Virus record (IMG/VR): IMGVR_UViG_2675903055_000001
Location: 26,476-90,475 of that record
From: a virus
Lineage: Duplodnaviria > Caudoviricetes
Length of the DNA: 64,000 bases
Reading direction: 5' to 3' (one strand)
In this document: positions 1-64,000 of the stretch, piece by piece
How positions within the stretch are numbered: position 1 is the stretch's first letter
How the letters are laid out: each line of letters opens with the position of its first letter
Notes under the pieces: generated by a model
Database searches by the model: none
What the model was told of the DNA's origin: nothing
What the model saw: the letters and a program-made list of their open reading frames with translations, nothing else
Program-made: the position numbers and the translations under genes

Positions 1-1760
1 CTACCCGAGACCCCGGCCTTGTTCGCCGCCGCGGTCTCCGCCTTCAGCCGCTTCGTCTCGACCGTCTGGTCCTTGAGGCGCTGCACCGCCTGGTCGTAGG
101 CGAGCTGCGCACGAGCACGATCCAGCTCGCTGGACCCCGCATCCTTCATCGTGCGGGCCAGCGAAACCTGCGCCTCCCGCACACTCAGCACCGCATCCCG
201 CTGAGAGAGCTGTGCCCCAGCGAGCCGGGCGTTCAGATCCTCCAGCTCGCGGGCGGCCTCACGGCGGGCATCCGTCAGATCCTGCTGTGCCTGCCGGGCA
301 TCACGCTGAGCCGACGACAATGCCCGCTCCGCGTCCTGCACCGCCCGGGCAGCAGCCTCCTGCCGCTGCGCCGCGGTCGCCGCCGCCTCCGCGGCAGCCT
401 GCCGGGCCTGACGCACCTGCCGCTGGGCCTGCGCGATCTGCCGGGCCCCGTTCCGCTCCGCCGCCGCCAGCGCTTGCTGGGCGCTCGCCTGGGTCAGGGC
501 ATGCCGGGCCGCCTGCGCAGACGCCTGACCGCCGGACGCGGTCGCCCGCGACGCCGCCTCCTGCGCCGCCTTCTGCGCCTGCAGCGCACCGGCAATTTCC
601 CGGACTGCGGGGACCGCGACCGCGGCCAGAGCACCCACACCGGCCGCCGCGACGGTAGCCGCCGCAGTGACCGCGCCGAGGCCCGCCGCCAGGGCAGGCA
701 CCGCGGGCAGGACAGCGACGCCACCCACGGCGATCGACAACTGAATGAGGGCCCGCACCGCGGCGGACGTGTCCACCCGCACCCGCGCCGTCTGGCCGTC
801 GAGCCGGTTCACCATGGCCTGCACGGCGGCGAGCTGCGTCGCGGCAGCAGCCGCGTCCACCCGCACCGCCACATCCGCGTCCGAGGCGGAAAGCCGCTCC
901 AGTCGCCCCTGCAGTTCGGTGATCTTCGCCTGGGCGGTGGCCGCGTCGATATCGATGCCGACCCGCACATCCCGCAGCGCCGTCAACTGGGCCCGCAGGC
1001 TGGCGATCTCACCCTGTGCGGGGGTGGTGTCCGCCCCGATGTTGATGTTGGGGAGGGACGATTCTGCCTGCTGCACCGCGGCACGCAACCGCTGCCCGAA
1101 CGTTCCGTCCGTCTCCAGGCGGATTGTGGTGCGATCCGCATGGAGACGGTCCAGCTCGGCACGCACCTCGGCGAGCTGCGCCCGCGCCGCGGCCGTGTCG
1201 GCCCGCACCGTCGGATTGGGGTGGGCGGCACCCAGCCGCCGCAGTTGATCCTCCAGCTCTGTGATTTCGGTGCGGGCCTCGCCCGTGTCGATGTCGACGC
1301 CGATGCGCTTGCCCGCGAGGGTCTCCATGCGGGCGCGCAGGGCCTGCAGGTCGGAGTCCGCCTCGGAGGTGTCTGCGCCGACGGTGACGTCGGGCAGCGA
1401 CCGGAACGCGGCCTCGATGCGGGCGCGGGCGCTCCTCGCGAACGCCCCGCCCGCCTGCTCGCCCTGCTTCGCCGCCGCCGGGCGGGCAGTCCGCCCGCCC
1501 TGGGTGACCCCGTCCCGCAGCGCACCGCGGATCTCGGCGGTGATGCGGGCGGCGATCTGCGCGCCGATCTGCTGCCCGATCTGCAGGCCGACCTGACCCA
1601 CCTCGGACTGCATCGCCGGCCCGAAGCTACGGCCGGCCGCCTTACCCGCATCCTCTCCGGCCTTCGTCGCTGCGGGCACCAGTGCCGACTTGAGGTGGTT
1701 GTAGATCCCCTTGGTGTTGGGGATGACATCGACCTCGACGGATCCGACGGAGATGGCCAC
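1..1760 (-). CDS. Tape measure protein, N-terminal part (runs off the window)
   Basis: GTG at 1760 with GGGAGGGAG RBS; reads VAISVGSVEVDVIPNTKGIY..., Ala/Gln-rich coiled coil; follows tail chaperones. Absent from the ORF track because no stop lies in the window. Confidence 0.9.
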   Translation of the reverse strand, partial: MAISVGSVEVDVIPNTKGIYNHLKSALVPAATKAGEDAGKAAGRSFGPAMQSEVGQVGLQIGQQIGAQIAARITAEIRGALRDGVTQGGRTARPAAAKQGEQAGGAFARSARARIEAAFRSLPDVTVGADTSEADSDLQALRARMETLAGKRIGVDIDTGEARTEITELEDQLRRLGAAHPNPTVRADTAAARAQLAEVRAELDRLHADRTTIRLETDGTFGQRLRAAVQQAESSLPNINIGADTTPAQGEIASLRAQLTALRDVRVGIDIDAATAQAKITELQGRLERLSASDADVAVRVDAAAAATQLAAVQAMVNRLDGQTARVRVDTSAAVRALIQLSIAVGGVAVLPAVPALAAGLGAVTAAATVAAAGVGALAAVAVPAVREIAGALQAQKAAQEAASRATASGGQASAQAARHALTQASAQQALAAAERNGARQIAQAQRQVRQARQAAAEAAATAAQRQEAAARAVQDAERALSSAQRDARQAQQDLTDARREAARELEDLNARLAGAQLSQRDAVLSVREAQVSLARTMKDAGSSELDRARAQLAYDQAVQRLKDQTVETKRLKAETAAANKAGVSG

Positions 1761-1781
1761 AGGAGGACTCCCTCCCGCGCG

Positions 1782-2240
1782 TCAGGCCGCGCCTCCGTTG
1801 ATGAGCTGGAACAGCCGCTCCGCGGCGGCATCCGACATGGGGGCGGTCTTCCTCTTGCGGGGCTTGGCCCCCGGGCGTCGGATCGGCTCGGGCTGATCCG
1901 GCCGCTGCGACTTCTTCTCCGTGTTGACGCAGATCAGCGTGTACTGGAGCTGCGCCACCCGGTCCGCCAGCAGCGCCAGCAGTTGCTCGGCCTGCGACCA
2001 GCGGCCCTTCTCCGGCTCGCCCAGGTCCGCCTGCTCATCCAACTCGACGTCGGACAGGCTGTTGCGGATGGCGGTCATCGTGTGCGACTCGGGCGGCAGA
2101 TGCTGGATCAGCACCCGCAGCCACGCCCACGTCCGCCGCCCGGCCAGCACGTCGGTGATGTCGTAGTGCCGGTCGATGAGGTCAGCTCTTACCGCCTCCG
2201 GGTGCTCCTGCCAGACCGAGACGGCCCACCGGATTTCCCC
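1782..2240 (-). CDS. Tail assembly chaperone, -1 frameshift extension (GT-like product)
   Basis: The -1 frame is open from the GGGGAAA site (EIRWAVSVWQEHPEAVRADL...) into track ORF 1782..2150. Confidence 0.85.
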   Translation of the reverse strand, partial: GEIRWAVSVWQEHPEAVRADLIDRHYDITDVLAGRRTWAWLRVLIQHLPPESHTMTAIRNSLSDVELDEQADLGEPEKGRWSQAEQLLALLADRVAQLQYTLICVNTEKKSQRPDQPEPIRRPGAKPRKRKTAPMSDAAAERLFQLINGGAA

Positions 2241-2545
2241 AGGTCCTCACCCCCGGCACGGGCCGCGGCCTCCGCGAACCGGCCGATCGCGTCCATGTCC
2301 GGGTCGAGTTCCTCATACACCTCGACGTCGTCCTCGTGGAGAACGAGCGCCATGAACGCGTCCATGTCGCCAGAGTTCAGGGCACGGAACGCACTCGCGC
2401 GCCAGCGGCCGGCCGGGAGAGCCCGGACGTCCTTGGTGACGCCGTCGTAGCCGGCGAGGGGCACCGGCACGTAGGGGTCGTTCTCCTGCTCGGCCTCCGC
2501 CTCCTGCGCGGCTGCGGCGTCGAGTTCCTTCTTCGTCGTGGGCAT
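2189..2545 (-). CDS. Tail assembly chaperone (G-like)
   Basis: MPTTKKELD... 118 aa, acidic, between major tail and tape measure genes. Confidence 0.85.
   Translation of the reverse strand: MPTTKKELDAAAAQEAEAEQENDPYVPVPLAGYDGVTKDVRALPAGRWRASAFRALNSGDMDAFMALVLHEDDVEVYEELDPDMDAIGRFAEAAARAGGEDLGKSGGPSRSGRSTRRR
2234..2240 (-). other. Programmed -1 frameshift slippery site GGGGAAA
   Basis: CTG GGG AAA near the chaperone 3' end with an open -1 frame. Confidence 0.8.
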
Positions 2546-2638
2546 AGCGCGGGCCTCTCTCTTCCGGGCGCGGGCCAAAGGGAAGGTGGCGGGCCGGGCC
2601 CGCGCCAGAGGGCGGCCCGCCACCAGTCATGGGGCCCG

Positions 2639-3226
2639 TCAGGACCCGGTGTACTCGGGCGTCGCAGGCAGACGGTCCGCGTGGTAGACGGTGTTGCCCT
2701 CCGTGTCGGGATAGGCGGTGATCGTCCACTCGTAGCCGGCCGTCTCGTCCTGCTTGTGACTCACGTCCGAGCGCTCCGACACCTCGCCCTCGGGCACGTA
2801 GAACCCCTGCATGACGTTGCCGTCGATGACGATGAACCACCAAGCGCGGCGGTCCGGCAGCGGCGACGCGGTCTCCGCGTAGGTCGTCAGCCCGTCCTCG
2901 TCGGGCGCCAGATCCGCCTCGGCGATCCGGTACTGGATGGACTTGACCGTTGTCCGGCTGGTCTCCCACGCCGTCAGGCCGAACGTGCGGACGGACTTGG
3001 TGATGGTCGTGCGCCACGGCGACGTGTAGCCCCAGGGGGTGTACTCCTCCGAGTCCTCGTCGAAGCCCTGCGTCAGGCCGTCCTCCGAGATGCCGCCGAT
3101 GGGCTGCCACAGCCCTGTCGGTTGGATCAGCGGATCGCCAGGGGAGGTGGTTCCGACAGGCGCCGTCCATCCACCTCCGTTCGCACCGATCGCTGACAAG
3201 TCCGCAGCGCGGGTGATGTTGACCAT
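2639..3226 (-). CDS. Major tail (tube) protein
   Basis: GxISEDGLT, TSVRTFGLTAWET and YEWTITAYPD motifs; position. Confidence 0.9.
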   Translation of the reverse strand: MVNITRAADLSAIGANGGGWTAPVGTTSPGDPLIQPTGLWQPIGGISEDGLTQGFDEDSEEYTPWGYTSPWRTTITKSVRTFGLTAWETSRTTVKSIQYRIAEADLAPDEDGLTTYAETASPLPDRRAWWFIVIDGNVMQGFYVPEGEVSERSDVSHKQDETAGYEWTITAYPDTEGNTVYHADRLPATPEYTGS

Positions 3227-3245
3227 CAGGGGGTCTCCCAACATG

Positions 3246-3271
3246 CGAAAACCCCGCACACGGGCGGGGTT
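3246..3271 (-). terminator. Stem-loop AACCCCGC/GCGGGGTT followed by TTCG upstream of major tail gene
   Basis: 8-bp perfect stem with T-tract. Confidence 0.55.
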
Positions 3272-3301
3272 GGGTTACAGGTCCGGCGCGGGCCTGGCCG
3301 G

Positions 3302-3703
3302 TCAGGAGACCGGGTGAACGAACATCTCGTAGGTGGCCCCACAACGGCGGAGCCCCGTGTTCTGGTAGGGGCGGATCGCGGGCGGCGGATCCGACCTGAT
3401 GCGGCCCCACGTGGCGTTGCTGGTCGTGCTGCCCCGCAGCTCACCGAGGAGAGCGCCGCGGATCGTCGCCGACAGGGCGATCGCCTCACCGCGGGTGGCG
3501 GCGTACACGTCGATGTCGACGAGCGCCCGGTCCAGCCGGAACCCGTCATCACCGCCAGCCGGAAGCCGCTGCACCTGCACCGTGGGCAGCTCATCGAGGA
3601 GGAGGTTGTCGAGTTCGTCGCGCACCACGACGCCGTCGCCGAGGCGCTCCTGCAGCCAGCCGATCAGCTCCAGCTCGACATCCACCGACCCGACCGCCGC
3701 CAT
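3302..3703 (-). CDS. Tail terminator protein
   Basis: PTVQVQRLPAGGDDGFRLDRALVDIDVYA; position. Confidence 0.8.
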   Translation of the reverse strand: MAAVGSVDVELELIGWLQERLGDGVVVRDELDNLLLDELPTVQVQRLPAGGDDGFRLDRALVDIDVYAATRGEAIALSATIRGALLGELRGSTTSNATWGRIRSDPPPAIRPYQNTGLRRCGATYEMFVHPVS

Positions 3704-4032
3704 CACCGGCCACCCGCCTGCGCCGCCCGCAGCAGCACATGATGCGCGTGGACACGTTCGGTGCCGTACTCCACCCACCGGGCATACGGCGCCGAGTTCC
3801 ACACGGTGGCCACCGCACGGTCCTTGCGGCGTCCGCCGCGGCGCGTACTCGTCGAATGCCACGACGCCTTGTACAGACCCGGATGCGGATCCCACGCCGC
3901 CGTACCCACCGGGGAGATCGCGACCGCCGCGTCCTTGATGACGTCGGCGCGGCGCAGCATCTCCGCCTCAACCATCGGAGAGCGCAACAACTGACCGACG
4001 CCTTTCCGAGACATGCGGAACTTGGCTGCCAT
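3703..4032 (-). CDS. HK97 gp10-like neck/tail completion protein
   Basis: APYARWVEYGT motif; position. Confidence 0.75.
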   Translation of the reverse strand: MAAKFRMSRKGVGQLLRSPMVEAEMLRRADVIKDAAVAISPVGTAAWDPHPGLYKASWHSTSTRRGGRRKDRAVATVWNSAPYARWVEYGTERVHAHHVLLRAAQAGGR

Positions 4033-4065
4033 ACCCTCACCTCACCGACAACTTGGGGGGCGGGC

Positions 4066-4395
4066 ATGGAAGTCAAGGGCGTACAAGGCACGATCCGCTA
4101 CGAGGACGGCTGGATCACCATCACCAAGAAGGAGATCGGCCAGCAGGCCCGGGAGTTCCGCATCCGCGCCGCCGACGTGACCGGCACCCGCCTCAAGCCC
4201 GGCACCTGGGCCACCCACGGCTATGTGCAGTTCGTGCTGCCTGGCTCCGCACCTGCCCCGGAAAAGGGTGGAGCGCTGACCGGCGGCCGACCGCCGCAGT
4301 CGGACCCGCACAGCCTGTCCATCCCCCGCCGCAGCAACGACGCCGCGCAGAAACTCGTGGCCGCCGTCGAGCAGGAACGCGGCATCAGCCCGTAA
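4066..4395 (+). CDS. DUF4429-like (PH-fold-like) protein, antisense moron in neck module
   Basis: GTIRYEDGWITI...LKPGTWATHGYVQF resembles DUF4429; ATG at 4066 with G-rich RBS. Confidence 0.7.
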   Translation: MEVKGVQGTIRYEDGWITITKKEIGQQAREFRIRAADVTGTRLKPGTWATHGYVQFVLPGSAPAPEKGGALTGGRPPQSDPHSLSIPRRSNDAAQKLVAAVEQERGISP

Positions 4396-4747
4396 CCCGA
4401 TCCGCAGCGAACTGCACCGGCCCGGACGTGCCCGTGAACGGAGAACGCCCCCAGTCGCCGGGCCAGCCCGTCACCTCACACACCTCGCCGCGAATACGGA
4501 ACTGGTCGGTGGTCAGCACATCGGAACGGGGCGGAGCATAGACCGTGAAGCCGACGATGACCGTGTCCCGGCCCTGCTGCTCCGCGCCGCCGACCTGCGG
4601 CGTCTCCGCCCGCGGGGCCACCACGCAGCCAGGCATCGGCGTCTCCACGAGCGGGCCCGGAATCGGCTGCCCGCGCTCATCCCGGCCCGGCGACGGGCCG
4701 CGACGCAGGCGCACGATGGTCTCCCCATACAGGTACGGGGCAGGCAT
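4385..4747 (-). CDS. Head-to-tail stopper / head closure protein
   Basis: GETIVRLRR...DQFRIRGEVCEVTG; position. Confidence 0.8.
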   Translation of the reverse strand: MPAPYLYGETIVRLRRGPSPGRDERGQPIPGPLVETPMPGCVVAPRAETPQVGGAEQQGRDTVIVGFTVYAPPRSDVLTTDQFRIRGEVCEVTGWPGDWGRSPFTGTSGPVQFAADRVTG

Positions 4748-5163
4748 CAGAGCCAGCCCCAGCCCGGCTCGTACTCCGTGGCGATCCCCTCGTCCACATC
4801 GACCGGATACGTCGGCGACGGATCGGCAGTCTCAGGGGTCGGGTCCACCGTGAACGCCCCCCCGCGGCCGGCCAGCGACTTGAGCGCCGCCTTGTCAGCC
4901 TTCGTCAGATACAGACCGCCAGAACCCTGCGGGCGCTGCACCGACATCGGGCCGATCGTCTCGTAGGAGACCTGCGTAGGGTTGATGTACGCCCGACCAG
5001 CCGCCGCCAACACGACCGCATCGGCCTCGTCGGGCAGCGGTTTGACGACCGTCATGCACAGCCGTGCCGCCGTCGTGAGCAAGAAGTCGGCCCGGGGGCC
5101 ACTGATCTCGTCCAACTGGAGGTACATCGCAAGTTCCTCCGCCGTGGGAACCGTGAAGGCCAC
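4747..5163 (-). CDS. Head-to-tail adaptor (gp15/gp6-like)
   Basis: AAGRAYINP..SYETIGPMS..GGLYLT motif; GTG start with GGAGG. Confidence 0.8.
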   Translation of the reverse strand: MAFTVPTAEELAMYLQLDEISGPRADFLLTTAARLCMTVVKPLPDEADAVVLAAAGRAYINPTQVSYETIGPMSVQRPQGSGGLYLTKADKAALKSLAGRGGAFTVDPTPETADPSPTYPVDVDEGIATEYEPGWGWL

Positions 5164-5182
5164 GACGCACACCTCCGCTCCA

Positions 5183-6217
5183 TCACACGAGACCTTCGAC
5201 AGCACCGCACCAGGCCGTCAGATCGGCTGCAGGACCCAACTCGCGCGAGCGAGCCCGAGCCCTCTTGGACGCCAACCGGTACTCGGCCGGATCACCGAGC
5301 AGCTTGCCCAACACCGCTTCGTAGCCGTCCACGTCGAAGCGGTCCACGAACACGCCCGCCTCGCCGAGCGACTCGCACAGGCCCGGAGTCGGATGTGCCA
5401 CCACAGGGATGCCAGACGCCAACGCCTCAACGCCAGCCCGTCCCCACGACTCGTAGACCGACGGCATCAGCAGCACCTTCGTGCGGGCATACACCCGCTC
5501 CCGCATCTCGGAGCCGTCCACGTGCTCGACGACCTCGACATTCGGCAGGTCCGGAAGGATCTGCTCGCCGTAGGCACCGCGCACGGCCAGGAACTGCTGA
5601 TCCGGCATGCGCCGGGCCAGCGCCGCGAGTGTCGTCCCGCCCTTTTCCGCATTGCAGTTGATCAGCGTGATGGCCTTGCCGGGCTTCGTCGCATACTCGT
5701 CGGCGAACACCGGAGGCCGCACGATCAGCGACCGCTCCGGCCGGACAGCCTTCGGATACTCGGCGAAGAACAACTCCGCCTCCGCCTCCATCCAGCGCGA
5801 GTTGTACACCGCCAGCGCCGTCTGCCCCGCCGCCGCATCCCGGAACGTGGGCCGGTGCGTGTTGTGACACACGACCACCATCGGCTTGCCGTAGCCGCGG
5901 GCCAGCGACGCCGTCGACGGAACGCACTCCAGATGCGACAGCAGCACATCCGCCCGCCGCACAGCAGAAGGGAAATCCAGGCGCGCCTCCAGCGGCACGA
6001 CGCGCACGCCCCGGTACTCGTAGACCTCGTGTGCCTTCCCGTAACGGGACAACCACACCTCCACCTGATGCCCGCGCTCGACCAGCGGCCGCAGCATCGA
6101 GATCAGCATGTGCTCGGCGCCCGCGTTGTGCTCCGGTGGCGCGGCGTGCACGCGGGCGACGATGGACAGCGGCTTGGCTGCCCCGTCCGGCGCGGAAGCC
6201 GGGACAGCCCTGGCCAT
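5183..6217 (-). CDS. Glycosyltransferase family 4 (GT-B fold)
   Basis: HNAGAE N-terminal motif and PSVYESWGRAGVEALASGIPVV (EX7E) motif; ATG overlaps the capsid stop (TGATG). Confidence 0.9.
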   Translation of the reverse strand: MARAVPASAPDGAAKPLSIVARVHAAPPEHNAGAEHMLISMLRPLVERGHQVEVWLSRYGKAHEVYEYRGVRVVPLEARLDFPSAVRRADVLLSHLECVPSTASLARGYGKPMVVVCHNTHRPTFRDAAAGQTALAVYNSRWMEAEAELFFAEYPKAVRPERSLIVRPPVFADEYATKPGKAITLINCNAEKGGTTLAALARRMPDQQFLAVRGAYGEQILPDLPNVEVVEHVDGSEMRERVYARTKVLLMPSVYESWGRAGVEALASGIPVVAHPTPGLCESLGEAGVFVDRFDVDGYEAVLGKLLGDPAEYRLASKRARARSRELGPAADLTAWCGAVEGLV

Positions 6218-7173
6218 CAGGAACCGCTCGGGGTGCCGGTGAACTTCACGAACGCCTGCGCGTCACCCATGACGAACCCGTAGTACGCCTCCGCCAGGAG
6301 CAGCACCAGGTTCTCCTGGAAGGCGGAGTGGACGCCGCCTTCCTCGTCCACGTAGGTGGCCTCGTTCGACACGCGCACGGTGATGTCCATGCCCACGCCG
6401 TAGGCGCACTGCGACCAGTCGCCGCCCAGCGCCCGCAGGCCGGAATCGACACTGGCGGACTGACGCCGCTGCTTCCCCGACACGCTCCGCGAGTAGGCCA
6501 GCGGCTCACCGATCAGCGTCCCCGCCGCCGCCATGTCCGTACCCGGCGTCTGCGTGTCCACCAGGATCGGCCGGCCGGTGGTGTCCGTGGCCAGCAGCAG
6601 CTTCGGCTTCAGCCGGTGATCCGCGACGGTACCGGTGTAGTCCCAGTCCGCGTCGATGACCTCCTCCATGCCCGTCACCAGGTCGGCCCAGATGCCGCCG
6701 TTGCCCTGCGTCGCAGTGCCCAGCGTGACGCTGTTCGTCGTGGAGGCCAAGTACTCGGTGAACGGACCCGCAGCGCCCTTCATGGTCTTGCCGTGGATCG
6801 CCGCGTGGTCGAACGCGCGGGCGAACGCGGTAGGCAGATCCTTCTGCAGTTGGCTGTAGAGACCCGCGGCGTTGGTGTTCGCGACCTCCATCGCCACCGG
6901 GATCAGCACCGCCAGCTTCTTCGCCTGCATCTGCTTCACGTCCACGCCACCGGTCGACAGGGGCTTCTTCGCCGCCTGCCCGACCCAGTCCGCGGTCGGC
7001 ACGTCCATCGGGATCGGCACGGACGTGGTGGCGTCCAGCGCCAGCGGCGCCGGACGCGCCAGCGCCATGATCGCCGACTGCTCCACCGACTTCTCGAAGA
7101 TCGGAGCGGTGATCGTGCGCGGCAGAAGCGCACCATCGATGCTGGACAGGGTGATAGGGGCCGTAGCCGCCAT
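6217..7173 (-). CDS. Major capsid protein (HK97 fold)
   Basis: WVGQAAKKP, KKLAVLIPV, AFQENLVLLLAEAYYGF motifs. Confidence 0.95.
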   Translation of the reverse strand: MAATAPITLSSIDGALLPRTITAPIFEKSVEQSAIMALARPAPLALDATTSVPIPMDVPTADWVGQAAKKPLSTGGVDVKQMQAKKLAVLIPVAMEVANTNAAGLYSQLQKDLPTAFARAFDHAAIHGKTMKGAAGPFTEYLASTTNSVTLGTATQGNGGIWADLVTGMEEVIDADWDYTGTVADHRLKPKLLLATDTTGRPILVDTQTPGTDMAAAGTLIGEPLAYSRSVSGKQRRQSASVDSGLRALGGDWSQCAYGVGMDITVRVSNEATYVDEEGGVHSAFQENLVLLLAEAYYGFVMGDAQAFVKFTGTPSGS

Positions 7174-7193
7174 GATCGTCTCTTCTCCCGCAG

Positions 7194-7853
7194 CTACTTC
7201 TTAAGCTGCGAACTCAGCCACCCGGCGAACTCCTCCGCCGGGTCGGGGGCCTTCGTTTTGTTGGCGCCGGACGCCTGAGTGCGATCCGGCGCAGGACGCC
7301 GCGGGCCCTCCTGGGGCTGAGGCTGGGGCTTGGCCCAGTGCGGCTTGCGCTCCAAGAGCGCATCGAGATCGGCCCTGATGGCCGCCTCGTCGATGTCGCC
7401 GTCCGAGTCGATGTACGAGTCGAGGTCCAACGCCCCGACTGCGTCCTCCGGGTCGGCGAACGTGTTCCCAGCGAGCGCCTGCACCTGGCTCTTCACGAGC
7501 CGCTGACGGGTCTTGGTGATCTGCTCGTTGGCCGTAGCGAGCTGGCCGGCGAGGCGCTCGGACTCGGTCTTCTCCGCGTCCTTGATCCGCTGCAGTTCGG
7601 CGGCCTTCGGCTCCAGTTCCTTCAGCCGCTTGCGAAGGTTCTCCGCCTCCGAGTTGGCCTTGCGGATCTTCGCCGCGGCGCGCTTCGCATCGAACGGCTC
7701 CGCACCCGACTCGCCCTGCGTACCCGCCTCCAGGGCGGTCTCACCGGTGTCACCGTCGGGGCTGCTCACTGCGTCGGCTTCCCCGGTGACAGCCGGGTCG
7801 GTGGTCTCCTCGACCTCGGCGCCGGGCTGCTGCTGCTCGGTCTCTTCGGACAT
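7194..7853 (-). CDS. Capsid scaffolding protein
   Basis: Acidic N-terminus, KIRKANSEAENLRKRL, FADPEDA, LLERKPHW. Confidence 0.9.
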   Translation of the reverse strand: MSEETEQQQPGAEVEETTDPAVTGEADAVSSPDGDTGETALEAGTQGESGAEPFDAKRAAAKIRKANSEAENLRKRLKELEPKAAELQRIKDAEKTESERLAGQLATANEQITKTRQRLVKSQVQALAGNTFADPEDAVGALDLDSYIDSDGDIDEAAIRADLDALLERKPHWAKPQPQPQEGPRRPAPDRTQASGANKTKAPDPAEEFAGWLSSQLKK

Positions 7854-7887
7854 GACGAAACGGCCCTCCTGGGGCATGGATGTGAAT

Positions 7888-7912
7888 GAGAAAGGCCGCC
7901 TCCAGGGCGGCC
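7888..7912 (-). terminator. Stem-loop GGCCGCC/GGCGGCC followed by TTTCTC
   Basis: 7-bp stem with T-tract between minor head and scaffold genes. Confidence 0.55.
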
Positions 7913-7918
7913 GCGGTG

Positions 7919-8725
7919 TTACTGGACGGGCGACGCATCGTGCTCGGCGATCGCCCGACGGAACAGGCGAAGCTGATCGCCCGGATGGCCTTGCGCGTAC
8001 TCCCGGTAGATGCGGTCCCACCGAGCCGCCTGCGGAGACAACTCGAACCGCTGCCCCCGGAAGACACTGATGATCTGACAGGAGCAGTGGTCGTGATACT
8101 TCGCCACCGACGCATCGCCGGAAAACCGGTCGTTGGCATCCCGACCGGCCGTGCCTGCGGACTTGTAGACCATCCCGCGTGAGGCCATCAAGCGGCAGAA
8201 CGCGCAAGCGCCAAGCGCTGCGGCCCGCGCGTAACCAACAGCCTCACGGTCCCGCTGCACAGCCTGCCGCGTCGTCTGGCGTCCCTGATCCAAGACGAGC
8301 TTTTCCACCACCGCAGCCGTCTTCTTCTCCGCCGCAGCCAGCCTCACCTCGACTGGCTGTGCCTGCGCCGCCGTGGTACGCGGATCGTCCGGGTCCCGGG
8401 GCCACAGGTCCTTGGTGGCCCATCGCAGTGACGCCTGCGTCTGCTCCTGCGGCGGGCTGTCCGCGAGCGGCACGGTGAACGCACTGGTGACGTCGGCCGC
8501 GGCTCGCTGCGCCTCGTACACCTCGGCAGCCAACTGCGCCGCCAAGTCGCCGTACTGGCGCACCACCGCGTCGACCGCCTCCATCCACGGCGGCAACGTC
8601 GCACCCATCCGCGCGGGCACGAGGAGTCTCCGCAGCCTGCCCAGATCCCTGCGCAGCAGCCGCACCAGCCCGGCAGCAGCCTGACGGTGACGGGCGCCGT
8701 CCGCGTCAGAAACTCTCCTCGCCAC
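7919..8725 (-). CDS. MuF-like minor capsid / capsid maturation protein
   Basis: GACAFCRLMASRG and YHDHCSC motifs; follows portal. Confidence 0.8.
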   Translation of the reverse strand: MARRVSDADGARHRQAAAGLVRLLRRDLGRLRRLLVPARMGATLPPWMEAVDAVVRQYGDLAAQLAAEVYEAQRAAADVTSAFTVPLADSPPQEQTQASLRWATKDLWPRDPDDPRTTAAQAQPVEVRLAAAEKKTAAVVEKLVLDQGRQTTRQAVQRDREAVGYARAAALGACAFCRLMASRGMVYKSAGTAGRDANDRFSGDASVAKYHDHCSCQIISVFRGQRFELSPQAARWDRIYREYAQGHPGDQLRLFRRAIAEHDASPVQ

Positions 8726-10178
8726 CGGTCACCTCCGGCAGACCTGCGGCCTCCCCCGTCGAGGCCGAACTGTCCTCCCCGCCGCCGAGCCCAGTGAGCC
8801 GATCCAGCAACTGGGCCCCGGCAAAGCGGCGCCGGTCGGCTGCGACACGCTGACGCTGCCCCTCCGACAGGCCCGCCAGCTCCAGCGTCACGTCGGAGTC
8901 GGCCGGCAGAATCCCGGCCTGCACCAACTTGACCGCAGCATCGGTCTGCGCCGCCACGGTCGGTGTCGCTGGGTTCCGCCACACACACTCGATACGCCGC
9001 TCACGGGGCGGCGCCTCCCCATCGCGCACCCACATGGCCAGACGCATCACATCCGCCCACACCGCGCCGAAGCGGCGAATCCGACGCTCGGCCTTCTTCA
9101 CCAGCATCGCCTCGCTGCTGCGGATCGCATCCGCAGAAGCCGGGTTGTCCGAGGTGTAGCCGAGCATGTGCGGCGGTAGCCCCAACTGAGTCGCCATGAT
9201 CCGCGCATACAAGTCGATGATCTTCGTCATGCCAGTCGGGTCATGCGCCGCGAACTGGCCCACAGTCGGAAGGTTTCCCTCCTCGTCCCGCTCCAAGGCC
9301 AGGACCCGACCGATGTACGTCTCCCACGCAGACTTCGCGTTGCCCTCCGCGTCCTGGAACGCAGACTCGGACGCGCCGAGGATGTAGCGCTGCGGAGCAC
9401 CGAAGAACTCCGCCGCCACCTCCATGCCCATCAACCGGCGGCACGCAGCATCCGTGATCGACATGACCTCCGGGGTGATCTCACTACGCCCCACCCGGTC
9501 CGCGGTCCGCTGACGATTCGCCATCCGCAACACCGGAGGCAACCCCAGACCGTGCATGTCCCGGTCGACGACCTCCCAGCCGCCACTGGGCGAAGGCACC
9601 GCATACACCGTCTGCTCAGGCCCGTACAGCACCGTCAACGGCTCATCGCTGCGCGCCGGATCCAACCGATCCACGGTGCACTCCCGCAGCGCCGACGTCA
9701 CCATCCGCAGACGGGCATCCCACTCCACCGTCATATCCAACGGAGACTCGACCGTGATCACAGGCGGGCAATCCCCACCCGGGCCGCACTCACCCGACCC
9801 GACCGCGATGTACTCCCGCCCATAGGTCAGCGCGTCCAAGTGCGCCAGACTCGCCTCGTCGAACAGATCGTTCGCGTCGGCGATCTCCCGCAGACCCTCC
9901 GCGTCCCCGCCGTCAGCCCAGCGGAACGCCTCCAAGTCGAGACGCTGCTCCAGCGCCTCCACACCGATCCGCGGCCATCCGATGACCGTGTGCAGGCCCT
10001 TCAACTGCGGCGGGATGGAGATCCCCAGGTCCCGCACCAGTTGCTCACCGTTGAAGTAGGCGTCCAACAGTTGCAGATGCCACCGTGCCGACAGCAGGTC
10101 CTGCCGGAGAAACTGGATCTGCGCCAGCTCGTCCTCCGACAACGACACCAGCGGAAGCTCAGGGATCGTAGCGGCCAC
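8706..10178 (-). CDS. Portal protein (SPP1 gp6-like)
   Basis: IGWPRIGVEALEQRL, FFGAPQRYILG, SDNPASADAI, WRNPATPT. Confidence 0.95.
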   Translation of the reverse strand: MAATIPELPLVSLSEDELAQIQFLRQDLLSARWHLQLLDAYFNGEQLVRDLGISIPPQLKGLHTVIGWPRIGVEALEQRLDLEAFRWADGGDAEGLREIADANDLFDEASLAHLDALTYGREYIAVGSGECGPGGDCPPVITVESPLDMTVEWDARLRMVTSALRECTVDRLDPARSDEPLTVLYGPEQTVYAVPSPSGGWEVVDRDMHGLGLPPVLRMANRQRTADRVGRSEITPEVMSITDAACRRLMGMEVAAEFFGAPQRYILGASESAFQDAEGNAKSAWETYIGRVLALERDEEGNLPTVGQFAAHDPTGMTKIIDLYARIMATQLGLPPHMLGYTSDNPASADAIRSSEAMLVKKAERRIRRFGAVWADVMRLAMWVRDGEAPPRERRIECVWRNPATPTVAAQTDAAVKLVQAGILPADSDVTLELAGLSEGQRQRVAADRRRFAGAQLLDRLTGLGGGEDSSASTGEAAGLPEVTGGEESF

Positions 10179-10191
10179 AGGTCACCGCCCT

Positions 10192-11931
10192 TCACCTGAG
10201 TACGACGACCCGGCCCTTACCGGCCGACCGCTTCTTGGCCCACGCGGGCGAGTTCATCAACATGCGGCGCAGCATCCGCGCCCCGATCGCACACACCGCG
10301 AGATCGATCTTCCGGGCGGACTCGCGGTGCTCCTTACCGATCGTGTAGCCCCACCTGTTCGTCCGCCGCCGCGCATTCGCGATGTGCTGCCGCAGCACCC
10401 GGTGCCCGTCGTGAGGCACCTGCCGCTCCAGCGCATCCCGGTAGAACCGGTCAACCGCCTCCGTGAACAGCGGCTGATGCTTCGGATCACGCATGTCCCA
10501 CAGCACCGCGTGCTGCCGCGTACCCGAGACCACAGCCTTCAGCTTCAGGCGCTTCCCGTACCGCTGTGCCCACGAGTCGATGTAACCGTCCCAGTACCGC
10601 TCGCCGTCCGCGTCATCGTGGCCGGCTCCCGGGTCGGCGAAGAACGCGAGCGGCCGGTAGCGGGCGAAGGTCTGCTCGACCACGCCGTCGACCTCATCCC
10701 GCGGCACCCGCCACGGCCGATCATCCGGCCAGCCCGGCGGCTTCTGCCACACGCCCAGAGCAGTCACGAAACCGTCCGACACCCGACACGCCACCAACCC
10801 GGTGGCGTCATCGCTCTTCGACCCGTCGAAAAACAAGACGATCTCGTCTCGCTCGGCCAGCTCCACGCCGTCGACCTGGCAGGCATCCCACTCGTAGCGG
10901 GCCATGTACGCGTCGTCCGCGGCGACGATCTGGTTGAACCAGAACCGGCGACTACGCGACGGCGGATTCCGCACATCCAGGATCGACGCCTTCAGCCGGT
11001 CGATGTCCAGCCACACGGAATCCCCACGCACAGCCTTCAGCGTCGGGACGATCCACTCCTCCGTCAGCTTCGCCTCAGCCGGCGCCTCCAACGAGTCGTA
11101 GAACAGACCCGTATCGACCGACCGCCCGGACTCCGCCGACTCGAACGCCTCCCGAGTGCGCTCCGCCACCGAGTCCTCACCCGGCTCGTAAGCGTTCGTG
11201 AGAGCCAGGGTTCGCGACATTCCGTCCGCGCTCTTGGTCGAGTTGCGCTCGATGACCGCAGCCATCTCGTGCCCCTGATTCGAGTCCACCCAGTGGTGCG
11301 TCTCATTCAGCAGGACGAACGTCGGCCGACCGCCCTCCATCGCTCGCGGCGAAGACGTGACCGCCTCAACTCGAGCGCGTCCCTTGTCCGCATAGATGAT
11401 CTCCTTGCCGAGATCGATGCGGTACTCCTCGATCGCCCGCTTGCTGAACATCCCCGGGAAGAGCGTCATCGTCGAGCGCGTCTGGTCCTGCGACACCGCC
11501 GCGATCTGCACCCAGGCCGCCGGATGCTGCATTCCGATCGGCTGCCCCGGCGGGATCCCCCACTCGTCTCCCTCATCCGCCACCTGGCCCGACGGCCGGC
11601 ACGGGCCGACAAACTCGAACCCCGACCACGAAGCCCCCAAGGGATCCTTGCCATGACCCTTGAGGCGTTGGATCACGCCGTCCCGGTACTGGAACCGCAA
11701 CGTCACCGGGTCCAGCGCGTACCACCACAGCGTCAGCCGGGCCTGCTCCGCCGTATACCGCCACGGCGCCCCGACATGGTGCTGGAGGTACGTAGCCGTC
11801 CACGCCAGCGCATGCCAGCCCAGCGTGAACTCCGGCAGCACGAACCGGCCGTCCCGGCCACGCCGCCAAGTCGGCCCGAGCGTGAACGGGGTGACGACCT
11901 CGGGGACGGCTTCAACTTCCGCGTTCATCAC
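10192..11931 (-). CDS. terL: Terminase large subunit
   Basis: Walker A-like RLKGHGKDP, Walker B LLNETHHW, nuclease FFDGSKSDDAT, KIDLAV. Confidence 0.95.
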   Translation of the reverse strand: MMNAEVEAVPEVVTPFTLGPTWRRGRDGRFVLPEFTLGWHALAWTATYLQHHVGAPWRYTAEQARLTLWWYALDPVTLRFQYRDGVIQRLKGHGKDPLGASWSGFEFVGPCRPSGQVADEGDEWGIPPGQPIGMQHPAAWVQIAAVSQDQTRSTMTLFPGMFSKRAIEEYRIDLGKEIIYADKGRARVEAVTSSPRAMEGGRPTFVLLNETHHWVDSNQGHEMAAVIERNSTKSADGMSRTLALTNAYEPGEDSVAERTREAFESAESGRSVDTGLFYDSLEAPAEAKLTEEWIVPTLKAVRGDSVWLDIDRLKASILDVRNPPSRSRRFWFNQIVAADDAYMARYEWDACQVDGVELAERDEIVLFFDGSKSDDATGLVACRVSDGFVTALGVWQKPPGWPDDRPWRVPRDEVDGVVEQTFARYRPLAFFADPGAGHDDADGERYWDGYIDSWAQRYGKRLKLKAVVSGTRQHAVLWDMRDPKHQPLFTEAVDRFYRDALERQVPHDGHRVLRQHIANARRRTNRWGYTIGKEHRESARKIDLAVCAIGARMLRRMLMNSPAWAKKRSAGKGRVVVLR

Positions 11932-12163
11932 GACGAACGAGTGGCGACGGCATCTTCATCTCGTTCCGCCGCAGACACGCCTCGATCTCTTCCCGATCCG
12001 AACGATCGAAGAAGCCCCGGAGGCGCACCACCACGAAGTCCCGCACACCCTCGATCACCCGGGTCGAACTCGCATAACGGCACCGCTGCTGCGGGATGTC
12101 ATGCATGCGGGACCACGCCACCGCCTCGTCGCGACTGCCCGCACACACCACGTAGACCAGCAC
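11912..12163 (-). CDS. Hypothetical protein between terS and terL
   Basis: Fills the gap exactly with overlaps; GTG start after terS stop. Confidence 0.55.
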   Translation of the reverse strand: MLVYVVCAGSRDEAVAWSRMHDIPQQRCRYASSTRVIEGVRDFVVVRLRGFFDRSDREEIEACLRRNEMKMPSPLVRRDERGS

Positions 12164-12164
12164 G

Positions 12165-12602
12165 TCAGCCCCCGATCGCCGCACGGTAGTCCGCGATCGC
12201 CGTCACCCCAGCCGGAGCCTGCTGCACCGCAGGCTTCCGCTCCAACTCGATACGCGCCCGACGACGATCCCCCTCCGTCGACAGCAACCGCGCCATCACA
12301 CTGTCCAGCGCCGCAACGAACTGCCCGTTCGGCGGCCGGTCCGACGACAGACCACGCGACATCAACTCCGCCGCATACCGGGCCACCGCCCAGTCCGACG
12401 GCTGATAGAACACGGCCTGCCCCGACTCCCGCAGCGACAGATACCAGTCCCGCGCAATCGGATGCCACAGCTCATCCGGCTCCGGCAGATCCGGCAGATC
12501 CGTCGGCGGACCCGACGGCGCCTGCACCAGACCGGGCCCCTCGTCCTTGTTCCGGCGGCGGCGCTCCTCGCTCCGCTTCGGAATCGGACCATGTGTGCCC
12601 AT
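12165..12602 (-). CDS. terS: Terminase small subunit
   Basis: GPIPKRSEERRRRNK, WHPIARDWY, TEGDRRRARIELER. Confidence 0.9.
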   Translation of the reverse strand: MGTHGPIPKRSEERRRRNKDEGPGLVQAPSGPPTDLPDLPEPDELWHPIARDWYLSLRESGQAVFYQPSDWAVARYAAELMSRGLSSDRPPNGQFVAALDSVMARLLSTEGDRRRARIELERKPAVQQAPAGVTAIADYRAAIGG

Positions 12603-12690
12603 GACGACCTCCTGGGTCAAGACCACGCGCCACCCAGGGCGCGCAGAGGGCCTGACGTAACGACGCCCCGCGAGGGACGCCGCCAGGGCG

Positions 12691-13329
12691 TCACATCAAC
12701 GAGGCGAGAACACCGGCCGCATCAGGCAGCTCGGCAAGCTCAAGAGGAGTGCCCGGAACCCGGTCACCCACGATCATGTAGCGGCGGTCCGAGTACACCT
12801 CAACCGCCACCTCACCGCGACGAATCCGGCGGCCAGCCGAGACCTGGCCGCGGAACCACAAGTGCAGACCCGTACCAGACCGACCACGCTCCATGTACGT
12901 CGCCGGCAGCCGGTCGATGATGGCCTGCGCCCACGACAGCACCCGGCCCTCCTCGACAGCGTGGTCGAGGTCGACGACGACAATCCCATCGCTGCCCGCC
13001 AGGACGAAGCCGACGCCCTCACCAGCCTGCGCCTGCACCGCAGTCGGAAAGTCCGACCACGACGACGGGTCATCCACTGACGCGAAACGACCATCCACCC
13101 GCAGCGGCACCTTCCGAGACGAGTACCGCACCCACCGCGGGCGCCCCGTCAACTCGGCTGGCACGCGAGCCACCTGCTCCGCCGCCACCCGCTGCTGCTG
13201 TACACGCCGCCGCTCGCGGTATGCGGCCTGCCTGCACCGCGACGAACAGAACCGCGCATCCGCCCGAGCCGTCAAGGGCATCGGCCCCGCGCAGCGCTCG
13301 CACTCGGTGCGGCAGGTCGTCGAGATCAT
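12691..13329 (-). CDS. Stand-alone AEP prim-pol-like domain with N-terminal C4 zinc finger
   Basis: VVVDLDH (DxD), SGTGLHLW (sxH), VEVY; CERC...CSSRC. Confidence 0.75.
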   Translation of the reverse strand: MISTTCRTECERCAGPMPLTARADARFCSSRCRQAAYRERRRVQQQRVAAEQVARVPAELTGRPRWVRYSSRKVPLRVDGRFASVDDPSSWSDFPTAVQAQAGEGVGFVLAGSDGIVVVDLDHAVEEGRVLSWAQAIIDRLPATYMERGRSGTGLHLWFRGQVSAGRRIRRGEVAVEVYSDRRYMIVGDRVPGTPLELAELPDAAGVLASLM

Positions 13330-13499
13330 GACCCAAGCCTAGAGGATGCGCGTTACGGCTGTAGCCCTTTGACCAGCACCGTAACCGTACCGAGACAGAT
13401 CACACGAGCAGGCGTTGACTAGACCTGTCAGCCATCCGTGCAGGTCGGCGGCCTAGGGAACCCGTACAGAGAGTCAGGTGCTATACGGCCCCGATGGCA

Positions 13500-13716
13500 A
13501 TGATCATGGGACCAAGATCATCCCCCCAGATGATCTTGAAACGGATGATCTTGGACCAAGATCAAGGATCAAGGAATCTTCTTGATCAACGATCAAGGTC
13601 AGGCTTGATCCACTTCGTCAGCAAGATCAACCCGCCATCGAAAGCGTCGCTAGCGATCTTCATCGCTTCGCTTTTCGATCTTCTTCAATCGATCTTCGCG
13701 AAAGATCAAAAGATCT
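13500..13716. repeat. AT-enriched cluster of 15 GATC-core repeats (WWGATC / GATCWW); probable packaging (cos/pac) region
   Basis: GATC at 13502, 13516, 13532, 13547, 13560, 13567, 13584, 13591, 13607, 13625, 13655, 13677, 13691, 13704, 13712; intergenic, upstream of terS. Confidence 0.85.
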
Positions 13717-13881
13717 TGTTGCTGCTCAACGCCTTGCTCGCATGCCCAACGCGTCTGCCTCACCCCTATGCCATGCCCTACCGGTGCCCCACCACCGGAG
13801 AGGAGGGGGCCGACGTGGTGGCGCGCCCAGCCTGCCTTGCCCATGCTCTGAGGGTTGCCTTGTGGTTGCGTCAGCTACCTG

Positions 13882-14391
13882 TCAGCTCGCCTTGGGTTGG
13901 ACAGCTCGCCTGGCGTTGAGGTTCCTTCGGGCGGTTCGATAGTTCCGACGCCAGCACTCCCGGCACTGTCGCCGGCCGGACTTGGGCTCGACGTAGTACG
14001 CATCGGATCGAGTCAGGTCGTGGCCGTTCTTGCACCTGCCACCTTGACGAGCGTCGTATCCGCGTTGGATGTTCACGGCCCGTGCGACTGGCTCAAGGTG
14101 TCCAGGGTTGACGCATGCCCGATTGCGGCACAGGTGGTCCAGTTCGGCACCTTCAGGGATGGGGCCACAGTGTTCGGCGTAGAGGACGCGTTGGGCCAAT
14201 CGCGTCCCGTGGATCTGGCGTGAGGTCTTGCCGTAGCCGTTGGAGTAGCGCGCGCCTTGCCACTCCCAGCATCCCGTTGGGGCGACGGCGTAGTGCAGGA
14301 GGTTGTTCAGGTGCGGGTCGCCTGTGGTGCCGGTCGTTCTTGCGCGGCGGTAATGGAGTTCGCACATGCCGTTCCTCAGTCGGCCGGGCAC
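13882..14391 (-). CDS. HNH endonuclease (HNH_3-like)
   Basis: CWEWQG..NGYG, DHLCRNRACVNPGHLEPV, CKNGH; true start may lie slightly upstream. Confidence 0.85.
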   Translation of the reverse strand: MPGRLRNGMCELHYRRARTTGTTGDPHLNNLLHYAVAPTGCWEWQGARYSNGYGKTSRQIHGTRLAQRVLYAEHCGPIPEGAELDHLCRNRACVNPGHLEPVARAVNIQRGYDARQGGRCKNGHDLTRSDAYYVEPKSGRRQCRECWRRNYRTARRNLNARRAVQPKAS

Positions 14392-14479
14392 GCACTCTTC
14401 GTTGCCGATCTGGCAGGGGCGCGTGCGTGTGCCCTGTCCTTGCAGGTCTGTGGCCTGCTGGTCGCCGCAGCGTGGTCGT

Positions 14480-14755
14480 TCAGCGGCGTCGTCGTACTGA
14501 AGTGCGGCCGACGTTGCGGCGGTCGCCAGGCCAGACCCCTGTCATGTCCCGGTGGAGGCGGGCGCAATATCCGGCGGCGCGGCTGCCGAGGTAGCGCCTG
14601 AGGTGGCGGTTGCACCGGGTGAAGTCCGACGGGGTGTTCCAGCGGATCTTGGTGGTCCCGCCCTTGCCGGGGCCCCAGTATTGCTTCAGGGCGGCGGCAT
14701 TGCCGCGGTTGCCGCGTCCGCTGCGGCCTCGGCTTCCCCTGCCTTTGCTGGCCAC
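14480..14755 (-). CDS. Basic hypothetical phage protein
   Basis: GNAAALKQYW..KIRWNTPSDFTRC..GYCARLH..TGVWPG, a pattern recalled from actinophages. Confidence 0.7.
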   Translation of the reverse strand: MASKGRGSRGRSGRGNRGNAAALKQYWGPGKGGTTKIRWNTPSDFTRCNRHLRRYLGSRAAGYCARLHRDMTGVWPGDRRNVGRTSVRRRR

Positions 14756-14760
14756 GTGGA

Positions 14761-14952
14761 TCACTCCTCGGGCTGCTGGTTCTGGTCGATGCGGGTGATG
14801 GTGGCTCCGCTGTGTGCGGGTACGGCGATGCAGGTGCCGTGTGGGTCGGCGAGTACGGCCCAGCCGTGGTCGATGGTGAGGGTGAGGTGGCTGTCCTCGG
14901 CGAGGATGTCCTCGCCCTGCCCCTTCGGGTAGCGGATCAGGAACGCGGGCAT
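14761..14952 (-). CDS. Hypothetical protein
   Basis: 63 aa, operon-like packing. Confidence 0.65.
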   Translation of the reverse strand: MPAFLIRYPKGQGEDILAEDSHLTLTIDHGWAVLADPHGTCIAVPAHSGATITRIDQNQQPEE

Positions 14953-15188
14953 GGCTGGCCCGTCTCGTAGTCGACCTTGTACCAGTCGAGGTTGTGCGTG
15001 CGGGGAAGGTCGGCGCTGCCTGTGGCGGGCCCGTAGACCCTGATGCGTGGGTGCGTGGGGATGTCAGCGAGGGCGGGCAGATCGCGGACACCATTCCGCT
15101 GCCACGTCTGGATGAGAGTCTCTGCCTGGTCGGCGAGTGCGAAGAGCTGGCCCGTGGGGACTGGGATGGCTACGGACAGAATGGCCAT
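14937..15188 (-). CDS. Hypothetical protein
   Basis: 83 aa, operon-like packing. Confidence 0.6.
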   Translation of the reverse strand: MAILSVAIPVPTGQLFALADQAETLIQTWQRNGVRDLPALADIPTHPRIRVYGPATGSADLPRTHNLDWYKVDYETGQPCPRS

Positions 15189-15206
15189 GGCGCGGGCCTC
15201 TCGGCG

Positions 15207-15443
15207 TCAGGTTGCTGGGCAGGCGATGGTGTCGCTCTCGGCGCGGTAGAAGTCGAGGTGCGCGTCCGGGGCAATGCCGAGGATCTCAGCGAGTTGCTGG
15301 ACGCTTCCTGACATCGGCGTGATCGTCGGGGTGAGGGGTCGTGCGAGGTGCACCCGTTTGAGGTGGGCCTGGTGGAGGAGCGCTTGGGTGGCGGCGGCTG
15401 TGGGGTCTTCGCCGTGGGCCACCCGGATCATGGCGGTGAGCAT
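15207..15443 (-). CDS. Hypothetical protein
   Basis: MLTAMIRVAHG..., starts just after HNH stop. Confidence 0.6.
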   Translation of the reverse strand: MLTAMIRVAHGEDPTAAATQALLHQAHLKRVHLARPLTPTITPMSGSVQQLAEILGIAPDAHLDFYRAESDTIACPAT

Positions 15444-15448
15444 CGTCT

Positions 15449-15742
15449 TCACCTGAGTCCGGGGTGTTGTTCGGGTGGGCGCCGTCTGCCGGGCCGCGGG
15501 TTGGCGCGTTGTGCGGCGTTGCCCTCGGCGCTGGACTTGCGGCCGTGGCATTCGGCGCACACGCCCTGCAGTTTCGACGGCTGGTGATCGTCGGTCTTGG
15601 CTTTGATGTGGTCGCAGTGGGAGCTGGGCCGCACGCCGCAGAGGACGCAGATCACGTCCCTGGCGAGAACTTCGGCCCGGATCTTCTTCCAGCCCGGCGG
15701 CAGGCGGTCAACGCGGTCCGAGCCCTGCCAGCCGCCGCTCAT
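15449..15742 (-). CDS. Packaging-associated HNH endonuclease (HK97 gp74-like)
   Basis: WKKIRAEVLARD..CVLC..CDHI..LQGVCAECHGRKS; upstream of terminase. Confidence 0.9.
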   Translation of the reverse strand: MSGGWQGSDRVDRLPPGWKKIRAEVLARDVICVLCGVRPSSHCDHIKAKTDDHQPSKLQGVCAECHGRKSSAEGNAAQRANPRPGRRRPPEQHPGLR

Positions 15743-16137
15743 AGCCACATCACCGCTGAGGCGTTGATGATGAGGTGCATCGTGTTGTCGGCAATGATCA
15801 TCAGCCACACGGCCATCCACGGAGGGCGATCATTGTGGTAACCGGTCCCGGAGCATTCCGACCACGGATGCCGGTAGCTTGCGGGCGCCATCAGGTTCTT
15901 CACCCACACCACGTGCCGGGCGAGTCGGTAGCGGTCTATGACGGCGTGCGTCACGACGATGATGGCGAGCGCGGCGGGTGACTGGGTGACGAGGAGAAAC
16001 GGCAGCCCGTAGGTGAGGGCGTGTGCCCAGGCGGGCCACCAGCGTTTCGTCTTCTCGTTCGCCATCCAGTCGGATTGGATGAGGTAGTCCCCGGTGAGAT
16101 GCGCGAGAAGGATTCCGAATGCCGTCGCGCCGCTCAC
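15739..16137 (-). CDS. DUF3307-like membrane protein
   Basis: LAHLTGDYLIQSDWMA, HAVID, DNTMH. Confidence 0.8.
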   Translation of the reverse strand: MSGATAFGILLAHLTGDYLIQSDWMANEKTKRWWPAWAHALTYGLPFLLVTQSPAALAIIVVTHAVIDRYRLARHVVWVKNLMAPASYRHPWSECSGTGYHNDRPPWMAVWLMIIADNTMHLIINASAVMWL

Positions 16138-16376
16138 GGCTCGTCGTCCTCGTCGGCGAGTGAGTAGCCGCTGTTTTCGACGGCTTGTGCGGCGGTGACC
16201 ATGCCGAGTGCGGTGATCCAGTCGACTGCGTCGGAGCGGCCCTTCACCAGGTGGACGCTGCCGTCGGCTTTGATGACTTTGAGGATGACGATGGCGTCCA
16301 TGGCCATGTCGCCTTCGTCGAGGTCGGCGACGAGGCCGATCGCGTCGAGCATCTGCCCGATGTGCTGCTCAGCCAC
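16134..16376 (-). CDS. Hypothetical protein
   Basis: VAEQHIGQMLDAIG..., stop/start overlaps. Confidence 0.65.
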   Translation of the reverse strand: MAEQHIGQMLDAIGLVADLDEGDMAMDAIVILKVIKADGSVHLVKGRSDAVDWITALGMVTAAQAVENSGYSLADEDDEP

Positions 16377-16506
16377 GGCGGCTCCTGATGTTGGCGTCTC
16401 GCACGTCTTTGAGCTGGCCGAGGAGGCACGTCCACGCCCAGGTCCCGGCCAAGCCGACGCCTGGCAACGCCAGCGCGCCAAGCAGGCTTGGCCACGTCTC
16501 AGCCAC
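16369..16506 (-). CDS. 45-aa single-pass membrane microprotein
   Basis: VAETWPSLLGALALPGVGLAGTWAWTCLLGQLKDVRDANIRSRRG; overlaps both neighbours. Confidence 0.55.
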   Translation of the reverse strand: MAETWPSLLGALALPGVGLAGTWAWTCLLGQLKDVRDANIRSRRG

Positions 16507-17041
16507 GGCGTGACCACCACCAGACGCCGAGCGTGTCGCCACGCATCGACTCGACGCCGCCGCCGAGCTGGGCGAGGACGGTGTCCATGTCGTCGGGGTC
16601 CCACTGGTGGACGTGGGCTTCGTGCGGGTTGCCGTCGACTGTGCCTTGCTGGGAGTCGACGATGGGCACCGAGGCGAGGATGTGCCAGGCGCCGGCGGCC
16701 TCGATGCGCTCCAGCAGTGCGACGGCGTCTTCGCGGGGCATGTGTTCGAGGACGTCGCCGAGGATGACGAGGTCCCGATGGAACAGGTGGCCCGCCGAGT
16801 CGCGCACGTCTTCGGTGTGGATCTCGTCGTACATGGTGCGCGTCTTCGTCGACTTGAGCTTGTACTTGGCCACGTAGGGCTTGTGGATCTCGACTGCGGT
16901 CCACCACACGCCCTTGTGCACGGGCCGGAACAGCTTCGCGTAGGTGCCTTCGCCGGGGCCGACGTCGCACACGGTGTCGGGCAGGTGCTGCTCGAACCTC
17001 GCGAGGGACCAGTCCTTGCCCTCGGCGTCACTCGTCGGCAT
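16499..17041 (-). CDS. Class I SAM-dependent methyltransferase (small-molecule/glycan type)
   Basis: VCDVGPGEG motif I, AVEI, DLVILGDVLEHM. Confidence 0.85.
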   Translation of the reverse strand: MPTSDAEGKDWSLARFEQHLPDTVCDVGPGEGTYAKLFRPVHKGVWWTAVEIHKPYVAKYKLKSTKTRTMYDEIHTEDVRDSAGHLFHRDLVILGDVLEHMPREDAVALLERIEAAGAWHILASVPIVDSQQGTVDGNPHEAHVHQWDPDDMDTVLAQLGGGVESMRGDTLGVWWWSRRG

Positions 17042-17415
17042 CAGGGGCCTCCTGGTTCACCGACCGCACGTTGAATGGGTGCGGGAATCTTGGGTATCTC
17101 GACAGCGCTCTGGATCTTCGCCAGGGTGTCGGTCACTACGTCGGTCCACGCGGTCATATCCCGCCTGAACTGATCGTCGACCAGGTAGTCGGTCACGTCG
17201 TTGGCGGGGATCTCGACCGTTTCCTCGAAGACGAGGACAGCGCGGGCACCGACTCGTTCAGCGAGGCTTTGCCACTGGTCGTTCCTCGGGTCCAGTTCGC
17301 CCTTCATCGCGACGCAATCAAGGGGCAGGTCGTCTACCACGAGCGCGAACGGCGTCTCGTAGGTGCCGTCCGCGTGCTCAACCTCGGGCAGTTCGAGGAT
17401 CTGGAGACGGGCCAT
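17041..17415 (-). CDS. Hypothetical protein
   Basis: 124 aa, TGATG coupling. Confidence 0.7.
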   Translation of the reverse strand: MARLQILELPEVEHADGTYETPFALVVDDLPLDCVAMKGELDPRNDQWQSLAERVGARAVLVFEETVEIPANDVTDYLVDDQFRRDMTAWTDVVTDTLAKIQSAVEIPKIPAPIQRAVGEPGGP

Positions 17416-17627
17416 CAGCCGTCGCCTCGCTTGAGTGCCCCGCGGAGGGTGTCGCCGATCTCTAGGAGGGCCTGCGTGGCGGCGACCAGGGCGTAGACCT
17501 GGGCTTTCGCGGCGCGGGCTTGGATTTCGTGGGCGGAGACGTTGCCTTGCGGCATGGCGTTGAGTTCCTGCGCGGTCTGGTCGAGGGTGCGCTCGGCGAG
17601 TTCGCGGTAGCTGGGCACGCCGGCCAT
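17415..17627 (-). CDS. Hypothetical protein
   Basis: 70 aa, TGATG coupling. Confidence 0.7.
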   Translation of the reverse strand: MAGVPSYRELAERTLDQTAQELNAMPQGNVSAHEIQARAAKAQVYALVAATQALLEIGDTLRGALKRGDG

Positions 17628-17806
17628 CAGCCGGTCACCGGCTCGTTGTGGCGGTGGATGCTGCGGACGTTGTCGACGGGGGCGAAGGCGACGGCCTCGC
17701 TGCCGGTGTAGAAGGTGTAGTCGCGGGCTTCGTCGTCGTACTTCACTCCGTCGGCTTCGACGGTTTCGGTGTCGCCGGTGAGGTAGTTGATCGTGTAGCG
17801 GGCCAT
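17627..17806 (-). CDS. Hypothetical 59-aa protein (not in ORF track)
   Basis: MARYTINYLTGDTETVEADG...; TGATG coupling at both ends. Confidence 0.75.
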   Translation of the reverse strand: MARYTINYLTGDTETVEADGVKYDDEARDYTFYTGSEAVAFAPVDNVRSIHRHNEPVTG

Positions 17807-18180
17807 CAGCCGGTCACCGCCTTGTGCTGGCTGGTGTGGATGGTCTCGGGCTCCTCATCGACGAGCGTGTACGTCTTACCGCCGTCGGTCGACATGCTGC
17901 GCGAGTCGCGGACGTTCTGCCAGAACGGCACGCCGCCCATCTCCTGCGCCCGGTCGATCCATTCGGCGGGGTCGTCGGTGAGCGGGCTGAGCGGCTGGAA
18001 GCGGAGCAGCTTTTCCAGGACCAGCGCGGAGTGCTCGGCGGAGAAGCCGCTGTGGCCCATGGCGGCGAAGGCTTCGATGACCTTGCAGAGGCCGTTCGTG
18101 AGCCATTCGTCTTCGCCGATGAGGGCGAGTTCGCGGCGGGCGTGGGTGACCAGCGGGCTTTCAGTGGCGGTGTGGGCCAT
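17806..18180 (-). CDS. Conserved hypothetical phage protein
   Basis: HARREL, GHSGFSA, PLSPLTDDPAEW, WQNVRDSRSMSTDGGKTY. Confidence 0.75.
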   Translation of the reverse strand: MAHTATESPLVTHARRELALIGEDEWLTNGLCKVIEAFAAMGHSGFSAEHSALVLEKLLRFQPLSPLTDDPAEWIDRAQEMGGVPFWQNVRDSRSMSTDGGKTYTLVDEEPETIHTSQHKAVTG

Positions 18181-18196
18181 GGCGCGGGCTCCTGTG

Positions 18197-18580
18197 TCAG
18201 TGAGGGTCGGCGGGGAGGTTGACGAGCCGAAGGGGGTGTTCGTGTTCGTCGAGGGTGGTGAGGGTGTGGGTGAGGAGTCCTCGGAGGATGGAGCGTTCGC
18301 GGCGGTTGTCGGGGATGCCGCCGGGCTGGTCGACGACGCTGAGGGTGTGCCCGTCGGTCCAGGCGTAGGTGAGCGTGGTGGGCTTCTGTTGCAGCTTGGC
18401 CATCTGCTCTAGCGCGTATTCGTTGAGGGTGCGCATGAGGTCTTCGCCGTCGATGGTGTGGCAGAGGGAGCAGATGCGGACTGAGGCGGTGGCGTGGGCG
18501 GGCTTGTTGTACTGCCACGCGTGCTCGCAAAGACTGTCGGCAGCCATCGGCTCGTTGTCGGGCGGGCCGGGAACATTCAT
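18197..18580 (-). CDS. Hypothetical protein with CEH..C..C motif
   Basis: GGAG RBS, MNVPGPPDN start. Confidence 0.65.
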   Translation of the reverse strand: MNVPGPPDNEPMAADSLCEHAWQYNKPAHATASVRICSLCHTIDGEDLMRTLNEYALEQMAKLQQKPTTLTYAWTDGHTLSVVDQPGGIPDNRRERSILRGLLTHTLTTLDEHEHPLRLVNLPADPH

Positions 18581-18653
18581 GGCGCGGGCTCCTTGTGTTG
18601 GGAGGGAGCCTGCTGCCCGCACCCTCCCGACGGCGGGCAGCAGGGGTCTTAGG

Positions 18654-19121
18654 TCAGTTGTCGGCACCCGGGTTGTCGTCTGCGTCGCACGCTTCAAGGA
18701 CGATGCGGCGGATCTCCGGATCGGCGAACTCGAAGGCTTCCTGGCGCCTGGCTGCCGTTTCGTCTTCGACGTACCGCTGGTATTCGTCCCAGTGCTGGAC
18801 GACCAGCCGTTCGGTGGCGGCTTTACGAGCTTCGAGGTTGATCTGCCATGAGTCGTAGAGACCCGGGATGTGGTTGCGGCAGACGACGCGGCGCTTCGCC
18901 CTGATCTTGGGTCGGCAGCGGTCGTTGCAGCGGTCGCGCCAGCAGCACTCGCGAACCTCGGTCAGCGTGACTGCGACCGGAGGGCCGCAGGGCGTGCTCT
19001 TCGGCTTACACGCCCAAGCGCAGCTAATGCCATCCCCGGGGGTCCAGGCTCGAATGTGCACCAAATCCCGGCGGTCTCCACTGCCGATCTTCTGGACCGT
19101 GTTCGCGGTGAACTCTTCCAT
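18654..19121 (-). CDS. Cys-rich hypothetical protein
   Basis: 155 aa, GGAG RBS. Confidence 0.6.
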   Translation of the reverse strand: MEEFTANTVQKIGSGDRRDLVHIRAWTPGDGISCAWACKPKSTPCGPPVAVTLTEVRECCWRDRCNDRCRPKIRAKRRVVCRNHIPGLYDSWQINLEARKAATERLVVQHWDEYQRYVEDETAARRQEAFEFADPEIRRIVLEACDADDNPGADN

Positions 19122-19141
19122 GTTCCACTCCAGGGTGTGGC

Positions 19142-19510
19142 GGAAGCCCCGGCCCCTGGATGGTCCGGGGCTTCCTTCCCGCCGGGATCAGCGGCGGGCG
19201 ACTACGGGGATGTTGGTGGCCGCCCCGTGCCCTCGGCGGGGCGGCCACCATGGGGCTCAACAGCAGGGGGCTGGAGCACCCGGTCTATGCGTGCCGCGGG
19301 GCACGTTGGGGTGTGGTCCGCCTGGCCCTCAGTCAGGCGGACCGCGGCGCCGCACCGTGCCGCTTCGAGGCCGGCACGGTGCGCGTCGGGGTGTGTGGGG
19401 TATGGGGCCCGCCCGGTCGTGACGAAGCGACTCGGGCGGGCCGTGCGGGGGCGCCGCAGCAGCCAGCCCATGGCTGGGGCGCTCGCCCGCGCCTGCCCCG
19501 CACGGCAGGC
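19142..19510 (-). ncRNA. Candidate structured RNA: tandem array of nine GC-rich hairpins
   Basis: Stems of 6-14 bp at 19142-175, 19178-198, 19215-249, 19290-305, 19315-343, 19351-383, 19406-442, 19463-477, 19491-510. Confidence 0.5.
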
Positions 19511-19513
19511 GTC

Positions 19514-19750
19514 TCAGGCCGCGTCGACGCGAACTCGTCGAACCACGGGTGGTGCAGGGGTAGGGGCGATGACGTTGTTGTCGTCGTCGCGTTGTGCGGG
19601 GCTGATCTCCATCAGGTCGTATCGGGCGCCTTTGCCTTGTCCGTATACGGTGATGCGGCCTTCGGATGCCCATCGCCAGATGGTGCCGACAGGGCGGCCG
19701 GTCCAGTAGGCGACGTCGGATGCGGTAGCGAGCGCGACTCCGGAGGGCAT
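19514..19750 (-). CDS. Small HTH DNA-binding protein (MerR/Xis-like)
   Basis: ATASDVAYWTGRPVGTIWRWASEGRI; GGAGG RBS. Confidence 0.8.
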   Translation of the reverse strand: MPSGVALATASDVAYWTGRPVGTIWRWASEGRITVYGQGKGARYDLMEISPAQRDDDNNVIAPTPAPPVVRRVRVDAA

Positions 19751-19772
19751 GTTCACCTCCCGGGTACGACGA

Positions 19773-19855
19773 AAGGCCGCCCTGTGCGGGGCGGCCTTAG
19801 CGCGGAAGTCAGTCGATCTAAGCAAATAGTCGCTTCGGTCTCAGGGGTTTGTCAA
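19773..19855 (-). promoter_or_regulatory. Candidate late promoter (-35 TTGACA at 19850-55) followed by terminator-like hairpin (19773-98)
   Basis: TTGACA in an AT-richer gap; 10-bp stem AAGGCCGCCC/GGGCGGCCTT plus TCGT; -10 element not clear. Confidence 0.45.
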
Positions 19856-19890
19856 CCATTCACCTACGCGCCTGTCAAGGGCTTGGCACG

Positions 19891-20244
19891 TCAAAGGAGG
19901 CGAGCAGCGTTCTTTTCGTTCCGGACGGTGATCTCGTTGCCGTCCCATATGAGCGTGTCGCCTGGTTTGGTGACGACTGGTTGTTCGCTGCCGCGTTGGA
20001 TGACGTAGCCGCCGTGCCCGGTGACGGTGCGGTAGCCGTGTTGGCGGCACCAGCGCGCTGGGATGTCAACGAGCATGGACCATGTGATGGTGAGTCGGGT
20101 TGGGTCGGCGGCTTCCCGGTTGCAGACCATGCGCCGCATCAGAGCGGCCGTGTGGCGGAGCTGCCTGCTTCGCCGGGCGCTGATCCACGGGCTGTGAGAC
20201 TCGCGCTCGTACTGTTCGGCGAGTTCAGCTAGCGAGCTGGGCAT
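19891..20244 (-). CDS. Hypothetical protein
   Basis: 117 aa. Confidence 0.65.
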   Translation of the reverse strand: MPSSLAELAEQYERESHSPWISARRSRQLRHTAALMRRMVCNREAADPTRLTITWSMLVDIPARWCRQHGYRTVTGHGGYVIQRGSEQPVVTKPGDTLIWDGNEITVRNEKNAARLL

Positions 20245-20245
20245 C

Positions 20246-20716
20246 CTAGGTCTCCTTGTAGCGGGAGAAGGCGTCGCGGATGGCGGTGTCGTGGGCGAGG
20301 CAGCGGACGCAGTCGGTGTGCCAGTCGTCGTGGCCGTGCTCGTGTTCGTCGGCGAGCTGATCGAGGACGGCTTCGAGTGGGTGCGGGACGCGCCAGCCTC
20401 GGCCGGCTCGGCTGCATGCGGGGCAGATGCCGATGGCCATCTGGACGGGTCCGGTGTGGGTGGGGTCGGGGATGCTGTCGCCCCACTGGTGGCCGCCGGA
20501 GTGGCGTCCGCAGAGGATGCACGGCAGCCAGTACAGCCCGCGTTTGTGGGCGTGCCGTCGGTGGATCCAGGTCCAGGACTGGGGCAGGTGCCGTATCCAC
20601 TGGCCCCTGGTTGGCGCGCTGGTGGACAGGAGCGGGGTCATGCGCAGCCGCCGGTACCAGAGTCGTTCGAGCCAGGTCAGTGGCCGCTGTGTCAGGGTGA
20701 CGGTGTACCGGGTCAT
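20246..20716 (-). CDS. Hypothetical Cys/His-rich protein
   Basis: PCILCG, CPAC, CVRC motifs. Confidence 0.65.
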   Translation of the reverse strand: MTRYTVTLTQRPLTWLERLWYRRLRMTPLLSTSAPTRGQWIRHLPQSWTWIHRRHAHKRGLYWLPCILCGRHSGGHQWGDSIPDPTHTGPVQMAIGICPACSRAGRGWRVPHPLEAVLDQLADEHEHGHDDWHTDCVRCLAHDTAIRDAFSRYKET

Positions 20717-20967
20717 GCTGCCGCCCTGGGGCTGGTGGTGTGGGCGATGGCGCGGACTTCGAGAGCGTCGGCTTCGAGGTCGAGGATTGCTGCGAGAGTG
20801 TCGAGGTCGCAGTCAGGGGCGTCGGCGAGGTTGCGGCTGCTCGACGCGATGGCCCGTAGGAGGGCGATGACGGTGTCGCAGCCGAGGTAGGGCTGCCCGT
20901 CGCTTCCAACTGCGAGGGGTAGTCCGGTGGCGACCGGGGGCACGGGCCCGTCCTGGTCGTCGTTCAT
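20713..20967 (-). CDS. Hypothetical protein (paralogue of 34618..34830)
   Basis: Shares ADALEVRAI and V(I/V)xLLRx(I/V)A with 34618..34830. Confidence 0.7.
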   Translation of the reverse strand: MNDDQDGPVPPVATGLPLAVGSDGQPYLGCDTVIALLRAIASSSRNLADAPDCDLDTLAAILDLEADALEVRAIAHTTSPRAAA

Positions 20968-21764
20968 GCCGCTGCCTTTTCGGTCTGCGCCGGGGTGAGC
21001 GTGGGCATGGCGGGGATGGTCTGGGCGAGCCAGCCGTCGGGCGCTGTCGTGAAGTGCGGGGCGGCTGTCGCTCGCCACCAGGAGCGGACCGCGGTGGTGG
21101 CGGACGGCTGGCCGGTGCGTCGGTCGACGTACTCGATGGTGCGCTCACGGCTGTGCCGGGTGACGAGCCGTCCGCGCTTGCAGCCGTCGGGGTATTCGTT
21201 CCAGTTGATCCCGGCTTCGGACCACAGGAGTTCCTGCATGCTGCCGCTGTTCACGCCGTGCAGGCGTTTGTGGGAGAAGTGGGCCTGCGCCGCCATCGAG
21301 ATGGAGTTGCGGACGGCGTCGCGCTGCCGCCACAGGAAGTAGTTCGCCACTTCGACCGGGTCGGGAATGGTGAACACGCGGGCGTCGAACAGTGCCCGCT
21401 TGCCAGGGCGCTGTTCGTTGAGGACCGCGGTGGCAAGGGCGGCGGCCATGGAGGTCTGCTTGGCAAGGATGCCACCGAACCACGGCTGGGTGGTGGGGGT
21501 GGCGAAGTCGGTGTAGAGGACGCTGATCTCGTCGGACTGGGTGTAGGCGAACACGCTGCCGGTGATCTCGGTGCAGAGTGCTTCGGCCACGGCGTCCATT
21601 GCAGCCATGAACTGGTCGTCGAAGGGGCGTTGGGCGCCGCGCAGGTAGGTGTGCGCAGCTCGAATGTCGACGCGTAGGAGAGTGTGGGTCCGGCGTGGAA
21701 GCACCGCGCGGGTGACGGCCTCGTAGTCCTTCATCCGGTCCCCGAGAGGGGTGTTGTCCTTCAC
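20964..21764 (-). CDS. thg1: tRNA(His) guanylyltransferase Thg1-like 3'-5' polymerase
   Basis: LGDRMKDYE, RVDxRxxHTY, YTQSDEIS, FDARVF, YFLWRQRDAVRNSI. Confidence 0.9.
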   Translation of the reverse strand: MKDNTPLGDRMKDYEAVTRAVLPRRTHTLLRVDIRAAHTYLRGAQRPFDDQFMAAMDAVAEALCTEITGSVFAYTQSDEISVLYTDFATPTTQPWFGGILAKQTSMAAALATAVLNEQRPGKRALFDARVFTIPDPVEVANYFLWRQRDAVRNSISMAAQAHFSHKRLHGVNSGSMQELLWSEAGINWNEYPDGCKRGRLVTRHSRERTIEYVDRRTGQPSATTAVRSWWRATAAPHFTTAPDGWLAQTIPAMPTLTPAQTEKAAA

Positions 21765-22222
21765 GGTGCCCACTCCTCACCCTTGTGGTCGGGGTGCCTG
21801 GCGAATGGACGGGCGAGGATTTCGAGGCGACGGTCGATGCGGGCGTCGCGTCCGCAGTCACAGGGGCCGCCGAGGCGGCTCTCGTCGCAGGTCTCTCCGC
21901 CGTCCCGTTCTTCGGTGGCCGCAGCACAGGTGTACCAGCAGTCTTCGACGACTGCGTGCCGTTCGGCGTCGAGGTCGGCTACGAGTGCGAGCTTGGCGTC
22001 GAGGTCGGCGATAACGGCGGTGGGATCGTGAGCGGCGAGGTGGTCGACGGTAGCCCGCAGTTGCCGGCCGCTGAGTGCGAACCCTTCGGCGACGGTGATG
22101 CCGTCGATGGCGATCACTTCGTCGTGTTCGGCGTTGGGCTGCCACGGTCCGGGGCTGGCGGCTAGAGCGAGCGCCCGCTGTTCGGCGTACCGGGCACGCA
22201 GGAAGTCGGCGATGTCGTTCAC
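21761..22222 (-). CDS. DUF6221-like protein
   Basis: DIADFLRARYAE, HLAAHDPTAVIADLDAK, ..HPDH..EW. Confidence 0.75.
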   Translation of the reverse strand: MNDIADFLRARYAEQRALALAASPGPWQPNAEHDEVIAIDGITVAEGFALSGRQLRATVDHLAAHDPTAVIADLDAKLALVADLDAERHAVVEDCWYTCAAATEERDGGETCDESRLGGPCDCGRDARIDRRLEILARPFARHPDHKGEEWAP

Positions 22223-22923
22223 GCTGCTGCCTCCATGTGGTGGTCGCGTGTGGCGGCTTCCTGTGCGAGGCGGAGTTCGCGCCACGCGGCCATGTCGGGC
22301 CACTCGCTGCCGCAGTCGCCGCACCGTATGCGGGGGCTGCCGGTTGAGGCTGTGAGCTGGGCGCCGCACTGGGTTCCGTCGTCGTAGGCGATGGGGCACA
22401 GGCCGACTTTGACGCGGCCGGCTCGTTTCGTGGGGTCGAGGGCGGCGCCCAGTTCGGCGTGGAGTTGGCGGACCTCCTCGACGTCCTGGCCCACCGACTC
22501 GTAGGCGTCCACGGCCCACGGCAGGTTGTTGACGAGGAACCTGACGTGCTCGGGCACGGCCTGCCTCGCGTTGCCGCGCCAGGGTGCCATCGTCCAGCCG
22601 AGTGCTTGCCGCCAGGCGTCTTCGATGGCGGCGAGTCGTGTGGCAGCACCGCCGGGGGCGACGAGGTTGAGGACGCGCACGTCGGGTGGGATGGGCGGTG
22701 TGCGGGAGCCGGAGACGTTGCCTTGTTTGCCGACGGTGCCGCGCATGAGTGCGGCGGTGGTGTTGGCGTGGGTGAACAGGCCGGGGATGGCGGCGAGTCT
22801 GGTGCGGGTCTTGTCTTCGCAGGGGCGGCAGGCGATGCGGCCGAGTTCTTGTTCCCAGAGGGGGCGGGCGCAGGCGCCGCATGTGGGCCAGTCGTAGCCG
22901 TCGTCGGTGGTGTGGGTGTGCAC
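22219..22923 (-). CDS. Putative late-gene transcriptional activator with N- and C-terminal zinc fingers
   Basis: CGAC..CRPC, SGSRTPPIP, WLxxNLPW-like segment, CP..CG..CGDC; position upstream of late genes. Confidence 0.6.
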   Translation of the reverse strand: MHTHTTDDGYDWPTCGACARPLWEQELGRIACRPCEDKTRTRLAAIPGLFTHANTTAALMRGTVGKQGNVSGSRTPPIPPDVRVLNLVAPGGAATRLAAIEDAWRQALGWTMAPWRGNARQAVPEHVRFLVNNLPWAVDAYESVGQDVEEVRQLHAELGAALDPTKRAGRVKVGLCPIAYDDGTQCGAQLTASTGSPRIRCGDCGSEWPDMAAWRELRLAQEAATRDHHMEAAA

Positions 22924-22978
22924 GGCGGGCTCCTCGCGGGCGGAAGAGGGGGCGGTACACGCACTAGTGTGCACAGGT

Positions 22979-23000
22979 GAAATGACAAGCGTGTCATTTC
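22979..23000. promoter_or_regulatory. Perfect palindrome GAAATGACA-AGCG-TGTCATTTC, candidate operator
   Basis: 9-bp inverted repeat upstream of the putative late activator. Confidence 0.5.
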
Positions 23001-23159
23001 GGCGGGTGGTGAAGGCCCGGCGGGTGACAGCGCAACGCCCGGCACGGGGCGGGGCGAAGGCTCCGTCTCGAGGGGCCAGTGCTCGTTGGTTCGCGCAGCC
23101 GCCCACGGGCTCGACCTGATCCGCGGACGCGACGCCCCCCGAGAGTGGGCATGGGCGAC

Positions 23160-23594
23160 TCACTCACCCCAGCCAGGCACGACGGTGGTCGGTATGCCCT
23201 CCTCCGCCCATAGCGCGAGGACAGCCGGGTTGTCGTCCCAAGCGTGCACGGGCCTCCAGCGCTCACGGATGCGGGCGAGGATGCTTCGCTTCACTTCGTA
23301 GTCAGGACGCTGGTCGTGGTGAGCGCGCATCCACATCGCGTCGGACGGCACACCATGCAGGGCCAGCCACATGGCGGTGTGCGGCCGGAAGCGAACGGAG
23401 CGGGCCGTGACCACGAGTACGCCGAGCCCGGCGGCCCGCGCTTCGTGCGCGGCCCCAACGACGTGCGCATGCGGTGGGCAGTCGACGGACGCCGTGTGGA
23501 AGGCGTGGAAGCGGCCAGGCTCGTCGAGGAGATGGCGGATGCCGCGCACGTCGCACAGCGTCCCGTCCACATCGAAGATCACGGCGTCGCGCAT
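23160..23594 (-). CDS. HAD-family phosphatase (PNKP 3'-phosphatase-like)
   Basis: IFDVDGTL, VTAR, VKR, WDD motifs; no kinase domain. Confidence 0.85.
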   Translation of the reverse strand: MRDAVIFDVDGTLCDVRGIRHLLDEPGRFHAFHTASVDCPPHAHVVGAAHEARAAGLGVLVVTARSVRFRPHTAMWLALHGVPSDAMWMRAHHDQRPDYEVKRSILARIRERWRPVHAWDDNPAVLALWAEEGIPTTVVPGWGE

Positions 23595-23657
23595 AGCTCC
23601 ATGATGCCCAGCCATGTCAGCCAAGTGAACCAGTGCGGAGAGGGCATCGTGGCACGT

Positions 23658-23864
23658 TCAGTTGGCGGTCTCTGCCGGGTCCTGCTTGGCGGTGTCGACG
23701 TCGATGGCCAGTGATTGCAGCTTCCCGCCGAACGAGACGGCGGCGGAGACGACTTCGGTGCCGGCCGCGCCGGAGCGCATGGCGTCCTGTACGAACGCGG
23801 CGAGCTCGTCGAGGGTGAGGAACTGCTTCTTCGGCGCCTTGTGCTCGATTGTGCGAGTGGACAT
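23658..23864 (-). CDS. Hypothetical protein
   Basis: 68 aa, GGAG RBS. Confidence 0.7.
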   Translation of the reverse strand: MSTRTIEHKAPKKQFLTLDELAAFVQDAMRSGAAGTEVVSAAVSFGGKLQSLAIDVDTAKQDPAETAN

Positions 23865-23945
23865 GACGGTGCTCCTTTGAGTTCGTGGGACTCAGTGTGC
23901 CGGTTTCCCCGCGGACAGCGCCCGGCAGCGGGCAGACTGCCACCC

Positions 23946-24143
23946 ATGGACCCGACGTTCACGGTGCAGGCCGAGTCTGAGGCTGTGTGTGAGGCCGCGT
24001 TGGCGCGGTTGTGTGCTGCGCTGGAGATCGAGCCGTGTCTGTTGCCGCGTGAGGTGTTGCCGGGGTCGGGGCGGTGGATGGCGCGCGCGAAGCCCCAGCC
24101 GTCCGACGAGGTCCAAGGCGTCATTCAGGCTGAGACCGGGTGA
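23946..24143 (+). CDS. Hypothetical protein
   Basis: MDPTFTVQAESE...GRWMARA, 65 aa. Confidence 0.55.
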   Translation: MDPTFTVQAESEAVCEAALARLCAALEIEPCLLPREVLPGSGRWMARAKPQPSDEVQGVIQAETG

Positions 24144-24319
24144 AGGGCCTCCTCGGTCACCCACTCCCCGGTGAAGAACGCCAGCGAGTTGTAGTGCCGA
24201 ATCTTGTAGATCGGGTTCCCCTGCTCGTCCCAGGAGACCTTGAGTACCTGCATGCGGGGCTGGCTGCCATGGGTCACGATCTGCCACTTCCTGAACCGGG
24301 GATCGCGCTTCGCAGGCAT
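24125..24319 (-). CDS. Hypothetical SH3-like small protein
   Basis: MPAKRDPRFRKWQIV..., RBS. Confidence 0.65.
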   Translation of the reverse strand: MPAKRDPRFRKWQIVTHGSQPRMQVLKVSWDEQGNPIYKIRHYNSLAFFTGEWVTEEALHPVSA

Positions 24320-24321
24320 GG

Positions 24322-24549
24322 TCAGTCCTTCTTCCGGGTGATGGCGAGGCAGTCGGGGCACCAGCGCTCGCCCGGCTTGTCGAGACGCCGCGGCACCTGG
24401 CGCTTCCCGCCCGACATGACGATGCTGTCTTCGTCGCTGCACGCGATCCGCTGGAACGTGGCGTCGGGGTCCGGGCCGACCGGCTTGTGCCAGATCAACT
24501 CCTTCGTGACGCCACCGGGCCCCTTGATGCGTTCCGACACTGCAAGCAT
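24322..24549 (-). CDS. Hypothetical protein
   Basis: MLAVSER...WCPDC, GGAG RBS. Confidence 0.65.
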   Translation of the reverse strand: MLAVSERIKGPGGVTKELIWHKPVGPDPDATFQRIACSDEDSIVMSGGKRQVPRRLDKPGERWCPDCLAITRKKD

Positions 24550-24551
24550 GG

Positions 24552-24692
24552 TCAGCTCTCCTTGATCTCGGTGATCTCGAAGGCGAAGGGCACGTCCTCG
24601 CAGGCGTCGTAGACGGCGTCGCGGATGCCCTGCCCGGTGGGGCCGTACTCGTCGGGCGCGTCGATCTCCATCGTCAGCTTGTACTTCGGCAT
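24552..24692 (-). CDS. 46-aa hypothetical protein (not in ORF track)
   Basis: MPKYKLTMEIDAPDEYG..., GGAG RBS. Confidence 0.6.
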   Translation of the reverse strand: MPKYKLTMEIDAPDEYGPTGQGIRDAVYDACEDVPFAFEITEIKES

Positions 24693-24797
24693 GATCAGTT
24701 CTCCTTGTCACTGTGCGCGCGGGACAACAGGCCACCCACGAAGCCCCCGCCAACCTGCACGCTGGCCATGGCCCCGCAGCCGATGAGGAGGCGGGTC

Positions 24798-25352
24798 ATG
24801 GTCAGGTCAGCGCCGTCGCCGGGGAGGACGACTGCGGCGAGCAGCGGCCGGGCGACGGTGGGTAACGCCACCAAACGGCGGTACAGGCCGAAGCACTCGT
24901 CCTGTTATCACGTCGGCTACTCGCTCACGTGCCGCGAGTACGACGACCTCCTGCGCCTCAGCAGGGGACGGTGCAAGATCTGCAAGGAAGCCGCTTCGCA
25001 TCTGTGCATCGACCACGATCACAAGCTGGGAACATGGGCGGTTCGCGGCCTCATATGCAACGCCTGCAATCTGGCCCTCAAGAAAGTCGACGCTGGGTGC
25101 GGGGAGAAGAGCCCGGCAGTCGCGAGGTACCTCGCGAACGCTTGGCACAGAAGGCAAGCGAGTAGTGCAGTCAAGGCCGCTCGTGTCCGGCCAGTCTCCG
25201 AATGCCCTGTGTGCGGGAAGCGGTCGTCGGTGAAGCGTGACGGCCGCCTCTACGAGCACTGGTCCCGTCTCCCAGGGCAGTACGAAACGCGCTGCACTGG
25301 CGTCCCTGACGCCAGGCTCCCGCAGCGTCCCGAACCTACCGAAGGGGCATGA
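24798..25352 (+). CDS. Endonuclease VII-type (His-Me finger) nuclease
   Basis: YSLTCREYDDL..CKIC..LCIDHDH..VRGLICNACN; GAGGAGG RBS. Confidence 0.85.
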   Translation: MVRSAPSPGRTTAASSGRATVGNATKRRYRPKHSSCYHVGYSLTCREYDDLLRLSRGRCKICKEAASHLCIDHDHKLGTWAVRGLICNACNLALKKVDAGCGEKSPAVARYLANAWHRRQASSAVKAARVRPVSECPVCGKRSSVKRDGRLYEHWSRLPGQYETRCTGVPDARLPQRPEPTEGA

Positions 25353-25744
25353 GCATGGACCGTGACCTGACCGACTTCTTGTGGCTACGCGTCACCGAAG
25401 ACCACGAGACCGCCCAGCGCCCGACCGACGCCCCGTGGGCCAAGCCAACCTGGGCCCTCCGGCGAGACGACGACGACGACGCTTACGTCGACCTCGGCAC
25501 CCAGCACCTGGACCGAGAGAGCAGCCTCAACGAGGACGAGCTGACCCACATCGCGCGGCACGATCCGACGCGGGCTTTCGCCGAGGTTGAGCTGTTGAAG
25601 TGGCTGCTCGCCGAGCACGAGCTGCGTGCCGATGGGGACGGAGGCTATGTGTGCGCGGTGGATGGTGAGGACTGCGGCACGCTGCGCCGCATGGCCGCCC
25701 TGTACGCGGATCACGAGGAGTACAGGCAGGAGTGGCGGCCGTAG
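25349..25744 (+). CDS. DUF6221-like protein (second copy)
   Basis: HIARHDPTRAFAEVE, LRRMAALYADHEEYRQEWRP. Confidence 0.8.
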   Translation: MSMDRDLTDFLWLRVTEDHETAQRPTDAPWAKPTWALRRDDDDDAYVDLGTQHLDRESSLNEDELTHIARHDPTRAFAEVELLKWLLAEHELRADGDGGYVCAVDGEDCGTLRRMAALYADHEEYRQEWRP

Positions 25745-25806
25745 TTCGCGCAGCATGCCACGGGCACTGCCGTCTCCGAACGACGACAGTGCCCACCTCT
25801 TCACAC

Positions 25807-26385
25807 TTACCGCTTCGGGATGCGCCATTCGGTCGGATAGGCCAACCCTTCTGGTGCGTATTCGACGCGCACAGGCCGTTGGTCCGCCGGCACGGGGAAC
25901 ATGATCCCTCCCCGGGCGCAGCGCCCAGCTCGGACGACCTTGTCCATGATGGGATACTCCGGCTTCGGGAAGTCCCCGCCGCTGAGGCCGGTGATCTCCG
26001 CTTGGCTTCCGTCAGCGAAGGCGAGCGACCACGGATCTTGCGAGACGCTGTTCTCTCCCTCCGATTTGTCAATGCAGACCTTCACGTCGACGCGCGCCCA
26101 TACGGCCTTCTCTTGCATCCCAAGGCTCTCGTCGGGCGGCTCGATGCCTGAGTAGGGCTGCTTGTAGCTGAGGACTGAGGCGGTGCCTTCGTTGCCGTCA
26201 TCGTCCTTCCAGGGCCACGACTGCCCCAGTTCGAGACGGTCCGGCTCGTCCTGGGCCTGCTCCTTGTCGGGAGATGCCTTCTCCTCATGTGGGGTCGGCT
26301 TGGGTTCATCACCCGGTGCCGCACACGCGGTAAGAGCAGCGAGCAGTGCCACGCTGCCTGCCGATGCTGCGAGCGTGATACGCAT
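25807..26385 (-). CDS. Lipoprotein (DUF4352-like Ig fold)
   Basis: Signal peptide with lipobox LTAC; GRCARGGIMF. Confidence 0.8.
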   Translation of the reverse strand: MRITLAASAGSVALLAALTACAAPGDEPKPTPHEEKASPDKEQAQDEPDRLELGQSWPWKDDDGNEGTASVLSYKQPYSGIEPPDESLGMQEKAVWARVDVKVCIDKSEGENSVSQDPWSLAFADGSQAEITGLSGGDFPKPEYPIMDKVVRAGRCARGGIMFPVPADQRPVRVEYAPEGLAYPTEWRIPKR

Positions 26386-26462
26386 GTGCCCTCCTTGGGG
26401 TCACGTAGAAGTGCGGCCCCGCCGCACTGGGGGGTTGGCGGGGCCGCGGTGGGGGGCGGCGG

Positions 26463-27056
26463 TCAGTGCCAGCCGAGCCCGGTGTTGGAGAGCTGCGCGT
26501 TGCAGATGTTGTAGCCGCCGGAGGCGTGGGCCTTCTTCGTTTCGCCGTTGACGGTCACCGAGCAGTTGATGTCGCCGCCGCCTTGGAGTTGGGCGTTGAC
26601 GTGGTACCACAGGGCGTCGTCGTTGAACGGGAGTGTCTTCGTCATGGGCAGTCCGGAGCCTTGCCGACTGTCGGTGTCGGTGCCGTAGGTGATGTCGGCG
26701 CCGGCGGGGGCGCTGCCCCACACCTTGATGGTCACCGTCTTCGGCTTCGGCTTGGGCTCGGGCTTGGCGGCCGGCTTGGGCTTGGCGGAGGTCTCCTCGG
26801 CCTTCGGTGCTTCGTCGCCCGCGGGTTCGGCGTTCTCCTTCTCGGGCTTCGGCTTGGCGCTCGGCTCGGACGCGGTGTCCTTCTTGTCGGTGTCGCCGCC
26901 TCCGATGGCGGAGCCGATGCCGCCGAGGACGAGGACGCCGCCGATCACGCTGAGGACGATCAGGCCGGTGCGCTTCTTCTTGGGCGGCGGCTGGGGCTGC
27001 CACTGCTGCTGGAACGGGGGCTGCGGCTGGCCGGGGTACTGCTGGTGCGGGTTCAT
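26463..27056 (-). CDS. Membrane-anchored MmpS-like protein
   Basis: Pro/Gln N-terminus, one TM, K/P/E linker, ITYG...INCSVTVNG...ICNA. Confidence 0.8.
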   Translation of the reverse strand: MNPHQQYPGQPQPPFQQQWQPQPPPKKKRTGLIVLSVIGGVLVLGGIGSAIGGGDTDKKDTASEPSAKPKPEKENAEPAGDEAPKAEETSAKPKPAAKPEPKPKPKTVTIKVWGSAPAGADITYGTDTDSRQGSGLPMTKTLPFNDDALWYHVNAQLQGGGDINCSVTVNGETKKAHASGGYNICNAQLSNTGLGWH

Positions 27057-27149
27057 GGGTCCCCCTGGGTTGTTGAAGGATGGATCGTACTGGCGTTGTG
27101 TCGGGTAGGTGAGGGTCTTGTGGCCTCTGTGCGGGTCTGGTTGTACTCG

Positions 27150-27245
27150 TCAGTTCATGTGCGGGCAGGCGCGGACCCACCAGCCGCAGCCGGGGCAGTA
27201 GGTGGGCGGGATGAGTCGGGTGGCCAGCGCGCGGATGGCGTGCAT
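27150..27245 (-). CDS. 31-aa Cys/His microprotein (not in ORF track)
   Basis: MHAIRALATRLIPPTYCPGCGWWVRACPHMN with CAGGAG RBS. Confidence 0.55.
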   Translation of the reverse strand: MHAIRALATRLIPPTYCPGCGWWVRACPHMN

Positions 27246-27329
27246 GATGTGGGTCTCCTGTCTCTCGTGTGGGATGGGTGGCCGCAGGGCCGGGATCGTG
27301 CAGCCACAGCCGGGCCCGGCCCTGCGGTG

Positions 27330-27548
27330 TCAGCGGCGGCGGGGCCGGTCGGCTGGGTTGATCTGCATGCCGAGGGCCTCACGCTGGCGCGGCTCCTCGG
27401 CGTGGAAGTCGGCCCAGGTGGCGCCGAGGTCGAATGCCCTCTGCTGCGCCTCTTCGACTGGAGGGTCGGGGAAGATCGTCGGCGGCCTGGTGAGGCTCAG
27501 CCGGATGGCCTCGGCGACGGCTTCCTTCATCTGCTGTTCCTGGTCCAC
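27330..27548 (-). CDS. Hypothetical protein
   Basis: VDQEQQMKEAVAEAIR..., GGAG RBS. Confidence 0.6.
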   Translation of the reverse strand: MDQEQQMKEAVAEAIRLSLTRPPTIFPDPPVEEAQQRAFDLGATWADFHAEEPRQREALGMQINPADRPRRR

Positions 27549-27562
27549 GGGTGTCTCCTTCG

Positions 27563-27799
27563 TCAGAGGTGGCGGATGATCCAGTCGAGGACGGCGATCC
27601 AGGCGAGGACGGCGAAGCCGCAGCCGGTGCGCCACGACAGCCGCTGGCGGACGCCTACGGTCTCGATGTGCTCGCCGTCGGGTCTGAGCCCGTGGTGGGC
27701 CAGCTGACGGTGACGGCCGCGGACGGCGCGCAGGGCGACGCGGGAGTGCACCGGTTCGGCGGTGGTGCCGCAGTCGTCGCACCGGTACTGGTAGGCCAT
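27563..27799 (-). CDS. Zn-ribbon plus C-terminal TM protein (plasmid/AICE spread-region type)
   Basis: YRCDDC..H..H, C-terminal hydrophobic helix. Confidence 0.7.
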   Translation of the reverse strand: MAYQYRCDDCGTTAEPVHSRVALRAVRGRHRQLAHHGLRPDGEHIETVGVRQRLSWRTGCGFAVLAWIAVLDWIIRHL

Positions 27800-27819
27800 C
27801 GGCGGGTCCTCTCGGGGGC

Positions 27820-27893
27820 GGTAGGCGGGTAGGTAGGAACGGGGTAGGCGGCGGGTAGGACGTGGGCTGACCTGCGGTTCCTACCGGGCTACC
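27820..27893. repeat. GGTAG(G) direct repeats (5) and inverted CTACC(GGG) (2)
   Basis: GGTAG at 27820, 27828, 27832, 27843, 27854; CTACC at 27881, 27889. Confidence 0.65.
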
Positions 27894-28611
27894 GGGCCGG
27901 GGGGTGGGGGCTGTTCGGGGTGTGGGGAGCGGGCGCTGGGCCGGGCTGTGGGTGGGGTGTGACGGGGGTGTAGGCGGGGCCCCGGTCGGGGCTGCCGGGC
28001 GGGCCGGGAGCGGGGGTGTCGGGGAGGTGCCCGAGCCCGTCCGGGAGGTCCCGGAGGAGGACCCCTTGGCGGTTGCGCTGACGGCCCCCCGCCGCCTTCA
28101 GGTTGAGTCCTTCGGTGACCGGGATGCCGGCCGCGTCGAGGGCCTGGCGGACGGTCTGTTTCGTGGCTCCGGGGAGGGCGTCGGCGATGGTGTCGAGGTG
28201 GGCGCCGCGCTGCCCGGTGTCGGCGGTGATCTCGCGGATGGCGAGGGCGACGATGTGCGCGGCCGGTGGCACGGCCTCGGCCGGCTGCTCCTCCCCCGGC
28301 TCGTCTTGATCGTTTCGGGGTGTGGGGGCGGGGGCCAGCGTCCATGCGGCGACGCACCAGGCCGCGGTCAGCGGCGTCATCATCGGCGGGTGCTGGTCGA
28401 CCAGGAGCACGATGCCGACCGCGCCCGCGGCTACCCCACCCAGGCGGGTCACGCTGCCCTGGGTGCCGTCGCCTGCGGCGACCCAGGCCGCGCCCCGTTC
28501 GAGCAGGGCGCGGCTGCCGGTGCACAGCGACGTAGCGAGGTGCCGGCCGGGGATGAAGGGGCGGGCGGCCTCCCGCGCTCGGGCCACTGGGCGGGGCTTC
28601 CGGTCGGGCAC
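27889..28611 (-). CDS. Membrane protein with C-terminal winged-helix-like domain and Pro-rich tail
   Basis: Two hydrophobic segments, then GAHLDTIADAL..TVRQALDAAGIPV..RQGV. Confidence 0.7.
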   Translation of the reverse strand: MPDRKPRPVARAREAARPFIPGRHLATSLCTGSRALLERGAAWVAAGDGTQGSVTRLGGVAAGAVGIVLLVDQHPPMMTPLTAAWCVAAWTLAPAPTPRNDQDEPGEEQPAEAVPPAAHIVALAIREITADTGQRGAHLDTIADALPGATKQTVRQALDAAGIPVTEGLNLKAAGGRQRNRQGVLLRDLPDGLGHLPDTPAPGPPGSPDRGPAYTPVTPHPQPGPAPAPHTPNSPHPPAR

Positions 28612-28612
28612 G

Positions 28613-29089
28613 TCAGACCCCCAGGACCTTCGCGAAGGAGGCGACGACGGAGGCGAGGACGCCCCAGATGCCGCCCGCACGGCCGGCGACGTAGGCCATC
28701 ACGAAGCCCCAGATCGCGACCTGCTTCAGCGTGAGCTTCTTCCAGTACAGGACGGCGGCGATGCAGCAGGCCGCGGCGCCCATGCCGACGTTGCCGAGGG
28801 GGCCGCCGCTGCCGCCGACGCCGAGCGCGGCCAGGAGGGTGCCGAGCAGGTCGGCGGGGGTGGACCAGATGCCGCCCGCGGCGGCGTAGAGGGTGGCCGC
28901 GAGCGCGCCGAGGAACAGCGCGAGCGTCCACGGCAACGGCCGGCCCTTGCCCGCGGCCTTGACGCCGAGGACGAGTACGACGGTGACGACCAGGGCGGCG
29001 CCGCCGGCGCCGAGATGGCCGAGGATCTCGCCCTGGCTGATGCCCGGCGACGGGGGCGCCATCGGCGTGGTGGATACGGCGGTGGACAT
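28613..29089 (-). CDS. Four-TM Gly/Ala-rich membrane protein (Spd-like)
   Basis: 158 aa, almost entirely hydrophobic. Confidence 0.75.
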   Translation of the reverse strand: MSTAVSTTPMAPPSPGISQGEILGHLGAGGAALVVTVVLVLGVKAAGKGRPLPWTLALFLGALAATLYAAAGGIWSTPADLLGTLLAALGVGGSGGPLGNVGMGAAACCIAAVLYWKKLTLKQVAIWGFVMAYVAGRAGGIWGVLASVVASFAKVLGV

Positions 29090-29101
29090 GACTTCTCCTG
29101 G

Positions 29102-29755
29102 TCAGAGGGAGGCGGGCGCGTACAGGCCCAAGGCGAGGACGGCAGAGGCGAGGGGGGCGCGGCAGATCCACGGGAGCGGGCCCCACCAGCCGCGGGTGCG
29201 GCGGTCGAGGACCTGGCCGAGGAGGACGACGATGCCGCTGCCGAGGAGCAGTGCGGTGGTGACGCTGTAGTCGCGGCCGCAGTCGGTGATCCAGCCTCCG
29301 AACAGGTCGACCAGGCCAAAGCTCCAGCCCAACGTGGCGGCGCTGCCGTTGTAGAGCAGGACCCAGGTGCGGTGCTCGACGTGCAGGTGCTGGCGGACCT
29401 GCTCGGCCCGCTGGTCGACGGCGCCCGTCTTGATGGTGGGCAGCCGCCGCCGGGGCTCGGGCGCCGGCTCCGGGGTGTCGGGGTCGGCCGTCAGCTCCTC
29501 GACGGGCTGGGGCTGGGCGCTCGTCTGCGGGCGCGGCACGGGCAGCTCGGCCTCGGGGGGCTCCGGGGGCCTGGTCCACCAGTCGGCGGCGGGCCCGGTG
29601 TCGGTGCCGTCGGCGTACAGCCGGTCCCACCAGTCGTCGTCGTGGCGGTCGGCTGGCTCGGGGGCGGGCTTGCGCCACGGCGGGAGGTTGTCGGCCCCGG
29701 CCGGCGCGGGCGGCATCTCGGGCGCGAGCGGGGGCTGCTGTCCGTCGCTGCTCAC
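29102..29755 (-). CDS. Membrane protein, acidic Pro-rich N-terminus and 3 C-terminal TM segments
   Basis: DDDWWDRLY; C-terminal hydrophobic helices. Confidence 0.7.
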   Translation of the reverse strand: MSSDGQQPPLAPEMPPAPAGADNLPPWRKPAPEPADRHDDDWWDRLYADGTDTGPAADWWTRPPEPPEAELPVPRPQTSAQPQPVEELTADPDTPEPAPEPRRRLPTIKTGAVDQRAEQVRQHLHVEHRTWVLLYNGSAATLGWSFGLVDLFGGWITDCGRDYSVTTALLLGSGIVVLLGQVLDRRTRGWWGPLPWICRAPLASAVLALGLYAPASL

Positions 29756-30078
29756 GAGTGGTCTCCGCACTGGTGGTCGCGGCCGTCGGCGAGCGCCGCG
29801 GCGAAGCCGGATTCGGGCCGGTAGCCGAGGGCGAGGCGGTGGCAGGGGCAGCGCCAGGCATAGCCGTGCACGGTGTACTCGCCCTGCGGGGACAGCACTT
29901 CGTAGTCGGCGCGGTGGACGGTGACGCGGGTGTCGGAGCGGCTGGTGACGGTGGTGATGACGCCGGACATGGCCGGCGCTGTCGACGTGCCGGTCGGGGT
30001 GGGCTCGGCTGCCTGCGTGGTGCTGGCCGTGGTCCAGCCCGGGGGCAGCGTGCCGGGGGCGGCGGGGGGGTCGGTCAT
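29752..30078 (-). CDS. Hypothetical protein with CPC..H.C motif
   Basis: Stop/start overlaps in operon. Confidence 0.6.
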   Translation of the reverse strand: MTDPPAAPGTLPPGWTTASTTQAAEPTPTGTSTAPAMSGVITTVTSRSDTRVTVHRADYEVLSPQGEYTVHGYAWRCPCHRLALGYRPESGFAAALADGRDHQCGDHS

Positions 30079-30083
30079 GACGA

Positions 30084-31601
30084 TCACTGGGTCTCCTGGG
30101 CGTCGAGGTGGCGGCGGATGGCGGACGCCTTGGACTGGCCGACACCGAGCCCCGACTTGAGGGCGCGGATGCCCGCGGGCTTGCCGTGGGTACGGCGGTG
30201 CTCGGCGTCGAGTACGCGCGCCCGGTCGAGGAGGGCGTCCGTACCTGGGGGTGTACTCGGCGTACTCGGCTCGGGTACGGGCGCGTACTCGGCGGCCGGA
30301 GCCGGGGGCTCGTCGGGGTGCTCCGCCGGTGCGTCGTGGGTGGTGCTCTCGGGGAGCCGGGCGTGTACCTGGGTACGGGTACGGTCCGCGGCGAGTACGG
30401 GCTCCGGGTCCTGTACCTCGGGGTGTACCTCGGTGTCGGGTACGTCGGCGGGTACGGGTGTCTGTGCTGGTGGGGCCGCGGGTACGGCCTGTACCTCGGG
30501 TGCGGGTACGGCCTCGGGTGCGGGCGGTTCGACCGGGTCGGGTACGGCGGGGGTGGCCGTGTCCAGGCGTGGCGGATTGCCCGCCCGGGTGGCCATCCGC
30601 ACCAGCGTCTCGGTGACGGGTACGCCGTACCCGGTGCACAGCGACGCGAGTCCGGCCGGGGTGCGATCCGGGTGCGCGGCGGCCACCCGGCGTACCGCAT
30701 CGAACCGGTCGAGGCGCTTGAGTTCGGCCGTGGTGATGCCGTGCGGGGTACGCAGGTACGGGGCGGGTACAGCCTCGACGGTCCACAGCGACGGCAGGGG
30801 TACGTCCTTCAGCGCGGCGGCACCGCGCCGTGCGGCGAGGAGCTGCATGAGCTGGTGCCGCTGCTGACCGTTGACACCGACCTGCGCGCGGGCAACCGCG
30901 GCGGCGAGCCGCTTCTTCCCCCACGGGCCAAGGCGGTCGCGGGAGGCGAGGCGGACGGCGCGGGCGGTGGCACGGTCGCGGGTGATCTGCTCGGCGTCCC
31001 GGTCCCGGGTCGCGAGCCCCGCGTAGGACAGGACCCGCTCGCGCAACTCGCGTCCGACGACGGCCAGCAGCCCGGAGGCGAGGGCCTGCGGGCGGGCGAT
31101 GCGAATCTCCAGCCCCATGGCGAGGTGCCACAGGATGCCGGCCATGACGGGCCCGATGACGGCGCGGACCGTGCCGCCGACGAGTCCGGACTCGGTGAGG
31201 GCGGGGATGACCTGGACGCCGGTGATGACCCACACGAGGACGCCGGGCGTTCCCGAGGTGCCGGCCGTGGTGTCGGTGGTGGTGGCGCGTTTGTGGGCTC
31301 GGGCGAGGAGCGCGCAGGCGAGGAGCGCGATCTCCCCTGCGGCGAAGAAGAACAGCCGCTCGTTCTGGCTGTGCATGCCGAGCCGGTGCGCGGCGAACCG
31401 CCAGCTCGTGTCCGCGGTGTAGCCGGTGCAGGCGGCGGCGCCGATCGACGCGACGACGACGGACGCGGAGGGCCGGGCGGCGGCTCGCAGGCCGCGGACG
31501 ATGAGCCACCCGGCGAGGACGAGCAGCCCGCAGACACCGACCGCGAGGACCGCAGCCGGGAGCGGGTTGGCCTGTGCCCAGTGGGCGGCGGGTGCGGTCA
31601 T
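30084..31601 (-). CDS. SpdB2/DUF2637-like membrane protein with C-terminal HTH
   Basis: 4-5 N-terminal TM helices, basic middle, Pro/Val/Glu linker, terminal GIRALKSGLGVGQSKASAIR HTH. Confidence 0.65.
   Translation of the reverse strand: MTAPAAHWAQANPLPAAVLAVGVCGLLVLAGWLIVRGLRAAARPSASVVVASIGAAACTGYTADTSWRFAAHRLGMHSQNERLFFFAAGEIALLACALLARAHKRATTTDTTAGTSGTPGVLVWVITGVQVIPALTESGLVGGTVRAVIGPVMAGILWHLAMGLEIRIARPQALASGLLAVVGRELRERVLSYAGLATRDRDAEQITRDRATARAVRLASRDRLGPWGKKRLAAAVARAQVGVNGQQRHQLMQLLAARRGAAALKDVPLPSLWTVEAVPAPYLRTPHGITTAELKRLDRFDAVRRVAAAHPDRTPAGLASLCTGYGVPVTETLVRMATRAGNPPRLDTATPAVPDPVEPPAPEAVPAPEVQAVPAAPPAQTPVPADVPDTEVHPEVQDPEPVLAADRTRTQVHARLPESTTHDAPAEHPDEPPAPAAEYAPVPEPSTPSTPPGTDALLDRARVLDAEHRRTHGKPAGIRALKSGLGVGQSKASAIRRHLDAQETQ
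30188..30805. repeat. In-gene GTAC-core iteron array (26 copies; main unit GGGTACGG)
   Basis: Hand count of 26 GTAC in ~615 bp; none seen in the 5' half of the same gene. Confidence 0.85.
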
Positions 31602-31795
31602 CGTCGTCGTGCTCCCCTGCGGGATCGTCGGATGCGGTGGTGGTGTGCGCGCCAGGAGGCGACCGCGGCGGCGCCCATGACGAGGACGCCGGGCCTGAAG
31701 TCGCCGAGCGCGGCGAGGAGGGCGAGGGCGGTGAACGTCCAGCGGGCGAGCGGCCCGCACAGTTCGTCCCGCAGCCGGGGGCGTAGGCGGGTCAC
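31598..31795 (-). CDS. Small two-TM membrane protein
   Basis: WTFTALALLAALG..GVLVMGAAAVASW. Confidence 0.65.
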   Translation of the reverse strand: MTRLRPRLRDELCGPLARWTFTALALLAALGDFRPGVLVMGAAAVASWRAHHHRIRRSRRGARRR

Positions 31796-31944
31796 CGGGG
31801 CTCCGTCCGGGTGCCGAGCCGCTCCAGCATGTGGGCGAGGGCGATGGCGTCGCAGAGGCTGATGAGCGGTCCGTGGAGGCGCCATGTGAGGAGGTGCCAC
31901 AGGAGTGCGGGGATGGCGGTGGTGGTGGGGTGTGGAAGGTTCAC
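31792..31944 (-). CDS. 50-aa hypothetical protein (not in ORF track)
   Basis: VNLPHPTTTAIPALLWHLLTWRLHG...; GGAG RBS, GTGA overlap. Confidence 0.55.
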   Translation of the reverse strand: MNLPHPTTTAIPALLWHLLTWRLHGPLISLCDAIALAHMLERLGTRTEPR

Positions 31945-31956
31945 GGTCGGCTCCGA

Positions 31957-31993
31957 GGCCGGGCCCGCCCTAGGGGTGGAGGCGGGCCCGGCC
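31957..31993. terminator. 13-bp stem-loop inside the spd-like operon
   Basis: GGCCGGGCCCGCC / GGCGGGCCCGGCC. Confidence 0.5.
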
Positions 31994-32003
31994 GGTTCGG
32001 GGG

Positions 32004-32204
32004 TTAGCTGCGTTGGCTGTTGCGTCGGATGTCGGCGTGCCGTTGGGCGTCGTCCCAGTCCTGGCCGGCGCGGAGCGCACGGTCCGCGCCGCCACCGGGC
32101 TTGCGGTGGTCGGCGCGGCGCCTGGCGGAGGCCCGGTCGGAGGCGGACTGCTTGCCGCTGTACTTGGTGTCGGCGAGTTCGCGGTCACTGCGGAAGAGAG
32201 CCAT
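32004..32204 (-). CDS. Small basic protein typical of Streptomyces mobile-element transfer regions
   Basis: MALFRSDRELADTKYSGKQSASDRASARRR..GQDWDD (family recalled, not searched). Confidence 0.7.
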   Translation of the reverse strand: MALFRSDRELADTKYSGKQSASDRASARRRADHRKPGGGADRALRAGQDWDDAQRHADIRRNSQRS

Positions 32205-32377
32205 CAGCCGGCCCGCCCCACGTGCTGACGCTGCTGCCCGTCGGTGCGGGGGTGGGCGCAGCAGTTGCGCCACGTTTGCCGGACGATGCCGTCTCCGGAG
32301 GTGTCCTCGACATAGCCGCCGCTGCCGTCGCACTGCTGCTCTTGGGTACCGGGCTCGGCCGGCTCGACGGCGGTCAC
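32204..32377 (-). CDS. 57-aa hypothetical protein
   Basis: CDGSGG..CC.H; overlaps both neighbours. Confidence 0.55.
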   Translation of the reverse strand: MTAVEPAEPGTQEQQCDGSGGYVEDTSGDGIVRQTWRNCCAHPRTDGQQRQHVGRAG

Positions 32378-32682
32378 AGCGTCACTCCCTCGTCGAGGGC
32401 GATCTGGATGCGGCGGTGGAGCAGGCGCGGCGGGGTCGGCTCGTGCGGGTTGCCGATCACCTTGAGGGCGGCCTCCACGTCGTCGCTCACGGCGGGCCCG
32501 TTGCTGCCGTGGATGCGGCGGGCGTGGAGGCCGAGGAGCAGCGGCACGTCGAGAACGCCGGGCCCACCGGCGCGGCTGATCGTGCCGTCGAGCCCGGTGA
32601 GGGTAGCGGTGAGGAGCTGGACGACGCGTTGCGTCGGACTGTCGGGGTCGGCGTGGGTGCCGATAGCATCCGGCATGGTCAT
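32374..32682 (-). CDS. Hypothetical protein, first gene of the spd-like operon
   Basis: AGGAGG RBS, MTMPDAIG... Confidence 0.7.
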   Translation of the reverse strand: MTMPDAIGTHADPDSPTQRVVQLLTATLTGLDGTISRAGGPGVLDVPLLLGLHARRIHGSNGPAVSDDVEAALKVIGNPHEPTPPRLLHRRIQIALDEGVTL

Positions 32683-32716
32683 TCCTCCTGGTAGCGCAGG
32701 TAGGGGTGACTCCCGC

Positions 32717-32822
32717 GCCCGTGTGCGACCACGGGCCGGGGCTTGACGGTGCCCGGTGTGCGACCACCGGGCACCGTCGGTTTGGTGCGGCCCTGGTTCG
32801 TGTGCGACCACGAACCAGGGCC
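32717..32822 (-). repeat. Three tandem hairpins with identical GTG-TGCGAC-CAC apex but different stems
   Basis: GTGTGCGACCAC at 32721, 32756, 32800; stems of 7, 14 and 14 bp. Confidence 0.9.
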
Positions 32823-32846
32823 TTGTGCATTGGCAGCGTGGGCTGC

Positions 32847-32883
32847 TTGTCACCAATGTATGGGCACCCATACAATTAGGCAA
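32847..32883. promoter_or_regulatory. Overlapping divergent sigma70-type promoters sharing a palindromic operator
   Basis: Plus: TTGTCA(32847)-18-TACAAT(32871). Minus: TTGCCT(32883)-17-TACATT(32860). Operator TGTATGGG-CA-CCCATACA at 32857-74. Confidence 0.85.
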
Positions 32884-32908
32884 GCGGCTCCCGAAGATGA
32901 GGAACGGG

Positions 32909-33220
32909 ATGACCGAAGAACCCATCGACCAGGAGGCGCAGCGTGTGTTCGACGCTCTCGACGAAGTGGAAGCGATGACCGACCCGCTGGCCCGGGCGCG
33001 CGTGATCGGCTTGCTCCTGAAGGACCAAGCGAAGCGCAACAAGAAGTTCCACGAGTACCGGCGGCAGGTCGTCCTCGAACTGCGCGAGCAGAAGGTGCCC
33101 TACCGCAAGATCGCCGAACAGTTGGGCGTGTCACTCGGCACGGTCCAAGACATCGAGCGTGGGGCAGGCCGCTGGACACAACGCCCGAGGAAGGACTCGC
33201 CGCAGGATGCACCCGAGTAG
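32909..33220 (+). CDS. HTH repressor of the spd-like module
   Basis: VPYRKIAEQLGVSLGTVQDIERG HTH; divergent from the operon. Confidence 0.85.
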   Translation: MTEEPIDQEAQRVFDALDEVEAMTDPLARARVIGLLLKDQAKRNKKFHEYRRQVVLELREQKVPYRKIAEQLGVSLGTVQDIERGAGRWTQRPRKDSPQDAPE

Positions 33221-33262
33221 CAGCGGCCGGTTGGTTCGGCCTCGCCTCCGAGGAGACCACCG

Positions 33263-33799
33263 ATGAGCGCGTCAAGCGACTCCGCCGCCAAGCCCCGCCG
33301 TGCCGCTGTGTACCGCCTGTGGGACTCCGAGGGCAACCTCTTGTACATCGGCTCGGCCTACGACCCGGACCACCGTTGCCAGGCCCACAGGCAACAACCT
33401 TGGTGGCCGGCAGTCACACGCCGCACCGAAGAGTGGCACGCGGGGCGCCGCAACGCATACATCGCTGAGCTCGAAGCCATAGCGAAAGAACGTCCCACGC
33501 ACAACTTGATGGGCACGCTGGAGTACCAGACGCCCAGCACCGAAAAGGTTCAGCGCCGGAACGAGCTCGCACCTCTCCGAGGGCGTCTCACCCGAGAAGC
33601 TGACCTGCTGGCAGCGAGGGTGACTCGCGAGTCGCGAGCCGCGGGCGCCTCCAGTTACGAAGCAGAGCGGGCTGGCAAGCTGGCAGCGATCGACTTTCTG
33701 GAAGACACGGGCCTATTCGATGGAGCGGTCAAATGGCGGCGAAGGCAGGTGGCTTACGATGCGCGCCGCCACGAAGAGGAGCAGCGTGATGACAGCTGA
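33263..33799 (+). CDS. GIY-YIG nuclease family protein
   Basis: AVYRLWD..LLYIGSA..R..H..PWW..E..AI..P.HN. Confidence 0.85.
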   Translation: MSASSDSAAKPRRAAVYRLWDSEGNLLYIGSAYDPDHRCQAHRQQPWWPAVTRRTEEWHAGRRNAYIAELEAIAKERPTHNLMGTLEYQTPSTEKVQRRNELAPLRGRLTREADLLAARVTRESRAAGASSYEAERAGKLAAIDFLEDTGLFDGAVKWRRRQVAYDARRHEEEQRDDS

Positions 33800-33920
33800 G
33801 GAGTCGGAGCCGGTCTACTGGTGGTGCAACTCGTGCGGCGAGGAGGTCCAGGACGAGACCGTCGAGTGCTGCGGTGACGGCGAGATCGTCCCCTCCTACG
33901 ACGAGAGCGGTGCCCGATGA
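33789..33920 (+). CDS. 43-aa acidic zinc-ribbon protein
   Basis: WCNSCG...ECC. Confidence 0.55.
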   Translation: MTAEESEPVYWWCNSCGEEVQDETVECCGDGEIVPSYDESGAR

Positions 33921-33961
33921 CGGCGGACCACCCCGACTACCGCGAGGAGTGGCGGCCGTGA
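33917..33961 (+). pseudogene. C-terminal remnant of a DUF6221-like gene
   Basis: MTADHPDYREEWRP matches ADHEEYRQEWRP of 25349..25744. Confidence 0.6.
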
Positions 33962-34251
33962 GCGTGCAGGAGCTGACAGCCGAGCAGATGGCCGAGCTGC
34001 GCTGGCAGTTGAACAGCCGCCCCGTGCGGGCCCTCGGCACCATTGCGCGGGGTGAGCCTCTGCCGCCTCTGCCGCGCTGCCCTGGGTGTGGTGCGGTAGC
34101 CGAGCGCGTGGATGAGCGGCTTGAGGACCCGCAGTTCGGTGTGTATGAGACGGCGCTGCTGGCCCGGTGGCTGCCATGCGGCCACCGGTTCCGTGGGATC
34201 GTCGACCCGTTCGCGGAATCGGTGCGCCCGGGCGGGAGGTGGCGGCCGTGA
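33958..34251 (+). CDS. Hypothetical zinc-ribbon protein
   Basis: CPGC...PCGH; GTGA overlaps. Confidence 0.6.
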   Translation: MSVQELTAEQMAELRWQLNSRPVRALGTIARGEPLPPLPRCPGCGAVAERVDERLEDPQFGVYETALLARWLPCGHRFRGIVDPFAESVRPGGRWRP

Positions 34252-34511
34252 CTGCCCGGCCGCCGCTGGTCACGGACCACTGGTTCCGTGAAGGCCCGGT
34301 CCAGCCCGACGGCTCGGACGGCTATTGGATCTGCGGCCGCTGTGGCCAGCACCGGGGCGACCATCTGCAAGTCGAAGGTGACTGGCTGCTGCCCCTGCAC
34401 GCAGTCGTCCCCATGCGGATTCGGCCGAGGCACTGCAAGGCATGTGGCAGGGAGCGACGCCATACGACGCACACCCCGTGGAGGTGGGAGTCCTTGGGGG
34501 CCGCGGAGTGA
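34248..34511 (+). CDS. Hypothetical zinc-finger protein
   Basis: CGRCGQH..H, HCKACG..H. Confidence 0.6.
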   Translation: MTARPPLVTDHWFREGPVQPDGSDGYWICGRCGQHRGDHLQVEGDWLLPLHAVVPMRIRPRHCKACGRERRHTTHTPWRWESLGAAE

Positions 34512-34617
34512 CCGGTCTCGTTCCGCGCCCGTCGGCGGAGTCGTCGGCCGGCTGGCCCGACCCCGGCGACGTGTGAGCGCCCCGCCCGGTTGGGCGGGGC
34601 GTCGTCGTGTGCGGCGG

Positions 34618-34830
34618 TCAGGCCATTGGCTCGCCCGCCTGAGTCGTCGCTTCGATGGCGCGGACTTCCAGCGCGTCAGCGTTTCGGTCCAGGATCCGCG
34701 CGAACATCCCGATCGACACGTCTGGGTCGTCTTCGTTTCCGCGCATCACGATCGCCACGGAGCGGAGCAGGTCTACGACTGCCCATGTCGGGAGGAACGT
34801 CTCCCCCTGTTCGTTCAGGACGATGTCCAT
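34618..34830 (-). CDS. Hypothetical protein (paralogue of 20713..20967)
   Basis: NADALEVRAI. Confidence 0.65.
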   Translation of the reverse strand: MDIVLNEQGETFLPTWAVVDLLRSVAIVMRGNEDDPDVSIGMFARILDRNADALEVRAIEATTQAGEPMA

Positions 34831-34969
34831 GTGGCTGGCTGTCGTCTCTGTCTGCTCTCCGTCGTCCATGTGCGCCCCCCTGTGTTGTGTTGGTACACGG
34901 TATGTGCGGTTCGTTGGGTTGGTGCGGGAGTTGCGCCAGCCCGGCCGGAGGGGGACGGCCGGGCGGGGG

Positions 34970-35164
34970 TCAGTGGTGGCGGCGGATGCGTGCGGCTTTG
35001 AGGGCGGCGAGTTCGGCTCGTGCCCGGTGGCCGGCGGCTTCCCGGTGAGCGGCTTGGGCGCGGCGGGCGTGCCGGCTGGTGTCGACCGCGCACCAGACAG
35101 CAGCCGCGGCCAGGGCGAGGGCGACGAAGGCGAGAACGATGTCGGTCACGGTGGGGTCGGTCAT
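34970..35164 (-). CDS. Small single-TM protein
   Basis: IVLAFVALALAAAAVWCAV followed by basic tail. Confidence 0.65.
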   Translation of the reverse strand: MTDPTVTDIVLAFVALALAAAAVWCAVDTSRHARRAQAAHREAAGHRARAELAALKAARIRRHH

Positions 35165-35358
35165 GGCTGGCTCCTGTCGAGGTGGTGTGCGAGGTGTCCG
35201 CCGTACATGGCGAGAGCGGAGGCGATCTGCTGGCCCCAGCCGTCGGGGTCGATGGGGCGGCCGGCAGCGTCCCATTCGGCGCCGAGGTCTTGGAGGGTGT
35301 TCCAGTAGGCGCGGCAGGAGTCACAGGCTGTGGTGATCTCCTGCCGCTCCCACGTCAC
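35161..35358 (-). CDS. Hypothetical protein
   Basis: VTWERQEITTACDSC... Confidence 0.6.
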   Translation of the reverse strand: MTWERQEITTACDSCRAYWNTLQDLGAEWDAAGRPIDPDGWGQQIASALAMYGGHLAHHLDRSQP

Positions 35359-35750
35359 GGCTGCTCCTGGTTGATGGTGCGGGCGACGGCGAGGGCGTGG
35401 GGGCCGCCACCGCCGCGGTGGCCCCACTCGGCGAGGGTGTACGCCTCTTGCTGGGCCGCGTGCTCCAGCCAGTCGGCGAGGGCGAGGCCGATGCCGGGGT
35501 GCATGGCGGCGATGTAGGCGGCGTCGGCCCACACGTTGCGGGTCTCGTCCCACGATTCCTGGCTCATCGTCGGCAACCAGGCGCGGAGTTCGGTGTCGTT
35601 GCGCTCGCCGGACAGGACGGTCGCGGTGTGCCCGTACTGGCCGAGGTGGGTGTCGTGCTGGCGCCACGGGCCGGGGGTGGCGGCGGTGGCGAGCGCCCGC
35701 AGGCGTGCGGCGGCGGTGCGGAGTTCGTCGGCGGGGCTGGGGTCGGTCAC
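35355..35750 (-). CDS. Ead/Ea22-like hypothetical protein
   Basis: AATPGPW...DAAYIAAMHP. Confidence 0.75.
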   Translation of the reverse strand: MTDPSPADELRTAAARLRALATAATPGPWRQHDTHLGQYGHTATVLSGERNDTELRAWLPTMSQESWDETRNVWADAAYIAAMHPGIGLALADWLEHAAQQEAYTLAEWGHRGGGGPHALAVARTINQEQP

Positions 35751-36727
35751 GGCTGCTCCTCGATGCCGTGGCAGTCGCATCCGCAGGGGACACCGGTGAA
35801 CTTGTTGTTGCGGCGACACCTGTCGTGGAGGTGGTCGGCCGCCGCCCGGAGTTCCTCGGCGTGTTCGGTGTGGACGTCGACTACGCGCTCGCACTCGCGG
35901 GCCGTCTCACATGCGGTGCTGGTGTACGGCGGCACGTCGATCAGGCGGAGCAGGTGGTCGGGGAGCTGCTCGCGGGTGCTGCCGGGCGGGGGCGGGGTGA
36001 AGTCGTCGGTCACGGTCAGCTTCTTGGCGGGCTGGATGACGATGTCTTTGCCGAGGAGGCGGAAGACCTCGCGGATGGTGTCCAGGCTGAGCCCGTTGAT
36101 CAGTTCGCCGATGGGCGTGGTGAGGTCGATGGGTACCCACGGGGCGGGTGGGGCTGCGTCGCGCCGCGTGCAGCGGCCGGCTCGGACGTGGCCGTCGGCG
36201 CACTCCTCGCCGCAGTGGGCGGCGGTTCGGGCGCACGGGGTCTGGCGGCAGGAGCAGTTGGCGCAGTGCTCGCAGAACGGCTGGTTCCGGTAGTTGTGGT
36301 AGACGATCTCTTCCGAGTCGCAGCCGACGCAGCGTTCGGCTAGCTGCCAGCGCGTGCCGTGGTCGTTGGCGTGGCTGCCGTAGTGGCCGGGGTGCAGCAC
36401 GCACTCCTCACGAATGGCGCCGAACGGGTCAGTGGGCGACAGATCGCCGCAGCGCTCGGGCGGTGGGTGCTGTTCGCGGGTGTGGCGTTTCAGTTCGGCG
36501 TGGCTGGTGGTGCGGAAGTCGGGGCAGTCCCAGCAGCCGTAGTTGACGGGTGTGGTCATGGTGGTCTCCGGGGTGGTGCGGAAGGTGTCGGGGGCGACAG
36601 TCGGTGTGAGGGTTTCGAGAGCCCGGTCGAGGCTGGCGAGCGTCTCGCGCTGCCGGGCGGGGTCGGTGAGTACTCGGCGGGCAAAGGCCCATCCGCAGCA
36701 GTCGGGGCTGGGGTTGGGGTTGGTCAT
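35747..36727 (-). CDS. Cys/His-rich mosaic multi-zinc-finger protein
   Basis: CWDC..H..H, C..HPGH..H, CVGC, CEHC, CGCDCH. Confidence 0.65.
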   Translation of the reverse strand: MTNPNPSPDCCGWAFARRVLTDPARQRETLASLDRALETLTPTVAPDTFRTTPETTMTTPVNYGCWDCPDFRTTSHAELKRHTREQHPPPERCGDLSPTDPFGAIREECVLHPGHYGSHANDHGTRWQLAERCVGCDSEEIVYHNYRNQPFCEHCANCSCRQTPCARTAAHCGEECADGHVRAGRCTRRDAAPPAPWVPIDLTTPIGELINGLSLDTIREVFRLLGKDIVIQPAKKLTVTDDFTPPPPGSTREQLPDHLLRLIDVPPYTSTACETARECERVVDVHTEHAEELRAAADHLHDRCRRNNKFTGVPCGCDCHGIEEQP

Positions 36728-36755
36728 CAGGTTCCCTTCAGCGTCGTGTGGGTTG

Positions 36756-36829
36756 TGCCCGAGGCCGGATTCGAACCGGCACTGAGCCGCTTTTAAGGCG
36801 GGCGCGTCTACCTGTTGCGCGACTCGGGC
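36756..36829 (-). tRNA. tRNA-Leu(UAA), bldA-type anticodon, short variable loop
   Basis: Acceptor GCCCGAG/CTCGGGC + A73; Leu-type D-loop (A14,A15,G18G19,U20,A20a,G21,A22); loop CTTAAAA (anticodon 36793-95); T-arm GCCGG-TTCGAAT-CCGGC; 74 nt, CCA not encoded. Confidence 0.85.
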
Positions 36830-36837
36830 GAAGGCGG

Positions 36838-37953
36838 TCAGGAGAAGAGGGCGAGTTGTTCGCGCTCGGCGCCCTGCGGAAGCACGACGGGGACCGGGTC
36901 CGCCTCCGCGCCCGGCCCGCTGCCGTCGTCGGCTGGGGTGTCGGTGCCGCCGTCCGTGCCGAGGTTGACGATGCGGGCCTGGGCAGGGCGCAGCCGCGCG
37001 TACTCGGCGCGGCTGACCTTCCCCGCGAGGAGACTGTCGCCGACGCTGATGCGAGGCATCGGCCGGTGCGGTATCGCGTCCAGGCGCAGCGGCCCGGGTA
37101 GGGCGCCGGCCTCGTGGAGTAGGTGGGCGAGGTAGACGGTGACGCGGAGTCGGCACACGGCCTCGGTGACCGGGTCGAGTTCCATGCCGTCGACGCCGGC
37201 GAGGATGCGGCGGGCCGCCGCGGCCGGGGGTATGGGTGTCCAGCCGGTGACGCCGTCCATGTGCATCTGCCGCGGGGCGAGTTGGCCGGTGGTGTACAGC
37301 TCCCAGAGCATGTCGATGGCGCGGATGAGGAAGTGGCCGGTTCCGCAGGTGGGGTCGATCAGGCGCAGCGTCTCGTTGCGGAACTCCGCGGCGGCGGGGA
37401 TGAGGGTGCGGTCGAGGATGCCGTCGGCGAGCCACCAGGGGGATTGGGCGAGGGCGTGGGCGAGGCGGCGTTCGTCGGTGACGAGTTGGAGGAGGTCGCC
37501 GAGGATCCAGCCGGTGATCGTGCCCGGCCCGCTCTCGACGGGGTAGGCGAGGGTGGGGGCGTCTTCGGCCCACCAGTGGAGTAGGCGGCTGCCGGCGGTC
37601 TCACTGGGTGAGGCGTGGCGGACGGGGTTGTCGTAGGCGGGGTCGAGGAGCGTCCAGGCGCAGGGGTGGACGGCGGTGTCGGCGACGGCGTAGGTGAGCC
37701 AGGCCAGGTCGGTGCCGCCCTGGGCGAGGAACTGCCGCCGTGCGGGCTGCGCGTCGGCGTTCAGGCGGCCGTCGATGAGGTGGTGGTCGGCTGCCCAGGC
37801 GTGGATGCAGGTCATGTACACCCAGCCGGCTGCGGTGCGGTGGGCGTCTTTGCCGGGGATGCTGTTGGCGAGCTGCTCGATCTGGCGCTGGAGTGCGCGG
37901 ATGAGGGGCCGGCTGGGTTCGGGGCGGGTCTGGGTGAGTGGGGTGCTGGTCAT
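36838..37953 (-). CDS. Truncated PglX/BREX-like adenine methyltransferase homologue (SAM-binding half only)
   Basis: LGDLLQ..ALAQSP..ILDRTL.PA..EF..LRLIDPTCGTGHF, GMELDP, VGDSLL; no NPPY/DPPY; ends EQLALFS. Confidence 0.8.
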   Translation of the reverse strand: MTSTPLTQTRPEPSRPLIRALQRQIEQLANSIPGKDAHRTAAGWVYMTCIHAWAADHHLIDGRLNADAQPARRQFLAQGGTDLAWLTYAVADTAVHPCAWTLLDPAYDNPVRHASPSETAGSRLLHWWAEDAPTLAYPVESGPGTITGWILGDLLQLVTDERRLAHALAQSPWWLADGILDRTLIPAAAEFRNETLRLIDPTCGTGHFLIRAIDMLWELYTTGQLAPRQMHMDGVTGWTPIPPAAAARRILAGVDGMELDPVTEAVCRLRVTVYLAHLLHEAGALPGPLRLDAIPHRPMPRISVGDSLLAGKVSRAEYARLRPAQARIVNLGTDGGTDTPADDGSGPGAEADPVPVVLPQGAEREQLALFS

Positions 37954-38399
37954 GCGGCGTGCTCCTGTCGCCCGGTGGTGATGTGGGCTGGGGTGATGAG
38001 GCCAGCGGCCATGGCGAGGGCGACGGCGTGGGTGGCGGTGCGCGCGCCGAGCCGGTGGTGGGCGGTGCGCAGAAGCCAGCGGACCGTGTCGAGGGAGGTG
38101 CCCATCTGGTCGGCGGCGTGCTGCGCGGTGTAGCCGAGGGCGGTCCAGAGCAGGGCTTCGAGCTGCCGGCCGGTCAGGGGGTTGTCGAGGGGGGCGTCGA
38201 GGAGTCCGGTGCGGGTGGCGAGGTAGACGGCGTGGGGCATGCTGACCGCGCCGAGTTTGCGCATGACGCGGGTGGCTACGTTCGCCACGCTCTTGGTGGT
38301 GAGGTTGATGTGGTGGCCGATCTCGCTGTAGGTGTCGCCGGCCGCGGTTCCGCGGAGGACTTCGAGTTCCGTGTCTGTGAGTCCCCGCGGCCCGGTCAC
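37950..38399 (-). CDS. Tandem LuxR-type HTH regulator
   Basis: LTDTELEVL..KLGAVSMPHAV and LTGRQLEAL..RLGARTATHAV. Confidence 0.85.
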   Translation of the reverse strand: MTGPRGLTDTELEVLRGTAAGDTYSEIGHHINLTTKSVANVATRVMRKLGAVSMPHAVYLATRTGLLDAPLDNPLTGRQLEALLWTALGYTAQHAADQMGTSLDTVRWLLRTAHHRLGARTATHAVALAMAAGLITPAHITTGRQEHAA

Positions 38400-38662
38400 G
38401 ATGCGGCTCCGTCGTCGCCGATGTCGCGCGGGTCGGTGATGAGGGACACGGCGACGCTGACGCGCATGCCACAGAGTGAGAGGAGGCTGTCGGCCCAAGA
38501 GAGGGTGAGGGTGGCCCGACCGGTGAGCATTTGGCTGAGGTGTTTGGTGGACAGATCGAGCCGCCGGGCGGCCTCGGCTTGGCTCAGACCGCTGATGATG
38601 AGGGCCGCACGTACCTGGGCGCGGAGATTGTTCTCTGCACTTGATGACGTTGGGGTCAGCAC
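38396..38662 (-). CDS. XRE-family HTH protein
   Basis: GLSQAEAARRLDLSTKHLSQMLTG. Confidence 0.85.
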   Translation of the reverse strand: MLTPTSSSAENNLRAQVRAALIISGLSQAEAARRLDLSTKHLSQMLTGRATLTLSWADSLLSLCGMRVSVAVSLITDPRDIGDDGAAS

Positions 38663-39609
38663 GGGGGCTCCTCGCTGCCGGGGCCGGGGCAGAGGAACGG
38701 GTACGGCGGGTTGGTGTCGTGGCAGGCGGGGCAGTCCTCGGCATTGCCGCCGCGGTGCTTGAGTGCGGTCGGCGCTGGCCCGGGGGTCGGCTCGTCGTCG
38801 TGTACGGCGCGGATGCGTGCGACAGCGTCGCGCATTCCGGCGAGCGCCACAGGGTTCTTGCCGTGCACGTCGCTGTCGATGGCGTCGCACTCGCCGAGGA
38901 TGGCGGCGAGCTGGTTCTCCAGTCGGACCTCCACCTCACGCGCCCGGTCACGCTCGCCGCGCAGGCGGGCGCTGTCCTTCTCGGCCGCCGAGATCGCCCC
39001 CCGAAGTGCTTCGTCCAGCCCCTCGTTCTCCTCCCGCAGGCGGGCTTCTCGGATGCGGGACTCGGACAGCAGCCGGTACACCGCGTGCTGCTCGGCGTCG
39101 GCCACGGGCGTCACGGCGTCGGCGATGCGCCCGTCCTCGCCTGCGTCGAGGGCGTAGAGGCCGCCGGTCTCGTGCAGGTGGCGGACTGCTGCGGCGTACC
39201 GGTCGCGGCGTTCGCTGCTGCCGGAGGTGACGCGGACTGCGCCGCCGCCGGGCTGCTGCGCGTCGGCCAGGTGCACGAGCACGGTCTCCGCAGCCGCTTG
39301 CGCACGCGCGGCGGGCACCTGCACACCGCAGCCGGCGAGAGCGGACAACACCACAGCACGGAGATAGGCGGGATGGGTGGGGGCCTCGCGGTCCTGTGCG
39401 CCCGCCGGCGGCACGCTCTCGGTGCGCTGCGCTTCGGCGGCCAGGCGACGGACCTGTTCCAGTGCCGCATCCACGCCGTTGCAGAAGTCGCAGCCGTCGC
39501 CCGGCCGGTAGGAGCAGTTGGCGGCGACCTGCCGCACCGCCCGCTCCACTTCGGCGAGCGCGGCGACTCGGTCGGTGAGCGTGGGGAGGGAAGTGTTGCC
39601 GTGATTCAT
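38656..39609 (-). CDS. Mosaic coiled-coil hypothetical protein
   Basis: RRDRYAAA, coiled coil, AEDCPAC..YPFLCPG. Confidence 0.7.
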   Translation of the reverse strand: MNHGNTSLPTLTDRVAALAEVERAVRQVAANCSYRPGDGCDFCNGVDAALEQVRRLAAEAQRTESVPPAGAQDREAPTHPAYLRAVVLSALAGCGVQVPAARAQAAAETVLVHLADAQQPGGGAVRVTSGSSERRDRYAAAVRHLHETGGLYALDAGEDGRIADAVTPVADAEQHAVYRLLSESRIREARLREENEGLDEALRGAISAAEKDSARLRGERDRAREVEVRLENQLAAILGECDAIDSDVHGKNPVALAGMRDAVARIRAVHDDEPTPGPAPTALKHRGGNAEDCPACHDTNPPYPFLCPGPGSEEPPC

Positions 39610-40229
39610 GACGCCACGCCCTGCCCGTCGGCTCGCGTCGCTCCGCTCACAGCCACCGCACAGTCCGCGCAGTACCGCGTCGCCTTGGCCGGCGTGCGCC
39701 ACAGAACGGCTGGCTTCTCCAGGCCGCATGCAGTCTTCCAGAACCCGGCCTTTGACGGAGCTGCACTGTGAATCGTGGCTTGCTTCACGACGCACAGGCG
39801 GTCGGGCCAGGGGTCGTGATCGATGACGATTCCGAGACGGCGACACACAGAAAGTGGATCTTCGTAGCCCTTGGTGAGCCGCTCGGGCAGGATCGTATTG
39901 CGTACTTCTTGAACGGTCTGGAAGATCCGCCCCTGTTTGATGTTGTTGCACACGTGGCAGGCCAGGACCCAGTTGTCCTGCGGGTTCCGCGCGATGTACG
40001 CGTAGGGCGCGAAATGATCCCAGTTGAGGCGGAGTGTGACGAAACTGTTTTCGCGCAGGATCTCGGCGCCGATGGGTATCTGGCAGTAGAGGCACCGGTT
40101 GCGGTGCTCGGCGATCAGCCGCGCACGTTCAGCGGTACGAGGGCGACGGCGGGAGTCGTTGCCACTGATCTGACTGCGCCCGTACACGGTTCTGCGCCAG
40201 TCATTTGCGGGGAGTTCAGGGGTGGTCAT
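39606..40229 (-). CDS. HNH endonuclease
   Basis: CLYC..WDHFAP..NWVLACHVCNNIK. Confidence 0.85.
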   Translation of the reverse strand: MTTPELPANDWRRTVYGRSQISGNDSRRRPRTAERARLIAEHRNRCLYCQIPIGAEILRENSFVTLRLNWDHFAPYAYIARNPQDNWVLACHVCNNIKQGRIFQTVQEVRNTILPERLTKGYEDPLSVCRRLGIVIDHDPWPDRLCVVKQATIHSAAPSKAGFWKTACGLEKPAVLWRTPAKATRYCADCAVAVSGATRADGQGVAS

Positions 40230-40450
40230 GGGCGCGCTCCTCGCTGCATGCGGTCGATCGAGTGGCTGTACGCCTCGCTGGCGCTCTTAGAGTGCGAGAT
40301 AGCCAGGGGCCCCAAGGGCAGTTCAGGCCGGGAGACGGGCGCGCAGACCCCTTCACGGGCCTCTTTCGGGGGCGGCGTATCCACCGGAGCGCCTGTACGG
40401 CCGTCCAGCGGGCGCACAGTGCGCGTCTCGGGGATGCTGGGCTCGGTCAT
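40226..40450 (-). CDS. Hypothetical protein
   Basis: ATGA overlaps. Confidence 0.55.
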   Translation of the reverse strand: MTEPSIPETRTVRPLDGRTGAPVDTPPPKEAREGVCAPVSRPELPLGPLAISHSKSASEAYSHSIDRMQRGARP

Positions 40451-40848
40451 CGGGTGCTCCTCTCAGCGTGCATGCGCAGTGCGTCGGACACGGTGAAGCC
40501 GTTCACGGTGATCAGCGGTGCCTGCTCCTTCGCGAGGCGCAGCGCCGTGTCCACGTCGAACCGGTGCGCGGCCAGCCACTCGTCGGTGCGCTCGGACGGC
40601 ACGTGCTCCCAATCCCAGGAGCCGTCGGCGGTGAGGCACTGGCCGTGGCGGACGACGGCCCACCGGTCTCGGCCGCGGTACTCCACCTGGATGGCGAAGA
40701 GATGCCGGTCGGTGTCATCGCCCTCGGGCAGACAGGAGACGACGTATCGGGTCGGCTGCACGGTGGGGGCGGGCACGCCGGGCGTGGCGTGGCCCAACTG
40801 CTCGCGGATCTCGCGCATCGTCATCGCGCGGCCAGGCTGTGCGGTCAT
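40447..40848 (-). CDS. Conserved hypothetical phage protein
   Basis: IQVEYRGRDRWAV..CL..WDWE.PSERTDEWLAAHRF. Confidence 0.75.
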   Translation of the reverse strand: MTAQPGRAMTMREIREQLGHATPGVPAPTVQPTRYVVSCLPEGDDTDRHLFAIQVEYRGRDRWAVVRHGQCLTADGSWDWEHVPSERTDEWLAAHRFDVDTALRLAKEQAPLITVNGFTVSDALRMHAERSTR

Positions 40849-40905
40849 CAGGTTCTCCGGGTGCAGGGGCCCGGCCGCGCACGGCGGCCGGGCAAACGAA
40901 AGGGA

Positions 40906-41187
40906 TCAGACAGCAGGCGGACGACCGGGCGTGTCCCCGCCATCCGCACCGAACGACGGCAACTCGTAGGCGGCGATCACCCGCCGCCACGCACGCTCAC
41001 GCCGGTACGCAGCCACCCGACCAGCAGCCGCCATCACCACCATCGACGTGACGAGCGACGCCCACGGCGGCATCGGCCCCCCGGCCATCAGCCACCACAC
41101 CGCGTTCACCACCGCAGTGCCGACAGCACCGACGACGAAGCAGCGCACGGCAACGGACAGGAACGGCTCGTTCGGGACAGCGGTCAT
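40906..41187 (-). CDS. Small two-TM membrane protein
   Basis: Two hydrophobic helices. Confidence 0.6.
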   Translation of the reverse strand: MTAVPNEPFLSVAVRCFVVGAVGTAVVNAVWWLMAGGPMPPWASLVTSMVVMAAAGRVAAYRRERAWRRVIAAYELPSFGADGGDTPGRPPAV

Positions 41188-41465
41188 GGGGGTCCTCCGG
41201 GGTAGTGGGCGATGTCGGGTAGGTCGACGGTCGGCCCGCGGCGACGGACACGACGGTGGTTGAGCGGGGAGGTGGCTGGCAGTTCACCGCAGCCCGGCAG
41301 TTCGAGCTGGCCGGACACCGCAGGAACCACCCCTTCATGCACCCGCAGTGGCTCCGGCCCGCGAACCGCACGCCGGCACACCGGACCCATACCGGCCGCG
41401 AGCGACACGGGGTCCCGAAGTGGTCGGCCGCAGCCACGGCAGCGGCGATGCTGGCTGGTGGACAT
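41184..41465 (-). CDS. DUF6011-like zinc-finger protein
   Basis: CRGCGRPLRDPVS..GMGPVC. Confidence 0.8.
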   Translation of the reverse strand: MSTSQHRRCRGCGRPLRDPVSLAAGMGPVCRRAVRGPEPLRVHEGVVPAVSGQLELPGCGELPATSPLNHRRVRRRGPTVDLPDIAHYPGGPP

Positions 41466-41484
41466 GGGATGTCCTGTCGTAGAT

Positions 41485-41838
41485 CTACGGTCGGGTTTGG
41501 GTTGCGGCTCTTCTGGCCCGCGCGTCGGCTCGGATGTCTGGTCCGGCGGGGTGGGCGTCGAGGGCGGCGTGCAGTGCCTGGTACCAGCCCTCGGCGTACT
41601 GCCGTTCGGCCCGCTCGTCCCGCAGCTTCCGTTCGGCACGCTCCAGGCGGGCGCCGAGCGTGTCGCATGTGCAGTCCGCCTCGGGGTCTTGGCTGCGGGC
41701 CATGCATCCGGGGAGGAGGCACAGGGCTCCGTCGGGGTCGGTGAACCACCAGCAGCCGGCTGGGACGGTGTCGGGTGTTGTGGGGATGGGGTGGTGGTGG
41801 TCGCCGAGGGCGGGCTGGTTTGCGGGGCTGCGGGCCAT
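41485..41838 (-). CDS. Hypothetical protein
   Basis: CWW..LPGCM..CTC. Confidence 0.65.
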   Translation of the reverse strand: MARSPANQPALGDHHHPIPTTPDTVPAGCWWFTDPDGALCLLPGCMARSQDPEADCTCDTLGARLERAERKLRDERAERQYAEGWYQALHAALDAHPAGPDIRADARARRAATQTRP

Positions 41839-42050
41839 TAGGCGGCGTCCTGTTCGGGTATGGCGTGGAGGTGCCGGTGGCGGATGTGGGCGTGGTGTGC
41901 GTCGAGTGCGGCGAGGAGGTCGGCGCGGTGCTGGGCTTGTTCGGCTTCGGTCCACGCGCTGTGGTAGTCGGCGGGCTGGGGTGTGTGCGGCGGTGGTGTG
42001 GGGCGGATGGGTATCTCCTCGGCGAGGAGCCGGTCGTAGGCGGTGGTCAT
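41838..42050 (-). CDS. Hypothetical protein
   Basis: YDRLLAEEIP..WT..QHRADL. Confidence 0.65.
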   Translation of the reverse strand: MTTAYDRLLAEEIPIRPTPPPHTPQPADYHSAWTEAEQAQHRADLLAALDAHHAHIRHRHLHAIPEQDAA

Positions 42051-42439
42051 GTGGTCCACCGCCTGACTGGGATCCCGGCTTGTTCGGCGAGTCCGGCGGT
42101 GTGGCTGGCGCCGCGGCTGCCGTTGCGGATGAAGGCGAGGCAGAGGTCGGCGCCGAGGTAGACCATGTGGGCGTTGCGGATGAACCCGGCCCGGCGCCCG
42201 TTGATCCGCCAGTTGGCGGGGTGGTGTTCCTCGGTGACGCCGTTGACGAAGCCGTTGGCGGTGAGGCACCAGTCGCGGGCTTGGGCGTCGGCACCAGTGG
42301 GGCAGACGCCGTGGACGACGACGAGTGACCGGCCCGTGATGAGTGCTTCGTCGCGGGCGTTGTTGAGGGCAGCCCACACCACGTTGGAGGCGGGCCAGTC
42401 GCGGGAGCCGGTGACGAGGACGCGGTAGGGGCCGGTCAT
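42047..42439 (-). CDS. SLOG family (DUF2493/YspA-like) protein
   Basis: VLVTGSRDW, VVHG.CPTGAD, AGFIRNAHMV, SRGASHT. Confidence 0.85.
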   Translation of the reverse strand: MTGPYRVLVTGSRDWPASNVVWAALNNARDEALITGRSLVVVHGVCPTGADAQARDWCLTANGFVNGVTEEHHPANWRINGRRAGFIRNAHMVYLGADLCLAFIRNGSRGASHTAGLAEQAGIPVRRWTT

Positions 42440-42795
42440 TGGTCGCCCCCGTTGGCCAACTCCAGGAGCACGTCGGCGTGGCAGGGCTGGTCGAGCGGGC
42501 ACCAGCACATGAGGTTCCGGCCGGCCAGCTCGCGGCGTGCGCGGGCGATCAGGGTCGGTCGCTCGGCGATCCAGGCGCGGAACAGGAGGGCGGCTTCGGC
42601 GCGGGCGTCGCGCTCGTAGTCGAACGTGGCCCAGGTGCTGAGGCTGTCGATCGGGTCGGGGATGCCGTAGAGGCCGTCGGCCTGGCGGACTACTGCGTAG
42701 GGGTTGCCCCAGGCGGTGCCGCGTCCGACGTAGATGGCGCCTTCGGGTGCACGCCACCCGCGGGTGCGTTCGCGCTTGATGCGGGTGGGGCTCAT
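42436..42795 (-). CDS. DUF4326-like protein
   Basis: AIYVGRGTAWGNPY, ELAGRNLMCWCPLDQPCHADVL. Confidence 0.85.
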   Translation of the reverse strand: MSPTRIKRERTRGWRAPEGAIYVGRGTAWGNPYAVVRQADGLYGIPDPIDSLSTWATFDYERDARAEAALLFRAWIAERPTLIARARRELAGRNLMCWCPLDQPCHADVLLELANGGDQ

Positions 42796-43097
42796 GCGGT
42801 GACCTCGGCTTCCTGTACGCGCTGCGGGTGGGGTTCGGGGATCGCTCGGCCGCCGACCCGGCAGGGGGTGCCGGGCGCCACCTGGCAGGCGGGGCAGACG
42901 GCGGTGGCGATGACCCACGCGGTGATGCGGGCGGGGTGGACGGGCGCGTCGGTGATGCGGCGCCGTCCGCTGCGGGTGGTGCAGGGTGCGCGGTCGTGGG
43001 CGCCGCAGTGGGGGCAGGTGACGGCGAGGGCGGGGTGCTGTCCGGTGCGGGAGATGGCGCGGATGTCGTCGGGCATGGGGACGCTGTAGCGACTCAC
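42792..43097 (-). CDS. Double zinc-finger protein
   Basis: CPHC..C..H and CPAC..C..H. Confidence 0.7.
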   Translation of the reverse strand: MSRYSVPMPDDIRAISRTGQHPALAVTCPHCGAHDRAPCTTRSGRRRITDAPVHPARITAWVIATAVCPACQVAPGTPCRVGGRAIPEPHPQRVQEAEVTA

Positions 43098-43966
43098 GCT
43101 GCACGCTCCAGTCGGTCTTCGACCGGTAGGTCGAGGAGGGAGAGCTGCCGGGGGGCGGTCATGCCCTTCTCGATGGCGGCGAGGACGCCTTCGCGCCAGG
43201 CGAGGGCGTAGCGCAGGCAGTTCGCTTCGTTCTTGTGCGGGCCGCGGGAACGCGGAAGCCGGAAGTCGCAGCCGTCGCCGGGGGTGTGTCGGCCCTGGGC
43301 GGACCAGGCCATCGAGTCGGCTGTGCCGAGCAGGTGCGCGACGCGCCGGAGCCCCTCCGTCTTGAAGCCGAAGCCGTGCGCCCGGCCCGGGCCGACGATG
43401 CCCGCGACGGTGTGGATGACCTCCGCGGCGAGCGGGGTGTCCTGAATGCGGCACACGCTCCCGACACCCACCAGCGGCTCGCGAGTGAGGTCGACGCCGG
43501 CCCGCTCGTAGAGGGTGGCGCACTGCTCGTAGGCGGCCGGCCGGTCACCCTGCAGCACGGGGATGATCCGCACCGGGCAGTTCAGCGCGCGGAGCTCGCA
43601 AAAGTTCGCCACGGTCCGCCGCTGGTGCTCGGCCACGCTCAGGCGGGTGCCGGGGGCGTGCTTGCCGCCGGGCATGGGGCCGCCGTTGATGATGACGTCC
43701 TCGCACATCCAGTCCTGCGGCGCGGCCCACTCCAAGCGGCCGATGTGCTCCGCGTACCGGCGGATCTGTTCCACGTACTGGCGGGGGCTGGGTCCGCTGC
43801 CCCAGGTGCCGTGTTCGGACAGTTGAGTGAATCCGCCGGAGTCCAGCGCCCACGGGCCGCGGGCTTCGGGTAGGCGCCGTATGCCGCGCAGAGTTGTGTC
43901 GGAGACGAACAGCGGCACGTCGGTGTGTGCCATGAAGTGCGGCTTGGCGCCGAGGTAGAACTTCAT
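43094..43966 (-). CDS. dpdA: DpdA-like 7-deazaguanine DNA transglycosylase (TGT fold)
   Basis: ALDSGGF, AAPQDWMCE, IPVLQG, VGVGSVC, HGFG, ADSMAWS; C-terminal RQLSLL. Confidence 0.8.
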   Translation of the reverse strand: MKFYLGAKPHFMAHTDVPLFVSDTTLRGIRRLPEARGPWALDSGGFTQLSEHGTWGSGPSPRQYVEQIRRYAEHIGRLEWAAPQDWMCEDVIINGGPMPGGKHAPGTRLSVAEHQRRTVANFCELRALNCPVRIIPVLQGDRPAAYEQCATLYERAGVDLTREPLVGVGSVCRIQDTPLAAEVIHTVAGIVGPGRAHGFGFKTEGLRRVAHLLGTADSMAWSAQGRHTPGDGCDFRLPRSRGPHKNEANCLRYALAWREGVLAAIEKGMTAPRQLSLLDLPVEDRLERAA

Positions 43967-44475
43967 GCGGTCGCCTCCGGCCTGCGGGCGCGCCAGGCGA
44001 AGATCACCGTGATGGCGGCGGCCGTCATCCAGGCTTTGCCGACGAGTTGGCCGGGCAGGAACGCGAGGGACCCGAAGGCGAGCCACAGGAACACCACGCT
44101 GTCGGCGAGGAGACCGACCGCGTTGGAGGCGGCCATCGCGACCAGCAGGCCGCGTCGGCGGAGTGGTTCGTATACGGCGTAGTCGAGCGTCTCGGACAGG
44201 GCGAACGCCGCGGTGGAGGCGATGGCCAACTCTGGGGTGGCCAGCAGCCACGACAGCACCGCTCCTGTGGCGATCGCGGCGAGGATGGCGGCGCGTCCGG
44301 CGGCTTCCCGCGCGAGGTCACGGAGGACGAGGGCGAGGCCGACCATGTACACGCCGGCGGGTGCGGCATAGCCGAAGCCGACTGGCACGGCACCGACGTG
44401 AGTGACGAGCATGTTCGCGGCCGGGATGGTGGCGACGTAGGCGGTGAGGGCAACTGACGCGCGAACGGAGATCAT
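43963..44475 (-). CDS. yhhQ: VUT family (YhhQ-like) 7-deazaguanine precursor transporter
   Basis: AN, LRDL, AS..AF..SETLD..VY, SN..G...DS.VF..LAFG, GQ..GK. Confidence 0.85.
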   Translation of the reverse strand: MISVRASVALTAYVATIPAANMLVTHVGAVPVGFGYAAPAGVYMVGLALVLRDLAREAAGRAAILAAIATGAVLSWLLATPELAIASTAAFALSETLDYAVYEPLRRRGLLVAMAASNAVGLLADSVVFLWLAFGSLAFLPGQLVGKAWMTAAAITVIFAWRARRPEATA

Positions 44476-44831
44476 GCGGCACGCTCCTCGGTCTCGGCGC
44501 CGATCCACTCGTGGCAGATGGAGCGGTGGACGGTGGCGCGCTTCGACTTGGCGTAGCCGTGGAAGCGGATGACTCCGGCGTGGGCGGCGGCGCGGAAGCG
44601 GGGGCCCCAGCAGTTGGGGTGCGGCGGCTCGTCGAGCCCGTCGGCGACGAGGTCGGCGGCTTGGAAGGGGATGCCGAGGGCGGCGAACTTGGCTATGCGG
44701 GCGTCGCAGTCGGTGGCCCAGTCGGGGTCGAGCTGGTCGACGCGGGTCATGCCGGTCTGCTTGGCGTGTTCGCCGGCGGCGGCGTTGATGGTGCCGGGGG
44801 TGGGCTCGGGGATCTGGAGCTGGCCGGTCAT
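44472..44831 (-). CDS. Hypothetical protein (wHTH-like)
   Basis: PPHPNCWGPRF..AA..GVI..GY..S.R. Confidence 0.7.
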   Translation of the reverse strand: MTGQLQIPEPTPGTINAAAGEHAKQTGMTRVDQLDPDWATDCDARIAKFAALGIPFQAADLVADGLDEPPHPNCWGPRFRAAAHAGVIRFHGYAKSKRATVHRSICHEWIGAETEERAA

Positions 44832-45031
44832 CGGTTGGCCTCTCGGTTGATGGCGCGGATGCAGCGGCGGCAGGTGATCTCGGCGTCGTCGTCGAGCCAG
44901 TGGTTGTCGGCGAGGACGTCGATGAAGTAGCCGCAGGCGGTTTCGGTGCCGCCGGAGATCGGCAGCTCGCGGGCGGCGTGGACGGCCCGGCCTCCGTGAA
45001 GGCGGACACGGAGCGAGTGCTGGCCGGTCAT
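44828..45031 (-). CDS. Small zinc-binding hypothetical protein
   Basis: VH..TACG..ITCRRC. Confidence 0.65.
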   Translation of the reverse strand: MTGQHSLRVRLHGGRAVHAARELPISGGTETACGYFIDVLADNHWLDDDAEITCRRCIRAINREANR

Positions 45032-45300
45032 CGGGCACCGCCTTCGAAGCACTCGCAGTCGCCGATGACCCGTCCCTCGCAGACGTGTTCGGTGAGGGGG
45101 GTGCGGGTGTCGGCGTGCAGCCGGTACAGGTCGAGCAGTCCGTCCGCGGCCTGGTACGCCTCCGGGTGGTCGGCTGCCGCGTCGCGCTGGGCTTTCAGCC
45201 ATTGGTCGATGTCGTCGCCGCGGCGGGGCTGGTGTGGCGGGTTGTAGCCGGGTCCGGTGTGGGTGAGTGCGTCGAGGAGGCGGGCGAGGCTGCGCTTCAT
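45028..45300 (-). CDS. Hypothetical protein
   Basis: LLDLYRLHADT..C..C.C. Confidence 0.65.
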   Translation of the reverse strand: MKRSLARLLDALTHTGPGYNPPHQPRRGDDIDQWLKAQRDAAADHPEAYQAADGLLDLYRLHADTRTPLTEHVCEGRVIGDCECFEGGAR

Positions 45301-45698
45301 GCGGACACCTCCGCGAGCTGCTTCTCGACGGCGGCCAGGACCTCGGCGGGCGGGGTCCAGAAGCCGAGCCGGCCCTTGCACGGCACCGGCTGTTGGAGCG
45401 GGCGAACGTTGGAGAGCTGCCAGTGGTAGACGTCCCAGTTGCCCCACGGCTCGCAGCAGTCGGCGTATGCGTGGCAGTCGGTGAGGTTGGCAACGGCGAG
45501 GATCGCGCTGCGGGTGTCGGGGTAGTTGCGGCGGGCGGTGTTCTCGCCGAACGGCAGGATGGCGTGGCGGTCGTCGGTGGCGCCGGCGTGGATGAGGATC
45601 TGACCGCGGTAGTTCGTCGTCCAGGTGCGGTTCTCGACGCGCTTCGAGCCGTGGGTGATGGCGTCGGCCCAGGGCTGACGGATGGTGAGGGCTTTCAT
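45297..45698 (-). CDS. ASCH domain protein
   Basis: MKALTIRQPWA..G.KRVENRTW..LIHAG. Confidence 0.9.
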   Translation of the reverse strand: MKALTIRQPWADAITHGSKRVENRTWTTNYRGQILIHAGATDDRHAILPFGENTARRNYPDTRSAILAVANLTDCHAYADCCEPWGNWDVYHWQLSNVRPLQQPVPCKGRLGFWTPPAEVLAAVEKQLAEVSA

Positions 45699-46423
45699 GC
45701 GGGCTCCTGGTGGTTGATGGCGTCCATCTGGGCGCGCTGCTCGGGGGTGAGGCGGGCGAGGGCTTCCGCGGCGGCGGTCCGGCGGCGTTCTTCCTCGCGT
45801 GCGGCGGCCGGGTCGGCTACGGGTTCACCAAGGGCGGTTCGCTTCCGGGCGCCGTGGGTTGGTCGACGTTTCCCTCCGGGCCACCGGCAGTGCTGGCCGA
45901 CCCGGGCCTGGCATGCCGGGCACTGCACGCTGAACGGCCGGGGCTTGGCCGCCTCGCGGGCTTCCTCCTCGCCGGGTTCGGCGGGTATCTCCCGGCCGAC
46001 GCCTTCGAGGACGCGCGCCAGGGCTTGGGGCGAGCCGCCTTCGAGCGCGGGCGGGACCGGGTCGGCGGGCCGATGGCCGTCGGCGGTGGCTGCGATCTGT
46101 CCGCGGAGGCGGGCGAGGTAGTTCGGGTCCTCGTCGCCGGGTGGCGGCTCGTACTGGAAGTTCGTGAGGCGGTCGCGGCGGGCTTTGCGGGCGAGGTCGA
46201 TGATGTCGACGGCCGTGGCGCGGAATCGGTCCTCGGGCTTGCGGGAGGCCATCTCCAGGTAGAAGCGGGTGAGGGCGGCCTCGGCGGCGGCGTAGTTGAT
46301 GCGGGCGGCGTTGAGGTCTGCGTGCCAGGCGAGGACGTCGGCGTCGCCGACGGTGCGCTGGTCGCGGGCGGCAGCGAGGCCGAGGAACGTTCCCACTTCC
46401 TTGTAGGTGATCGTTTCGGTCAT
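45695..46423 (-). CDS. Replication accessory protein (helicase loader/inhibitor-like N-terminus, C-terminal zinc finger)
   Basis: DQRTVG..DV.AW..L; CPAC..C..H; directly downstream of initiator. Confidence 0.6.
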   Translation of the reverse strand: MTETITYKEVGTFLGLAAARDQRTVGDADVLAWHADLNAARINYAAAEAALTRFYLEMASRKPEDRFRATAVDIIDLARKARRDRLTNFQYEPPPGDEDPNYLARLRGQIAATADGHRPADPVPPALEGGSPQALARVLEGVGREIPAEPGEEEAREAAKPRPFSVQCPACQARVGQHCRWPGGKRRPTHGARKRTALGEPVADPAAAREEERRRTAAAEALARLTPEQRAQMDAINHQEPA

Positions 46424-47553
46424 CGGTTCTCCTGAGCGCGGGCGGCGTCGGCGGCGGCCTGGAGGCGGCTGCCGACGTCGATGGCCTGCTGCACGCGGGC
46501 GTCAGTGGTGGACGGGCGGTGCTGGTTGGGCAGCGCGATGACGTTGCTGGGGGTGGGTTGACCGCTGGCGAACGGCGCGGCCAGTGGCGGCTGGTCGGGT
46601 TCGTCGTCGTAGGCGCCGCGACGGAGCCAGGTGGCGGGGTACGGCGTGTACCGGGGGTCCTCAGTCGCGCGTTCGTGGGCGTATGCCTTGGCAGCCTGGA
46701 CGATGTGTTCGGGGGTGGCGCCGCGGTCGATGGCGGCTATCCACTCCTTGCGGGCGTCTTCGCGGTTGCGCTTGCGGGGGTAGACGAGCCAGAACGCGCC
46801 GAAGGCTTCGAGTTGGTAGTCGCGCTGGGGGGCGGCGTTGCCGCTGCTGTCGAGGGCGAGTGGACCGGTGAGGGAATCATCTGCGCGAAGCGCAGGAGTA
46901 TTTGTTTCTTCTCCCGTATTCGTCTTCCCGTATTCGTTCTTAGACGTACCACCGTGTGGCACGTCGGAGTGACCTGGGGTTTTGCTTGTTTGCGCAGGTC
47001 CGGCCGGGATGCCACAGGCTGGTACGTCGGTGCGACCTGCGGTGTTGGGGGTTTGTGCAGGTGACTCCGACGTGCCACCACCTGGTACGTCGGAGTGGGC
47101 TTCCGGCGTACCGCCATGTGGTACGTCGGCCCCACCTGCGCCATTGCGCGTTCCCCCAGTTCGGTCCGACGTACCACCATGTGGTACGTCGGTGTGACCT
47201 GCGGGCTTCGGGGTTTCCCCTGCTCGCGCCGACGTACCACCGTGTGGCACGTCGGTGAGGGTGAGGATCGTGGTGTGCTGGCCACCGGGGAGTACCTCTC
47301 GACTCGGCGTGAGGTAGCCGTGTTCCTTCAGTTCGGCGAAGGCTGCGCGGAACTGGCGGCGGCCGGGGCCCGCCTTGCCGTGGCGTTCGTTTGAGGCGCG
47401 CCACAGCGAGTCGGCGGTGGTGTCCCAGCCGTCGGGGCGGCTGAGGAGTTCGACAAGGATGCCGCGGGCCATATGGCTTAGGCGGTCGTCGCGCACGGTG
47501 GCGTTGGGGACTTGGAGGAAGTCCCTCGTTGGCCTGGAGTGCCGGATCCTCAC
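46420..47553 (-). CDS. Replication initiator (lambda O-like)
   Basis: N-terminal wHTH (LSHMARGIL..LLS.P.GW), central repeats, FGAFWLVYPRK..YTPYPATWL. Confidence 0.85.
   Translation of the reverse strand: MRIRHSRPTRDFLQVPNATVRDDRLSHMARGILVELLSRPDGWDTTADSLWRASNERHGKAGPGRRQFRAAFAELKEHGYLTPSREVLPGGQHTTILTLTDVPHGGTSARAGETPKPAGHTDVPHGGTSDRTGGTRNGAGGADVPHGGTPEAHSDVPGGGTSESPAQTPNTAGRTDVPACGIPAGPAQTSKTPGHSDVPHGGTSKNEYGKTNTGEETNTPALRADDSLTGPLALDSSGNAAPQRDYQLEAFGAFWLVYPRKRNREDARKEWIAAIDRGATPEHIVQAAKAYAHERATEDPRYTPYPATWLRRGAYDDEPDQPPLAAPFASGQPTPSNVIALPNQHRPSTTDARVQQAIDVGSRLQAAADAARAQENR
46943..47255. repeat. Six palindromic iterons CCGACGTRCCA-N5-TGGYACGTCGG (probable ori)
   Basis: Copies at ~46943, 47006 (degenerate), 47067, 47103, 47166, 47229; read as DVPHGGT repeats in the protein. 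Confidence 0.85.
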
Positions 47554-47684
47554 GCTTGCTCTTCTCTCGTTCGCACTGATCAGGACGTGGCTGTGAAACC
47601 CCCTGGTCAGGGCGGCTCACGGATATCCGTGGGGTCACTAGTGTACACTTGGGTACGCGAAGGTACCACGGTTACTATGTGCGT

Positions 47685-47882
47685 ATGCCTGCGTCCACAA
47701 GTGCCGAGATCGGCATCCGAGAACTGAGGGCGTCCTTGTCGGACGTCGTGAACGAGACCGCCGTCCGCGGCCGGATCACCTACGTGACGAGCCGTGGCCG
47801 TCGAATCGCAGCGATCGTGCCCGTGCCTGACGCGGAAGCCGTCGAAGCAGACCGAGATCCGGGGGGATCCCCCTCGGACTGA
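47685..47882 (+). CDS. Phd/YefM-family antitoxin-like protein
   Basis: IGIRELRASLSDVVN..GR..VTSRGRRIAAIVP; TACTAT 6 nt upstream of ATG suggests a leaderless mRNA. Confidence 0.85.
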   Translation: MPASTSAEIGIRELRASLSDVVNETAVRGRITYVTSRGRRIAAIVPVPDAEAVEADRDPGGSPSD

Positions 47883-47897
47883 CCGAGGGGGAACCCC

Positions 47898-48353
47898 ATG
47901 TATCTCGACGACCACCCCACCGCGCTCTACCGCTTCTACGACGGGGACGACGCCCTGCTCTACGTCGGAATCACGCACAACGTGGAGCAGCGCTTCGCAG
48001 CCCACGCGGTCAAGGCGCCGTGGTGGCACGAAGCCGCACGCCAAACTGTCGAGTGGTACGACTCCCGCGCTGCCGCGCTCGCAGCCGAGCTTCACGCCAT
48101 CCGCGCCGAACGGCCGCGTCACAACATCGCGGGTTCGCCCTGGGCGTCTGGACCGCGCGAGCTGACGGGCTGCGAGATCACGGAAGGAGAGGCCAAAGAG
48201 TTGGTGCGAGGCTTGGAGCTTGGCGCGGCCCTTGTGGATCCTGTCTTCGTCGTGGATCGCAAGAAGGAGAGGAACCGCGTGGCAGTTCTGGTGTCCCCGG
48301 AGTTCTACCGACAGGCAATGGCCGCGGGTGACACTCACCGTCCGCAGACCTGA
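47898..48353 (+). CDS. GIY-YIG nuclease with Phd-like C-terminal segment
   Basis: ALYRFYD..LLYVGIT..R..H..PWW; C-terminal PVFVVDRKKERNRVAVLVSPEFYRQA. Confidence 0.8.
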   Translation: MYLDDHPTALYRFYDGDDALLYVGITHNVEQRFAAHAVKAPWWHEAARQTVEWYDSRAAALAAELHAIRAERPRHNIAGSPWASGPRELTGCEITEGEAKELVRGLELGAALVDPVFVVDRKKERNRVAVLVSPEFYRQAMAAGDTHRPQT

Positions 48354-48378
48354 CATCGGCTTCTCCTCTCTCCCCTGG

Positions 48379-48406
48379 GCCCCGCTTCGGCGGGGCTTCG
48401 TCGTGT
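48379..48406 (+). terminator. Intrinsic terminator of the Phd/GIY-YIG operon
   Basis: GCCCCGC-TTCG-GCGGGGC then TTCGTCGT. Confidence 0.7.
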
Positions 48407-48446
48407 CCGGTGCCGGGCCCGCGGTGCTGCGGACCCGGCGGTACTG

Positions 48447-49292
48447 CTACTTCGGGGTGGGGATCTCGCTGCCCGGCTTGTGCACCAGCCGGGCCAGGTC
48501 CCGGCCAGCGCGCACGGCGTTCCAAGTGCGGATCAGGTAGGCCATGAAGCGGTCTTCTGCCAGGCGCACGTTGTCGAGTCGCTCGGAGGTGACCCGGGTC
48601 CGCAGGGCGAGGATCGGGTGGCCGACGGGCAGCTCGGCGCCGTCGCTGAGCCGCTGGAAGAACCAGGCAGCCTCGGCCGGGTCGATGGTGGTGAACAGGT
48701 GATGGCAGGTGCCGAGGACCGACTGCGGAATGTGCGGAAATGCCTGGCGGGTGCGGACCGCGATCTCCGTGGAGCGGCGCAGCTCGGGCCGCTCGACGAG
48801 GAGGGCAGCGCACTCGGCGGTCGTTGGGGACTGGCGGCCGGTGAAGCGGCGGTCGCCCTGCTCCCAAGCCCACACCCGGCGGAGGATCGCGGCGAGGGTG
48901 ACGGCGTTGTCTTCGTTGCGGAGGCCGAGGACGTCGCCGGTGGAACGCTTGCGGCCGGCGTCCATGGTTTCCTGCGAGGCGGGGTCGAGGCCGATGACGA
49001 CGAACATGTCGACGGCGGTGTCGGCCTGGATGACGGCGTGGAGGCGGTGCTGTCCGTCGAGGACACTGCCGTCGGTGGCGAGCTTGATGGCTTCGCCGTT
49101 GACGGCCCACCGTCCGGAGGCCATGTCGCGGGCGTAGTCGCCGACGGCACGGTCCCGCAGCTTGCGGTTGTGGGTGTTGCGCCGCAGGAGGTCCGTGGCG
49201 AGGGCGGGTGTGATGGTGATGACCAGCGATGTCGGTCCGCTGGTGGCGAGCAGGTCGAGTTCTGCGGTGCTGGCGGGGGTTACGGTGGTCAT
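48447..49292 (-). CDS. ParB/Srx-like N-terminal domain protein
   Basis: NTHNR..YARDM..G.W..NGE.I..LDGQHRL.A. Confidence 0.75.
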   Translation of the reverse strand: MTTVTPASTAELDLLATSGPTSLVITITPALATDLLRRNTHNRKLRDRAVGDYARDMASGRWAVNGEAIKLATDGSVLDGQHRLHAVIQADTAVDMFVVIGLDPASQETMDAGRKRSTGDVLGLRNEDNAVTLAAILRRVWAWEQGDRRFTGRQSPTTAECAALLVERPELRRSTEIAVRTRQAFPHIPQSVLGTCHHLFTTIDPAEAAWFFQRLSDGAELPVGHPILALRTRVTSERLDNVRLAEDRFMAYLIRTWNAVRAGRDLARLVHKPGSEIPTPK

Positions 49293-49398
49293 TGCAGCTC
49301 CTTGTTGAGGTTGTCGGCGGTATCGGCGCCGGTGCGGGGGCCGGTCGTAGGGCGGTCGGCCCCCGCGGTGTGTGTGCTGGTGGTGGGGTCGTGGCCGG

Positions 49399-49839
49399 TC
49401 ACGCTGCGGCCTCGGCCTTGGCCCGGTGTGCTGCGTCGCGGCGACGTTTGGCCGCGCGGCAGGCGTCGTCGATCGGCTCGCGCTTCTTCACGTGCCGGTC
49501 GTAGGCCGACGCCGTGCCGCACTCGGCCTGCGGCCGGCCGCCCTTGCGCGGGGCTTGCGGGTGGTCCGGGTCCCGGGGCACGCGGCGGCGCAGGATGGTC
49601 GCCCGCTCCCGCTCCGTCAGCCCGCCCCACACGCCGAACGCCGCGTCCTGCGGGTTGCTGAGGGCCCAGTTCGCGCACGCCCTGCGGACGGGGCAGTCGT
49701 CGCAGATGCTGCGGGCGACGAGGGCCGGCGCTCCCGGCGGCGGGAACATGACCTCCGGGTCGGCCAGCACGCGGCAGGCGGCATGGTCCCGCCAGTCACC
49801 GCGGGGCAGGTTGTCGGGGGCGTGGCCGGTGATGCTCAT
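49399..49839 (-). CDS. whiB: WhiB-family transcription factor with C-terminal zinc-knuckle extension
   Basis: W..AAC..ICDDCPVRRAC..GVWGGLTERER; CGTASAY..H..C. Confidence 0.9.
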   Translation of the reverse strand: MSITGHAPDNLPRGDWRDHAACRVLADPEVMFPPPGAPALVARSICDDCPVRRACANWALSNPQDAAFGVWGGLTERERATILRRRVPRDPDHPQAPRKGGRPQAECGTASAYDRHVKKREPIDDACRAAKRRRDAAHRAKAEAAA

Positions 49840-50285
49840 GCGGGCACCTCCTGGGTGCGGGAACGCAGCGCGCGGTAGAGAGAAGCCCGCTGCACGGGGG
49901 TCAGGCCGCCCGCGATCCCGCCGCGGCCCCGGGTCGGCATCGCGCCCTCGCCGTGCATGGCCTCGGCCAGGCAGAGGGCCCGGACCGGGCAGCGCAACAC
50001 GCACACGTTCTGCGCGGCGATGCTCTCGGTGGTGGTGCCGTCGCCGTCCCAGTCCGCGGGGATCGGGGTGGGTCGGGTGCAGGCGCCGTGCCGGTGCCAG
50101 CCCTCCGCGGGCCTGGGCCGGTCGATGACGACCGTGGCCTTCCGGGCGCGGGTGGGTTCGTGGCGGAGGCGGAGCACGGTGCGGGTGGACACGCCGAGGT
50201 GGGCGGCGATGGCCGGGTCGCTCCAGCCGGCTCGGTAGAGGGTGCGGGCTCTGGTGGCACGCTCCTCGCGGGTCATGTGGGTCAT
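49836..50285 (-). CDS. HTH-WhiB fusion protein (divergent WhiB)
   Basis: IAAHLGVSTRTVLR, then GAC..CVLRCPVRALC..GIAGGLT. Confidence 0.75.
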   Translation of the reverse strand: MTHMTREERATRARTLYRAGWSDPAIAAHLGVSTRTVLRLRHEPTRARKATVVIDRPRPAEGWHRHGACTRPTPIPADWDGDGTTTESIAAQNVCVLRCPVRALCLAEAMHGEGAMPTRGRGGIAGGLTPVQRASLYRALRSRTQEVPA

Positions 50286-51076
50286 GCCGCCACCGCCTTG
50301 GTTGCGGCGCGGTGGGCGCTGCGGGCGTCGAGGCACGGCTGGCAAGCAGGCAGAACACCGTTTTGGAAGTGGGCGTTGTAGCCGCTGGACGTGCCGCAGT
50401 GGCCGGTCCAGTCGGGGTACGCCTGCGGGTCGTCGATGGTGTCGTCGTCCCACGCGCCGACCGGAGCCCACAGCTTGGCCTTGGCCTGGTTGAGGGCCCG
50501 GCTGTATGCCTGGTTGGCGACACGGTGGTCACGGGGGTCGGTGCGCCACAGCTCGTCGTAGAGGCTGCGCACGCGGCGCGCGGTGGCGATGGTGACGTGC
50601 TCCCGTGCGAGGAGCGCCCCGAAGTTGCCCGGGGTCATGTCCAGCCGGGCCGCGAGGCGTGACTGCGGCCAGCCTCTGGCGGTCAGCGCCTGGAGACGGC
50701 GCACGGTGCCGACTGCGGCGACGGTGGTCGTGCCCGGCAGGTTCTCCCACGTCGGCTCGACGGAGAGGATCGCCGCGGCGGTGGCCGGCCGGATCTGTGC
50801 CGGTGGTGGTGTGCCGCGGTCGGATCGGCCGTGCAGGAGGACGTACACCTGCTTGCGGTCGAGGTGGGCGAGGGCTGCGATGGTGCGCGTACCGATTCCG
50901 CAGGCGAGGAGTTCACGCACGTGGGCGCGGGCGGGTTCGGCGTCGACGTAGGGCTGCCAGGTTCCGCGGCGGATGGCGTGGTCGCGGGCGTCGCGGTATT
51001 GGGCGGCGGCGAAGCCGCAGGTGTAGCAGCGGCAGCCGTCGAGCTTGTAGCGGGCGTAGCCGTGGGGTCGGGTCAC
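50282..51076 (-). CDS. Conserved actinophage DNA-binding protein
   Basis: HGYARY..CRC..C, GTVRRLQAL..GW, WDDDTIDDP, CGT..GY..H..C..C. Confidence 0.75.
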   Translation of the reverse strand: MTRPHGYARYKLDGCRCYTCGFAAAQYRDARDHAIRRGTWQPYVDAEPARAHVRELLACGIGTRTIAALAHLDRKQVYVLLHGRSDRGTPPPAQIRPATAAAILSVEPTWENLPGTTTVAAVGTVRRLQALTARGWPQSRLAARLDMTPGNFGALLAREHVTIATARRVRSLYDELWRTDPRDHRVANQAYSRALNQAKAKLWAPVGAWDDDTIDDPQAYPDWTGHCGTSSGYNAHFQNGVLPACQPCLDARSAHRAATKAVAA

Positions 51077-51291
51077 TGCTGCTCGCCTCGCTTTCTCCAG
51101 GCCGAGGTGTGGCCGTTGTGCCAGTGGTCGCCGCACTTGTAGGCGCGGAGGGCGGTGTGGGGGTGGATGGCGCGGGCGGCGCGGCGTGCTTCGCGGCGGG
51201 TGAGGTAGGACTTCCGGCCGCAGGTGGGGCAGGTGCCGAGGGCGAGGTGTTCGGGTGCGATGTGCGGCGGTGAGGCGTTGAGGTGTTTCAT
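51073..51291 (-). CDS. Small zinc-finger protein
   Basis: CPTCGRKSY..AYKC..H.GH. Confidence 0.7.
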   Translation of the reverse strand: MKHLNASPPHIAPEHLALGTCPTCGRKSYLTRREARRAARAIHPHTALRAYKCGDHWHNGHTSAWRKRGEQQ

Positions 51292-51391
51292 CTGCGGGTC
51301 ACCTCCTGGTGCGGGTTGGGTGCTGGTGTGGTGGTGTGGTGGCCCGCGCCGGGGGCCTGTGGTCATCCCCGGGCGCGGGCAGTAGGCGGGG

Positions 51392-51760
51392 TTATGCGGT
51401 GTGGCGCCAGCGGGTGGGGTCGGCCCACATGTCGCCTGCGGGGATCGGGTGCGTGGCGATGTCGGCGGGGTGGCTGGTGTCGCGCTCGGCCGGCGGGACG
51501 GTGACCGCGCCGGACTCGGCGAGTTCGGCCCGGAGCCGGTGGACCTCGGCCATGGCCTCGGCGAGCTGCCCGGCCAGGTGCTTGGCCCGCTCGTCGGCCG
51601 CACGCCGGTCTTCGAGAGCGCCGGACAGCTCGACCGCTGCGGCATCGAACTCGCCGGTGACCTTCACGACCTGGCAGGCGAGGTCAGCGGCTTCGGCTTC
51701 GAGGCGCTTCACCTGGGCGCGGAGTGTGGCGCGGGAGGCCAGCCGGTGCGCACCCATCAC
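51392..51760 (-). CDS. Coiled-coil hypothetical protein
   Basis: 122 aa. Confidence 0.65.
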   Translation of the reverse strand: MMGAHRLASRATLRAQVKRLEAEAADLACQVVKVTGEFDAAAVELSGALEDRRAADERAKHLAGQLAEAMAEVHRLRAELAESGAVTVPPAERDTSHPADIATHPIPAGDMWADPTRWRHTA

Positions 51761-52158
51761 GACACCCCCAGCTCTGCCGGGTTCGGCCGCAGCAGCATCC
51801 GCACACCCTCGTAGCCCTCACGCGGCACCAGCCCCAACTGGCCGGGCGGGTCCGGGATCGGCTGCGGCTCGGACGGGCCGTCGTCCTCGTGCCGGTACTC
51901 GACGCAGTGGTACTGGCCGGCTCGGGAGTAGCGGCCGTGCTCGTCGCGCGGACCGTCGAGCCACTGCGCCGGGCGGCGGCCGACGAGGGAGAGGAGCAGC
52001 AGCGGGCAGCCGTTGCCCTCGTCGCCCTGTCGTGCGGGCTTGTCGTGGATGCAGGTGTCGCAGTTCGCTGCCATCCAGCCGTAGCCCTCGTCGCTGTTGG
52101 CGAAGGGCGCCTCGTCGCGGGACTCGTCCCACAGCTTGTCGTAGTCGCCGGGGATCAC
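51757..52158 (-). CDS. Hypothetical protein
   Basis: FANSDEG..W..NCDTC..C..C. Confidence 0.7.
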   Translation of the reverse strand: MIPGDYDKLWDESRDEAPFANSDEGYGWMAANCDTCIHDKPARQGDEGNGCPLLLLSLVGRRPAQWLDGPRDEHGRYSRAGQYHCVEYRHEDDGPSEPQPIPDPPGQLGLVPREGYEGVRMLLRPNPAELGVS

Positions 52159-52568
52159 GGGGTCACCGCCTTGTTGTGCTTGCAGGGCCACGGCTCGGCG
52201 TGGGTGGCAACCTCGTAGGCGTCCTCGAAGCCCGGGGCGAAGGTGGAATGGATCGCGCAGACCACTTCCTCTCCGACCTCCTCGCAGTACGAGTTATCTC
52301 TGACGCCGTCGTGGTCGCACTCCATCTCCAGGCACAGCACGTCACCGCTGGCGAGCTTCATCGGCGTGCATGTGGGCTCAGGAGCGGTTGGCCCGCAGGT
52401 GGTGCATTCGCGGCGCACGTCAGGCAGGGGGCGGCCAGCGACTGCGGCGGTGAACTCGCTGTCGGTCAGGTCGCCGATCAGGTCGCCGCAGCCGTTGCAG
52501 GCGCGCTTGGTCGTGATGGTCTTCGAGCCGTCCGAGTTGACCCGGTCTGGCGTGTTCGGACGAGTCAT
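52155..52568 (-). CDS. Cys-rich hypothetical protein
   Basis: KRACNGCG..LPDVRREC..C. Confidence 0.65.
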   Translation of the reverse strand: MTRPNTPDRVNSDGSKTITTKRACNGCGDLIGDLTDSEFTAAVAGRPLPDVRRECTTCGPTAPEPTCTPMKLASGDVLCLEMECDHDGVRDNSYCEEVGEEVVCAIHSTFAPGFEDAYEVATHAEPWPCKHNKAVTP

Positions 52569-53176
52569 CACGCGGCCACCGCCTTCGTGGCGGCGTCCCA
52601 CAGGTCGATGCCGTGGCGGATGGCGTGGCAGGACCACAGGAAGCCGGGCGTGTAGTCGCTGAAGTCCCACTCCGACAGGTCACCGAAGTCCCAGCCTTCG
52701 TAGCGGAAGTCCGCCAACGCGGCGCGGGCGCCCGCCTCGTGGCTGATGTCGCCCAGTTCGAAGATCTCGCTGGCGACCTCGCGGCCGATACCTCGCGGCG
52801 CTTCACCATCGCGGATGGAGTGGGCGACGTACCGCTTGACCTGCTGCTCGAAGAGGTCCGGGTCGAAGCTCTCGATCTCGTCGCGTCCGGCGCGGACCTT
52901 CTCGGACCAGTAGCCCGGGTTGATTTCGCCGGGGAACGCGGTCTTCCGGAACAGGTTGAACATGTCGGGGGTGGCGTCGATGTCGAAGTGGAAGGTCCAC
53001 CCGGTCTTGACGACGAGGTTGTACGGCCAGGTGATCAGGTGGAAGGCACCGATGCTGCCGTGCTCCGGGGTGGCGAAGTTCAGGTGCCGGTACAGCCCGT
53101 CGTCGTGGAGGACGGTCATCTCGTGGTGCTGCGTGTCCCGGGCGAACCGGGCGGCGATCTTCGGGTAGTCGGTCAT
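52568..53176 (-). CDS. Conserved hypothetical phage protein
   Basis: LHDDGLYRHL..TWP..INPGYWSEK..FLWSCHAI. Confidence 0.8.
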   Translation of the reverse strand: MTDYPKIAARFARDTQHHEMTVLHDDGLYRHLNFATPEHGSIGAFHLITWPYNLVVKTGWTFHFDIDATPDMFNLFRKTAFPGEINPGYWSEKVRAGRDEIESFDPDLFEQQVKRYVAHSIRDGEAPRGIGREVASEIFELGDISHEAGARAALADFRYEGWDFGDLSEWDFSDYTPGFLWSCHAIRHGIDLWDAATKAVAA

Positions 53177-53529
53177 CACGCCACGTCCAGCAGCGTGACA
53201 GGCCGGGCGCCAGGGGCGTCGGGGTCGGACCAGTCCGCATGCCACGCGTACTCCGGCACGTCCCACTCGTCGTCGTCCGGGTCGGGCTTGCGGAAGACGG
53301 CCCACCGCTGCTCCAGGCGGCCTGCCCAGTCGGCGGCGCTGGCGGTGAAGTCGTCGGCGATGTTGGGCCAGCCGATGACGGTGCGGGCGTACCGGTTGAA
53401 GGCGGCCAACACACGCTTGGGCTCGTGGTGGCCGAGTGCCAGCAGCCTGTCCCCGTCCTCGCCGAGGGACGCCATCTGGATGCCGTAGTGGGTGTCTTCC
53501 ATCTCGGGGTTGTCGATCAGCTCGGTCAT
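53176..53529 (-). CDS. Hypothetical protein
   Basis: 117 aa. Confidence 0.7.
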   Translation of the reverse strand: MTELIDNPEMEDTHYGIQMASLGEDGDRLLALGHHEPKRVLAAFNRYARTVIGWPNIADDFTASAADWAGRLEQRWAVFRKPDPDDDEWDVPEYAWHADWSDPDAPGARPVTLLDVA

Positions 53530-53723
53530 GCGGGGTCCTTGGTGTCGTCGGTGTCGGGCGCCGGAACGGAAGGGGTGAGGCCAAGAGCGGCGAGCACGGT
53601 GTCCTTGTCGGTCGTGCTCCAGCCACCGCGCTCGGCGATGGCGTCGACCGACCGGCGGGCCGCGGCCAACAGATGCGGCTGGGTCGGGCCAGTTGGCGGG
53701 ACCGGCAGGGGAACGTCAACCAC
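53526..53723 (-). CDS. Hypothetical protein
   Basis: Operon packing. Confidence 0.5.
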   Translation of the reverse strand: MVDVPLPVPPTGPTQPHLLAAARRSVDAIAERGGWSTTDKDTVLAALGLTPSVPAPDTDDTKDPA

Positions 53724-54003
53724 GGTCGGCCTCCGCTGTGGTGTGGGTGGCGTTGCAGCCGACGCAGCGGGCCACCTCGCAGGTGATCTCGTGCGGCATG
53801 TGGGTGCGGCACCGGCCCGTGCACGGCTGGGTCTCGACGACGAGCCAGCCGTCGGGCACGTCCTCGACGGTCGGCATCGGCGCCGCGACCGGCGCGGACG
53901 CCGCGGGGGCGGGCGGGAAGGCGTAGCGGCGGAGCAGCCACACCGGCGCGCAGTAGACGGCGACCACCGTGGCGGCGGCGGCCACACCGCCCGCCCCCGT
54001 CAC
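53716..54003 (-). CDS. Membrane-anchored zinc-finger hypothetical protein
   Basis: N-terminal hydrophobic helix, C..C..H..C..C. Confidence 0.55.
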   Translation of the reverse strand: MTGAGGVAAAATVVAVYCAPVWLLRRYAFPPAPAASAPVAAPMPTVEDVPDGWLVVETQPCTGRCRTHMPHEITCEVARCVGCNATHTTAEADRG

Positions 54004-54590
54004 GACCCGCTCCCGGTGACCGCATCGAACACGGCCTTGTGCCAGCGGGCGTCGCCCAGCGCGGTATGCGCCACGTCGTCGCCAGGCGGCTCGACACCAA
54101 CCGCGCGAGACAGAGCACGCGAGGAGTACGGCAGCGTCACCTCGGCGCCGCGCCCGCAGCCCACCAGGTAGCCCGCGGCGAGGGTCGCGATGTCGACCGG
54201 CCGGTAGTGCCACGGCAGCTTGCGGTTGTGCTCCTGGAGCAGCTTCGTCAGGAACCGGATGTCGAAGCCCGGGTTGGAGCCGACGACGACCGCCTGCCAC
54301 ATGGCTTCCTGCACGTCGTGCAGCAGCTCCGGCATGGTCAGCCGCGCGCGGACGGTGCCGTCCTCGTTCATCTCCGCGGCATCCCAGCCGGCGGAGACAG
54401 CGAACCGCTCCCGGTAGCGGCCGATGGACAGCGACTCGGGGTCGGCGTGGTAGAGCGGCACCCGCACCTGCCACAGGTACTCGACCTCAGCGCCGTCGGT
54501 GTCGCGGCGGATGACGGCGATCTCCCACGCATCCCCGAACCGCGGGTCCAGGTGCGAGGTCTCGGCGTCCGTGAAGGCGAGGGCGGTCAT
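54000..54590 (-). CDS. DEDDh 3'-5' exonuclease (DnaQ-like)
   Basis: FTDAET, GSNPGFD, HTALGDA. Confidence 0.9.
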   Translation of the reverse strand: MTALAFTDAETSHLDPRFGDAWEIAVIRRDTDGAEVEYLWQVRVPLYHADPESLSIGRYRERFAVSAGWDAAEMNEDGTVRARLTMPELLHDVQEAMWQAVVVGSNPGFDIRFLTKLLQEHNRKLPWHYRPVDIATLAAGYLVGCGRGAEVTLPYSSRALSRAVGVEPPGDDVAHTALGDARWHKAVFDAVTGSGS

Positions 54591-55456
54591 GCGCGGGCCC
54601 CCGATCCGGGAGCGGTCGCCTCAGGCCAGTCGACCGACTCGGCGTTCGAAGCCGACGCCCCAGTGATCTCTTCGGCGGTGACCCGCGGCGGCGGGAACGC
54701 TTCCTCGACCGTCAGCTCTCGGCGATCGATCGAGCTGTAGAGGATGCCGAGCTCGGTCACGTCGTGCTCGGTCCACTGGGTGGACTTGCGGCCGAACTTG
54801 GCCTCGATCTGCTCGATGGCGACCCCGAACCGCTCGAACGCCTTGATGCCGTCGGCGATGCGGGTCGGCAGCGGTACGCCGCCGCCGTTGTGGAGCGTGG
54901 CTCGGCAGGCGTCGATCGCCTCTTCCACGAACCAGCCAGGCAGTACCGAGAAGATCGCTTCGCGGACCCTACGGGCGCCGTTGTTGGCGTTGTTCTCGTA
55001 GATGTCGCGCAGCTCGGTCAGCTTCTCCGAGCCCTCGCCCTTCTTCTTGTCCCGGCGGTGGGGGACGATGAACGTGCTGCTGACCCGGGAGTTCTTCTCG
55101 ACGTCCCAGGCGAACGCCTGCATCTCCGACTCGCCGTACTCGTCGTCGCGTCGCATCTCGATCAGGCCGTGCTGCATGTTGCCCCAGATGCGGGCCAGCT
55201 CCCGGGCGAGGAACACGGACGGCCCGCTGATGGTCTGCTTGGCGCGGGGGAAGCTGTAGAACGCCTTCTCGGCGAGCCGCTTCTGCCCGCACACGGTGCG
55301 CATCTCGGCGATGGCGGCGGCCGGGTTGCGGGGGCACTGCTGGGCGACGACGACGGCGGCCTGGACCTCGGCGGCGGCGCGGGACTGTTCGACTGCGGTG
55401 CCCTGCCCTACGCGGGCCGGTGCGGCGGTCGGGGTCATTCGCTCGGGCTGGTTCAC
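54587..55456 (-). CDS. RecT-like single-strand annealing protein
   Basis: FYSFPR..GPSVFLARELARIWGN..AWDVEKN; downstream of RecE-like gene. Confidence 0.7.
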   Translation of the reverse strand: MNQPERMTPTAAPARVGQGTAVEQSRAAAEVQAAVVVAQQCPRNPAAAIAEMRTVCGQKRLAEKAFYSFPRAKQTISGPSVFLARELARIWGNMQHGLIEMRRDDEYGESEMQAFAWDVEKNSRVSSTFIVPHRRDKKKGEGSEKLTELRDIYENNANNGARRVREAIFSVLPGWFVEEAIDACRATLHNGGGVPLPTRIADGIKAFERFGVAIEQIEAKFGRKSTQWTEHDVTELGILYSSIDRRELTVEEAFPPPRVTAEEITGASASNAESVDWPEATAPGSGARA

Positions 55457-56358
55457 AAATACTCCTCGGAGTCGCGGTTCTCCGCGTAGGGCGGCAGGGA
55501 GAGGTGTTCGATGGCGTCGGTGTAGCCGGGCCAGCGGCCGGTGGCGGTGCACTCGGCGTAGATCTGGAGGGCGCGGCGGTTGCGGGCGGCGCCGATGCGC
55601 ATGGCCATCGCGTCGAGTTGGACGACCGTCACGAGGTACGGCGGGGTCTTCTCCTGGACGACGAAGACGAACGCCACGTCCTCGGCCAGGCCGAGGGCCT
55701 TGACCCCGGCGCTGTTCCAGGCGGCCTGCTGGTGGTAGCCGTAGGTGTCGACCGTCCGGCGGATCGCCTCCGGCTCGGCCGATGCCGCGGTCTTGTAGTC
55801 CGGCACGACCATGCGGCCGGGGCCGGACTGCGGCAGCCAGTCGAGGAGTGCGCGCCGCATCACCCCGGTCGGCGGGTCGCGCCAGAACAGGGCCTGCTCC
55901 GGGGCGCCTCCGCGTATCGGGTCGAACAGCACGGAGGCAACCGGGTGGGCGCGGAGTGCGTCCGCCATCGCTGTGACTTGCTCGTACTCGTGGCGGAGCA
56001 GCGGGACTCTGCCCATGGCGCGGGCGTCCTCTCGGTCCTCACGCGCGGCGGTCGTGCGCCAGTTGTCTGCCTCGACTACGTGGATGGTGGGGCCGTCGCC
56101 GAGTACGAGCCGGTGGGCGGCAGTGCCGTAGTCGAAGGTGTTCCGCGGCTGCCGCCCATGCTGCCGCTCGTGGTGGTAGAGCGCGGGGCAGCCGGGGGGA
56201 AGGAGGCGGCGAGCACCAGTGGAGGAGAGACTGCCGCCGGGAACGGGGTCGGCGTGGTAGGCGTCCATGGGGAGGTCGGGGTAGATGCCGGGTTCGGTGA
56301 TGTCGAGCCCGGCGTCCGGGGCCTGTGTGGCGGCCCCGGCAAGCGCGGCGGTTGTCAC
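55453..56358 (-). CDS. RecE/exonuclease VIII-like PD-(D/E)XK nuclease
   Basis: YHAD..LSSTG, GTAAH..L, RALLDWL..DYKT, YHQQAAW, FVVQEKTPPY. Confidence 0.9.
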   Translation of the reverse strand: MTTAALAGAATQAPDAGLDITEPGIYPDLPMDAYHADPVPGGSLSSTGARRLLPPGCPALYHHERQHGRQPRNTFDYGTAAHRLVLGDGPTIHVVEADNWRTTAAREDREDARAMGRVPLLRHEYEQVTAMADALRAHPVASVLFDPIRGGAPEQALFWRDPPTGVMRRALLDWLPQSGPGRMVVPDYKTAASAEPEAIRRTVDTYGYHQQAAWNSAGVKALGLAEDVAFVFVVQEKTPPYLVTVVQLDAMAMRIGAARNRRALQIYAECTATGRWPGYTDAIEHLSLPPYAENRDSEEYL

Positions 56359-56864
56359 GCGGCACCTCCGGTGGTGTGGTCGGGAAGGGTGTAGAAGCGG
56401 CGCGGGGTGCCCTCTCCGTGCCGGTCCAGGTGCCCGTCCCGATACAGGTCCGCGAGGTAGCGGCGGCAAGACATCCGGAGGACGTGGGTGCCGGTGACCT
56501 GGCGCCAAGCGGGCTTCAGGCGTCCGACGGTCCACTCCCCGCCCTCCCTGCGGATCACTTCCAGCAGGTACCGCCTGACGTGGCGGACCGGGTGGGCGGG
56601 GTTGGGGTCGCTGCCGAGCTGGTAGACACGTCCCGCCTTCGTGTCGTGGGGCACGAGGTAGGCGCGGCGGGCGAGGTCCCTGAGGTCGCGGCGGGCGGTG
56701 CTCCGGGCGGTGGTGTGCCACGGCGTCGTCGCGTAGATCTGTAGGGCCAGGCCGGTGGTGAGGAAGGGTGTGCCGGTGCGGCGTGCGATGGCGAGGAGGA
56801 AGTGGCGGCGGGCCTCGGCGCCCAGTGCGGACCGGGGAACGGCGGACGGCGCGATGGTTGTCAT
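56355..56864 (-). CDS. Tandem winged-helix protein
   Basis: ARRDLRDLARRAYL and CRRYLADLYRDGHL. Confidence 0.7.
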   Translation of the reverse strand: MTTIAPSAVPRSALGAEARRHFLLAIARRTGTPFLTTGLALQIYATTPWHTTARSTARRDLRDLARRAYLVPHDTKAGRVYQLGSDPNPAHPVRHVRRYLLEVIRREGGEWTVGRLKPAWRQVTGTHVLRMSCRRYLADLYRDGHLDRHGEGTPRRFYTLPDHTTGGAA

Positions 56865-57073
56865 CGGGTTCCTCCGGGGAGGGTGTAGGCCCGCGGGTTG
56901 CCGGTGACGGTGGTGAGTCGTCCGGTGCGGGCGAGGTAAGCGAGGTCGGTTCGGGCGGTGCGGCGGCCCGGGGCCAGGCGCTGGGTGCGGTACAGGTCCC
57001 AGGCGCGGCTGGTGGTCCAGGTGCCGTGGTCGGCGCGGATGGTGGCCAGCAGCAGGCAGCGGCGTTGGTTCAC
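56861..57073 (-). CDS. Small winged-helix protein
   Basis: WTT.RA..ARTDLAYLARTGRL. Confidence 0.7.
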   Translation of the reverse strand: MNQRRCLLLATIRADHGTWTTSRAWDLYRTQRLAPGRRTARTDLAYLARTGRLTTVTGNPRAYTLPGGTR

Positions 57074-57378
57074 CGGGGGTCACCTCCGGCGTGGACGGCC
57101 GCGAGTGCAGCGGCCTGCCACAGGTCGGCCTCCACCTGGGCGCCCAGCCAGCGGGCGACGACCGCGGTCCCCTCGTCGATCTGCTCGACGCGCGCCTCGA
57201 ACGCGCCGGCCGGTGCATAGGCGGGCAGCCGGTAGGCGGTGCGGATCCGGTGCGCCGCACCGCGGGCGGAGTAGGCGACCGGGTAGACAGCGACCTGCAT
57301 CCACATGCCGGGGTGCTCGCGGAGGCGTGCGGCGGCCTGGATGTGGCTGGTGTGGGTGCGCTTGCGGGGACGAGTCAC
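57070..57378 (-). CDS. Hypothetical protein
   Basis: LREHPGMW..Y.PAGAFEAR. Confidence 0.7.
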   Translation of the reverse strand: MTRPRKRTHTSHIQAAARLREHPGMWMQVAVYPVAYSARGAAHRIRTAYRLPAYAPAGAFEARVEQIDEGTAVVARWLGAQVEADLWQAAALAAVHAGGDPR

Positions 57379-58418
57379 TGCCGCTCACCCGACCCAGCTG
57401 CGGACGCGTTCGGGCAGGAGCCGCCGGGCGCGTGGGTCTCGGCGCGGCCGTCGGGGCAGGCGCATCCGGCGCAGTGCGTGCACCAGGACTCCGGCGGCTC
57501 CCCGCACCGCTCGCAGGCCCCGCTGACCGACTGCTCCTCGACTGCGTCCGGGCCGGGCGCAGTGGCCTGTGCGTGGTCGGCCTCGGCCACGAGGCGGTAC
57601 GTCGCGCACGCCTGCACCACGCTCCGGAGCACGTCGGCGTCGTCGTCCTCCGCCCGGTAGTAGCCGAGGGCGGCCGAGGCGATCTCGCCCAGGAACGCCT
57701 GCTGGTCGAGCTCATCGAGCCAGGCGAGCCAGGGCAGGCCGTACCACTCCGGGGTGTCGCAGTGCTCGCAGCCGGGCTGTCCGCATCGGCATGCCTGGCG
57801 TCGGTCGGCGTCGCGGACGGACTCGCGCTGGTGCGGGCAGTCCTTCTGGGCCTCGTCCCGCTCGGCGGCCTCGGCCTGTCGGTCCAGGACGATGGCCCCG
57901 CCGTACAACACCCGCTTGTGATGGACCTGTCCGGCGTCCGGCAGGCCGTCGGCCTCGCGTCGCCAGCGGTCCGCTTCCTCCCGCAGTACGGCGGCGCGGG
58001 TGGACTCGCCCCCGGTGGGGGTGTCCTTCCCGGCGTCGTCCCGCTCGGCGGCGTCGGCCAGGCGGCGCAGCTTGTCGGCGAGGCGGAGCACGCCGACGTT
58101 CTCCGACACCTGAGCGCTCCGTCGAGGGCCGGTCGTCGTCTCGAACTGGCGCAGACCCTCTGCCGTCTCGGCAGCCTCCCGCAGCACGGTGGCGCGGGAC
58201 GGGCGTGCCTCCAGCTCGGCGTGCAGCGTGGTGATGAGCCGCTGCTGCTCCTGCATCCACGCGGCGACCGTGCTGCCGCAGACGGCGGCGAGCTGACCGC
58301 GCAGTGCGGCGGCCTCGGCGCGGGCGGCGTCACGGTCCGCCGTCAGCTCGACGGTGGCAGCCTCCGCGGTGTGTGCACGGGCCGCGGCCTCATCCCGCGT
58401 CATCGGTGTCTCGCTCAT
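57375..58418 (-). CDS. Mosaic hypothetical protein
   Basis: RATVLREAA repeats, C-terminal Cys cluster. Confidence 0.65.
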   Translation of the reverse strand: MSETPMTRDEAAARAHTAEAATVELTADRDAARAEAAALRGQLAAVCGSTVAAWMQEQQRLITTLHAELEARPSRATVLREAAETAEGLRQFETTTGPRRSAQVSENVGVLRLADKLRRLADAAERDDAGKDTPTGGESTRAAVLREEADRWRREADGLPDAGQVHHKRVLYGGAIVLDRQAEAAERDEAQKDCPHQRESVRDADRRQACRCGQPGCEHCDTPEWYGLPWLAWLDELDQQAFLGEIASAALGYYRAEDDDADVLRSVVQACATYRLVAEADHAQATAPGPDAVEEQSVSGACERCGEPPESWCTHCAGCACPDGRAETHAPGGSCPNASAAGSGERQ

Positions 58419-59164
58419 GCCGCACCGCCCGTGGTGTGCAGATCCAGCGGCCACCCCGCACGCACCGCACCCGGACCAGCCGGCCGCGACCACAGGCCCG
58501 CGTGCTTCCCGTCGCCCATCCGCGGACCACCACTCCGGTCGTGGTCCGCCCGGTACGCCGACTCGTTCGCCTGCTGCAACTCGTCCAGCCGCTCGGCCTG
58601 GCGGCTCGCCAGCTCCTGCAACCGGGCCACCTCGCGCCGCAGGCGCTTCGCCTCGGCCGCCTGCGCCGCCATCTCCGGGGCCAACTGCTCGGCCAGCAAC
58701 GTGCACTGCCTCCCGTACACGTCCAGCCCCGGAACCGAGTCCGCCAGCGACTGCGCCAACGCGTCCCGCTCGTGGACCGCGTGCGCATCGTCGTTGCCCT
58801 GCGAGGTCTGCACGCCCGCCGAAGCCGTGGCCTCGACCAGCTCCGTCAGGTCGTCGCCGCACTCGTCGGCCAGGTGCCGCAGCGCGAAGTCCAGGTAGGC
58901 GGACAGGTTCACCGTCACCCCGGACGGGATCCGGTCGACGTACACGCGGTGCGGCCCGGACACGGGCATCGACATGGTGGTCCCCTCCTCAGGGGCGGTG
59001 GAGCGGACATCGGTCATCGCGCGGCGGTAGGCATGCCGCTGCCACGGGAACCACTTCGACTCGTCGGCGCCGTACAACTCGTGGAAGCGGAAGTCGGCAG
59101 CGGCGATCTCGCACTGCGTCTGGTCGACCAGCGGTAGCGACGCCAGACACGTCTCGTCGAACAT
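58415..59164 (-). CDS. Coiled-coil hypothetical protein
   Basis: Start at 59164 coupled to upstream stop; internal ATG possible. Confidence 0.6.
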   Translation of the reverse strand: MFDETCLASLPLVDQTQCEIAAADFRFHELYGADESKWFPWQRHAYRRAMTDVRSTAPEEGTTMSMPVSGPHRVYVDRIPSGVTVNLSAYLDFALRHLADECGDDLTELVEATASAGVQTSQGNDDAHAVHERDALAQSLADSVPGLDVYGRQCTLLAEQLAPEMAAQAAEAKRLRREVARLQELASRQAERLDELQQANESAYRADHDRSGGPRMGDGKHAGLWSRPAGPGAVRAGWPLDLHTTGGAA

Positions 59165-59610
59165 CACGACGCCACCGCCTCGGCGCCGCTCTCCGGCGCG
59201 GAGATCAGACCCATCGACAAGCCCAGCGACAGGGCCTGCGTTCCCGAGGCGGCACCGAGCCGCTGGTACAGGCGACGCCGGTGGGTCTTCACCGAGTCGA
59301 CCGTGATGTGCATGCGATGGGCGATCGACTCGTTCGTCAGGCCCTGCCCCATCAGCTCCAGCACGCGCTGCTGCTGCTCGGTCAACACGGCCGGCCGGGT
59401 CGGGGCGGGAGTCGGCGGGACGTTGCGGCCCCGGGCCCACTGGCGCAGGCGGTGCAACTCGGTCGCCGTCGCCGCCGACTGCAGCAAGCCCGCGTCCGAC
59501 AGGGCCACGACCACCCGCTCCACCAGCGGCAGAGACGAGGAGTCCCGCACTCCCGCGTAGGCGCGGCTCAGCGCGTCCAGCTCGGTCCGGGTGTAGGTGC
59601 GGGTGCTCAT
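59164..59610 (-). CDS. LuxR-type HTH regulator
   Basis: LTEQQQRVLELMGQGLTNESIA..VKTHRRRLYQRLG. Confidence 0.9.
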   Translation of the reverse strand: MSTRTYTRTELDALSRAYAGVRDSSSLPLVERVVVALSDAGLLQSAATATELHRLRQWARGRNVPPTPAPTRPAVLTEQQQRVLELMGQGLTNESIAHRMHITVDSVKTHRRRLYQRLGAASGTQALSLGLSMGLISAPESGAEAVAS

Positions 59611-60029
59611 GCCGCCACCTCCACCTGCACGGTGGGGCGCAGCGCCATCGGCAGCGGCGGCTCGGCCGGGTCGGAGAGCAGGTGCCTCCACTCGGCGGCC
59701 AGACCCTCGGCCCAGCGGGGACCGGTCAAGCCGATGGTGACCGACGCGGACACCTGCACCTGCACGTCGTGCCAGGTGGTGGTGAGCCGGTACATGCGGC
59801 GCACCAGCCCGCTGGACTCGAACGTGGCGGACTCGTCCGGCTCGGGTCGGCCGCCGAGGACGGCGGCGTAGGCGTGCAGTGCCGCGCACGGGTGGTCGGA
59901 GGCGTACAGGTCGCCGGTGAGAGTGCCGCTGGTGGGGCGGATCCGCCATTCCAGGACGGGCAGTTCGGGGTGGGACTGGACGAGGTCGACGAGGGCCATC
60001 GCGGGGCCCATCTGCTCCCGGGTCGTCAT
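59607..60029 (-). CDS. Hypothetical protein
   Basis: 140 aa, ATGA overlap. Confidence 0.7.
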   Translation of the reverse strand: MTTREQMGPAMALVDLVQSHPELPVLEWRIRPTSGTLTGDLYASDHPCAALHAYAAVLGGRPEPDESATFESSGLVRRMYRLTTTWHDVQVQVSASVTIGLTGPRWAEGLAAEWRHLLSDPAEPPLPMALRPTVQVEVAA

Positions 60030-60280
60030 CGCTGCACACCGCCCCCGGCGCGCTTCATCTCGGGGGCCGTCCGGGTGAACACCTCGTGGGTGTGGGGGAC
60101 GCTGACCTCGAAGCCATCGGCCAGGGTCAACATCGCCATGCGCAGCGGGCTGAGCATCTGGACGACCCTGCTGATCTGCTTCCACTGGTCCTCGTGCTTG
60201 AGGTACCAGCCCTCTTGCAGCCGGGACGCCTTGCGGTACTGCCCGATCGCGGGCTCCGGGTTCTGGGATGATGGGGTCAC
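60026..60280 (-). CDS. Hypothetical protein
   Basis: GGAGG-like RBS. Confidence 0.55.
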   Translation of the reverse strand: MTPSSQNPEPAIGQYRKASRLQEGWYLKHEDQWKQISRVVQMLSPLRMAMLTLADGFEVSVPHTHEVFTRTAPEMKRAGGGVQR

Positions 60281-60366
60281 AGCCCCTCCTGTCTTCTGTG
60301 TTGGATGGGTGTGGGCTGATGGGGTCCCGTTGCTTGGCCGTGGCGGGGCCCCGCCCACAAGGCGGG

Positions 60367-60615
60367 TTACGCGGCGCGCTCGACCGGAGCTGCCGCCGGG
60401 TCGTTCGCCGGGCTCTTCGGGTCCGCGGCCATGCCGGCCGCCTCGAACGCCTCGATCACGTCCCGCTTCCACAGCAGCTTTCGGCCAGGGAGCGTCGGCG
60501 GGAGCTGCCTCTTGTGGCGGCGGATGTAGATCGCGTTCTCCGTGGTGCACCAGCGGGCCGCCAGATCGGCCGCCGTGAGGTGGGGGGACTCAGTCCGCTG
60601 GGGTGTCTTCATCAC
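60367..60615 (-). CDS. Excisionase-like HTH (AlpA/HTH_17)
   Basis: HLTAADLAARW..GRKLLWKRDVIEAFE. Confidence 0.85.
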   Translation of the reverse strand: MMKTPQRTESPHLTAADLAARWCTTENAIYIRRHKRQLPPTLPGRKLLWKRDVIEAFEAAGMAADPKSPANDPAAAPVERAA

Positions 60616-60838
60616 GTCTCTCTTGGGTGAGGGCGATCTCTGAGATCGCGGCCCTGGCTGCTCGCTCGCTGCGGAGCGTGAGTGCTATGCGTCTGAGCAG
60701 GTCAGGGCTTGGGTTGGCTTGGTCTCGTTCGATCCGTGAGAGCCAGGACGGGGAGACGCCGATCCGGTTGGCGAAGGCCGTGAGGCCGTATCCGCTCTCC
60801 TCGCGCTGGCGCCGGATCCGGTATCCCCGCGCTTGCAC
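60590..60838 (-). CDS. Cro-like XRE HTH protein
   Basis: IRRQRE..GYGLTAFANRIGVSPSWLSRIERD; divergent from repressor. Confidence 0.85.
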   Translation of the reverse strand: MQARGYRIRRQREESGYGLTAFANRIGVSPSWLSRIERDQANPSPDLLRRIALTLRSERAARAAISEIALTQERRDEDTPAD

Positions 60839-61014
60839 AACACGAAAGTTAGCGAAAGAACAAGCAAGATCACAAGCCCCCCGCTGCAATTGCAGGTGAA
60901 AGAACGCGAAATTGCAGGTCGGAGACTCAAAGGCGCCGGTGCCGACTGAGGTGGACCTTGGTAGGTTGTTTGTCGTTGCTTTTCGTTGCGCGTAGGAGAG
61001 TGCGGAGACCCCCC
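60839..61014. promoter_or_regulatory. Lysis/lysogeny switch region
   Basis: AT-richer; palindrome CTGCAATTGCAG (60884-95); repeats GAAAGAAC (60854, 60898) and AATTGCAGGT (60888, 60910). Confidence 0.7.
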
Positions 61015-61602
61015 ATGGACCGAGACCAGGCGTATGCCGTCCTCGGCACCGCCATCCGCAACAGCAGGGAACGTCAGGGCCTCACCCGTCCCGACGTCGT
61101 AGCCCGCATCCAACAGGCGGGCGGCTCGGTCACCATCCGCAGCATCCTCAGCCTGGAGAAGGGCGTCGTCCCCAAGCAGCGGGCCAAGCTCCCCAGCACC
61201 GAGCCCGTTGTCGCGGCGCTCGGATGGCGCGCCGGCTGGGCCGACCGCATCCTCGCCGGCGAAGACCCCGAAGTGGTGCTCGCGCCCCTCACGGACGAAC
61301 TGGCCGCCCTACGGATCGAGCAGTCCCAAGTCACCGCGGCACGCCCGGAGGCAAGCCGCGAAGAGGTCCTCGGCATGCTGCCGGACATCTACGGGTTCAG
61401 CCGCAAGGCCGAAGCCCTGGGTGCCGACTCCCGTATCCGGGCCGAGTTCGACCGGCTCGCCGACGAACTCGTCTGGTCCATCCCCGCCACGGCCGAGCCA
61501 ACCGCGGAGTACGGGCTCGCCGCGGCACGACCCCACGCCGAGGGCGAAGGTGTCCCCGCCGACGATGCGCGGCGCATCGCCAGCGCCATGGACGGCGAGT
61601 AG
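61015..61602 (+). CDS. Immunity repressor (XRE HTH, ImmR-like)
   Basis: LGTAIRNSRERQGLTRPDVV..SILSLEKG; no S24 peptidase domain. Confidence 0.85.
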   Translation: MDRDQAYAVLGTAIRNSRERQGLTRPDVVARIQQAGGSVTIRSILSLEKGVVPKQRAKLPSTEPVVAALGWRAGWADRILAGEDPEVVLAPLTDELAALRIEQSQVTAARPEASREEVLGMLPDIYGFSRKAEALGADSRIRAEFDRLADELVWSIPATAEPTAEYGLAAARPHAEGEGVPADDARRIASAMDGE

Positions 61603-61830
61603 CCGCGGAGCCCTCGCGGCCGGCTCCGGTTTCACCTCGCCCCGAGCGGGCTGGGCCTGGCCTGTCGGCCCGGCGAGACCGCATGTGTCCGGGGTGTGCC
61701 TGAAGGCGCAAGAAGTAGAAGAAAGTTGAACGTTTTCCCGTTCTTTCCTTCCCTTGCTCACAGCCCATCAGGTACACCTGTAGGTCCACGCCTCCTCGTG
61801 TACTGCGGTAACGCAACGCAAGGGGGCGCC

Positions 61831-62280
61831 ATGTCTGTTGCCGAGTCCTTCTACATCGAGGCCGGTCGACAGTACTCGCCGCACGACGCGGTGGACATGC
61901 TGGGCATCTCGATCGCCCGGACCTGGCTGCGCGACACGTGGGGGGCATGGTGCGCAACCAGGCGAAAGATCGTGATCGCCACGGGACTGTCCGTCGTGCA
62001 GGAGCGGTGCGTCCTGGCGCACGAGATCGAGCACGTGCTGGCCGACCACGACGGGTGCGCGACCGGGGTCGTGGCGGTCCGTCAGGAGCGGCGCGCCGAC
62101 ATCGAGGCGGCCCGGAAGCTGATCGCGATATCGGATCTGTGCGAGGTGGCCCAGTGGGCCGATGACATCCGTGTCGCCGCGCACGAGTTGCATGTGACCG
62201 AGCGCATGCTGCGTGTGCGGCTGCGGGATCTCGACGGGGAGGCGTGGCCGTGGCCGGCCGCGGAGAGGGGCGTCGGGTGA
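61831..62280 (+). CDS. immA: ImmA/IrrE-family metallopeptidase (anti-repressor)
   Basis: ERCVLAHEIEH (HExxH), E..AD..AARKLI. Confidence 0.9.
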   Translation: MSVAESFYIEAGRQYSPHDAVDMLGISIARTWLRDTWGAWCATRRKIVIATGLSVVQERCVLAHEIEHVLADHDGCATGVVAVRQERRADIEAARKLIAISDLCEVAQWADDIRVAAHELHVTERMLRVRLRDLDGEAWPWPAAERGVG

Positions 62281-62310
62281 CCGGGCGGCCGGGGCGGGCG
62301 GGCTGGCGGC

Positions 62311-62338
62311 GTCTCACGATGTCTCACACATCTCTCAC
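62311..62338 (+). repeat. Three (G/C)TCTCAC direct repeats, probable integrase arm-type sites
   Basis: At 62311, 62321 and 62332, ~10 bp apart, ~100 bp from the att core. Confidence 0.65.
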
Positions 62339-62429
62339 GGCGTGCGGTCCGGTGTCCGCGTGGGATGCCTCTGACCTGCACCGCAGCGACATACAGTGCA
62401 TCACATGGCGCGTGTGGCGCGCTTGCCGG

Positions 62430-62475
62430 TGACTGGGGGTCAAGGGGTCGTGGGTTCAAATCCCGCCGTCCCGAC
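62430..62475 (+). other. Attachment-site core: duplicated 3' half of tRNA-Pro(GGG)
   Basis: TGACTGGGGGTCAAGGGGTCGTGGGTTCAAATCCCGCCGTCCCGAC covers anticodon loop to acceptor 3' strand; no intact 5' half. Confidence 0.85.
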
Positions 62476-62493
62476 TGCGAAGATCGCAGATCG

Positions 62494-62529
62494 GAAGCCG
62501 TTCCAGCATTTGCTGGGACGGCTTCTTTC
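62494..62529 (+). terminator. Host tRNA terminator
   Basis: GAAGCCGTTCCAGC/GCTGGGACGGCTTC stem followed by TTTC. Confidence 0.75.
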
Positions 62530-62974
62530 GTGCATGCGTTTGCTCCCATGACGGGAGCCCTCTGGGACCACTCGCGCTCCCGCGCCCGTCAGCCGTGCCC
62601 GTTTCTCCGTCCCACGATCGGGTCGAGGTTGTGCGCGGTACGCCGCTGCTGCGCGCCGTCGTCAGCGGTGCCGTGTCGCCACGCCCCGCCGGGTGGACGG
62701 GTATTCCCGGACAGAAGGCGCAAGAGCCCCTGGACCGCACGGGAAGGAAGGGCCGACCCCTATGGGCCTAGCATCTGACGCATTCCGCACCCCTCCCTGG
62801 CGCAGGAGAGGGCCTCTGCCCAGACCAGCGCAGCAGTGCGGGTCGTCCCGTGACGCGATCCCGCGCCTGGGACAGGCGGTTGACACTTGAGCACAGGTGG
62901 GAGCGTATCCGCGAGAGCGGGAGCGGCCGTGAGCACGGGTCCGTACGCCCAGGCAGGCCGCCGGCCCGCCGGAC

Positions 62975-64000
62975 TCACGACGCCCGGGGCGGGCGGCTGG
63001 TGTCCCGTACGACCAGCTTCGGGTCGATCACCGCTTCCTGCGGCTCCACTTCCTTGTTGTCCAGCCGCTGCCTCGCGAAGCGCACGGCGTGCTCGGCCAT
63101 GAGGACGGCGTCCTGACGGACGGTCGTCAGACCGACGGGCATGAGGTGGGACAGGTGGCTGTCGTCGTAGCCGATGACGGACACCTCCCCGGGGACATCG
63201 ACACCGGTCCGGCTGAAAGCCATCAACAGACCCATGGCGCAGCGATCGTTGGCCGCCAGGACCGCTGTCGGGAGCGGTTGTCCGGCGTCGCGTTCGGACG
63301 CCAGGAGTCGGCCGACGCCGATACCCGACTCCTCCGTGTGGCTGCCCGGGATCACACGGAGCTCGGAACCCAGTCCGTGACGGCGCATGGCGGCGCGGTA
63401 GGCGCGGCGCCGCTCGGCCGAACCCGGCCCTCGGCCACCGTCGATGTGGACGATCCGACGGTGGCCCATCTCCACGAGGTGGTCCATGGCCTGCCGTACG
63501 CCTTTGCCCTCCGCGCTGCGCACAGAGTCGATCCCTGCCCCCCGCATCCGCCGGGCGACCGAGACGGCCACGGTCCGCTGCCCGAGAGCATCGAGTTCGG
63601 CGGCCGTCGCCTCCGGGCCGAGCAGGATCACAGCCTCGCAGCGGTGACTGAGCAGCGCCTCGACGGCCTTCGGCTCGCCCCTGCCCTGGGCCGTCGCGGA
63701 GAGCAGGACGTCGTAGCCGTGCCGATCGGCCTCGGCGTAGATGCCCTCGATGAGATCGGCGTGGAAGGTCTGGTGCGCGGTGAACATGACGCCGAGCGCC
63801 CGGCTGCGGCCGCGGGCGAGGAGTCGGGCGGCGCTGTCGGGGCGGTAGCCGATCTCGTCGGCGACGCGCAGCACCCGGTCGCGGGTTTCCTGGCCGGCCC
63901 CCGGCTGGTTGCGGAAGACGATCGAGACCAGCGCCCGCGAGACGCCTGCCTCCGCGGCGACGTCCGCCATGGTGGGACGCTGCTTGCCCGTCGCATCCAC
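62975..64000 (-). CDS. Host LacI-family transcriptional regulator
   Basis: PTMADVAAEAGVSRALVS HTH, sugar-binding domain, LTTVRQD; start at window edge uncertain. Confidence 0.95.
   Translation of the reverse strand: MDATGKQRPTMADVAAEAGVSRALVSIVFRNQPGAGQETRDRVLRVADEIGYRPDSAARLLARGRSRALGVMFTAHQTFHADLIEGIYAEADRHGYDVLLSATAQGRGEPKAVEALLSHRCEAVILLGPEATAAELDALGQRTVAVSVARRMRGAGIDSVRSAEGKGVRQAMDHLVEMGHRRIVHIDGGRGPGSAERRRAYRAAMRRHGLGSELRVIPGSHTEESGIGVGRLLASERDAGQPLPTAVLAANDRCAMGLLMAFSRTGVDVPGEVSVIGYDDSHLSHLMPVGLTTVRQDAVLMAEHAVRFARQRLDNKEVEPQEAVIDPKLVVRDTSRPPRAS

Follow-up and report, generated by a model that had tools for sequence, protein, structure and literature searches.

A short-armed tRNA with anticodon UAA and leucine-type features in the early/middle operon of a Streptomyces prophage

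UUA is the rarest codon in Streptomyces, and its decoding by the bldA tRNA, which is dispensable for growth, is a textbook case of control through a rare tRNA. A gene for a tRNA with the same anticodon, UAA, lies in a stretch of 64,000 nucleotides of phage DNA, referred to here as the window. Its presence raises the questions of what kind of tRNA it encodes, where it came from and what a phage might gain by carrying it.

The tRNA gene and its prophage

ARAGORN, which the earlier note on this DNA had proposed as a check, made a single tRNA call in the whole 64-kb window, at positions 36755–36829 on the minus strand with anticodon taa. The Rfam tRNA model (RF00005) aligned end to end with 36829–36756, spanning all 71 model positions with a score of 53.9 bits (E 8e-9; gathering score, 29), and the minimum free energy fold is a cloverleaf of -33 kcal/mol. 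Together with the family covariation described below, these results place a type I tRNA with anticodon UAA and a leucine-type body at 36756–36829 on the minus strand. The earlier note had positioned the gene correctly; the strand is corrected to minus on the basis of ARAGORN and Rfam.

Counted to A73, the tRNA is 74 nt in size. The acceptor stem (GCCCGAG/CUCGGGC) is accompanied by U8 and A73, the D stem consists of 3 bp followed by C13.A22, and the layout of the D loop (A14, A15, G18G19, ..UAGA) matches that of the leucine isoacceptors of the host. The anticodon loop is CUUAAAA, and the anticodon stem is topped by a C27.C43 mismatch that was flagged as non-canonical by Infernal. The variable loop between the anticodon and T stems is 5 nt long (UCAGU, with U48 last), and the T arm is GCCGG-UUCGAAU-CCGGC. 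At the 3′ end the gene reads A73-C74-A-A; C74 is encoded and the CCA is not, so the CCA must be added after 3′ trimming. The anatomy originally described from the letters (a 74-nt UAA cloverleaf with a leucine-type D loop, A15/U48, A73, a 5-nt variable loop and C27-C43) agrees with both the sequence and the model alignment. This is a genuine, conserved tRNA with leucine-type features.

The tRNA gene sits in the early/middle operon of a Streptomyces prophage of approximately 89 kb located at tRNA-Pro(GGG). One end, attR, was found by blastn at 62430–62475 (strand not assigned), where 46 bp exactly repeat the 3′ part of tRNA-Pro(GGG). The second copy of the 46-bp repeat is at contig C31:219784–219829, beside a gene encoding a 465-aa tyrosine integrase (blastn; Pfam). 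The prophage is bounded by these two repeats, and the window contains its right 62 kb. The late region, which is downstream of the tRNA in the same prophage and on the same strand, includes genes for the terminase large subunit (10192–11931, minus strand; PHROG 1.9e-68), the portal (8706–10178; PHROG 1.6e-138), the major head protein (6217–7173; PHROG 3e-42) and the tape measure (3–1760; PHROG 3.6e-56). With the att repeats and the integrase, these genes bear out the original description of the tRNA as phage-borne. Other phage genes in the window encode a RecE-like exonuclease, WhiB and Ead/Ea22-like proteins. No close cultured relative of the phage was found, as a megablast search with 15 kb returned only short patches of mycobacteriophages. 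Likewise, no Streptomyces phage matched the tRNA at megablast sensitivity, and a second query returned only distant tRNA-Leu or tRNA-Met genes.

Several further genes of the prophage were noted. DpdA and then a YhhQ/Vut_1-like transporter are encoded at 43094–44475 (minus strand; Pfam DpdA 2.8e-62) and make up a module for 7-deazaguanine modification of DNA; none of the neighbours tested was recognisable as a Que biosynthesis gene. An ORF for an HNH endonuclease (39606–40229, minus strand) has a GC3 markedly below that of its neighbours and is probably a homing-type insertion. To the left of the window, the prophage encodes a 536-aa protein with a TROVE domain (Ro60/Rsr-like; L173:12520–14130, minus strand, equivalent to C31:231520–233130). 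A search of 27.5 kb around this gene gave no above-threshold hit to any Rfam family, Y RNA included.

In the region of the tRNA the genes are close-packed, with frequent 4-nt overlaps, and nearly all lie on the minus strand according to GC3-based frame analysis. On the 5′ side is an ORF for a 371-aa PglX-like protein (36838–37953, minus strand), identified from its translation and by a PADLOC match to PglX (E 1e-30, profile positions 59–327 of 1189). Its stop is at 36838 and the tRNA begins 8 nt later, the same spacing as reported previously. The protein is a homologue of the N-terminal third of PglX/type IIG methyltransferases in which SAM motif I (DPTCGTGHF) is present and the NPPY motif is absent, and its structural neighbours in the Atlas are MmeI/Eco57I/PglX methylases. 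Homologues sharing 27–88% identity also lie 5′ of the tRNA in three further lineages of elements (L034:3947–5044, L062:2365–3225, L035:12277–13050 and L057:5265–6038). The pairing of this gene with the tRNA may reflect a functional link or merely the common ancestry of a gene module. The truncated phage-borne protein could itself be a candidate anti-Pgl/BREX decoy.

The start of the PglX-like gene is overlapped by 4 nt by the gene for a LuxR/GerE-type or sigma-region-4 regulator (37950–38399, minus strand; Pfam GerE 2e-16; PHROG 'sigma factor' 2.5e-23), placing both in one operon. On the other side of the tRNA is a Cys-rich 326-aa ORF of unrecognised family (35747–36727, minus strand; frame plot, gene call and translation), the ATG of which is 28 nt 3′ of the tRNA end and is preceded by a good ribosome-binding site (GAAGGGAA). 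This ORF gave zero matches in Pfam, PHROG or PADLOC searches and is conserved in part in the viral contig L034. No private promoter or terminator for the tRNA was found nearby with a scan for intrinsic terminators and a simple sigma-70 scan, the latter being weak evidence in Streptomyces. Given this and the same-strand packing, co-transcription with the operon would be the simplest reading.

Relatives of the tRNA and the origin of the short arm

Relatives were sought with a pattern built on the conserved D stem and anticodon arm. Short-armed UAA tRNAs of 73–78 nt were found in 12 of the 13 pattern-matching IMG/VR viral contigs, and the scan identified more than 25 contigs of Streptomyces, Kitasatospora and Wenjunlia with UAA tRNA genes in the same size range. 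Copies were also found on Streptomyces plasmids (e.g. NZ_CP108868.1), and the scan also returned numerous long-armed tRNA-Leu(UAA) genes of the ordinary kind from Gaiellaceae. When 32 family sequences were aligned (alignment A1), standard pairs made up 99.8% of the cells of the 19 stem pairs. In eight of the pairs both partners have changed. These two values were reached in 0 of 500 shuffles, and slid controls paired at 32–46%. The invariance of the D and anticodon stems in this alignment is due in part to the search pattern, in which they were fixed, and the covariation is that of the acceptor and T stems. The variable loop is 5–6 nt in all 32 members, and T8, A14, G18, G19, T55 and C56 are invariant. 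Position 27–43 is paired or unpaired among the members, with the rest of the tRNA retained. Of 151 genomes sampled with a covariance model of the family, 4 had a score of at least 94 bits, and full-length homologues were detected by BLAST in 4 of 401 genomes. The family is thus present in roughly 1–3% of the sampled Streptomyces species genomes.

The family falls into two subfamilies. The first has C38 and a GUGGG T stem, and in the loci that could be checked the gene order is ABC/FtsX, bldA, short tRNA, FAD monooxygenase, BaxI. This chromosomal slot beside bldA was found in several species, and the remaining C38 loci are without those neighbours. Examples of the C38 tRNA-Leu(UAA) just 3′ of bldA are L024:8747–10046, L025:9953–10029, L056, L063, L074, L090 and L176. 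The second subfamily, which has A38 and includes the window tRNA, occurs in prophage, viral or plasmid settings. The host of the window prophage has neither an extra short tRNA beside bldA nor the FAD monooxygenase. In genome G202, a 24-nt copy of the 3′ end of bldA approximately 450 bp 3′ of bldA (L031, G202:C1:4880451–4880474) resembles a bldA integration scar. A different tRNA(UAA), 75 nt in length, was found in a prophage-like context (L026) at L015:1493–1567 (minus strand; in G081:C10). Its body is Ala-like, with G3.U70 as a wobble pair, A73 and GCUC/GAGC as the D stem, and it may be a candidate alanine acceptor reading the leucine codon UUA.

The closest relative of the window tRNA is in L034, a 78-kb viral contig, where a 95% identical tRNA is accompanied by the same flanking genes, and the flanks are 87–94% identical. 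As the tRNA is barely more conserved than its flanks, this pair alone does not reveal selection; the family covariation does. The similar conservation of tRNA and flanks is what would be seen if the gene were a functionless relic, decayed or left over from an attachment site, a reading that could also draw on the T arm, which equals that of bldA, and on the use of bldA 3′ ends as repeat or att-like sequences elsewhere, as in the 24-nt repeat of G202. However, the cloverleaf is full-length and scores 53.9 bits with the Rfam model, there are compensatory changes across the family, and the gene is within an operon, not at the boundary of the element. We therefore regard a relic as scarcely credible. 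An att remnant was rejected directly, since the att repeat of the prophage is the 3′ end of tRNA-Pro(GGG) and is 26 kb from the tRNA(UAA) gene.

The earlier note had considered the tRNA to be of bldA type. An intact, 87-nt bldA is present in the host, on contig C9 in its conserved setting between ABC/FtsX and BaxI, and the window tRNA is 73% identical to it, a value no higher than that for the remaining host leucine isoacceptors (72–74%). A bldA-type origin is not upheld by these figures, and descent from or orthology with bldA was rejected, as the D arm, the anticodon stem and the 5-nt loop also differ. The resemblance of the acceptor and T stems to those of bldA, which had been pointed out earlier, is real for those stems (5/5 T-stem pairs and 5/7 acceptor pairs are shared with host bldA) and does not extend to the rest of the molecule. 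The two tRNAs have the same anticodon and would read the same codon, but bldA is longer, and it differs in its long arm, its unusual D arm and its anticodon stem.

Higher identity (84–85%) was found with long-armed tRNA-Leu(UAA) of the same lineage, from a viral contig (L037) and Streptomyces desertarenae (L075), and with ordinary tRNA-Leu(UAA) from Gaiellaceae MAGs. Their anticodon stem-loop is identical to that of the window tRNA and their acceptor, D and T arms are closely related to it, with one pair of the T stem differing in L037 and L075, but they carry G13 and approximately 14–19 nt between the anticodon and T stems. The long-armed L037 tRNA differs from the short-armed L039 tRNA essentially in the arm, one D-arm base (G13 vs C13) and one T-loop base. 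The acceptor, anticodon and T arms shared with L037 and L075 support the original proposal that a long arm had been lost, and the window tRNA thus appears to derive from a long-armed tRNA-Leu(UAA).

Native type I tRNA-Leu(CAA) genes are 68–69% identical to the window tRNA, against the 84–85% for the long-armed UAA genes, and the short arm seemingly arose independently here. The family covariance model also separates the two groups, with scores of 66–76 bits for the native CAA genes and 95–100 bits for family members. All short-armed UAA members and the native type I CAA genes have C13 opposite A22, whereas G13 is found in every long-armed leucine tRNA examined. C13 looks like a shared adjustment of the core to a short variable loop.

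Short-armed leucine tRNAs are also found in other actinobacteriophages. The Mycobacterium phages Phabba and Myrna have a 74-nt example, annotated just as tRNA-Leu, that differs from the window tRNA in having the anticodon GAG, approximately 77% identity, another host genus and a location in the large tRNA array of a lytic phage. In Phabba, the gene (L216:301–374) is between two long-armed tRNA-Leu genes.

Probable charging by the Streptomyces leucyl-tRNA synthetase

The short arm had been viewed as anomalous for a bacterial tRNA-Leu. This does not apply to Streptomyces, where the type I design has already been published. The native type I tRNA-Leu(CAA) of S. coelicolor is leucylated by the single LeuRS of that species (ScoLeuRS), which also charges bldA deprived of the long-arm stem (Fan et al. 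2019, NAR 47:6369, PMC6614811), and genes for native type I tRNA-Leu(CAA) were also found in this study. Charging needs at least five nucleotides in the variable loop, including nucleotide 48, as well as U8:A14 and C74, while A73 is dispensable (PMC6614811). In earlier work cited in the same paper, tRNA-Leu(CAA) with its anticodon changed to UAA was the sole isoacceptor that replaced bldA in vivo. As the molecular design is known to work in Streptomyces, the tRNA itself is unsurprising. No paper was found that describes a short-armed tRNA-Leu(UAA) occurring naturally in Streptomyces phages or next to bldA, and the work on UUA bypass in the Hau3 terminase deals with codons, not phage tRNAs (PMC10732093).

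Of the RNA elements required by ScoLeuRS, the window tRNA has U8:A14, G18G19/U55C56 and a 5-nt loop with nucleotide 48; C74 is encoded and would become part of a CCA end only through processing. It shares the genus, the length of the variable loop, U8:A14, G18G19 and C13.A22 with the S. coelicolor type I tRNA-Leu(CAA), but the latter is core chromosomal and has the anticodon CAA, whereas the window tRNA is prophage-borne and has UAA. The variable loop is UCAGU here, ACAGC in S. coelicolor (PMC6614811) and ACAGT or CCAGC in the native CAA genes of other genomes. The LeuRS of the host is of the long actinobacterial form, approximately 957 aa, with a 38-residue LSD (Ile...Leu-Leu-Gly) directly before KMGKS; a 38-aa LSD ending in Leu-Gly is also a feature of the S. 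coelicolor enzyme. The host enzyme is 82–83% identical to its counterparts in genomes that have type I leucine tRNAs of their own, and the LSD is nearly identical. Judged from these sequence comparisons, leucylation of the window tRNA by the host LeuRS is likely.

Counted against a working leucine tRNA are the C27.C43 mismatch, the unencoded CCA and the host itself, which has an 87-nt CAA isoacceptor and no type I tRNA-Leu of its own. There is also one Streptomyces LeuRS, from the E. coli-like branch, that fails to charge type I tRNAs (PMC6614811). The mismatch, the unencoded CCA and the lack of a native type I tRNA-Leu would suit a decoy or competitor that does not decode and carries no leucine, or a tRNA charged by another synthetase, such that UUA is misread. 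The L015 tRNA(UAA), with its Ala-like body and G3.U70, would be a further point in favour of misreading. This is improbable in our view, as the body is leucine-type throughout and contains the LeuRS elements of Fan et al., with C74 encoded. In addition, pair 27–43 varies across the family while the rest is intact, identity marks for another amino acid are absent, and no synthetase-like gene was found near the tRNA in Pfam, PHROG or PADLOC searches.

Codon use and the possible role of the tRNA

Codons in the prophage and host were counted using crude GC3-based gene calls, which are biased towards high GC3. On this basis the prophage has two candidate TTA codons in 23,656, compared with 0.8 expected, which is not a significant difference. 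TTA is thus nearly absent from the phage genes, in line with the earlier note, in which none had been spotted in the ORFs inspected. In the host, TTA was found at 0.033 per 1000 codons, in approximately 64 genes by the same crude count. For a TTA-containing adpA, the crude host list offers two candidates, which are a polyprenyl synthetase and an IS66 transposase. TTG is 2.4-fold enriched in the prophage (6.0 vs 2.5 per 1000 codons in the host), an excess that fits the generally higher use of A/T-ending codons by the phage.

Of the two prophage TTA codons, the one at 24865 is the fourth codon of a questionable 59-aa ORF, and the second is in the only credible TTA gene (C31:223464–223859), near the integrase, and homologues have TCA, CTA, TTG or GTG at that site. 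Further in-frame TTAs at 32876, 56939 and 41838 were found on inspection to be in non-coding leaders or wrong-frame ORFs and were discarded. With one candidate doubtful and the other unconserved, the demand of the phage for UUA is minimal. The possibility that the tRNA serves conserved phage TTA codons was rejected, as the sole credible one is not kept in homologues. The product of the credible TTA gene (L203, C31:223467–223859) is a 131-aa protein of unrecognised family. A 90% identical paralogue in the same genome (L208, C18:758100–758489) has TCA at the TTA site, suggesting that the host contains a second related element.

The scarcity of TTA also bears on a role in counter-defence. Escape of phage tRNAs from anticodon nucleases is an established concept, and the window tRNA could replace a host tRNA-Leu(UAA) that is cleaved by a host anticodon nuclease during infection. 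Position 38 of the anticodon loop is A here and C in bldA, the stem differs also, and the tRNA adjoins the PglX-like, possibly anti-defence, gene. However, as bldA is dispensable and the phage has only one or two TTA codons, cleavage of bldA would not stop the phage and a replacement would gain it little. We consider this role very improbable.

The reading that we favour, at a probability only slightly above one half (about 0.55), is a working short-armed leucine tRNA carried as cargo by a temperate phage, serving as a bldA-independent decoder of UUA and UUG that insures phage translation. The tRNA would be transcribed within the early/middle operon and excised by RNase P and 3′ processing, with the CCA supplied by the CCA-adding enzyme of the host. 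Leucine would then be attached by the host LeuRS, and the charged tRNA would read UUA, and probably UUG too via wobble at U34. Decoding would be independent of the single, developmentally limited bldA tRNA of the host, and any de-repression of host TTA genes would be incidental. Translational insurance is suggested by the codon usage of the phage, in which A/T-ending codons are more frequent than in the host, TTG being in 2.4-fold excess and TTA occurring once or twice. If UUG were the only target, an anticodon of CAA would be enough. No tRNA with that anticodon was found in the family score range (at least 94 bits) in the 151 genomes, the CAA genes having a different body, and this is a hint that the reading of UUA itself matters.

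The missing CAA anticodon can also be cited in favour of a bypass of the bldA checkpoint as the selected function. The tRNA would then decode host TTA mRNAs, such as those of developmental and antibiotic regulators and of horizontally acquired genes, and reprogram development or metabolism without regard to bldA, either on induction or in lysogeny. The UAA anticodon has been kept by the family in a genus where UUA is rarest, the phage itself hardly uses TTA, and the host has approximately 64 TTA genes. A second short-armed UAA tRNA is fixed beside the chromosomal bldA in several species, indicating that cells too keep extra UUA decoders, and a type I UAA tRNA can stand in for bldA (PMC6614811). 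On the other hand, no host target was identified in the present analysis, the tRNA is in a lytic-phase operon where developmental reprogramming has no obvious pay-off, and U34 would also decode the far commoner UUG. Bypass as the selected function is therefore unlikely.

A broader proposal is that mobile short-armed tRNA-Leu(UAA) genes, in prophages, on plasmids and on islands beside bldA, form a widespread, unrecognised route round the bldA checkpoint. We put this forward as speculation and think it rather doubtful. If it is true, mobile UAA tRNAs would let host genes with TTA codons, including those for development, those of antibiotic clusters and acquired genes, be translated whatever the state of bldA. 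This could explain the reported bldA-independent decoding of UUA in some strains, examples of which are S. clavuligerus and S. ghanaensis (PMC10732093), and would represent a phage lever on host differentiation.

Control by bldA matters in practice, in the switching on of antibiotic gene clusters. A natural, mobile second decoder of UUA would alter the expression of TTA-gated genes in lysogens and plasmid-bearing strains, and a short-armed tRNA-Leu(UAA) would be a ready-made tool for bldA-independent expression. The interest of the tRNA lies in its biology, namely the timing of its expression and the mRNAs on which it would act.

Follow-up and report, generated by a model that had tools for sequence, protein, structure and literature searches.

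A truncated relative of BREX-2 PglX with a clamp-binding-like tail, encoded by an actinobacterial prophage and related mobile elements

Analysis of a 64,000-nucleotide stretch of a Caudoviricetes virus (hereafter the window; IMG/VR record IMGVR_UViG_2675903055_000001, positions 26,476 to 90,475) identified a gene whose product we call half-PglX. Judged by profile matches and alignments, half-PglX is a truncated, non-catalytic relative of BREX-2 PglX. We tentatively read it, at somewhat less than an even chance, as a competitive, dominant-negative antagonist of PglX-dependent defence that is concentrated on replicating element DNA.

The half-PglX gene (protein P0001) encodes 371 residues on the minus strand. 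Its ATG overlaps the stop codon of the gene upstream (ATGA, a 4-nt overlap), and the annotated start is right because the first residues align with the N-termini of homologues. The features of the locus and the evidence for each are as follows.

36838-37953, minus strand: half-PglX gene, stop codon included (ORF, translation, match to the N-terminal part of BREX-2 PglX, homologues)
37384-37953, minus strand: residues 1-190, helical N-terminal domain of the PglX/HsdM type (AF2, VIA-align, alignment to full-length PglX)
36949-37383, minus strand: residues 191-335, predicted SAM-binding half of a Rossmann fold (AF2 and alignments)
37330-37359, minus strand: motif I, IDPTCGTGHF, residues 199-208 (translation and alignment)
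37171-37188, minus strand: motif II, GMELDP, residues 256-261 (translation and alignment)
37027-37041, minus strand: motif III, GDSLL, residues 305-309 (translation and alignment)
36841-36948, minus strand: residues 336-371, disordered, acidic and proline-rich linker of variable sequence (low pLDDT, unalignable tails)
36844-36858, minus strand: QLALF, residues 366-370, clamp-binding-motif-like (enrichment, likeness to host DnaE1, QLxLF consensus)
36755-36829, minus strand: tRNA-Leu(UAA), context outside the protein, 8 nt past the half-PglX stop (ARAGORN)
37950-38399, minus strand: upstream gene, 149 aa, two LuxR/sigma-region-4 HTH units (phrog_3282 'sigma factor', E 2.5e-23)

The N-terminal domain ends in motif X (AQSPWWLAD..ILDRT), and the protein carries methyltransferase motifs X, I, II and III. 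Residues 191-335 comprise strands 1-3, a family-specific closing helix and an IVNLG element, without motif IV. The peptide EQLALFS occupies residues 365-371, which places QLALF one residue short of the C-terminus. The first-pass annotation had named motifs I and II, GDSLL and EQLALFS, and all four were found in the translation; it had also reported no NPPY or DPPY and no target-recognition domain (TRD), and reading of the protein agreed on each. Its remark that a tRNA rather than a frameshifted continuation lies downstream also holds, with tRNA-Leu(taa) located by ARAGORN and no remainder of PglX in the genome.

The same annotation had noted a resemblance of the N-terminal blocks to PglX, and profile searches and a block-by-block alignment confirmed it. 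The NCBIfam model BREX_2_MTaseX (NF033451) matches residues 38-316 at profile positions 57-323 of 1185 (E 1e-28), and the PADLOC PglX model PDLC02529 gives E 1e-30; together the PglX-model matches span about residues 35-316. With the BREX-1, -5 and -6 models, the match is confined to the surroundings of motif I (BREX-1 PglX, E 2.6e-6). Half-PglX scores 99.5 bits to NF033451 (98.2 bits in the search of its own genome), under the curated 400-bit cut-off that this equivalog model sets for a whole protein of about 1185 positions, and its identity to full-length PglX is only ~30% over roughly 270 residues.

The missing two thirds of PglX were not found elsewhere. When eight full-length PglX proteins were compared with the window by tblastn, only their residues ~63-333 matched (window 37003-37839), and neither the window nor the 7.18 Mb genome around it contained PglX sequence past residue 333. 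Likewise, the whole NF033451 profile matched the genome only over positions 56-323. The catalytic motif IV (NPPY) is absent from half-PglX and no PglX NPPY piece was found in the rest of the window or genome, and the target-recognition and C-terminal domains of PglX were found in none of the three. A split gene was considered and rejected, the C-terminal PglX piece being absent from window and genome and no conserved neighbour carrying NPPY or a TRD. With NPPY, strands 4-7, the TRD and the C-terminal domains lost, half-PglX cannot methylate or read DNA.

The AF2 model of half-PglX, built with 80 homologues (pLDDT 90, pTM 0.87), is confident for residues 1-335. Residues 1-190 are all-helical with pLDDT above 90, and the Rossmann part has just three main strands (1-3) closed by the family-specific helix. 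The pLDDT drops to 38-54 over the disordered residues 336-371 and is below 50 at the tail motif. The complete seven-stranded Rossmann fold with motifs IV-VIII of an active gamma-class N6-adenine methyltransferase was not found in the model or the alignments. VIA-align placed E. coli BrxX (9ewz_C, Z 12.7, chain residues 1-460), MmeI (Z 12.6) and Salmonella PglX (8q56, Z 12.5) among the top matches covering the whole model.

Half-PglX belongs to a family of similar length. A search of 5.8 billion proteins returned homologues in >120 protein clusters, mostly of 340-390 aa and 43-88% identity, from Streptomyces, Actinomadura, Streptosporangium, Sphaerisporangium and soil metagenomes. Against 1.84 billion representatives, the short family scored 297-484 bits, versus 153 bits or less for canonical full-length PglX (~1200 aa). 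The ESM Atlas cluster of half-PglX, labelled 'hypothetical protein', has 92 members from Actinomycetota. Among 80 aligned sequences, 22 columns are invariant, including D200, P201, G204, T205, G206 and D306, of which D200, G204, G206 and D306 are SAM-contact residues; E258 comes close to invariance. A conserved 18-aa insertion after motif I is specific to the short family in the alignment to full-length PglX. Further short families were sought among 300-700 aa matches in the representative library, and these were mostly frameshifted or contig-cut full-length PglX.

In a tree of the shared region, the short proteins without NPPY form one clade (SH-aLRT 96). Their sister group (SH-aLRT 99) consists of L023, P0126 and L024, the last of which (in G126) is broken and lies among chromosomal genes. 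L023 and P0126 keep NPPY, end one helix later and carry the same tail as the half-PglX family, so NPPY was lost only after the tail and the truncation had arisen. Next on the tree are TRD-less methyltransferases of ~440 aa with a complete catalytic core, and all short and TRD-less groups are set apart from full-length PglX (SH-aLRT 99). The tree is unrooted and would be consistent with a stepwise reduction of PglX on mobile elements.

In three close pairs, to which this measurement is confined since synonymous sites saturate in distant ones, dN/dS was 0.28, 0.31 and 0.38. The apparent omega of distant pairs was 0.6-1.0, with synonymous saturation at about 90% GC3. The first-pass annotation had asked whether homologues of the same length recur under purifying selection, and they do, in >120 clusters forming one clade with dN/dS ~0.3; neither variable breakpoints nor, in the close pairs, a dN/dS near 1 was found. 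By these comparisons the truncation is a conserved, selected state. They also bear on the extremely improbable explanation that half-PglX is a decaying fragment of a captured pglX whose tail motif arose by chance. The loss of two thirds of PglX and the broken relative L024 would fit such decay, which is nevertheless excluded by the conserved length, the single clade, the dN/dS, the confidently folded model, the many invariant columns, the family-specific conserved insertions and a tail motif enriched about 200-fold over the host-ORF background.

The family is rare among species genomes. Of 401 Streptomycetaceae species genomes, about 70 contain a full-length PglX of BREX-2 type (~1200 aa), which the family profile finds at E ~1e-41, and three contain the short family. 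Among 400 genomes sampled across the class, no short-family member was found besides that in the window's own genome, and none was found by megablast and tblastn in 50,697 cultured-phage records. The PLSDB plasmids yielded only full-length BREX-2 PglX and one 90-residue remnant, the nearest matches being annotated as BREX-2 PglX.

Past residue 335, the tails cannot be aligned between members except for a Q..LF peptide a few residues from the C-terminus. This peptide lies within the last 40 aa of 55 of 121 members (45%) versus 17 of 7578 coding-like host ORFs, and the share rises to about 57% when the variants QLxLL, QLxLW and QLTF are counted. The strict form QLxLF occurs in 32 of the 121, most commonly as QLDLF, and the family consensus is [GE]-Q-L-[DAS]-L-F-[GPD]. 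Only one of the 7578 coding-like ORFs of the genome has QLxLF in its last 15 aa, namely half-PglX itself. None of 64 full-length PglX proteins carries the motif, their ends being basic RGRK-type tails. As far as these counts go, the tail motif is beyond chance.

The clamp-binding motif is described as Q-aliphatic-x-[LM]-[FL], often placed in disordered C-terminal tails, and QLxLF, above all QLDLF, gives the tightest clamp binders (PMC11139829). QLALF fits this consensus (Q-phi-x-[LM]-[FL]) and sits in the predicted disordered region. In the host Pol III alpha subunit (DnaE1, 1231 bits to TIGR00594), moreover, the expected internal site reads GQFDLFGD. These observations suggest that the tail may bind the sliding clamp. 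The clamp-binding-like motif of the earlier claim is a conserved feature of the family; it matches that of host DnaE1, and its context links it to phage dnaN. An alternative tail, PGAAFPLxDFxWP, is found in other members, most of which form one nested clade associated with integrative and conjugative elements (ICEs), so the clamp-like motif was lost there secondarily. As the motif occurs in only 45% of members (about 57% with variants), the core function does not depend on clamp tethering.

The window belongs to a siphovirus-type prophage, a setting other than a pglW/X/Y/Z locus; the actinobacterial genome that holds it is high in GC and comprises 7.18 Mb in 34 contigs. Genes for the large terminase, portal, major head protein and tape measure occupy 1-12 kb. 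From about 60 kb down to 14 kb, the minus strand carries a long early/middle operon, of which the half-PglX gene is a member; this operon also encodes RecE-like and DnaQ-like exonucleases, a replication initiator and an IstB-like loader. The upstream HTH gene and the half-PglX gene are likely to be translationally coupled. The same overlap of start and stop is found in L003, whose orthologue of the HTH protein has a GerE Pfam match. L023 and L024 likewise have such an HTH gene upstream; the other loci, L004, L005 and L006 among them, do not. For the neighbours at 35747-36727 and 38656-39609, neither Pfam nor PHROG gave a match.

Related loci fall into two kinds. Ten of the 12 phage-like loci (window, L003, L004, L006 and L009-L016) have the Q..LF tail, versus none of the four conjugative-element-like loci (L005, L031, L032 and the P0098 contig). 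In the phage-like loci, the gene lies amid those for DnaB, AAA_25 helicase, SSB, RecT, RusA, RNase_T/DnaQ and WhiB. Three of eight IMG/VR contigs with a family gene encode their own DnaN; counted upstream from the family gene, phage dnaN is one to two genes away in L009 and L013, and in L014 the distance is 3.5 kb. The conjugative-element-like loci encode FtsK/TraB-type translocases, NlpC/P60 and M23 peptidases, and integrases; at the P0098 locus, and at that one only, ArdA (a faint Pfam match) is two genes off and ArdC-N (weak) four genes off.

This context raises an unlikely alternative, in which half-PglX has no connection with BREX and acts as an accessory factor of the replisome or in host takeover. 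Parked on the clamp, it would modulate host or phage replication or couple replication to phage transcription through the HTH protein, with the PglX-derived body reused as a SAM-sensing or scaffold domain. Precedents for clamp-linked transcription are T4 gp33/gp55 with gp45 and a proposal for MuC of Mu. The position of the gene in replication modules close to phage dnaN and its overlap with the tandem-HTH gene agree with this role, as does the prophage's need for the host replisome, no phage-borne polymerase or clamp having been found among its genes. In addition, a preprint reports that Mu late transcription uses the clamp (10.1101/2025.01.04.631326). However, the HTH neighbour is not constant, a strong clamp blocker would hurt a phage that relies on the host clamp, and the specific keeping of a defence-protein N-terminal domain is left unexplained. 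Conjugative-element-like members, moreover, keep the body without the motif, so the body has a clamp-independent role.

Few other genes share the tail. Only 11 of 349 predicted genes in 16 related loci end in a clamp-like motif: nine family members, one TRD-less PglX-like methyltransferase (L018) and one DpdA (L012). In L012 the DpdA gene immediately follows the family gene, and the two products have almost the same tail (..DLFAGVG in DpdA). The pattern fits a hub-binding peptide that these phages may attach to proteins acting on newly made DNA.

A DpdA-like protein in the window (43094-43966) carries QLSLL 12 residues from its end.

A third explanation, which we regard as quite improbable, treats half-PglX as a regulatory or recruiting subunit that pairs with an active methyltransferase (host PglX or a phage enzyme) and brings it to the clamp, whereby nascent element DNA would be methylated and read as self. 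Catalytically dead methyltransferase paralogues such as DNMT3L and METTL14 likewise pair with an active enzyme. The residues of the SAM lobe are conserved, viral contigs hold relatives that lack only the TRD and keep a complete catalytic core (one of them, L018, with a QLALF tail), and the DNA-modifying enzyme DpdA ends in a similar peptide in both the window and L012. The N-terminal domain is homologous to the dimerisation domain of HsdM (PMC12839542). Against such pairing, BrxX reportedly works as a monomer (PMC12839542), no conserved methyltransferase neighbour was seen at the loci examined, and the remainder of PglX was not found in the genome.

The fold of half-PglX also matches HsdM, MmeI and DrdV, and with the conserved SAM-binding motifs this could suggest a general anti-restriction or SAM-sequestering protein directed at Type I or IIG methyltransferase-based systems rather than at BREX-2 specifically. 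T3 SAM lyase offers a parallel, as lowering SAM defeats BREX (10.1101/2023.02.27.530186). We consider a general role very improbable: the sequence similarity of the N-terminal domain is specific to BREX-2 PglX, and a non-enzymatic 1:1 binder cannot lower cellular SAM meaningfully. The first-pass proposal of a dominant-negative decoy or SAM sink finds support in part. The truncated PglX origin, the selected short state and the conserved motif hold up, and a protein that would bind SAM stoichiometrically is unlikely to be a SAM sink, even with its SAM-contact residues conserved.

Antagonism of PglX-dependent defence is the one reading that uses all observations, and we put it forward as possible, with a probability still short of one half. 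Half-PglX descends from the PglX of BREX-2/Pgl and is found in temperate actinophages and in integrative or conjugative elements. It has kept the helical N-terminal domain, the proposed interface to BREX partners, and the SAM-binding lobe; the loss of motif IV, strands 4-7, the TRD and the C-terminal domains leaves it without DNA methylation or site reading. The PglX N-terminal domain has been argued to be an interface to other BREX components and not a dimerisation module, and BREX-2 is reported in 1309 taxa, of which 1039 are actinomycetes (PMC12839542). The QLxLF tail of phage-borne members, copying the clamp motif of the host replicase, may tether the protein to sliding clamps on replicating DNA. 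There, half-PglX would engage the partners of host PglX or stand in its place, just where new unmethylated phage DNA appears. We infer that half-PglX binds SAM, binds a BREX-2 partner and affects defence, on the assumption that half a Rossmann fold suffices for SAM binding. More specifically, and more doubtfully, it could be a replisome-tethered, defence-gene-derived inhibitor that puts the front of PglX on the sliding clamp, such that BREX-2/Pgl cannot assemble or act on new phage DNA. Profile searches of the lysogen genome found no PglZ above cut-off and no other PglX; the lysogen therefore has no BREX system, and half-PglX has no target in its present host. The decoy reading accordingly rests only on ancestry, shared taxonomic range and neighbourhood.

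We know of no inhibitor for the type 2 system of actinomycetes; the small set of described inhibitors (Ocr, SAM lyase and OrbA) has been the main means of dissecting BREX and Pgl. Our literature search found no truncated phage PglX, no BREX-derived inhibitor and no clamp motif on a counter-defence protein. If the reading as a replisome-tethered inhibitor is true, half-PglX would be the first inhibitor of BREX to derive from a component of BREX itself, and it would place the decisive BREX-2 step at the replication fork, giving a handle on the mechanism. The family, with the proposed PglX interaction domain and a replicase-like clamp peptide, offers a directly testable probe for three questions: the BREX-2 component that it would bind, a possible action of the defence at forks, and a possible recognition of PglX in its SAM-bound state. 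The window phage and its relative L012 also seem to tether a second DNA-protecting factor, DpdA, to the clamp by similar C-terminal peptides, which would, independently of BREX, be a new way of organising phage counter-defence.

Half-PglX shares with PglX (BrxX) of BREX type 2/Pgl (NF033451) the N-terminal helical domain, motifs X, I, II and III and the actinomycete range. It is one third as long and lacks NPPY, strands 4-7, the TRD, the C-terminal domains and the basic tail, whereas it has the 18-aa insertion after motif I and a new acidic QLxLF tail, and it is encoded in prophages and integrative elements rather than beside pglW, pglY and pglZ. The entries 8C45, 8Q56 and 9EWZ are solved type 1 relatives. 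Among anti-BREX proteins, T7 Ocr is a DNA mimic that binds BrxX, T3 encodes the SAM lyase, and vibriophage OrbA binds BrxC. All three are phage-borne, as half-PglX is, and act on the same defence superfamily as its putative target; they have no sequence or fold relation to it, none derives from a BREX component and none has a clamp motif. Proteins with clamp motifs include Pol III alpha, Pol IV and Hda and, on mobile elements, RK2 TrfA, Tn7 TnsE and IS transposases. They share with half-PglX a Q-aliphatic-x-L-F peptide in a disordered terminal tail, nearly identical to that of host DnaE1; in half-PglX, the cargo is a dead methyltransferase fragment and clamp binding is predicted.

Virus-encoded copies of defence components that act as inhibitors, such as viral cas-derived anti-CRISPRs, are known. 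Like half-PglX, these are defence homologues on mobile elements that have lost catalytic parts and kept interface parts, and they differ in addressing another defence system; to our knowledge, the added replisome tether has no counterpart among them. Also related are the uncharacterised TRD-less PglX-like methyltransferases (440-460 aa; L018 and L025-L028), a sister clade (SH-aLRT 99) with the same N-terminal domain and no TRD. Unlike half-PglX, they retain a complete catalytic core (motifs IV to VIII). A clamp-like tail is missing from most of them, while L018 ends in QLALF.

The half-PglX gene, which encodes the N-terminal third of a BREX-2 PglX, lies in the early operon of the window among the following features.

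33263-33799 (+), GIY-YIG-type endonuclease, within the early operon but on its opposite strand
35747-36727 (-), flanking gene, 326 aa, cysteine-rich
36755-36829 (-), bldA-type tRNA-Leu(UAA) encoded by the phage, directly 3' of the half-PglX gene
37950-38399 (-), 149-aa protein with two LuxR/sigma-region-4 HTH units (phrog_3282, 'sigma factor')
38656-39609 (-), flanking gene, 317 aa
39606-40187 (-), HNH endonuclease, inside the early operon
42047-44475 (-), probable 7-deazaguanine DNA-modification block
43094-43966 (-), DpdA-like DNA transglycosylase (phrog_1279, E 5e-69)

The HTH gene and the half-PglX gene share 4 nt, the stop of the former lying over the start of the latter. Neither the 326-aa nor the 317-aa flanking protein has a Pfam or PHROG match, and the two endonuclease genes are probably homing-type insertions. 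The phage carries a tRNA-Leu(UAA), yet TTA is nearly absent from the predicted genes of the window, with one occurrence (in 24695-24874) in 18,742 codons.

The probable modification block, 4-6 kb from the half-PglX gene, comprises a SLOG/YAcAr protein (PF10686), a DUF4326 protein and the DpdA-like protein, together with a precursor transporter, YhhQ/Vut_1 (PF02592). The DpdA-like protein carries the clamp-motif-like peptide QLSLL at its C-terminal end. At the related locus L012, a DpdA gene adjoins a half-PglX gene:

L012:7616-8425, DpdA, C-terminus ..QPALDLFAGVG

This tail is nearly identical to that of the neighbouring half-PglX protein. Judged from these peptides, 7-deazaguanine modification may possibly be coupled to replication via the clamp.

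Related PglX-like proteins differ in their ends. One short sister group retains NPPY but ends one helix after it, with tails of the same type as in the half-PglX family (QLDLF, QLGLF or QLSLF).

L023:6007-7158 (genome G010), L024:6446-7180 (genome G126) and protein P0126, NPPY-keeping short group

The G126 copy is split and has chromosomal genes as its neighbours (an epimerase and an amino-acid permease), suggesting a decayed prophage. A second sister family, of 440-460 aa, combines the N-terminal domain with a complete catalytic core (NPPY, TANSFMKREFG, IDTSGAYIPGHGTPT) and has no TRD.

L018:5626-7002; L025:4929-6017; L026:4452-5777 (-); L027:4929-6248; L028:4458-5768 (-), PglX-like sister proteins

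On viral contigs its C-terminal peptides are QLALF (L018) and QPPLF (L017), and a 334-aa gene upstream is conserved across L025-L027. In P0084, P0098, P0104, P0108 and their relatives, a conserved PGAAFPLxDFxWP tail replaces both IVNLG, near the end of the half-PglX fold, and QLxLF; the contexts of this clade, as far as examined (L005, L031 and the P0098 contig), are conjugative-element-like.

Three viral contigs encode both a half-PglX family member and a DnaN sliding clamp.

L009:4437-5525; L013:3916-5055; L014:1361-2509, phage-encoded DnaN

These phage clamps share 49-53% identity with the host's own DnaN, encoded in the genome that contains the window.
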